The notes below the pieces were generated by a model that was not told where the DNA came from, did not search any database, and saw nothing but the letters and a program-made list of their open reading frames with translations. Below, in pieces: positions 1 to 24,000 of a stretch of DNA of 24,000 nucleotides (its first letter is position 1; the number at the start of each line of letters is the position of its first letter). The position numbers and the translations under genes were made by a program. The stretch lies in NCBI RefSeq assembly GCF_000020385.1, contig NC_010814.1, positions 3,748,553 to 3,772,552 of the forward strand. Reading direction: 5' to 3'. This DNA is from Trichlorobacter lovleyi SZ. GTDB taxonomy: Bacteria > Desulfobacterota > Desulfuromonadia > Geobacterales > Pseudopelobacteraceae.

Positions 1-60
1 TGGTTTCTTGTCCCGGTGGTAAGCCTGGCGGATTTTACGGATGGATTCCACTAGCAGCAT
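1..60 (-). CDS. Truncated 5' end of a transposase-like gene that continues beyond the left edge; N-terminus resembles IS21-family IstA
   Basis: Minus-strand reading from 60 gives MLLVESIRKIRQAYHRDKKP, open to the window edge. An in-frame TGA 9 nt upstream bounds the start. AAAGGAG abuts ATG(60) and lies 9 nt before an in-frame GTG(51), so either could be the start. It is not in the ORF track because the window cuts it. The family call is from memory of IstA N-terminal HTH regions plus the terminal repeats at 118-179. Confidence 0.4.
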   Translation of the reverse strand, partial: MLLVESIRKIRQAYHRDKKP

Positions 61-117
61 CTCCTTTCAAAGCTCCTCTCTCTGGATGATGCCAAAGAGA
101 ATGGAGGAGGTGCTGAG

Positions 118-179
118 GTGGGTCAATTTTGGACGCCGATTACACCCGAAAGTGGGTCAATATTGCATGCCGATTCACA
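118..179. repeat. Two tandem imperfect direct repeats (candidate transposase-binding terminal repeats)
   Basis: 118-144 is GTGGGTCAATTTTGGACGCCGATTACA and 152-179 is GTGGGTCAATATTGCATGCCGATTCACA. They share GTGGGTCAAT...GCCGATT(C)ACA and are separated by 7 nt. Confidence 0.6.
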
Positions 180-182
180 TGC

Positions 183-211
183 GAGGCGCTGCAAAGCGCC
201 TCTGCTATTTT
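183..211 (+). terminator. GC-rich hairpin with a T-rich tail directly abutting the IS terminus
   Basis: GAGGCGC (183-189), a 6-nt loop, GCGCCTC (196-202), then TGCTATTTTC. No plus-strand gene precedes it in the window, so its function is unclear. Confidence 0.3.
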
Positions 212-626
212 CAGGCCTCCAAAACCACTGATTGCGAATCAGCACCCCAAAACTGGCACTCTTTTCCGCTGCCGGGGAGCCACGTCACATCATAGGCCAA
301 TACGGAAAACAGTCAGTTATTTCCTATCCTTCCATTTCTCCGCACTCAGAAAAAGTTGATTCGTAACCAAACCTCGGGGTCTTGTCAGCCCGCATGGAAG
401 AACCCCCAGGAAGGACCCGCACTATATATGGGGGTGCCAAATCAGCAGAACCCAACATATGGAAGCGCATCAAAAAAACAGATCAAGCCGGTTCGCTGCG
501 CAGGTTGTGTGGTTAGTATTCATTCTGGATAGGAGTAGCAGGGGTGTGCTGTGCCTGCCATGTGGCTACGTGAGGCAAACTTAAGGCGCGGGATGCCCTG
601 ATCATCTGGGGCGCGGGGGGAAGTGC

Positions 627-652
627 GAATAAAAGCCCCTCGGGTGGGGGGC
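627..652 (-). terminator. Rho-independent terminator of the TAC operon
   Basis: On the minus strand, after the SecB-like stop at 669, the sequence reads GCCCC-CCACCCGA-GGGGC followed by TTTTATT. Confidence 0.6.
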
Positions 653-668
653 AAGGAAGAGTTACTTA

Positions 669-1100
669 TTATTTTCCGGAATGGTTTTGTTTGTAGATAT
701 CATAAAAATTGACTGGTGGTAACAATAGAGGCGTAAACCCACCCCGCCTGGTTAGATCAGCAACCACTTCACGCAGGAATGGAAAAAGAATTGAAGCGCA
801 GTTGATCTCTGCAACATGATCAATCTGATCTTTCTCACTGAGTGCAGTTTTGAAGGTAAAGATTCCGCCCATTGACACGTCAAGGCTAAACGGAGAGTTA
901 TCCCCTGATACATTTACCGTGAGAGCAAGATTGATTGAGCTGTTTGATTCCTGCCAGGCGTGTTTAATCGTGATCCTGGTATCAATAGATATTTCTTCTT
1001 GTGAATCAACTCGCTGGTTTGCAGTAAAGTTGGCCGACAGCACGCGATAATCTGTCAGACTGAACTGATACATCTCTGGCGTTTGTTTAACCTTGGGCAT
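669..1100 (-). CDS. SecB-like chaperone (third gene of the toxin-antitoxin-chaperone module)
   Basis: FSLDVSMGGIFTFK...INCASILFPFLREVVADLTRRGGFTPLLLPPVNFYDIY aligns block for block with E. coli SecB FLCEVQQGGIFSIA...[37 protein letters not shown]. I place the start at ATG 1100 (MPKVKQ...) because the track start 1184 is a TTG. The product is 143 aa, typical SecB size. It overlaps the antitoxin 3' end by 14 nt. Confidence 0.8.
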   Translation of the reverse strand: MPKVKQTPEMYQFSLTDYRVLSANFTANQRVDSQEEISIDTRITIKHAWQESNSSINLALTVNVSGDNSPFSLDVSMGGIFTFKTALSEKDQIDHVAEINCASILFPFLREVVADLTRRGGFTPLLLPPVNFYDIYKQNHSGK

Positions 1101-1434
1101 GACGATATACCTGTTGATCACGGACTGCTCGATAAGCGATGCTAACAACTTTTGAAACAGCCTCAGAGACAGGCTCCACTGCAAGAGTTGGGGTAAACTT
1201 CAATCCTACAGCCCTTGAAAGCATGACCATGCTCTCAATCGTAAGGTTGGCATCCCCAGACATGACTTTAGTGATATAAGCGGGGCTTTTACCGATACGC
1301 CGTGCCAAATCCGACTTAGAAACACCCTTCTCGGTCATAGCCTTGTTAAGTGAAGTAACGAATTCAAGCTTGGCCATTTCAGCCCAAAATTCATTACTCT
1401 GCATATCTTGCTTTATCAGTTTAACAACTGACAT
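1087..1434 (-). CDS. XRE/HigA-like HTH antitoxin with a C-terminal tail
   Basis: The motif GVSKSDLARRIGKSPAYITKVMSGDANLTIESMVMLSRAVG is a classic Cro/C1-XRE helix-turn-helix. The ATG at 1434 lies 5 nt after the toxin stop, and the toxin's last codons (GGAGGGTAA) supply the SD. About 35 aa after the HTH (TLAVEPVSEAVSKVVSIAYRAVRDQQVYRHAQG) have no obvious domain. Confidence 0.8.
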   Translation of the reverse strand: MSVVKLIKQDMQSNEFWAEMAKLEFVTSLNKAMTEKGVSKSDLARRIGKSPAYITKVMSGDANLTIESMVMLSRAVGLKFTPTLAVEPVSEAVSKVVSIAYRAVRDQQVYRHAQG

Positions 1435-1439
1435 TTTGA

Positions 1440-1853
1440 TTACCCTCCTGGAAGTTCTGTTACATTACTTCTGGCTTTTTGCAGCCGATAGTCACGCAAA
1501 GCCTCAGTTGCATGCCTAATAACTGCCAGCGGTGTCTTCTGGGTTTTCTTTACAAAGGCATGGCAGCACGCAACAATCTTGCCTTCATCGTAAAACCATA
1601 CCACTCTAATATGCCCTTTTCTGAACTGCCAAATATCAGTTGCAATTGTGTGACATATTTCAGGTGGCAAAAGTCTCGGACCATTTAACGCCACATAGGC
1701 AAATAGCCTCCTGATCGCCACGCCATCTTTTTCATAATTTGTAGGAAGGCTGGAAAGGAAATCATCAACCTGACATTCCGTTTGGCTTTCGCAGGTAGCA
1801 ACAACCTTCCAGGTGCTATTTAATTCGGTAGGTATCAGGCTTTTTATGAACAC
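1440..1853 (-). CDS. Gp49/HigB-like RelE-superfamily toxin
   Basis: IWQFRKGHIRVVWFYDEGKIVACCHAFVKKTQKTPLAVIRHATEAL matches the phage Gp49-like (DUF891)/HigB pattern ...fR.g.iRv.y....ivll..F.KKtqkTP..ei..A. The protein has no internal Met, so the start is GTG at 1853. Confidence 0.8.
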   Translation of the reverse strand: MFIKSLIPTELNSTWKVVATCESQTECQVDDFLSSLPTNYEKDGVAIRRLFAYVALNGPRLLPPEICHTIATDIWQFRKGHIRVVWFYDEGKIVACCHAFVKKTQKTPLAVIRHATEALRDYRLQKARSNVTELPGG

Positions 1854-1868
1854 TTTTAACCTATAGGT

Positions 1869-1897
1869 AAAATATCATTGTTAACTATTTTCTTCAA
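1869..1897 (-). promoter_or_regulatory. Sigma70-like promoter of the TAC operon with a palindrome in the spacer
   Basis: The minus strand reads TTGAAG, a 17-nt spacer (aaaatagttaacaatga) and TATTTT, ending about 15 nt upstream of GTG 1853. The spacer contains GTTAAC, a possible antitoxin operator. Confidence 0.45.
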
Positions 1898-1989
1898 CCG
1901 CACATATCGGTATTTTCAAGGGCGACACCACAACATATAGATGCACTTTTTTGACAAGACATGCACTAGAGCATAACTTCAATTATGGA

Positions 1990-3219
1990 TTATGCAAGCA
2001 CTTTACTTTTCTCTGGGGTCGCCAATTCGCCAGCGATCAGTTCCGTGATCCTGTCTGCAATTTTCTGCATCGGCTCACGCAACCGCTCCGTTGTGATCTG
2101 GATATACCCACCGGTGACATCATTCCCCATGCTGTGATTCAACAGCGCCTTCAGGCTGTAATGCGGCACGTCCAGGCCTTCAGCAATGGTGATGAAGGTG
2201 CGTCGCAGATCATGGAAACAGAACTGAACGCCAGATGCTGCGATTATATCCCGCTTGTAATTATCAGGATTACTCAGGAATGGTGCCGGGTGCTTGCCAG
2301 GAAAAATATATTCGTTCTCATACCCAGCCGCCCGGCGCTTCAACAGCAGCTTGTAGAGCTGCTCTGACATCGGCATGGTCACCTGATCATCTTCCGGCTT
2401 TTCACCCCGCTTCTTTTCAGGGGTAAAGGTAAAGGCCTTCCTCTTAAAATCAATATCAGACCATTTCAGTCGGGCCGCTTCATTACGCCTTAAACCGGTG
2501 TAGAGCAGCAACAGCATGTAATCCCGGCCCTTGGGGTTGTCGTAAGCATTCACCGCCTTAAACCATATTGGCAGGTCTTCAGGCTTGATAAAGGTGATGC
2601 GGCGCTTCTTCTTGGCCCAATCCCGTTCACGCACTTCCCGCACACCATCGACAGGGTTTCTGTGAATAACACCAGGGTGCAAGGCCAGCCCAAACCGGAA
2701 AAGGCTTCTAAGCAGCTTCACAGCGTTAATTGCCTGTGACTTGCCGTTGGTGATCTCCATCAGCTCCAGACGCTCCAGGACCATACTGCCGGTGATAGTG
2801 TCCGCTGGTAGTGTCAACCAGTCCTTGAAGTGATTCTCCATCCAGGCGGCATATTGCCGTATTGTTGCCGGGGCCAAGGTCTTCTTGGTAGACATATATT
2901 GACGGTGAAGGTCTGCAACGGTTATTGTCACTAACTTAGGTTGCCGGTCAGGGTGTGGATTAATGCCCTCTTTAAGCTTTTGAAGGTAGCCAGTAGCCTG
3001 TGCTCTGGCCTGTTCGCAGGTATAGAGACCAAAGGCCCCAATATGTATGAACGGCTTCTTGCTGGTGCCCCGCTGCCGAGCACGCACAAAAAAGGTCAAA
3101 GCCTCTTTTGTTGCCCTGACACCAAAACCGGCAAGCTCAGTATCAAAGTAATCAACCTGTCCAGCTGTCGGCTTGACTATCTCTTTCAGGTTGGCTTTGG
3201 TGATTTTTAGGCTTGGCAT
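1990..3219 (-). CDS. int: Tyrosine-type site-specific integrase (P4-like, with N-terminal arm-binding domain)
   Basis: N-terminus MPSLKITKANLKEI..GQVDYFDTELAGFGVRAT (DUF4102-type). Catalytic motifs are LLLYTGLRRNEA, FCFHDLRRTF and LLNHSMGNDVTGGYI (R...HxxR...Y). I chose ATG 3219, preceded by AGGGGGC, over the upstream ATG 3294 because homologues begin at MP.LK. Confidence 0.9.
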   Translation of the reverse strand: MPSLKITKANLKEIVKPTAGQVDYFDTELAGFGVRATKEALTFFVRARQRGTSKKPFIHIGAFGLYTCEQARAQATGYLQKLKEGINPHPDRQPKLVTITVADLHRQYMSTKKTLAPATIRQYAAWMENHFKDWLTLPADTITGSMVLERLELMEITNGKSQAINAVKLLRSLFRFGLALHPGVIHRNPVDGVREVRERDWAKKKRRITFIKPEDLPIWFKAVNAYDNPKGRDYMLLLLYTGLRRNEAARLKWSDIDFKRKAFTFTPEKKRGEKPEDDQVTMPMSEQLYKLLLKRRAAGYENEYIFPGKHPAPFLSNPDNYKRDIIAASGVQFCFHDLRRTFITIAEGLDVPHYSLKALLNHSMGNDVTGGYIQITTERLREPMQKIADRITELIAGELATPEKSKVLA

Positions 3220-3349
3220 AGTAGCCCCCTGTAGTGTCCAACTCAGTGACCCAAAAGTGGACACTGTGACAAAAACACAGTAACAAATGAGCATACTCTA
3301 TGCAACAGCTTTCAAGTGAATATCATATGTTAGACAACACCATCACACT

Positions 3350-6300
3350 ATGAAAATCAAACGACTTGAGATAGCCGGGTTTAAATCGTTTGCCGATAAG
3401 GTGGTACTGGATTTCCAGCAGGGGGTGACCGGCGTGGTAGGCCCCAACGGCTGCGGCAAATCCAACATTGTGGATGCGATGCGCTGGTGTATGGGGGAGC
3501 AATCCGCCAAGAACCTGCGCGGCAAGGCGATGGAAGACATCATCTTTGCAGGCAGCGACAGCAGGAAACCGTTGGGGATGGCAGAGGTTTCGCTTGTTTT
3601 TTCCACCGAAGACGGACGCGCCCCGGCCAAATATCTGGAATTTAGCGAGATACAGCTGACCCGTCGCCTCTATCGTGATGGCGAGAGTGAATACCTGATC
3701 AACAAGACCCCCTGCCGCCTGCTGGATATCTCGGAGCTGTTCATGGATACCGGGGTGGGCACCAAGGCCTATTCAATCATCGAGCAAGGCAAGATCGGCC
3801 AGATTCTGCATTCACGTCCTGAAGAACGGCGCCTGCTGATTGAAGAGGCCGCCGGCGTTACCAAATACAAGACCAGAAAACAGCTTGCCCTGAAAAAGAT
3901 CGAAGCCACCCGCCAGAACCTGCTGCGGCTGGCAGATGTACTCGGCGAGATCAAGCGACAGCTCAACAGCCTGCAGCGCCAAGCCAAAAAGGCGGAAAAA
4001 TTCCGGGAATACCGTGAAGAGCTGCGGGAGATCGACCTGCAGTTCACCCTGCACCAGGCCTCAACGCTGCAGCACGATCAGCACCAGGCCGAGCAGCAGC
4101 TGGCGGAACTGAAAAACCGGATGCAGGAGATAGTAACGGCAGCCGACACAGCAGACAATCAGGTGGAACTGCAGCGCCTGGCCATGCTGGAAGCCGAAAA
4201 GGCATTAAACATCCAACAGGAAGAACAGTTCCGGTTTCGCAGCGAAGCCGCTGCCTGTGAAAGCGACCTGAACTTCTGCCGCAAAGAGCGCGACGCCATT
4301 GCAGAACGGCTGACCAGACTGGTGGCCGAGCTTCAAACCATCTCCCTGCAGAGAGATGCACTTGCAACAGAACTGACCAACCTGCTCCAGCTGCAGCAGA
4401 CGACCGGCAGTGATCTGCTTACGGCGGAAACAGAACTGGCCGGCCTGCTTGAGGGTCATAAAGAACAGGAACAGCGCTATGAAGAGCTGAACCGGCAGCT
4501 TGATGCAAAACGCAGAGAGCTGTTCAGCGCAACCGGTGAGGCAACCCACTGCCGTACCCGTCATGAACAGGCACAGAAACGCCTGGTCATGCTGGCAGAG
4601 CGCCTTGAACGCCACACACGGGAAGAAGCCCAGCTGATTGAAAAGCAGGCCGAAAACGCAGCCAGCCACACAAAGGTTGAAGCGGAATGGCGGCACTGCA
4701 CCCTTGAGCATCAAGCGGCAACAACCGAGCTTGCTCGGCTTACCGAGCAGGAGCGGGTGCTGAAGGCGCAGCTGCCCGAGCTGGAACAGCTGGTGCAGAA
4801 CCGTCGTGATGCCTTGAGTCAAAACCGCTCCCGCCTGACATCACTACAGGAGCTTGAGGCCCAGTTTGCCGGCTACGGTCAGGGGGTACGTCTTTTAATG
4901 ACGGAATCACCGCTGCGGAGCCGCTTCGGAGGATTGCTGGCCGACAACCTGCTGGTGCCCGAGGAGTACGAGGTTGCTGTTGAGGCGGTACTGGCTGAAC
5001 GTCTGCAAACAATCCTGTGCGGATCAGAGCAGGAACTGATCAGCTCAATCCAGTATCTTCGACAGCACTCTGCAGGACGCGCCCAGCTGACCTTTCCCGC
5101 CGGCAACACACCACCCCGCACCACCAGTGAGATTATCGGTGCACCAGACCTCCTCTCGCTGGTGGAGGTCAATGACAATGCCAGGCTGCCGGTACAGCGG
5201 ATGCTTGCCCAGGTGCTCCTGGCGAACAGTCTTGAAGAGGCCCTGGCCTATTCCCGCCGCTATCCGGAACAGACCTTTGTCACCAGAGAGGGTGATGTTG
5301 TTGCACCCGACGGCACTGTCAGCGGCGGTTCAGTCGAGACCGCCCAGAATGGTATCATCCATAAAAAACGTGAAATCAGGTCGCTCGAGCTGCCGGTGGA
5401 AAACCTGCTGGCCGAACTGGAATCCTGCGAGTCCGAGCGGGACCGGGTACGCGCCGATCTGCAGGGTGCGGCTCAAGAACTGCTGCAGGCACGCAGCAAC
5501 CTGCATCAGCTCGATCTGACCCTGACAGGGCTGGTCAAGGACCGGCAGCAACTTGAGGCTCAGTCGGCCCAGCTTGCTGAACGACTCAAGCTGTTAGTGC
5601 TTGAACGTTCCACGCTTGACGAAGAGCAGTGCCTACTGCAGGAAGAACAGAAAAGCGCCGCGATCGGCCAGGAGGCTGCAGAACTTCAGGCCAGACAACT
5701 TGAGCAGGAATCCCGCGGCATTACTGCCGAGATCGAGGGGCAGCGCCTGATCCTGGCTACGGCACGCGAGACCCTGACCACACAACGGGTCACCGTTGCC
5801 ACCCTCCGGGAGCAGGGCGAGGCCCATCAGCGCACCAGGGCCTCCCTTACAGCCCAACTGGATGAGCATGAGCGCAGAATCAAAAACGGTGCGGACGAAC
5901 AGGAGCAATCCGAGAACAACCGCCAAGAGCTGCATAACCGGATAGAATCCGAGGAGATCCGTCTTGCAGCCCTGCTTGAACAGCAACGCCGGCAGGATGA
6001 ACTGCTGCTGCTTGTCAGAAAACAGTACGAGACAGCGGCAGCAGAGCTAACCACGGCAGAACATGATGCACGCCTGCGTCGCGACGAACGCGAGGCGATC
6101 CGCCAGCTGCATGCCGACCTGTCGCTGAAGGTCTCATCGCTCACCCTGCAGCGGGAACACCTTGAGCAGTCCCTGCAAGACCGCCACCGGATCGGCCTGT
6201 CCGAGGTGCGGGAGCGCCTGGGTGAACAGACGCTGGACCCTGTGGTTGCGCGGGTCCGCCAGACCGACCTTGAACGGCTGATCGACGAGTTGGGTGAAGT

Positions 6301-6883
6301 TAACCTGATGGCCATCGAAGAGTATGCCGGCATGGAACAGCGCTATGATTTTCTTGCCTCGCAGAAATCAGACCTTGAAGAATCGCTGCAGGATCTGCAA
6401 CAGGCGATCCACCGCATCAACCGCACCACCCGCAAACGCTTCCTTGAGGCCTTTACCCTGATCAACGAAAAGTTCCAGGAGGTCTTTCCACGTCTGTTCT
6501 GCGGCGGCCGGGCAGAGCTGAAGCTGACCGACGAGCAGGATCTGCTGGAGACCGGTATCGACATCATCGTCCAGCCTCCCGGCAAAAAGCTGGCCAATGT
6601 GATGCTGCTGTCAGGAGGCGAAAAGGCGCTGACCGCTGTTGCCTTGATCTTCTCGATCTTTTTGATCAAGCCGACGCCGTTCTGTCTGCTTGACGAGGTT
6701 GATGCCCCGCTGGACGATGCAAACATCGGGCGTTTCAACGACATGGTGCGTGAGATGAGCGCCATATCCCAATTCATCATTATCACGCACAACAAAACCA
6801 CCATGGCGGTTGCCGACACACTGTACGGCGTCACCATGGAAGAGCCGGGGGCGTCGCGACTGGTGTCTGTACGATTGCATTAG
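3350..6883 (+). CDS. smc: Chromosome segregation protein SMC
   Basis: 1177 aa. N-terminus MKIKRLEIAGFKSF with Walker A GPNGCGKSN, long coiled coils and a hinge. C-terminal signature LSGGEKALTAVALIFSIF and Walker B LLDEVDAPLD. Confidence 0.97.
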   Translation: MKIKRLEIAGFKSFADKVVLDFQQGVTGVVGPNGCGKSNIVDAMRWCMGEQSAKNLRGKAMEDIIFAGSDSRKPLGMAEVSLVFSTEDGRAPAKYLEFSEIQLTRRLYRDGESEYLINKTPCRLLDISELFMDTGVGTKAYSIIEQGKIGQILHSRPEERRLLIEEAAGVTKYKTRKQLALKKIEATRQNLLRLADVLGEIKRQLNSLQRQAKKAEKFREYREELREIDLQFTLHQASTLQHDQHQAEQQLAELKNRMQEIVTAADTADNQVELQRLAMLEAEKALNIQQEEQFRFRSEAAACESDLNFCRKERDAIAERLTRLVAELQTISLQRDALATELTNLLQLQQTTGSDLLTAETELAGLLEGHKEQEQRYEELNRQLDAKRRELFSATGEATHCRTRHEQAQKRLVMLAERLERHTREEAQLIEKQAENAASHTKVEAEWRHCTLEHQAATTELARLTEQERVLKAQLPELEQLVQNRRDALSQNRSRLTSLQELEAQFAGYGQGVRLLMTESPLRSRFGGLLADNLLVPEEYEVAVEAVLAERLQTILCGSEQELISSIQYLRQHSAGRAQLTFPAGNTPPRTTSEIIGAPDLLSLVEVNDNARLPVQRMLAQVLLANSLEEALAYSRRYPEQTFVTREGDVVAPDGTVSGGSVETAQNGIIHKKREIRSLELPVENLLAELESCESERDRVRADLQGAAQELLQARSNLHQLDLTLTGLVKDRQQLEAQSAQLAERLKLLVLERSTLDEEQCLLQEEQKSAAIGQEAAELQARQLEQESRGITAEIEGQRLILATARETLTTQRVTVATLREQGEAHQRTRASLTAQLDEHERRIKNGADEQEQSENNRQELHNRIESEEIRLAALLEQQRRQDELLLLVRKQYETAAAELTTAEHDARLRRDEREAIRQLHADLSLKVSSLTLQREHLEQSLQDRHRIGLSEVRERLGEQTLDPVVARVRQTDLERLIDELGEVNLMAIEEYAGMEQRYDFLASQKSDLEESLQDLQQAIHRINRTTRKRFLEAFTLINEKFQEVFPRLFCGGRAELKLTDEQDLLETGIDIIVQPPGKKLANVMLLSGGEKALTAVALIFSIFLIKPTPFCLLDEVDAPLDDANIGRFNDMVREMSAISQFIIITHNKTTMAVADTLYGVTMEEPGASRLVSVRLH

Positions 6884-6940
6884 ACAGGCTGTTCTGCTAT
6901 TTAATGAGGATATTTCCTGCGTATCTGCAAGGAGTTTTCC

Positions 6941-7297
6941 ATGCCGTTTCATGCCATACTGAAAGAGCTGGTGGATGCCGTCCCCGGTGCCGTGGGTGCC
7001 ATTCTGGTAGACTGGGAGGGCGAGGCGGTACAGGAATACTGCCACTGCGACTCCTACGATATACGCTTTGTCGGCGCCCACAAGGGAATTATACTGTCAC
7101 GGCTGCGTGAGACCCATGCCGAAAGCCAGGGGGGCGAGATCGAAGATGTGGTGATCACCTCGGAGCGCCAGGTCCTGCTGATCGGCACGGTAGACCCGGA
7201 TTACTCACTGGTACTGCAGACAGAGAGGACCTGTCCGGCCGGTCTGGCACGCCACCATTTCAACAATGCGTTGACACGCTTGAAGAAGGAGCTTTGA
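6941..7297 (+). CDS. Roadblock/LC7 (MglB-like) domain protein
   Basis: ILKELVDAVPGAVGAILVDWEGEAV... fits the Robl_LC7 N-terminal pattern. AAGGAG precedes ATG 6941. Its stop TGA (7295-7297) overlaps the ftsY ATG (7297-7299). Confidence 0.7.
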   Translation: MPFHAILKELVDAVPGAVGAILVDWEGEAVQEYCHCDSYDIRFVGAHKGIILSRLRETHAESQGGEIEDVVITSERQVLLIGTVDPDYSLVLQTERTCPAGLARHHFNNALTRLKKEL

Positions 7298-8325
7298 TGT
7301 CTGAAGAGCGGAAAGGGTTTTTGCGGGGGATGTTTGAACGGGCAACCGGAGCCGCTCCCCAGGAGTTACAAACCGAACAGCCCCCTGCAGACGAATCCCG
7401 GAATAAGCCGGGCCTGTTTGAACGCCTCAAGGCAGGCCTGAAAAAGACCACCGACGGCCTGGTGGGCCGGATCGATGCGCTGGTACTCGGCAAAAAGGAG
7501 ATTGATGCCGACACCCTGGAGGAGCTGGAAGAGATCCTGATCACATCCGATATCGGGGTCAAGACCACGGTAGAGCTGATCCGCAGCCTGGAGCAGCGCC
7601 TCTCACGCAATGAACTGAAAGATGGTGCCGCCTTGCGCGGTGCCTTGAAAGACGAACTGCTGGCACGCCTGCTGGCACACCATACCCCGCTGCGGCTTGA
7701 GGGAACGGCACCGTTTACCATCCTGGTCGTAGGGGTCAACGGCGTCGGCAAGACCACCACCATCGGCAAGCTGGCCGCCAAATACGCTGCTGAAGGCCGC
7801 AAGGTACTGCTGGCGGCAGGAGACACCTTCCGTGCCGCTGCAGCAGAGCAGCTTGAAATTTGGGGCGACCGGGCAGGGGTGTCCGTTATCCGCCATCAGG
7901 AGGGTGCCGACCCGTCGGCAGTTGCCTTTGATGCCTGCAAGGCTGCGGTCAGCCGTGGCACCGAGATCCTGATTATCGACACGGCCGGACGGTTACACAC
8001 CAAGGTCAACCTGATGGAAGAGATGAAGAAGATCCATCGTGTTATCGGACGTGAAATCCCCGGGGCCCCCCACGAAACGCTGCTGGTACTTGATGGCGCC
8101 ACCGGCCAGAACGCCCTTTCCCAGGCCCGGCTCTTTAAGGAGTCTGCCGGGGTGACCGGCATTGCCCTGACCAAGCTGGATGGCACTGCCAAAGGCGGTA
8201 TTGTGGTGGCGGTTTCCCATGAATTCGGCCTGCCTGTCCGCTTTATCGGGGTAGGCGAAGGTATTGACGACCTGCGCGAATTTGAACCCAACGAGTTTGT
8301 GGATGCCCTCTTCCAAACCTCATAA
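7297..8325 (+). CDS. ftsY: Signal recognition particle receptor FtsY
   Basis: SRP GTPase motifs [22 protein letters not shown] and [17 protein letters not shown] lies 6 nt upstream of ATG 7297; the track start 7294 is a TTG one codon earlier. Confidence 0.95.
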
Positions 8326-8360
8326 CCAGCACGGCACGGACGCCCCCATGCAAATGGGCC

Positions 8361-8389
8361 TTGACTTTATTCAGGAAAATCAATACATT
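8361..8389 (+). promoter_or_regulatory. Sigma70-like promoter upstream of zapB-zapA
   Basis: TTGACT (8361-8366), a 17-nt spacer, then TACATT (8384-8389), about 28 nt upstream of the zapB GTG. Confidence 0.45.
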
Positions 8390-8416
8390 ATTGCACCTTC
8401 AGAAGGAGACATCGTC

Positions 8417-8593
8417 GTGGAAGCAGAACTTTTTGAAAAACTTGAAGAAAAAATCAGCACCCTGTTGTCCAACTATGCGGCCCTCAAGGAAGAAAAGCGG
8501 ATGCTGGCTGAAGAAAACGCACGTCTGCAGCAGGAGCGTGAAGGGCTGAAAGGACGCATTGATAGCATACTGAGTAGACTTGAAGGCGTGTAA
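8417..8593 (+). CDS. zapB: Cell division protein ZapB (short coiled coil)
   Basis: (V)EAELFEKLEEKISTLL...RIDSILSRLEGV parallels E. coli ZapB SLEVFEKLEAKVQQAI...RLQALLGRMEEV. GTG 8417 has AGAAGGAG 8 nt upstream. The longer track ORF (8264) overlaps ftsY and contains the promoter above. Confidence 0.7.
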   Translation: MEAELFEKLEEKISTLLSNYAALKEEKRMLAEENARLQQEREGLKGRIDSILSRLEGV

Positions 8594-8596
8594 GGG

Positions 8597-8875
8597 ATGA
8601 TCAGGGGCCATCTGGTCACGGTACTGGGACGTGAAATCCCGGTCCGTAGTGCTGCACCTGAGGAAAAGGTGCGTGAGGTCGAGGCCTTTGTCAATGAGCG
8701 GATTGAAGCGATCCGCTCCCGGCTGACCACAGCCGACCCGCAGCTGCTGGTGACCCTGGCATTGCTGAACCTGTCGGAATCATACCTGGAACTGCAGCAC
8801 CGGCAGGACGGCTCAGGCAGCACACTGGAGGCCAGACTTACCAGCATGCTTGATCAGTTGGATCACGTTTTGTAG
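8597..8875 (+). CDS. zapA: Cell division protein ZapA
   Basis: 92 aa. VTVLGREIPVRSAAPEEKVREVEAFVNERIEAIR....LLVTLALLNLSESYLEL is the ZapA pattern. It sits between zapB and the ssrS/5-FCL position. Confidence 0.8.
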   Translation: MIRGHLVTVLGREIPVRSAAPEEKVREVEAFVNERIEAIRSRLTTADPQLLVTLALLNLSESYLELQHRQDGSGSTLEARLTSMLDQLDHVL

Positions 8876-8934
8876 TCTAGTAAATAATTGATAAACTGCC
8901 ATCAACGACGCAGCTTTCTGCGGCATGGATGAAT

Positions 8935-9145
8935 GGGCGTACAGGAACAGACAGTAATAATCAGCAGGTTACAACAGTGAAGCCAGGCCTGGACAGCGGC
9001 CTGAACTGGCATGAGCACCCGGTCTCTTCAGGGAGACTTGATATATACTACCAACGCATGAACCATCTGTATTAGTTCAGTTTTCGCATTTGTTGCGTAC
9101 TGATACCTGCACTGGCTTTATATATCCCCGGCATGAAAGGGGCAT
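8935..9145 (+). ncRNA. ssrS: Candidate 6S RNA (ends uncertain by about 30 nt)
   Basis: The zapA / intergenic / 5-formyl-THF cyclo-ligase order matches the conserved zapA-ssrS-ygfA synteny. By eye, the 370-nt gap folds as an extended rod with three long-range helices. GCAGGT (8964-8969) pairs with ACCTGC (9105-9110). CAACAG (8972-8977) pairs with TTGTTG (9090-9095), including one G-U. CTGAACTGG (9001-9009) pairs with TTAGTTCAG (9072-9080). An unpaired or bubble region lies at 8980-9000 and an apical hairpin GTCTC/GAGAC at 9022-9037. No covariance model was run. Confidence 0.45.
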
Positions 9146-9181
9146 CCGGTAACAGCAGAACCGGCACTACCGGATTTTTCT
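9146..9181 (+). terminator. Intrinsic terminator after the candidate 6S RNA
   Basis: CCGGTA (9146-9151) and TACCGG (9168-9173) form a stem with an inner GC pair, followed by ATTTTTCTT. Confidence 0.55.
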
Positions 9182-9244
9182 TCCATCCTCCCTGCAGCAG
9201 ACCAGACCCAGCTCCTGGGTAACATCCTGTTTGTACGCATTTTT

Positions 9245-9850
9245 ATGAGGGCTGGCATGCCCAAGAAATCATTACGCTCCGATCTGTTGGCCCACCGCCG
9301 GGCCATTGATCACGCCCTCTGGCAGGATGCGAGTACAGCGGCACAGTTACGCCTGATCAGCCTTGAGGCCTTTCAACGGGCAGCGTGCATCGCACTCTAT
9401 TCGCCGATCCAGCGGGAAATCGATACCGGGCTGCTTTTTTCCAAGGCACGTTCCAAGGGAAAGCGGGTGCTGTATCCCCTCGTCTGCGGCGCAACCCTGC
9501 AATTCAGGGAGGTTAACGCGCCAGAGCAATGCACTCCCGGTGCCTTTGGCATCCTCGAGCCATGCCGGCTGGGCGAGGACCACGCACTTGAAACGGCGGA
9601 CCTGATTGTAGTGCCGGGGGTTGCCTTTGACCTGCAGGGGCACCGTATCGGTTTTGGCAAAGGCTACTATGACCGTTGCCTGAGCCAGCTGCAAAGACAT
9701 GGCGTTCTTGTTGGATTATGCCATGATTTTCAGTTGTTGGAGCGAATACCGGCAGAGGGGCATGACATCAGGATGCAGCATATTATAACGGACAAACGCC
9801 TGATCAGTGTATCAGGAACCGAGGCAGGAACCGGCAGTACGCCGGATTAA
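9245..9850 (+). CDS. ygfA: 5-formyltetrahydrofolate cyclo-ligase
   Basis: LR..LL..R...........A.......L........IALY.P...E.D, plus [23 protein letters not shown], is the 5-FCL signature. The start could be ATG 9245 or ATG 9257 (MPKKSL). Confidence 0.85.
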
Positions 9851-9869
9851 ATATACGGAAGGAGGCGGT

Positions 9870-11435
9870 ATGATAACCAGTATCGTCATGGCGTTGGTGA
9901 TCGTTGCGGTCGCCGGTGTAGCGTATGTCGCAGGCAACCGTTTTGGACGCAAAAGCACTGAGGGACTTGTAGCTCAGGCGGAAGAGTTGGCAGCACGCCT
10001 GCTTGAAGATGCCCGTCGTGAAGCAGACAACATCGCAAAAGAGGCTGAACTGAAGGCAAAGAACGCGGCCCTTGAAGCTAAAGAGGCTGCTGAAGGTGAA
10101 TTAAAAGAAAAAAAGCGTGAAATTCAGGTACAGGAAAAAAGGATACAGCAGAAGGAAGAGCATCTGGACAAAAAATCAGCTCTGGTCGACCAAAAAGAGA
10201 TGGACCTGCTGAAGAAAGAACAGTCCGTATCTACAAAAGAACAGGCATTAGCCGCAAAGGAAGATGAACTGACAAAGGCCGCTAGTGAGCAGCGTGCCCG
10301 ACTTGAGCAGATCTCCGGCATGTCCGCAGAAGAGGCAAAAAACACACTGATTGAAGCGATGGAGAGTGAGGCCAAGCATGACGCGGCCAAACGGATCAAA
10401 CTGATTGAGGAAGAAGCCAAGGAAACTGCTGACAAGAAGGCAAAGGAGATCATCGCAGCGGCGATTCAACGTTATGCCGGCGAGTATGTCTCTGAAAAAT
10501 GCGTCTCAGTGGTACCGCTGCCGTCTGATGAAATGAAAGGCCGGATTATCGGGCGTGAAGGCCGCAACATCCGTGCACTGGAGGCTGCCACCGGTATAGA
10601 CCTGATCATTGATGACACCCCTGAAGCGGTAATCCTGTCCGGCTTCAACCCGGTCCGCCGTGAGGTTGCCCGTCTGTCGCTGGAAAAACTGCTGGCCGAT
10701 GGCCGGATTCATCCGGGCCGGATCGAAGAGGTGGTTGCAAAATCTGAAGAAGAGGTTGAAAAGGCGATCAAGGAGGCTGGCGAACAGGCCGCCTTTGACC
10801 TGGGTGTACATGGCATCCATCCTGAGGTGCTCAAGCTGATCGGCCGCCTCAAATACCGCACCTCGTACACTCAGAACGTCTATCAACACTCCCTTGAAGT
10901 TGCCTTCCTGTGCGGTATCATGGCCGCCGAACTGGGGATCAACGTCAAGCAGGCCAAGCGGGCCGGCCTGCTGCATGACCTGGGCAAGGCGGTTGACCAT
11001 GAGGTTGAAGGTTCCCATGCCGTCATCGGCGCTGATCTGGCACGTAAATACGGGGAATCACCAAAGATTGTCCATGCCATTGCGGCTCACCATGAAGACG
11101 AAAAACCCTCCACGATCCTGGCGGTACTGGTACAGGCAGCCGATGCCCTCTCCGGGGCACGCCCGGGTGCACGGCGCGAGATGATGGAATCCTATGTCAA
11201 GCGGCTGGAAGACCTGGAGCGGATCGCCACCTCCTTTAACGGTGTCAGCGGTTCCTTTGCCATCCAGGCCGGTCGCGAGATCCGGGTCATGGTCTCCAGC
11301 GATCAGGTTTCCGACGAACAATCGGTACTGCTGGCACGGGATATTGCCAAAAAGATCGAGAGCGAGATGACCTACCCCGGCATGATCAAGGTCAATGTGA
11401 TTCGTGAAACGCGCGCCACAGAGTTTGCACGGTAA
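9870..11435 (+). CDS. rny: Ribonuclease Y
   Basis: N-terminal TM helix [21 protein letters not shown], a lysine/glutamate-rich coiled coil, KH domain [15 protein letters not shown] and HD domain HSLEVA...LLHDLGK. GGAAGGAGG precedes ATG 9870. The track extension from 9807 overlaps the previous gene. Confidence 0.95.
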
Positions 11436-12221
11436 ATGTCAGTCCGCATCTTATTCATAGGCGACATCGTCGGCAGCCCGGGCCGGACCGCCATCAGCCG
11501 GGAACTGCACCGGCTGGTGGATCGTCATGCGGTTGATCTGGTGATTGCCAACGGCGAAAACGCTGCCGGTGGTTTCGGCATCACCCCGGACACGGCTGAC
11601 GAACTGTATCGTCAGGGGGTCCATCTGCTGACCAGCGGCAACCATATCTGGGATAAAAAAGACAACAGCGGGTTTCTGGATCGGGAAGAACGGATCATCC
11701 GTCCGCTCAACTACCCGCCCGGCACCCCGGGCCGCGGCTCCACCCTGCTCGAGACCCCGGGCGGTATCAAGGTCGGCGTGCTGAATCTGGAAGGCCGGGT
11801 CTACATGAAGAACCTGGACTGTCCTTTCCGTTGTGCCGATGCGGAGCTGGAACTTTTGAGAAAACAAACGTCCATCATTCTGTTGGATTTCCATGCCGAG
11901 ACCACCTCTGAGAAGGCCTCCCTGGGCTGGTACCTGGATGGCCGCGTCTCTGCGGTGGTGGGCACCCATACCCATGTCCAGACCGCTGATGAGCGGATCC
12001 TGCCGAACGGCACCGCCTACATCACCGACGTGGGGATGACCGGTTCCTTTGATTCGGTGATCGGCGTGGACAAAGGACAGGCGATCCAGCGTTTCCTGAC
12101 CCAGCAGTCAGTCAAGTTCGACATCCCCAAGAAGGATCTGCGGATTAATGCCGTGGTGATCGGGATAGACACCAAAACAGGCAAAGCCGTCAGCATTGAG
12201 CGAATCAATGCTGCCTGTTGA
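11436..12221 (+). CDS. ymdB: YmdB-like metallophosphoesterase (TIGR00282 family, 2',3'-cyclic-nucleotide phosphodiesterase)
   Basis: ILFIGDIVGSPGR, ANGENAAGGFGIT, GNHIWDKK and GTHTHVQTADERILP. The ATG directly abuts the rny TAA (11433-11435), matching the rny-ymdB pairing known from Bacillus. Confidence 0.9.
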   Translation: MSVRILFIGDIVGSPGRTAISRELHRLVDRHAVDLVIANGENAAGGFGITPDTADELYRQGVHLLTSGNHIWDKKDNSGFLDREERIIRPLNYPPGTPGRGSTLLETPGGIKVGVLNLEGRVYMKNLDCPFRCADAELELLRKQTSIILLDFHAETTSEKASLGWYLDGRVSAVVGTHTHVQTADERILPNGTAYITDVGMTGSFDSVIGVDKGQAIQRFLTQQSVKFDIPKKDLRINAVVIGIDTKTGKAVSIERINAAC

Positions 12222-12239
12222 AGATAGAAGGAGTTTGAA

Positions 12240-13445
12240 ATGAGTGGAACCGTTGCCGAACAGATTGCCGTGATCAAGCGCGGCTGTGTTGAACTGCTGA
12301 TCCAAAAGGAACTGGAAGACAAACTGGCCACCGGCCGCCCGCTGATCATCAAGGCCGGTTTTGACCCCACCGCACCCGACCTGCACCTGGGGCATACGGT
12401 ACTGATTCAGAAGCTGCGTCAGTTTCAGCAGTTAGGCCATGATGTCCACTTCCTGATCGGCGACTTCACCGGTATGATCGGCGACCCCACCGGCAAATCC
12501 GAGACCCGCAAGGTCCTGACCCGCGAAGATGTCCTGCGCAATGCCGAGACCTACAAAGAGCAGGTCTTCAAGATCCTTGACCCGGAAAAGACCAAGGTGG
12601 TCTTCAACTCCTCCTGGCTGAACGAACTGGGCTGCGGCGGCATGATCGGCCTGGCCTCAAAATACACCGTGGCCCGCATGCTGGAACGGGATGACTTCCA
12701 CAAGCGCTACAGCACCCAACAGCCGATTGCGATCCACGAATTCCTGTACCCGTTGATTCAGGGCTATGACTCGGTGGCCATGAAGGCCGATGTGGAGCTG
12801 GGCGGCACCGATCAGAAGTTCAACCTGCTGATGGGGCGTGAGCTGCAGCGGGAGTGGGGTCAGACACCCCAGTGCGTCTTGACCATGCCGCTGCTGGAAG
12901 GTCTGGACGGCGTCAATAAGATGTCAAAATCGCTGGGCAACTACATCGGCATCAGTGAGGCGCCGGACGAGATCTTCGGCAAGGTGATGTCGATCTCTGA
13001 CGAGCTGATGCTGCGTTACTACGAACTGCTTTCAGACAAGAGCCTTGCCGAGATCGAGCAGTTGAAGAGCGGCCTGGCAGATGGCTCACTACACCCGATG
13101 GCAGCCAAGAAGGCGTTGGGACGCGAGATTGTGACCCGTTTCCACGGTGCCGGTGCCGGTGATACAGCGGAAGAGAACTTTGTGAAGCGGTTCAAGGAAA
13201 ACGAGATTCCGGACGAGATGCCCCAGGTCAGCTATGGCACGGCTGATTGCCCGCTGCTGCTGGCAAAGGCGCTGACCGAGGCCGGCCTGACCAAGTCCAA
13301 TGGTGAGGCCCGCCGCTCCATTGATCAGGGCGGGGTCAAGCTGAACGGCGAGAAGGTCAGCAACACCAACCTGGAGCTGACAGCGGCTGGTGAGTACATC
13401 GTCCAGATCGGCAAACGCCGCTTTGTCAGGATCGTGATCGCCTGA
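12240..13445 (+). CDS. tyrS: Tyrosine--tRNA ligase
   Basis: Class I motifs HLGH and KMSKS, plus a C-terminal S4-like domain ([25 protein letters not shown]). GAAGGAG lies 6 nt before the ATG. Confidence 0.95.
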
Positions 13446-13466
13446 AACAGTGCTGCCGGATAACGC

Positions 13467-13507
13467 ATAAAACCCCGTAAGAAGTTGTTCTTACGGGGTT
13501 TTCTTTC
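13467..13507. terminator. Bidirectional rho-independent terminator between convergent tyrS and the collagen-like gene
   Basis: AACCCCGTAAGAA (13471-13483), loop GTTG, TTCTTACGGGGTT (13488-13500). It is flanked by an A-run upstream and TTCTTTC downstream. Confidence 0.8.
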
Positions 13508-13515
13508 AGAGCTGA

Positions 13516-14526
13516 TCAGTAATTCACCGTTGCCATGATGCTCATCTTTAGATAGTTTGCACCCTGGGTCGGCGGGTCTGCCGAGCCGTAATAGGTGTCA
13601 CCTGTAGCCGACAATGTCGTTGTTGTCCCGGAATAGTAAAACCCGATGTATTCTCCGGCATTGATGAAGACCGAAGGAAATGTGACCGTCACCAATCCGG
13701 TTGAAGTAATTGCGACATCGGAGCTTGAACGCAGTGTTTTATGGGTACTGTCCTTGATCAGCAGCCTGAAGGTACCGGTTGAATTCACACGAATATCAAC
13801 CGATGAGATGGTACCTGCATGGGGGGCCATATACCCGGTAAAATAGTACATATTCGAATTGAAACCCGAAGTGCCGCTGGTCTGGCCCAGAAGATCCTGC
13901 TGGACAATGGCAACGGTGTTCCAGGCCGTACCGTTGTAGAAGTTGAGCATTTTATCCGTGGTGTTATAGATCATCAGCCCGGCCGGCGGCGAAGCGATGG
14001 CATTACGCTGCGCCGTGGTCAGCCGTGGCGGCAGGAAACCTTTACTGGTGGAAGTGACATCCAGCGCGGCAGCCGTGGCAGGCGAACTTACTCCGATCCC
14101 GAGCGAGCCGTTTGTATAGACCGCATTAGCACCGTTCAAGGTAAAGGGACTGGCACCGGTATCACCCTTAAGCCCCTGAACACCTTGAGGGCCTTGGACC
14201 CCCTGAGCCCCGGTTGCACCGGTATCACCCTTGGGGCCCTGTGGTCCCACCAACGCCACCCCCGCCCCCCAGCTCCCGGTGTAGGGGCCGTAGAGCAGAT
14301 TGTTGGCAGTATCGATATAAAAGTCACCGGGATTGGCAACCACATTGTTCACAACCGGTGAGCCGCTGCCGTTCAGGACACTCTTGCCGTCCTTGGGAGC
14401 CCTGGTAATGAAACTGCCGTCAGGAAAGTACAACGCATCATTTGAAATCATGAAGGCACCCTCTGCAGCCAATAAAGCAGATGGCAGGACAGACAGCACC
14501 AGCGCAACAACAAGTCGCTTTAGCAT
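13516..14526 (-). CDS. Secreted collagen-like triple-helix repeat protein with tail-fibre-like flanking domains
   Basis: Signal peptide MLKRLVVALVLSVLPSALLAAEG, with ATG 14526 preceded by AGGGGTG. GDFYIDTANNLLYGPYTGSWG is followed by an uninterrupted G-X-Y run GPQGPKGDTGATGAQGVQGPQGVQGLKGDTGA. Then comes GFLPPRLTTAQRNAIASPPAGLMIYNTTDKMLNFYNGTAWNTV and a roughly 120-aa beta-rich C-terminal domain. The track start 14706 adds 60 aa without a signal peptide. Confidence 0.8.
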   Translation of the reverse strand: MLKRLVVALVLSVLPSALLAAEGAFMISNDALYFPDGSFITRAPKDGKSVLNGSGSPVVNNVVANPGDFYIDTANNLLYGPYTGSWGAGVALVGPQGPKGDTGATGAQGVQGPQGVQGLKGDTGASPFTLNGANAVYTNGSLGIGVSSPATAAALDVTSTSKGFLPPRLTTAQRNAIASPPAGLMIYNTTDKMLNFYNGTAWNTVAIVQQDLLGQTSGTSGFNSNMYYFTGYMAPHAGTISSVDIRVNSTGTFRLLIKDSTHKTLRSSSDVAITSTGLVTVTFPSVFINAGEYIGFYYSGTTTTLSATGDTYYGSADPPTQGANYLKMSIMATVNY

Positions 14527-14723
14527 ACAAACACCCCTAAGATTGATTACAGTACACGGTGATCCGGCCTCAGCCTGCCGGTTACAACAGCTTTGGATAT
14601 AAAGTCGTATAGTACCACAAGTTACCTGTCTGTCCAGACTTGCCATTTTGCTCGAAAATATGAGCGCCCTTTGGTAGGGTGTGGTGAAGGTACCGGCACA
14701 TTTCAAGATTCCCGAGGTATCGA

Positions 14724-15920
14724 ATGGAACAACGGATAGTAGGGGCTGACACGGTCAGGATGCTGGAACTGGGGCACCCCTGGATCATTGCGGATACTTT
14801 CACCAGGCGCTGGCCCAAGGCAAAGGCCGGCGATCTGGTAGAGCTGACTGATGAGCGGGGCAGACCACTGGCCATTGCCCTGCTGGACCCGGCTGACCGG
14901 ATCGTGGCACGGGTGCTTGCCCATCATTCGATGCAGCTGGATCGCGGCTGGATCAAAAAGCGGCTGCAGGCCGCCATCACCCTGCGGGAACGGTATGCCG
15001 ATCTGGACGACACCAGCGCCTACCGCCTGGTGAACGCCGAGGGCGACGGCCTGCCCGGCCTGACCGTGGACCGTTATGCAGACTACCTGATGATCCAGCT
15101 CTACTGCGAAGGCTGGCGACCCCACCTGAAACTGGTGACCAGCGTCCTGCAGGAACTGTTGCAACCACTCGGGATCTATGAGAAGGCACGCCCCCAGAAC
15201 ACCCGTGAACTGGAGGCGGTCAGTGACAGCAAGAAGTACGGCAGATTGTTGACAGGCAGCGCAGCACCGCAACGGCTGGAGGTGCAGGAAAATGGTCTCA
15301 GCTTTCTGGTTGCTTTGGAAGAAGGGCTCAACACCGGACTGTTTCTGGACCAGCGGGAGAACCGCCGCAGTCTGATGCCGCGCATGGCCGGCAAGCGCTT
15401 CCTGAACCTGTTTGCCTACACCGGCGCCTTTTCCGTGGCAGCTGCGGCAAGCGGCGCAAGCCAGGTCACCTCGGTGGATGTCTCACCCGGCTATACCGAC
15501 TGGAACCGGGCCAACTTCAGCGCCAACCGCCTGAATCCCAAGAAGCACCGCTTTCTGGTGGGAGACTGTATGACCAGACTTGCGGAGCTGGCTACCGCCA
15601 ACGAGAAGTTTGACATCATCCTAATGGACCCCCCCTCTTTTTCCACCACCACCAAAGGACGTTTCACCACCCGTGGCGGCACCAGCGACCTGGTGGCGGC
15701 CTGTCTGCCGCTGCTGGTTGATGGCGGCCTGCTGATCTGCTCCTCCAATCACCAGAAGACCGATCTGGCCGACTACCTGAAGGAGCTGCGCCGGGGTGCC
15801 CTGCAGGCCGGTGCAGAGCTGTGGGTGATTGAACAAAAGGGGCAGCCGGTTGACTTCCCCTATCCGGTTACCCTGCCAGAGGGACGCTATCTCAAATATC
15901 TGGCCTGTGTGAAAGGATAA
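14724..15920 (+). CDS. rlmI: SAM-dependent 23S rRNA m5C methyltransferase, RlmI-like (PUA plus class I MTase)
   Basis: YRLVNAEGDGLPGLTVDRYADYLMIQL, GLFLDQRENR, LNLFAYTGAFSVAAA, ILMDPPSFS and PEGRYLKYLACV run parallel to E. coli RlmI along its whole length. Confidence 0.8.
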   Translation: MEQRIVGADTVRMLELGHPWIIADTFTRRWPKAKAGDLVELTDERGRPLAIALLDPADRIVARVLAHHSMQLDRGWIKKRLQAAITLRERYADLDDTSAYRLVNAEGDGLPGLTVDRYADYLMIQLYCEGWRPHLKLVTSVLQELLQPLGIYEKARPQNTRELEAVSDSKKYGRLLTGSAAPQRLEVQENGLSFLVALEEGLNTGLFLDQRENRRSLMPRMAGKRFLNLFAYTGAFSVAAAASGASQVTSVDVSPGYTDWNRANFSANRLNPKKHRFLVGDCMTRLAELATANEKFDIILMDPPSFSTTTKGRFTTRGGTSDLVAACLPLLVDGGLLICSSNHQKTDLADYLKELRRGALQAGAELWVIEQKGQPVDFPYPVTLPEGRYLKYLACVKG

Positions 15921-15923
15921 GCG

Positions 15924-17639
15924 TTGACTGAAAAACAGGACAATATGACCATCCCCCCCAGCCCTGAAGCCTGGCTGCGCCAGCAGGCCCGCACGGTCAA
16001 AGGCAGCATGCTGGCGGCCATCCTGGCGGCCTTTGGCGGTGGTCTGCTGATCATCCTGCAGGCACGCCTGTTGGCCCTGGTCTGCCAGCGGGTGGTGATT
16101 GAGGGGATCGGGCTGGCACCGCTGCTGCCGTTACTGGCCTGGGTGGGGGCGGTGGCCCTGTTGCGTGGCCTGGCCGCCTACCTGAGCGAACATGCGGCCA
16201 TCAAGGCAGCAGCCCAGGTCAGGCAACAGGTCCGCACCGCCCTGTACCAGCGCTTGTTGCTGCTGCGCCCGACCGGCCTGTCCGGAGAGGTAGGGCCGTT
16301 GACCGAGGCGGTCACTGCCGGGATCGAGGGGCTTGAGGCCTACATTGCCCGCTTCCTGCCCCAGATGGTGTTGGCCGGACTGCTGCCGCTGGCAGTGCTG
16401 CTGGTGGTGCTGCCATCAGAGTGGCGCTCGTCACTGGTGCTGATCTTCTCCGCACCGTTTATCCCGCTCTTGATGGTCCTGATCGGCAAGGGGACCGAGA
16501 CCCTCAACCGCCGCCAGTTCAGCCGGCTTTCCCGCATGGCAGGCCATCTGCTGGACCTGGTGCAGGGGCTGCCGGACCTGAAGATCTTTGGCGCCGCCAA
16601 ACGGGAGGCCGAGCTGGTGGCGCTGGTTTCTGACCAGTACCGCACCGGCACCATGGCCGTGCTACGGGTGGCCTTTCTGTCCGCCTTTACCCTGGAGTTT
16701 TTCTCAACCGTGGGCACGGCGGTGGTGGCAGTCATCATCGGCTTCCGCCTGCTGGCCGGAAACCTGTCGCTGCTGGACGGCCTGTTTGTGCTGCTGCTGG
16801 CCCCGGAGTACTACCTGCCGCTGCGCAATCTGGGGCTGGCCTACCACAGCCGGATGAACGGCATGGCCGCTGCCGAGCGGATCATACCGCTGTTGCAACA
16901 ACCGCTGCCGGATGCTGCAGGCGGCCAGTTGGTTGTACCGTTCAGGGCACCGGAAATCAGCTGTGATTCCGTCAGTTTTCGTTACGGCGGCCAGCGGGGC
17001 GGCGTGCAGGAGGTCTCGCTGACCATCCCTGCCAACAGCATAACCGCCCTGGCCGGTGCCAGCGGCAGCGGCAAATCAACCCTGGCACGTCTGTTGCTGG
17101 GGCTGGCCCGGCCGGAGTCCGGCCAGATCCTGGTAAACAGCGTTGACCTGGCACAACTGGATCAGGCTGCCTGGCGGTCGCAACTGGCCTGGGTGCCGCA
17201 GCAGCCGTTCTTCTTCAGCGCCACGATCCGGGAGAACCTGCTGCTGGGCAGACCCAATGCTGATCAGCAGGCAATCCAGCAGGCCCTTGCGGCAGCAGCT
17301 TTAACAGACGTGATCAAGGCACTGCCGGAAGGGCTGGCTACCCGGCTGGGTGATCGCGGGGCTGGGCTGTCCGGCGGCGAACTGCGACGACTGGCCCTGG
17401 CACGGGTCTTTCTGCGGGATGCCGGGCTGGTGGTGCTGGATGAGCCCACTGCCGGGCTGGATACTGAGAACGAACAGCTGGTGCTGAATGCCGTTGAACA
17501 GCTGGCAGCTGGCCGGACCGTGCTGATCATCAGCCACCGTGAGGCCACCATCAGCCGCTGCCAACAGATTGTAGTGCTGGCCGCAGGCAGGCTGGAGCAG
17601 GTCACCACCTCTCAGGAGTATCTGGAGGTGACCCCGTGA
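15924..17639 (+). CDS. cydD: Thiol-reductant (cysteine/glutathione) ABC exporter subunit CydD
   Basis: IEGLEAYIARFLPQM matches E. coli CydD IDDMHDYYARYLPQM. It has six TM helices and an NBD ([37 protein letters not shown]). The start is TTG 15924 (AAAGGA 6 nt upstream) or ATG 15945. Confidence 0.85.
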   Translation: MTEKQDNMTIPPSPEAWLRQQARTVKGSMLAAILAAFGGGLLIILQARLLALVCQRVVIEGIGLAPLLPLLAWVGAVALLRGLAAYLSEHAAIKAAAQVRQQVRTALYQRLLLLRPTGLSGEVGPLTEAVTAGIEGLEAYIARFLPQMVLAGLLPLAVLLVVLPSEWRSSLVLIFSAPFIPLLMVLIGKGTETLNRRQFSRLSRMAGHLLDLVQGLPDLKIFGAAKREAELVALVSDQYRTGTMAVLRVAFLSAFTLEFFSTVGTAVVAVIIGFRLLAGNLSLLDGLFVLLLAPEYYLPLRNLGLAYHSRMNGMAAAERIIPLLQQPLPDAAGGQLVVPFRAPEISCDSVSFRYGGQRGGVQEVSLTIPANSITALAGASGSGKSTLARLLLGLARPESGQILVNSVDLAQLDQAAWRSQLAWVPQQPFFFSATIRENLLLGRPNADQQAIQQALAAAALTDVIKALPEGLATRLGDRGAGLSGGELRRLALARVFLRDAGLVVLDEPTAGLDTENEQLVLNAVEQLAAGRTVLIISHREATISRCQQIVVLAAGRLEQVTTSQEYLEVTP

Positions 17640-19288
17640 AAGAACTACTGCGGATGCTGAAACCTGCCAGACACCACTGGCGCTGGATGGCTGGCGATAT
17701 CGGGCTGGGGGTGGCGGTCATCGCTGCCAATGCGGCCCTGATGGCGATCTCCGGCTGGTTCATCGCCTCCATGGCCGTGGCCGGGGTTGCTCAAGCCTCC
17801 TTTAACTACTTCTTTGCCTCTGCCTCCATCCGCGCCCTGGCTATTCTGCGGGCTTTGGGCCGCTATGGCGAGCGGCTGGTAAGCCATGAGGCGGCTTTTC
17901 ATATTCTGGCTGAATTGCGGGTCTGGCTGTTCCGGCGCCTGATTCCCCTGGCACCGGCCGGGCTTGAAAGCTACGCCGGCGGCGATCTGGCTGGCAGGCT
18001 GCGGGCTGATGTGGACAGCCTGGAAAACCTCTACCTGCGGATTATTGCACCCCTTGCCACCGGTGGCTTTACGGTCCTGTTGGCAGGGCTGTTTGTGCTG
18101 GTCTGGAGCGGATCAGCAGCTCTGGTACTGGTGGGGTTATTACTGCTGGCCGGCCTGCTGCTGCCGCTGCTGGCACGTCATCTGGCTGCACAGCCGGGCA
18201 AACGTTCAGCAGAACTGGCCGGGGCACTGCGCACCACAGTAACCGAAGGACTGCAGGGCGCAGAAGAACTGCTGCTCTTGGGGGCAACCGATAAGCAGGC
18301 CCAAGCTGTTGAGGCGCTCTCCAGCGGTCTGGTACAGCAACAGGTCCGCTTGGGACAGATCAGCAGCCTGACCCTGGCCGGTGTCACCACCTGCGGTGCC
18401 CTGGCCATGGCCGGTCTGGCCCTGGTCTGCATCCCGCTGGTACAGTCCGGTCAATTGGCAGGCCCCAATCTGGTGATGCTGCTGCTGTTCAGCGCAGCCT
18501 CCTTTGAGGCGGTCGGCCCCCTGGCTCACTCGCTGCAACTAATCCCTGCCACCAGTGAAGCGATCCGCCGGATTCGTGAACTGGCTGATGCACCGATACC
18601 GCTGCCGGAACCGCTGCAGCCGCAGCTACCGGAGTCATGCAGGATCGTACTGGATCAGGTCAGCTGTAGCTATGGTGAAGGCCAGGCAGTACTGAAGCAG
18701 TTCTCGCTGGTCATCAACCCAGGTGAACAGGTGGCGGTGGTGGGCCCCAGCGGCAGCGGCAAGTCCACCCTGATTGAGCTGTTACTCCGCTTCCGCCCCT
18801 ATCAGGGCAGCATCAGCATTGGTGGTTGCGAGCTGCGTGACATATCACCAGACCAGCTTTCCCGACTGGTTGCCGCAGTACCGCAGCAACCGCACCTGTT
18901 TAACAGCACAATCCGGGAAAACATCCTGCTGGGACGCGAGATAATAGATGAACAACTGAGTGCTGTTCTGGCTGACAGTGGCCTTAAGCAGTGGATTGCG
19001 GGTTTGCCGCAGGGACTGGACACCCCGGTGGGTGAGACCGGCAGCGCCGTGTCTGGTGGCGAGGCACGGCGGATCGCCCTGGCCCGTGCCCTGGTCAGCA
19101 ATGCGCCGATTCTGCTGCTGGATGAGCCGACCGAAGGGCTGGATGGCGCTATTGAGCAGTCTGTGGTACAACATCTGAAAGATCGCTTGCAGGGCACGAC
19201 TGTGCTGGTGGTGACCCACCGACCGGCCTGTCTGCAGATGGCTGAACGTATTGTCAAGATTGGAGCAACAAAAGGAGCTGCCACATGA
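17636..19288 (+). CDS. cydC: Thiol-reductant ABC exporter subunit CydC
   Basis: [20 protein letters not shown]...[35 protein letters not shown] closely parallels the E. coli CydC N-terminus. The NBD has [22 protein letters not shown] and [10 protein letters not shown]. The GTG start overlaps the cydD stop (GTGA), with GGAGG 7 nt upstream. Confidence 0.85.
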
Positions 19289-19620
19289 GTCTTGCCATCA
19301 ACTGGGTTATTTCCGGCATTGCCATTGTGATTACCGCTTACCTGCTGCCGGGCATACATCTGTCCGGCTTCAAGGCCGCCCTGCTGACAGCACTGGCACT
19401 GGGTCTGATCAATGCCTTTATCAAGCCGGTCCTTTCTTTGCTGACCCTGCCGTTGACGGTCATGACCCTGGGACTGTTCAGTCTGGTGCTGAATGCCCTG
19501 CTGATCATGCTGACCGCCAAGCTGGTGCCCGGTTTTCAGGTGCAGGGCTTTCTCTGGGCAGTGGCGTTCAGTGTTGTGCTGACCATCACCAACTGGATCT
19601 TGAGCATCTTCAAACAATGA
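19285..19620 (+). CDS. Four-TM membrane protein, DUF360 / phage holin family IV-like (YvlD-like)
   Basis: 111 aa and almost entirely hydrophobic: [83 protein letters not shown] lies 7 nt upstream. There are ATGA overlaps with cydC at the 5' end and with the next gene at the 3' end. Confidence 0.75.
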
Positions 19621-19940
19621 GCATTGAGATCAACGAAACAGATATCCGGGTGGAGTTCTACCGTGCATCAGGCCCGGGCGGGCAGCACCGCAACACCACC
19701 GATTCAGCGGTGCGGATCAGACACCTGCCGACCGGGATAGTGGTACATGCTGCAGAAAACCGCTCCCAGCTGCGCAATCGTGAAGTGGCTATGGAGCGGC
19801 TGCGGCTGGCGCTGGAGAAACGCAACCGGGTAGAAAAGAAACGGATGGCCACCAAAGTGCCAAAAGGCCAGAAATTGCAGCGGGTTGCGGAAAAACGGAT
19901 GGCAGCGCTACGCAGGAAGATGAGAAAGCCAGAGGATTAG
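19617..19940 (+). CDS. arfB: ArfB/YaeJ-like GGQ-domain peptidyl-tRNA hydrolase (ribosome rescue factor-like)
   Basis: [30 protein letters not shown]...[10 protein letters not shown], followed by a basic C-terminal tail ([37 protein letters not shown]). The track ORF from 19251 is an upstream extension in another frame of the DUF360 gene. Confidence 0.8.
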
Positions 19941-20058
19941 AAAACGTACGAGGAAGGCCGTCTACAAGACGCACGGAGCGCAGCGACTGAGACATACCAT
20001 TCAGGTAGGCAAAGGAGCGAGCACCGCGCAACACAGTAGGCGGCCTCCGCAGAAGTTT

Positions 20059-20316
20059 TCACATCAAGAATGATGCTGCCAGTGCCTGATCAGCCCCCTT
20101 CTCCCGCGTCACCATCTTGTGCCGCTCATCCGCCGGAATCAGGGCAGCCAGGTGCTCACGGGCACTGTCAGGACTGCCGGCAATGGCAGACGCCATTTTG
20201 AAAAGGATCTCAAGGGAAAGCCCGGCACGATGGCCCTCCACCAGCTTGCCTATTTCAGCGCGGCGTTGGTCCTCACTCCAGGTTTTATAGATATCAGCAC
20301 CGATATTTGCGAGCAT
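20059..20316 (-). CDS. Small hypothetical protein (85 aa, predicted all-helical)
   Basis: ATG 20316 is preceded by GAAGGGA. It lies 72 nt downstream of, and on the same strand as, the FliG-M-like gene. I recognise no family. Confidence 0.5.
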   Translation of the reverse strand: MLANIGADIYKTWSEDQRRAEIGKLVEGHRAGLSLEILFKMASAIAGSPDSAREHLAALIPADERHKMVTREKGADQALAASFLM

Positions 20317-20388
20317 GGGATTGTCCCTTCAGGTTTGGTATGAAGTTGCGTTGGTAGCATGAAGAAGCAATGGATGGCAACCGCAAAA

Positions 20389-20607
20389 CTAACGTATCAG
20401 GCGATCCAGCAGCCGGTCAATCTCCTCAACCACGACAGTTGGCAACTGATCAGTCTGCACGATCCGGTTCACCAGATCAGCCTGAATAAAACCGGGCAAC
20501 AGCTTCAGGATCTCTCCGGCATGTTCAGCGGGCAGGCGGGACAAGGCCACTGCAATGGTCTGGGGATGTTCATTCAGCAACTCTTTGGCGGTACGACGGT
20601 AGTCCAT
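20389..20607 (-). CDS. Stand-alone FliG middle-domain-like protein (72 aa)
   Basis: LNEHPQTIAVALSRLPAEHAGEILKLLPGFIQADLVNRIVQTDQLPTVVVEEIDRLL matches the FliG_M pattern EHPQTIA.iLs.L.peqAaevL..Lpe.lqadv..Ria....v....l.eve..L, including the EHPQ motif. AAGGGAG lies 6 nt upstream of ATG 20607. Confidence 0.6.
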   Translation of the reverse strand: MDYRRTAKELLNEHPQTIAVALSRLPAEHAGEILKLLPGFIQADLVNRIVQTDQLPTVVVEEIDRLLDRLIR

Positions 20608-20678
20608 GGCGACTCCCTTGACGGTTTTTCAGATAGTACGACACTGCAGATAAATTGCAACAACAGGATTGGAATAGT

Positions 20679-22463
20679 ATGGCCCTGATTACCCTGCGCG
20701 ACATATCCCTGGCCTTTGGCGGCCCTCCGCTGTTTGACGGCATCAACCTGCAGATCGAACCGGGGGACCGGCTCTGTCTGATGGGCAGAAACGGTACCGG
20801 CAAATCCACCCTGATGAAGCTGATCAGCGGAGATATCCCGCCGGAGGGTGGCGAAGTCATCCGCAGCCAGGGCCTACGGGTGGCGTTGGTCTCCCAGGAG
20901 ATCCCCCAGGAGGTGGCCGGTACGGTCTTTGAGGTGGTGGCACAGCATCCCCATGCTGTAGCCGGTGCTGAGCAATGGGAGCATGAACAACAGGTGGAAC
21001 GGGTGCTGAACCGGCTGCATCTGGAGCCGGAGGCGGAGTTTGCCACCCTCTCCGGCGGCACCAAGCGACGGGTGCTGCTGGCCCGCGCCCTGGTGTCGGC
21101 ACCGGATATCCTGTTGCTGGACGAACCGACCAACCACCTGGATATTGAGACCATCCTCTGGCTGGAGGAGTTTCTGGCCAGAAACATCACCACCTGCATC
21201 TTTGTCACTCACGACCGTGCCTTTGCCCGGCGGCTGGCGAACAGAATTGCCGAGCTGGACCGGGGTAGAATCTATGCCTTCTCCTGCGGCTACGACCAGT
21301 TTGTGGATCGTCGCGAGGCACTTTTGGAGGCGGAAATTACCCGGATGGCCCTGTTTGACAAGAAGCTGGCCCAGGAAGAGGCATGGGTCCGCCAGGGGAT
21401 CAAGGCCCGCCGCACCCGCAATGAAGGCAGGGTCCGGGCACTGAAGGCGTTGCGGGAGGAGTACCGCCAGCGTCGCACCCGTCAGGGTACCGCAACCATC
21501 CGGCTGCAGGAGGCTGAGCGCTCCGGCCGGCTGGTGATTGAGGCGGAACAGGTCAGGTTCAGCTATGGCAACCGGACCGTGATCCGCGACCTCTCCACCA
21601 CCATCATGCGGGGTGACAAGCTGGGGATCATCGGCCCCAACGGCTCCGGCAAGACCACCCTGCTGCGGCTGCTGCTGGGCGAGCTGGAGCCACAGTCCGG
21701 CTCGATCCGGCAGGGCACCCGGCTGGAGGTGCTCTATATGGATCAGATGCGTGACCAGCTTGATCCCCAGAAAAGCGTGGCTGAAAATGTGGGGGAAGGG
21801 AATGACACCCTGGTGATTGGTGGCAAATCACGCCATATTATCGGCTACCTGCAGGACTTTCTATTCTCGCCGGAGCGGGCCCGCTCTCCGGTTTCAATCC
21901 TCTCCGGCGGCGAGCGCAACCGGCTGTTGCTGGCCAAGCTGTTCACCAAACCGGGCAATGTACTGGTGCTGGATGAGCCGACCAACGACCTGGATGCCGA
22001 GACCCTGGAGCTGCTGGAGGACCTGCTGATGGAGTACAGCGGCACCCTGTTGCTGGTCAGCCACGACCGGGAGTTCCTGAACAACGTGGTCAGCTCCACC
22101 CTGGCGATCAACGCTGACGGCACGGTCAAGGAAACGGTGGGCGGCTATGATGACTGGCTGCGGGAACAACAACTTGAGGCTGCCCCGCCTGTTGCAACAA
22201 AGCCGGCTCAGGAAAAGGGCAAACCGCAGAAAGAGCGGCCCCGCAAGCTCTCTTTCAAGGAAGAGCGTGAACTGGAGGGGTTGCCGGAGCGGATCACCAC
22301 CCTTGAGGCGGAACAGGAGCAGATCCACAGCACCCTGGCTGATCCTGAATTCTACAAAAATGCCGGGCCGGAGGTGGCGCGCCTCAACAGCCGTCTGGAA
22401 GAGCTGGATGCCGAACTGCTGGCCGCCTACGGACGCTGGGAAGAGCTGGAGGCGCTGCGATGA
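20679..22463 (+). CDS. uup: ABC-F family ATPase Uup
   Basis: Two NBDs (GRNGTGKSTLMKL / LSGGTKRRVLLARAL / LLDEPTNHLD and GPNGSGKTTLLRL / LSGGERNRLLLAKL / VLDEPTNDLD). The linker KLAQEEAWVRQGIKARRTRNEGRVRALK and HIIGYLQDFLF are near-identical to E. coli Uup. It has a C-terminal coiled coil. ATG 20679 (MALITL) is preferred to the TTG at 20655. Confidence 0.9.
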   Translation: MALITLRDISLAFGGPPLFDGINLQIEPGDRLCLMGRNGTGKSTLMKLISGDIPPEGGEVIRSQGLRVALVSQEIPQEVAGTVFEVVAQHPHAVAGAEQWEHEQQVERVLNRLHLEPEAEFATLSGGTKRRVLLARALVSAPDILLLDEPTNHLDIETILWLEEFLARNITTCIFVTHDRAFARRLANRIAELDRGRIYAFSCGYDQFVDRREALLEAEITRMALFDKKLAQEEAWVRQGIKARRTRNEGRVRALKALREEYRQRRTRQGTATIRLQEAERSGRLVIEAEQVRFSYGNRTVIRDLSTTIMRGDKLGIIGPNGSGKTTLLRLLLGELEPQSGSIRQGTRLEVLYMDQMRDQLDPQKSVAENVGEGNDTLVIGGKSRHIIGYLQDFLFSPERARSPVSILSGGERNRLLLAKLFTKPGNVLVLDEPTNDLDAETLELLEDLLMEYSGTLLLVSHDREFLNNVVSSTLAINADGTVKETVGGYDDWLREQQLEAAPPVATKPAQEKGKPQKERPRKLSFKEERELEGLPERITTLEAEQEQIHSTLADPEFYKNAGPEVARLNSRLEELDAELLAAYGRWEELEALR

Positions 22464-22513
22464 TGGTGCGCCTGTGCAGGCTGTTACAAAATAAAACCTA
22501 CCGGTAACATGAC

Positions 22514-24000
22514 ATGACCCCTGAAGCGAAAGCACGACAGGAAATTGATCAAAAACTCGAACAAGCTGGCTGGGTTGTCCAGGATCTGAAAAAGATCAAC
22601 CTGGGTGCCGGTCCGGGTGTTGTAGTGCGTGAATACCCAACTGATACCGGACCAGCGGATTATCTGCTGTTTGTGGATCGCCAGCCGGTCGGGGTAATCG
22701 AGGCCAAACCGGATAACACCATACTCACCTTTGTGGAAGACCAGACCGAACGCTACGCCCGCAGTACCCTTAAGTGGCGGATAACCTCCACACCACTGCG
22801 CTTCCTGTTTGAAAGCACCGGTCAGGTCATCCATTTTACCGACGGCGCTGACCCATCAGCCCGTGCCCGCGAGATCTTCTATTTTTTCAAGCCGGAACAA
22901 CTTGCCGAATGGCTGCAGCAGCCTGAATCATTCCGTCGTCGCCTCAAGGCACAGATGCCGGAACTGCCGACCCGCAACCTGCGTGATTGCCAGATCAGCG
23001 CGGTGACTGGGCTGGAGAAATCTCTTGCCCAGAACAGGCCCCGCGCCTTGGTGCATATGGCAACCGGCGCTGGCAAAACCTTCACCGCCATTACCTCGGT
23101 CTACCGACTGCTCAAATATGGCGATGCCAAGCGGATTCTTTTCCTGGTTGATACCCGCAACCTGGGGAAACAGGCACATCAGGAGTTCATGGCCTACACC
23201 CCGCCCGACGATGCCCGCAAGTTTACGGAACTATACAATGTACAGCGCCTGAATGGCCCCACCATTGACCCGGCAGCCAAGGTCTGCATCAGCACCATTC
23301 AGCGGATGTACTCCCTCCTTTCTGGTGAACCGATTGATGAGTCTGCCGAGGATGTGCCGCTGGACCAGATTGTCCAAACCGACAAGCAGGCAAAGGTTGT
23401 GAGGTACAACCCGGCTGTACCGGTGGAGACCTTTGATGTCATCATTATTGATGAATGCCACCGCAGCATCTACAACCTCTGGAAACAGGTGCTCGACTAC
23501 TTCGATGCCTTCCTGGTGGGCCTCACCGCCACCCCTGACAAACGCACCTTTGGCTTCTTCAATGAAAATATCGTTGCCGAATACACCTACGAGCAATCGG
23601 TGGCCGATGGCGTGAACGTGGGGTATGACGTCTTTGAGATTGAAACCGAGATCACCAAAAAGGGGGCTGAACTGAAGGCCAAAGAATGGGTGGATCACCG
23701 CGACCGGCAGACCCGCAAGAAACGCTGGGCCGAGGCAGAGGAAGATCTGCTCTACACCGGCAAGGAACTGGACAGGTCGGTGGTAAACATCAGCCAGATC
23801 CGCAAGGTGATCCAGGCCATGAAAACAGCGGTGGAGACGCAGATATTCCCCAGCCGTAACGAGACCCCCAAGACCCTGATCTTTGCCAAGACCGACAGCC
23901 ACGCCGACGACATAATCCAGATCGTGCGCGAGGTCTACAACCAGGGAAACGCCTTCTGTAAAAAAGTCACCTACAAGGCAGAAGAAGACCCGGACAGCAT
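22514..24000 (+). CDS. HsdR-like type I/III restriction enzyme R subunit (N-terminal PD-(D/E)xK nuclease plus DEAD/DEAH helicase), 3'-truncated by the window edge
   Basis: I translated from ATG 22514 by hand; the frame stays open for 495 codons to position 24000. It reads MTPEAKARQEIDQKLEQAGWVVQD...GPADYLLFVDRQPVGVIEAKP (HSDR_N/PD-ExK motif). Helicase motif I is HMATGAGKTFTA, motif II is IIIDECHRS and motif III is LTATP. It is not in the ORF track because no stop falls inside the window. No clear SD precedes the ATG. Confidence 0.85.
   Translation, partial: MTPEAKARQEIDQKLEQAGWVVQDLKKINLGAGPGVVVREYPTDTGPADYLLFVDRQPVGVIEAKPDNTILTFVEDQTERYARSTLKWRITSTPLRFLFESTGQVIHFTDGADPSARAREIFYFFKPEQLAEWLQQPESFRRRLKAQMPELPTRNLRDCQISAVTGLEKSLAQNRPRALVHMATGAGKTFTAITSVYRLLKYGDAKRILFLVDTRNLGKQAHQEFMAYTPPDDARKFTELYNVQRLNGPTIDPAAKVCISTIQRMYSLLSGEPIDESAEDVPLDQIVQTDKQAKVVRYNPAVPVETFDVIIIDECHRSIYNLWKQVLDYFDAFLVGLTATPDKRTFGFFNENIVAEYTYEQSVADGVNVGYDVFEIETEITKKGAELKAKEWVDHRDRQTRKKRWAEAEEDLLYTGKELDRSVVNISQIRKVIQAMKTAVETQIFPSRNETPKTLIFAKTDSHADDIIQIVREVYNQGNAFCKKVTYKAEEDPDS

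What the first reader, a model, noticed from the sequence alone, without database searches (positions are those of the whole stretch)
669..1897. Tripartite toxin-antitoxin-chaperone (TAC) module with a SecB-like chaperone on a mobile island
Three tightly packed minus-strand genes occur in the order toxin, antitoxin, chaperone. They are a Gp49/HigB-like toxin (1440-1853), an XRE-HTH antitoxin (1087-1434) and a protein matching SecB across its whole conserved core (669-1100). The antitoxin's SD lies inside the toxin's last codons, and its 3' end overlaps the chaperone start by 14 nt. This is the same order and family composition as the M. tuberculosis HigB1-HigA1-Rv1957 TAC system. There, the antitoxin carries a C-terminal chaperone-addiction segment and is only stable when bound by the dedicated SecB. 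Here the antitoxin also has about 35 extra residues after the HTH (…VSKVVSIAYRAVRDQQVYRHAQG) that could play that role. The module is AT-rich relative to the host and has its own promoter with a GTTAAC palindrome and its own terminator. It sits next to an integrase, so it is probably horizontally acquired. It may act as an addiction or abortive-infection cassette.
Basis: partly seen in the sequence, partly recalled or inferred. Interest (0 to 1): 0.7.

Follow-up and report, generated by a model that had tools for sequence, protein, structure and literature searches.

The report
Known Geobacter lovleyi toxin-antitoxin-chaperone operon
The three genes are a real toxin-antitoxin-chaperone (TAC) module, but it is the Geobacter lovleyi 'Glov-TAC' operon that was cloned and shown to work this way in 2016, so it is a correct rediscovery and not a new finding.

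Summary
Three packed minus-strand genes encode:
- a Gp49/HigB toxin (1440-1853; Pfam 8.6e-18);
- an XRE-HTH antitoxin with a 35-residue tail (1087-1434);
- a SecB-fold protein (669-1100; Pfam 3.3e-23, below every housekeeping-SecB cut-off).

The 14-nt overlap, the SD inside the toxin's last codons, the low GC, the terminator and the neighbouring integrase are all present.

The three proteins are identical to ACD97195/4/3 of Trichlorobacter (Geobacter) lovleyi SZ. All seven primers that Bordes et al. 2016 (PMC5105189) used for Glov_3492/3491/3490 match the window exactly, and both amplicon sizes agree. That paper shows that:
- the antitoxin neutralises the toxin in E. coli only when the cognate chaperone is present;
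- E. coli SecB cannot substitute;
- antitoxin residues 86-115 are a transferable chaperone-addiction (ChAD) segment.

Two corrections:
- The GTTAAC palindrome is not conserved in sister elements; the flanking -35/-10 hexamers are.
- The 'island' is a prophage-like element inserted beside smc. In this strain an insertion sequence cuts it 490 nt beyond the chaperone.

The natural role is still untested. It could be phage exclusion, as shown for E. coli HigBAC, or prophage maintenance.

Verdict: already known, low interest.

The parts
1440..1853 (-). higB-type toxin gene (Glov_3492; ACD97195.1), 137 aa, GTG start
   Evidence: ORF. Pfam Gp49 8.6e-18. The only PDB sequence hit is S. pneumoniae HigB 6af3, 3.7e-5. 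Exact sequence found in T. lovleyi SZ. Published primer TGlovFOR matches 1850-1831. The GTG start and N-terminus are conserved in sister loci.
1087..1434 (-). higA-type XRE-HTH antitoxin gene (Glov_3491; ACD97194.1), 115 aa
   Evidence: Pfam HTH_3 1e-8 over residues 31-80. Weak HigA equivalog hit. Exact sequence found in T. lovleyi SZ. Reverse primer AGlovREV matches 1087-1110. The interval 1087-1853 is 767 nt, the size of the published amplicon.
1090..1179 (-). Chaperone-addiction (ChAD) segment, antitoxin residues 86-115: VEPVSEAVSKVVSIAYRAVRDQQVYRHAQG
   Evidence: Primer C1GlovFORFusion matches 1179-1158 and TAGlov-RevFusion matches 1180-1201, so the published graft boundary is at residue 85/86. 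PMC5105189 states that ChAD is aa 86-115 and is transferable. The tail is conserved in close homologues. More distant HigA-type TAC antitoxins keep a tail with a hydrophobic/aromatic patch.
669..1100 (-). SecB-like TAC chaperone gene (Glov_3490; ACD97193.1), 143 aa
   Evidence: Pfam SecB 3.3e-23. Scores 41.6-75.3 bits against NCBIfam secB equivalog cut-offs of 102.8-277. AlphaFold2 model pLDDT 87.7 with four strands and a long helix. Foldseek top hits are H. influenzae and E. coli SecB, then Mtb SecB-TA/ChAD 5mtw. PADLOC PD-T4-9_C 1.7e-15. Primers match 1100-1078 and 669-693, giving the published 432-nt gene length.
1443..1448 (-). Shine-Dalgarno GGAGGG for the antitoxin, inside the last toxin codons
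   Evidence: Read directly from the sequence. It lies 8 nt upstream of the ATG at 1434.
1869..1897 (-). Promoter-like TTGAAG-17 nt-TATTTT. GTTAAC (1880-1885) lies in the spacer.
   Evidence: Both hexamers are invariant in four sister loci that are about 75% identical overall. The spacer that holds GTTAAC varies. The site was not flagged by the consensus scan because it matches only 8 of 12 positions. Function is inferred.
1897..1911 (-). Conserved ACCG-N7-CGGT inverted repeat abutting the -35; candidate HigA operator
   Evidence: The block ACCGATATGTGCGGT is conserved in all five aligned upstream regions, with one substitution in L008. Operator function is inferred only.
625..652 (-). Intrinsic-terminator-like hairpin GCCCC-N8-GGGGC followed by TTTTATT
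   Evidence: Terminator scan. It begins 17 nt after the chaperone stop codon.
1990..3219 (-). Tyrosine integrase of the element that carries the TAC (409 aa)
   Evidence: Pfam Arm-DNA-bind_3 and Phage_integrase. PHROG integrase 2.8e-52 for the 97%-identical L089 copy. The start at 3219 comes from the gene call in the 100%-identical L090. It lies next to smc (3350-6883).

Best explanation
This is the Glov-TAC operon of Trichlorobacter (Geobacter) lovleyi SZ, genes Glov_3492-3491-3490. It is a type II HigBA toxin-antitoxin pair that depends on a dedicated SecB-like chaperone.

**How it works**
- One transcript encodes all three proteins.
- The HigA antitoxin carries a C-terminal chaperone-addiction (ChAD) tail, residues 86-115. 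This tail prevents the antitoxin from neutralising the toxin unless the cognate SecB-like chaperone is present.
- By analogy with other TACs, the tail makes the antitoxin aggregation-prone or unstable until the chaperone tetramer binds it. This has not been measured for Glov-HigA.
- The chaperone-bound antitoxin then neutralises the HigB/Gp49 toxin.
- The toxin is inferred to be a ribosome-dependent mRNA endonuclease that blocks translation.
- If the chaperone is titrated away or lost, the antitoxin fails and the toxin arrests growth.

**Shown and inferred**
- Shown by published experiments in E. coli for this locus: chaperone dependence, ChAD transferability and partner specificity.
- Inferred: the RNase activity, autoregulation at the promoter and the natural trigger.

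**Likely role**
The operon sits just inside the integrase end of a prophage-like element inserted beside smc. Its most likely natural role is therefore phage exclusion or abortive infection, and/or maintenance of the element.
For: **Identity**
- The three proteins are exact matches to ACD97195.1, ACD97194.1 and ACD97193.1 of T. lovleyi ATCC BAA-1151, on a 3,917,761-bp contig.
- All seven Glov primers from PMC5105189 match once each, at the expected gene ends and at the ChAD boundary.
- The 767-nt and 432-nt amplicon sizes agree with the window.

**Function (PMC5105189)**
- No non-cognate chaperone, and not E. coli SecB, controls Glov-HigBA.
- Grafting Glov-ChAD (aa 86-115) onto Mtb-HigA1 transfers dependence to the Glov chaperone.

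**Families and fold**
- Gp49, HTH_3 and SecB domain hits.
- The toxin's only PDB sequence hit is a HigB.
- The chaperone model has the SecB fold and matches 5mtw.

**Synteny**
- int-Gp49-HTH-SecB beside smc recurs in the metagenome contigs where that flank is present (L001, L002, L004, L008, L089, L090). These are 75-100% identical to the window at the nucleotide level.
- In 80 genome loci that encode relatives of the chaperone, the upstream genes are mostly MqsA (43 of 76) and MqsR (37 of 71). Five loci carry Gp49 toxins.

**Prophage context**
- The same element carries a cI-like repressor, an excisionase-like HTH, a DUF927 primase, a major capsid/protease, a tail chaperone and a tape measure protein.

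**Antiphage precedent**
- E. coli HigBAC and CmdTAC defend against phage.
- The chaperone hits PADLOC PD-T4-9_C.
Against: - All functional data come from overexpression in E. coli. Nothing has been tested in the native host.
- The toxin's RNase activity and target have not been measured for this protein. No sequence-level match to the Mtb HigB1 structures was found at E<=1.
- Whether the genome has a separate housekeeping secB could not be checked. The source genome was not returned by the genome scan.
- There is no evidence on what triggers the system. The C-terminus (AQG) lacks the Val-Ala/Ala-Ala ClpXP degron described for Mtb HigA1 and CmdA, so antitoxin turnover may differ.
- In strain SZ an insertion sequence interrupts the element 490 nt beyond the chaperone, so the prophage may be defective.
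Confidence: 0.95

Rival explanations
1. The SecB-like gene is the organism's general protein-export chaperone and merely sits next to an ordinary two-gene HigBA module. On this reading there is no functional dependence between them.
For: - NCBI and UniRef name the protein 'protein-export chaperone SecB'.
- Its closest solved structures by sequence and fold are the E. coli and H. influenzae export SecB.
- Whether another secB exists in the genome could not be checked.
Against: - It scores 41.6-75.3 bits against NCBIfam secB equivalog cut-offs of 102.8-277.
- Its start overlaps the antitoxin gene by 14 nt.
- It lies in an AT-rich prophage-like element.
- Relatives are overwhelmingly linked to TA pairs, whereas housekeeping copies in the same scan sit next to fxsA.
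- The published assay shows Glov-HigA cannot neutralise Glov-HigB without it, and E. coli SecB cannot replace it.
Confidence: 0.02
2. The module works as a TAC, but its natural role is addiction. Cells that lose the prophage-like element are killed or arrested post-segregationally. On this reading it is not a phage defence.
For: - The module is the first cargo next to the integrase and is retained in every copy of the element examined, while the adjacent slot varies.
- TA modules on mobile elements classically stabilise them (general knowledge; Sala et al. 2013 note addictive properties and horizontal-transfer signatures).
Against: - There are no stability data.
- The two TACs tested for biological role in the papers read here (E. 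coli HigBAC and CmdTAC) act as phage defences.
- The neighbouring variable slot holds nucleases and other TA pairs (NYN, HSDR_N-like, BrnTA), which resembles a defence hotspot.
- The two roles are not mutually exclusive.
Confidence: 0.3
3. The module is a stress-responsive growth regulator or persistence switch of the host, as originally proposed for the M. tuberculosis TAC. On this reading the toxin is released when the chaperone is titrated by unfolded host proteins under stress.
For: This is the model proposed for Mtb-TAC in Sala et al. 2013/2014. SecB-type chaperones bind unfolded clients broadly.
Against: - There are no data for this organism.
- Location on a horizontally acquired prophage-like element argues for an element-centred function and against a host-centred one.
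- In the heterologous cross-tests, no non-cognate chaperone controlled Glov-HigBA, and the Glov chaperone controlled only one non-cognate pair (Vcho-MqsRA).
Confidence: 0.1

Closest known systems
Glov-TAC (Glov_3492/3491/3490) of Geobacter lovleyi ATCC BAA-1151, Bordes et al. 2016, Nat Commun 7:13339 (PMC5105189)
   Same: It is the same locus. The proteins are identical. All seven published primers match, and both amplicon sizes and the ChAD boundary agree.
   Different: Nothing differs at the sequence level. Two things appear to be additions: the prophage context and the IS interruption, neither of which appeared in the Glov passages retrieved from that paper (the figure schematic was not viewable). 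No other paper in the searchable library mentions the locus.
M. tuberculosis TAC: HigB1-HigA1-SecB-TA (Rv1955-Rv1956-Rv1957)
   Same: Same gene order (T-A-C) and the same family composition according to the authors: a HigBA pair plus a SecB-like chaperone. The antitoxin has a C-terminal ChAD. The chaperone has the SecB fold, and Foldseek matches 5mtw with TM about 0.7.
   Different: - The chaperones are only 19% identical, and neither works with the other's antitoxin.
- phmmer did not link the chaperone (at E<=0.01) or the toxin (at E<=1) to the Mtb structures.
- The ChAD here is 30 residues, has no sequence similarity to the Mtb ChAD, and ends in AQG, not in the Val-Ala ClpXP degron.
- E. coli SecB can rescue Mtb-HigBA1 but not Glov-HigBA.
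E. coli NT1F31 HigBAC antiphage TAC (Mets et al. 2024, bioRxiv 10.1101/2024.02.24.581848)
   Same: It is a HigB-HigA-SecB-like operon carried on a prophage in a variable accessory locus. ChAD recognition involves aromatic residues, and the Glov tail has Y101 and Y110 in a hydrophobic patch.
   Different: - The E. coli ChAD is 96 residues with four aromatic motifs that wrap around the tetramer. The Glov ChAD is 30 residues.
- Phage protection, and triggering by the lambda gpV tail protein, are shown there and untested here.
CmdTAC / PD-T4-9 and MqsRAC-type TACs
   Same: The chaperone matches PADLOC PD-T4-9_C at 1.7e-15. Its nearest genomic relatives (30-44% identity) sit behind MqsR-MqsA pairs. 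The Glov chaperone can control the V. cholerae MqsRA TAC.
   Different: The toxin and antitoxin families differ. Those systems use an ADP-ribosyltransferase or MqsR toxin, where this one uses Gp49/HigB. The antitoxin there is a zinc-ribbon MqsA, where here it is a small XRE protein.
Housekeeping export chaperone SecB (E. coli, H. influenzae)
   Same: Same fold, with a conserved helix-1 motif (NCASILFPFLRE...) and 21-25% identity.
   Different: It is below all equivalog cut-offs. It is not in a housekeeping context. It is dedicated to an antitoxin, and E. coli SecB cannot substitute for it. Interaction with SecA is not tested.

Membership tests
TAC (toxin-antitoxin-chaperone) system | Three adjacent co-oriented genes in one operon, with the SecB-like gene directly after the antitoxin gene | tested here: met
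   The order is T-A-C on the minus strand, with a 5-nt gap between toxin and antitoxin and a 14-nt overlap between antitoxin and chaperone. The arrangement is conserved in sister loci.
TAC (toxin-antitoxin-chaperone) system | Chaperone is a SecB homologue (PF02556, SecB fold) | tested here: met
   Pfam SecB, 82.6 bits against a cut-off of 26. AlphaFold2 model pLDDT 87.7. Foldseek matches SecB and 5mtw at E of 5e-9 to 5e-7.
TAC (toxin-antitoxin-chaperone) system | TA pair belongs to one of the associated type II families (HigBA, MqsRA, HicAB) | tested here: met
   Toxin is Gp49/HigB. Antitoxin is XRE HTH_3 with a weak HigA equivalog hit. Bordes et al. class the pair as HigBA.
TAC (toxin-antitoxin-chaperone) system | Antitoxin carries a C-terminal extension (ChAD) beyond its DNA-binding/toxin-binding domain | tested here: met
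   HTH_3 ends at residue 80 of 115. A tail is present in all HigA-type TAC antitoxins aligned. The published ChAD is aa 86-115.
TAC (toxin-antitoxin-chaperone) system | Toxin neutralisation by the antitoxin requires the cognate chaperone, and dependence is conferred by the ChAD | not testable with these tools
   Not computable here, but published for this exact locus. Growth-rescue assays were done in E. coli W3110 delta-secB with ChAD-swap chimeras (PMC5105189, Fig. 4 and Suppl. Fig. 5).
Housekeeping protein-export SecB (NCBIfam equivalogs TIGR00809, NF00439x) | Score reaches the curated equivalog cut-off | tested here: not met
   The best score is 75.3 bits against a cut-off of 143. TIGR00809 gives 62.9 against 102.8.
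Housekeeping protein-export SecB (NCBIfam equivalogs TIGR00809, NF00439x) | Housekeeping genomic context and SecA-dependent export function | tested here: inconclusive
   The context is a prophage-like element, not a housekeeping operon. Housekeeping relatives in the same scan sit beside fxsA. SecA interaction, complementation and the presence of a second secB in the genome could not be tested.
HigB/Gp49 (PF05973) RelE-superfamily toxins | Domain match above the gathering score | tested here: met
   64.6 bits against 23.9, covering profile positions 1-89 of 90. PDB hit to HigB 6af3.
HigB/Gp49 (PF05973) RelE-superfamily toxins | Ribosome-dependent mRNA cleavage | not tested
   Toxicity in E. 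coli is published. The biochemical activity of this protein is not.
Antiphage TAC (E. coli HigBAC / CmdTAC type) | Encoded on a prophage or defence locus | tested here: met
   The element carries an integrase, a repressor, an excisionase-like protein, a primase, a capsid protein and a tape measure protein. A variable nuclease/TA slot lies next to the TAC.
Antiphage TAC (E. coli HigBAC / CmdTAC type) | Protects against phage, with the chaperone titrated by a phage protein | not testable with these tools
   There are no data for this system. Only the chaperone matches a PADLOC model (PD-T4-9_C). The toxin does not match CmdT.

The most novel reading that the evidence does not exclude
Glov-TAC is a prophage-encoded superinfection-exclusion or abortive-infection system of Geobacteraceae. 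Its SecB-like chaperone would act as the sensor: a structural protein of an incoming phage competes with the short 30-residue ChAD for the chaperone and so frees HigB. The int-proximal locus of this smc-adjacent prophage family would then be a defence hotspot, with the TAC as the constant member and a swappable second slot holding an NYN nuclease, an HSDR_N-like protein or BrnTA.
Probability: 0.35. Interest if true: 0.35.

Novelty: already known. Interest (0 to 1): 0.1.

Why it matters
It matters little as a discovery. The system, its mechanism and its ChAD segment were published in 2016 for this exact locus, and TACs are now an established class that includes antiphage examples.

The check has three uses:
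- It shows that the first-stage reader can recover a real, experimentally validated tripartite system from raw sequence.
- It flags that public databases still call the chaperone a 'protein-export chaperone SecB'.
- It places Glov-TAC inside a prophage-like element. This gives a concrete, testable reason to ask whether it is a phage-defence module in Geobacteraceae, a group with few characterised defence systems.

Tried and rejected
- **Genome scan for the source organism.** It did not return T. lovleyi itself; the best hit was 43% identical. Organism identity therefore rests on the exact-protein look-up and the primer matches. Literature searches gave nothing on SecB in Geobacter.
- **tRNA and Rfam scans of the window.** Neither found an RNA gene that could serve as the integration target.
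- **Plasmid search with window 1-260.** This aimed to find the IS on the G. lovleyi plasmid. There was no match.
- **Viral-contig scan with the chaperone alignment.** It found only about 30%-identical SecB-like genes, not this element. The phage-collection protein search returned mostly housekeeping-type secB in mis-binned or large records.
- **GTTAAC palindrome as operator.** Rejected, because it is not conserved.
- **Housekeeping SecB beside an ordinary HigBA pair.** Rejected on the cut-offs, the gene overlap, the context and the published dependence.
- **CmdTAC membership.** Rejected, because only the chaperone matches.
- **Not done.** I did not use the second structure job or a further large protein search on the antitoxin, because the published ChAD mapping already answers that question.
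Full report
**Observation**

The minus strand of 669-1897 holds three tightly packed ORFs exactly as described:
- a 137-aa ORF with a GTG start (1440-1853);
- a 115-aa ORF (1087-1434);
- a 143-aa ORF starting at the ATG at 1100 (669-1100).

The antitoxin stop codon (1087-1089) lies 14 nt inside the chaperone ORF. A GGAGGG Shine-Dalgarno sequence (1448-1443) sits in the last codons of the toxin gene.

| Gene | Pfam family | E-value | Bits | Cut-off |
|---|---|---|---|---|
| Toxin | Gp49 | 8.6e-18 | 64.6 | 23.9 |
| Antitoxin | HTH_3 (residues 31-80 of 115) | 1e-8 | 35.5 | 23 |
| Chaperone | SecB | 3.3e-23 | 82.6 | 26 |

Further support:
- The toxin's only sequence match in the PDB is the S. pneumoniae HigB toxin 6af3.
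- The chaperone scores 41.6-75.3 bits against the NCBIfam housekeeping-SecB equivalogs, whose cut-offs are 102.8-277. It is SecB-like but does not qualify as an orthologue of the export chaperone.
- An AlphaFold2 model (pLDDT 87.7) has the four-stranded sheet and long helix of SecB. Its best PDB matches are H. influenzae and E. coli SecB, followed by the M. tuberculosis SecB-TA/ChAD complex 5mtw.
- GC is 41-47% across 500-2000, against 55-65% over most of the window.
- A hairpin plus T-run follows the chaperone at 652-635.
- The next gene is a tyrosine integrase, which abuts smc (3350-6883).

**What it is**

A literature search for TAC systems led to Bordes et al. 2016 (PMC5105189). That paper used a 'Glov-TAC' from Geobacter lovleyi ATCC BAA-1151 / DSM 17278 as its HigBA-type representative. 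The evidence that the window holds this locus is as follows.
- Each of the seven primer sequences listed there for Glov_3492, Glov_3491 and Glov_3490 matches the window once. The matches fall exactly at the toxin start, the antitoxin end, both chaperone ends and the ChAD graft boundary.
- The stated amplicon lengths equal 1087-1853 (767 nt) and 669-1100 (432 nt).
- Independently, an exact-sequence look-up finds the three proteins as ACD97195.1, ACD97194.1 and ACD97193.1 of Trichlorobacter lovleyi strain ATCC BAA-1151, on a 3,917,761-bp contig.

The window is therefore this organism's chromosome, and the finding is Glov-TAC itself.

**How it works**

The paper reports the following:
[quoted passage not shown] - Replacing the Mtb-HigA1 ChAD with Glov-HigA residues 86-115 transfers dependence to the Glov chaperone.
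- Replacing the Glov tail with the Mtb ChAD makes Glov-HigBA depend on Mtb-SecB-TA.

Residues 86-115 are VEPVSEAVSKVVSIAYRAVRDQQVYRHAQG. They contain a hydrophobic patch with two tyrosines (Y101, Y110). Close homologues conserve this sequence. More distant HigA-type TAC antitoxins keep a tail of 30-50 residues with a hydrophobic/aromatic patch and a near-C-terminal tyrosine. This fits the aromatic-pocket recognition seen in the Mtb complex and in E. coli HigBAC.

Three steps remain inferred for this protein:
- the toxin's ribosome-dependent RNase activity, by family;
- autoregulation at the promoter;
- the way the antitoxin is inactivated. The C-terminus lacks the Val-Ala/Ala-Ala ClpXP degron.

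**Promoter detail**

The consensus scan did not flag a promoter upstream of the toxin. An alignment with four sister loci, about 75% identical overall, shows that TTGAAG (1897-1892) and TATTTT (1874-1869) are invariant and 17 nt apart. So is a block ACCGATATGTGCGGT just upstream. The ACCG-N7-CGGT repeat is the better candidate, but this is inference.

**Surroundings**

The same int-toxin-antitoxin-chaperone block, inserted beside smc, recurs in metagenome contigs at 75-100% nucleotide identity to the window. The toxin gene is intact in all of them, although gene callers missed it in two because of the GTG start.

Longer contigs show the rest of the element. After the TAC come:
- a variable slot holding an NYN nuclease, or DUF4160/DUF2442 plus BrnT/BrnA, or an HSDR_N-like protein;
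- a divergent cI-like repressor and an excisionase-like HTH;
- a DUF927 primase;
- a major capsid/protease;
- a tail-assembly chaperone;
- a tape measure protein.

The 'mobile island' is therefore a prophage-like element. The TAC occupies the integrase-proximal accessory locus. This parallels E. coli HigBAC, which sits in a variable defence locus of a lambdoid prophage.

In strain SZ the element looks different beyond the TAC:
- The variable slot is empty. Homology to L089 stops at 249.
- A conserved hairpin follows at 211-180.
- From 179 to the window edge lies the end of an insertion sequence. It has two 24-nt direct repeats and an ORF starting at 60.

The rest of the window is housekeeping: ftsY, a 5-FTHF cyclo-ligase, RNase Y, ymdB, tyrS and ABC transporters. 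It contains no tRNA, no Rfam hit and no second SecB gene.

**Family-level picture**

A scan of species-representative genomes with the chaperone alignment returned 80 loci, mostly from Thermodesulfobacteriota and Nitrospirota.
- Of the 76 genes directly upstream of the chaperone gene, 43 are MqsA antitoxins and about 12 are FxsA. The FxsA cases are the housekeeping secB context of Hyphomicrobiales.
- In the toxin position, 37 are MqsR and five others are Gp49.

This matches the published view that TAC chaperones combine with different TA families and spread horizontally. It also matches the finding that the Glov chaperone can control a V. cholerae MqsRA pair. The chaperone hits the PADLOC model for the chaperone of PD-T4-9, now called CmdTAC.

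**Comparison and novelty**

The locus is identical to the published Glov-TAC. Relative to the M. tuberculosis paradigm it shares gene order, family composition and the ChAD principle. It differs in the following ways:
- The chaperones are only 19% identical.
- There is no cross-function between the two systems.
- The ChAD is shorter and unrelated in sequence.
- It cannot be rescued by E. coli SecB.
- It lacks the ClpXP degron.

Only one paper in the searchable library mentions the locus, and the Glov passages retrieved from it say nothing about the prophage context. That context is therefore a small addition. The biological role is open: phage exclusion with the chaperone as sensor, as shown for E. 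coli HigBAC, or maintenance of the element.

**What could not be done**

The genome scan did not return the source genome. The presence of a separate housekeeping secB in T. lovleyi, and the far end of the prophage, therefore remain unchecked. No multimer prediction was available.

**Verdict**

Novelty is 'already known' and interest is low (0.1). The most novel reading still open is that this is a prophage-borne defence module in Geobacteraceae (probability about 0.35). Even then it would be a new member of a mechanism already shown in E. coli.

Noticed in passing
window 1-179 (minus strand reading 179->1): End of an insertion sequence. It begins TGTGAATCGG... and has two 24-nt direct repeats (175-152 and 141-118). 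An ORF starts at 60 (MLLVESIRKIRQAYHRDKKP...) and runs off the window. The same end is 95% identical in a Nitrospirota MAG (L056 14817-14753). It also occurs in another T. lovleyi strain (L090), 194 nt further from the TAC. The architecture looks IS21-like, but this was not tested.
   Followed up: partly
window 180-249; L089 3902-4598; L091 1479-2186: The slot next to the TAC varies between copies of the element. It holds an NYN nuclease, or DUF4160/DUF2442 plus BrnT/BrnA, or an HSDR_N-like protein. In this strain it is empty. A conserved terminator-like hairpin (GAGGCGCTTTGCAGCGCCTC, 211-180) marks its far border in all versions. This looks like a cargo or defence hotspot.
   Followed up: partly
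L089 931-13481; L091; L001-L004, L008: The element carrying the TAC is prophage-like. It encodes an integrase, a cI-like repressor, an excisionase-like HTH_17 protein, a DUF927 primase, a major capsid/protease (Phage_capsid_4), a tail-assembly chaperone and a tape measure protein. In every contig where that flank is present (L001, L004, L008, L089, L090; L002 by alignment) it is inserted directly upstream of smc. No tRNA or known RNA gene is at the junction.
   Followed up: partly
window 1880-1911: The GTTAAC palindrome is not conserved among sister elements. The -35 and -10 hexamers and an upstream ACCG-N7-CGGT repeat (1911-1897) are invariant or nearly so. If TATTTT is the -10 element, the transcript would have a leader of only about 8-9 nt before the GTG start.
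   Followed up: partly
window 669-1100; NCBI and UniRef name this TAC chaperone 'protein-export chaperone SecB', although it is below every NCBIfam secB equivalog cut-off and has been shown experimentally to be antitoxin-dedicated. This is probably an over-annotation.
   Followed up: yes
L001 5249-5665; L008 5222-5638: Gene callers missed the toxin gene in two sister contigs, apparently because of its conserved GTG start. The ORFs are intact. Automated surveys could therefore score such loci as toxin-less 'AC' systems.
   Followed up: yes
window 13516-14706 (minus): A 396-aa ORF with no Pfam match at E<=1e-5 lies in a local GC dip (about 50%) between tyrS and a PUA-domain methyltransferase.
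   Followed up: no
window 10001-10500: Strong AT skew (0.44) and low GC (48%) inside the N-terminal region of the RNase Y gene. This is probably a charged coiled-coil coding bias.
   Followed up: no
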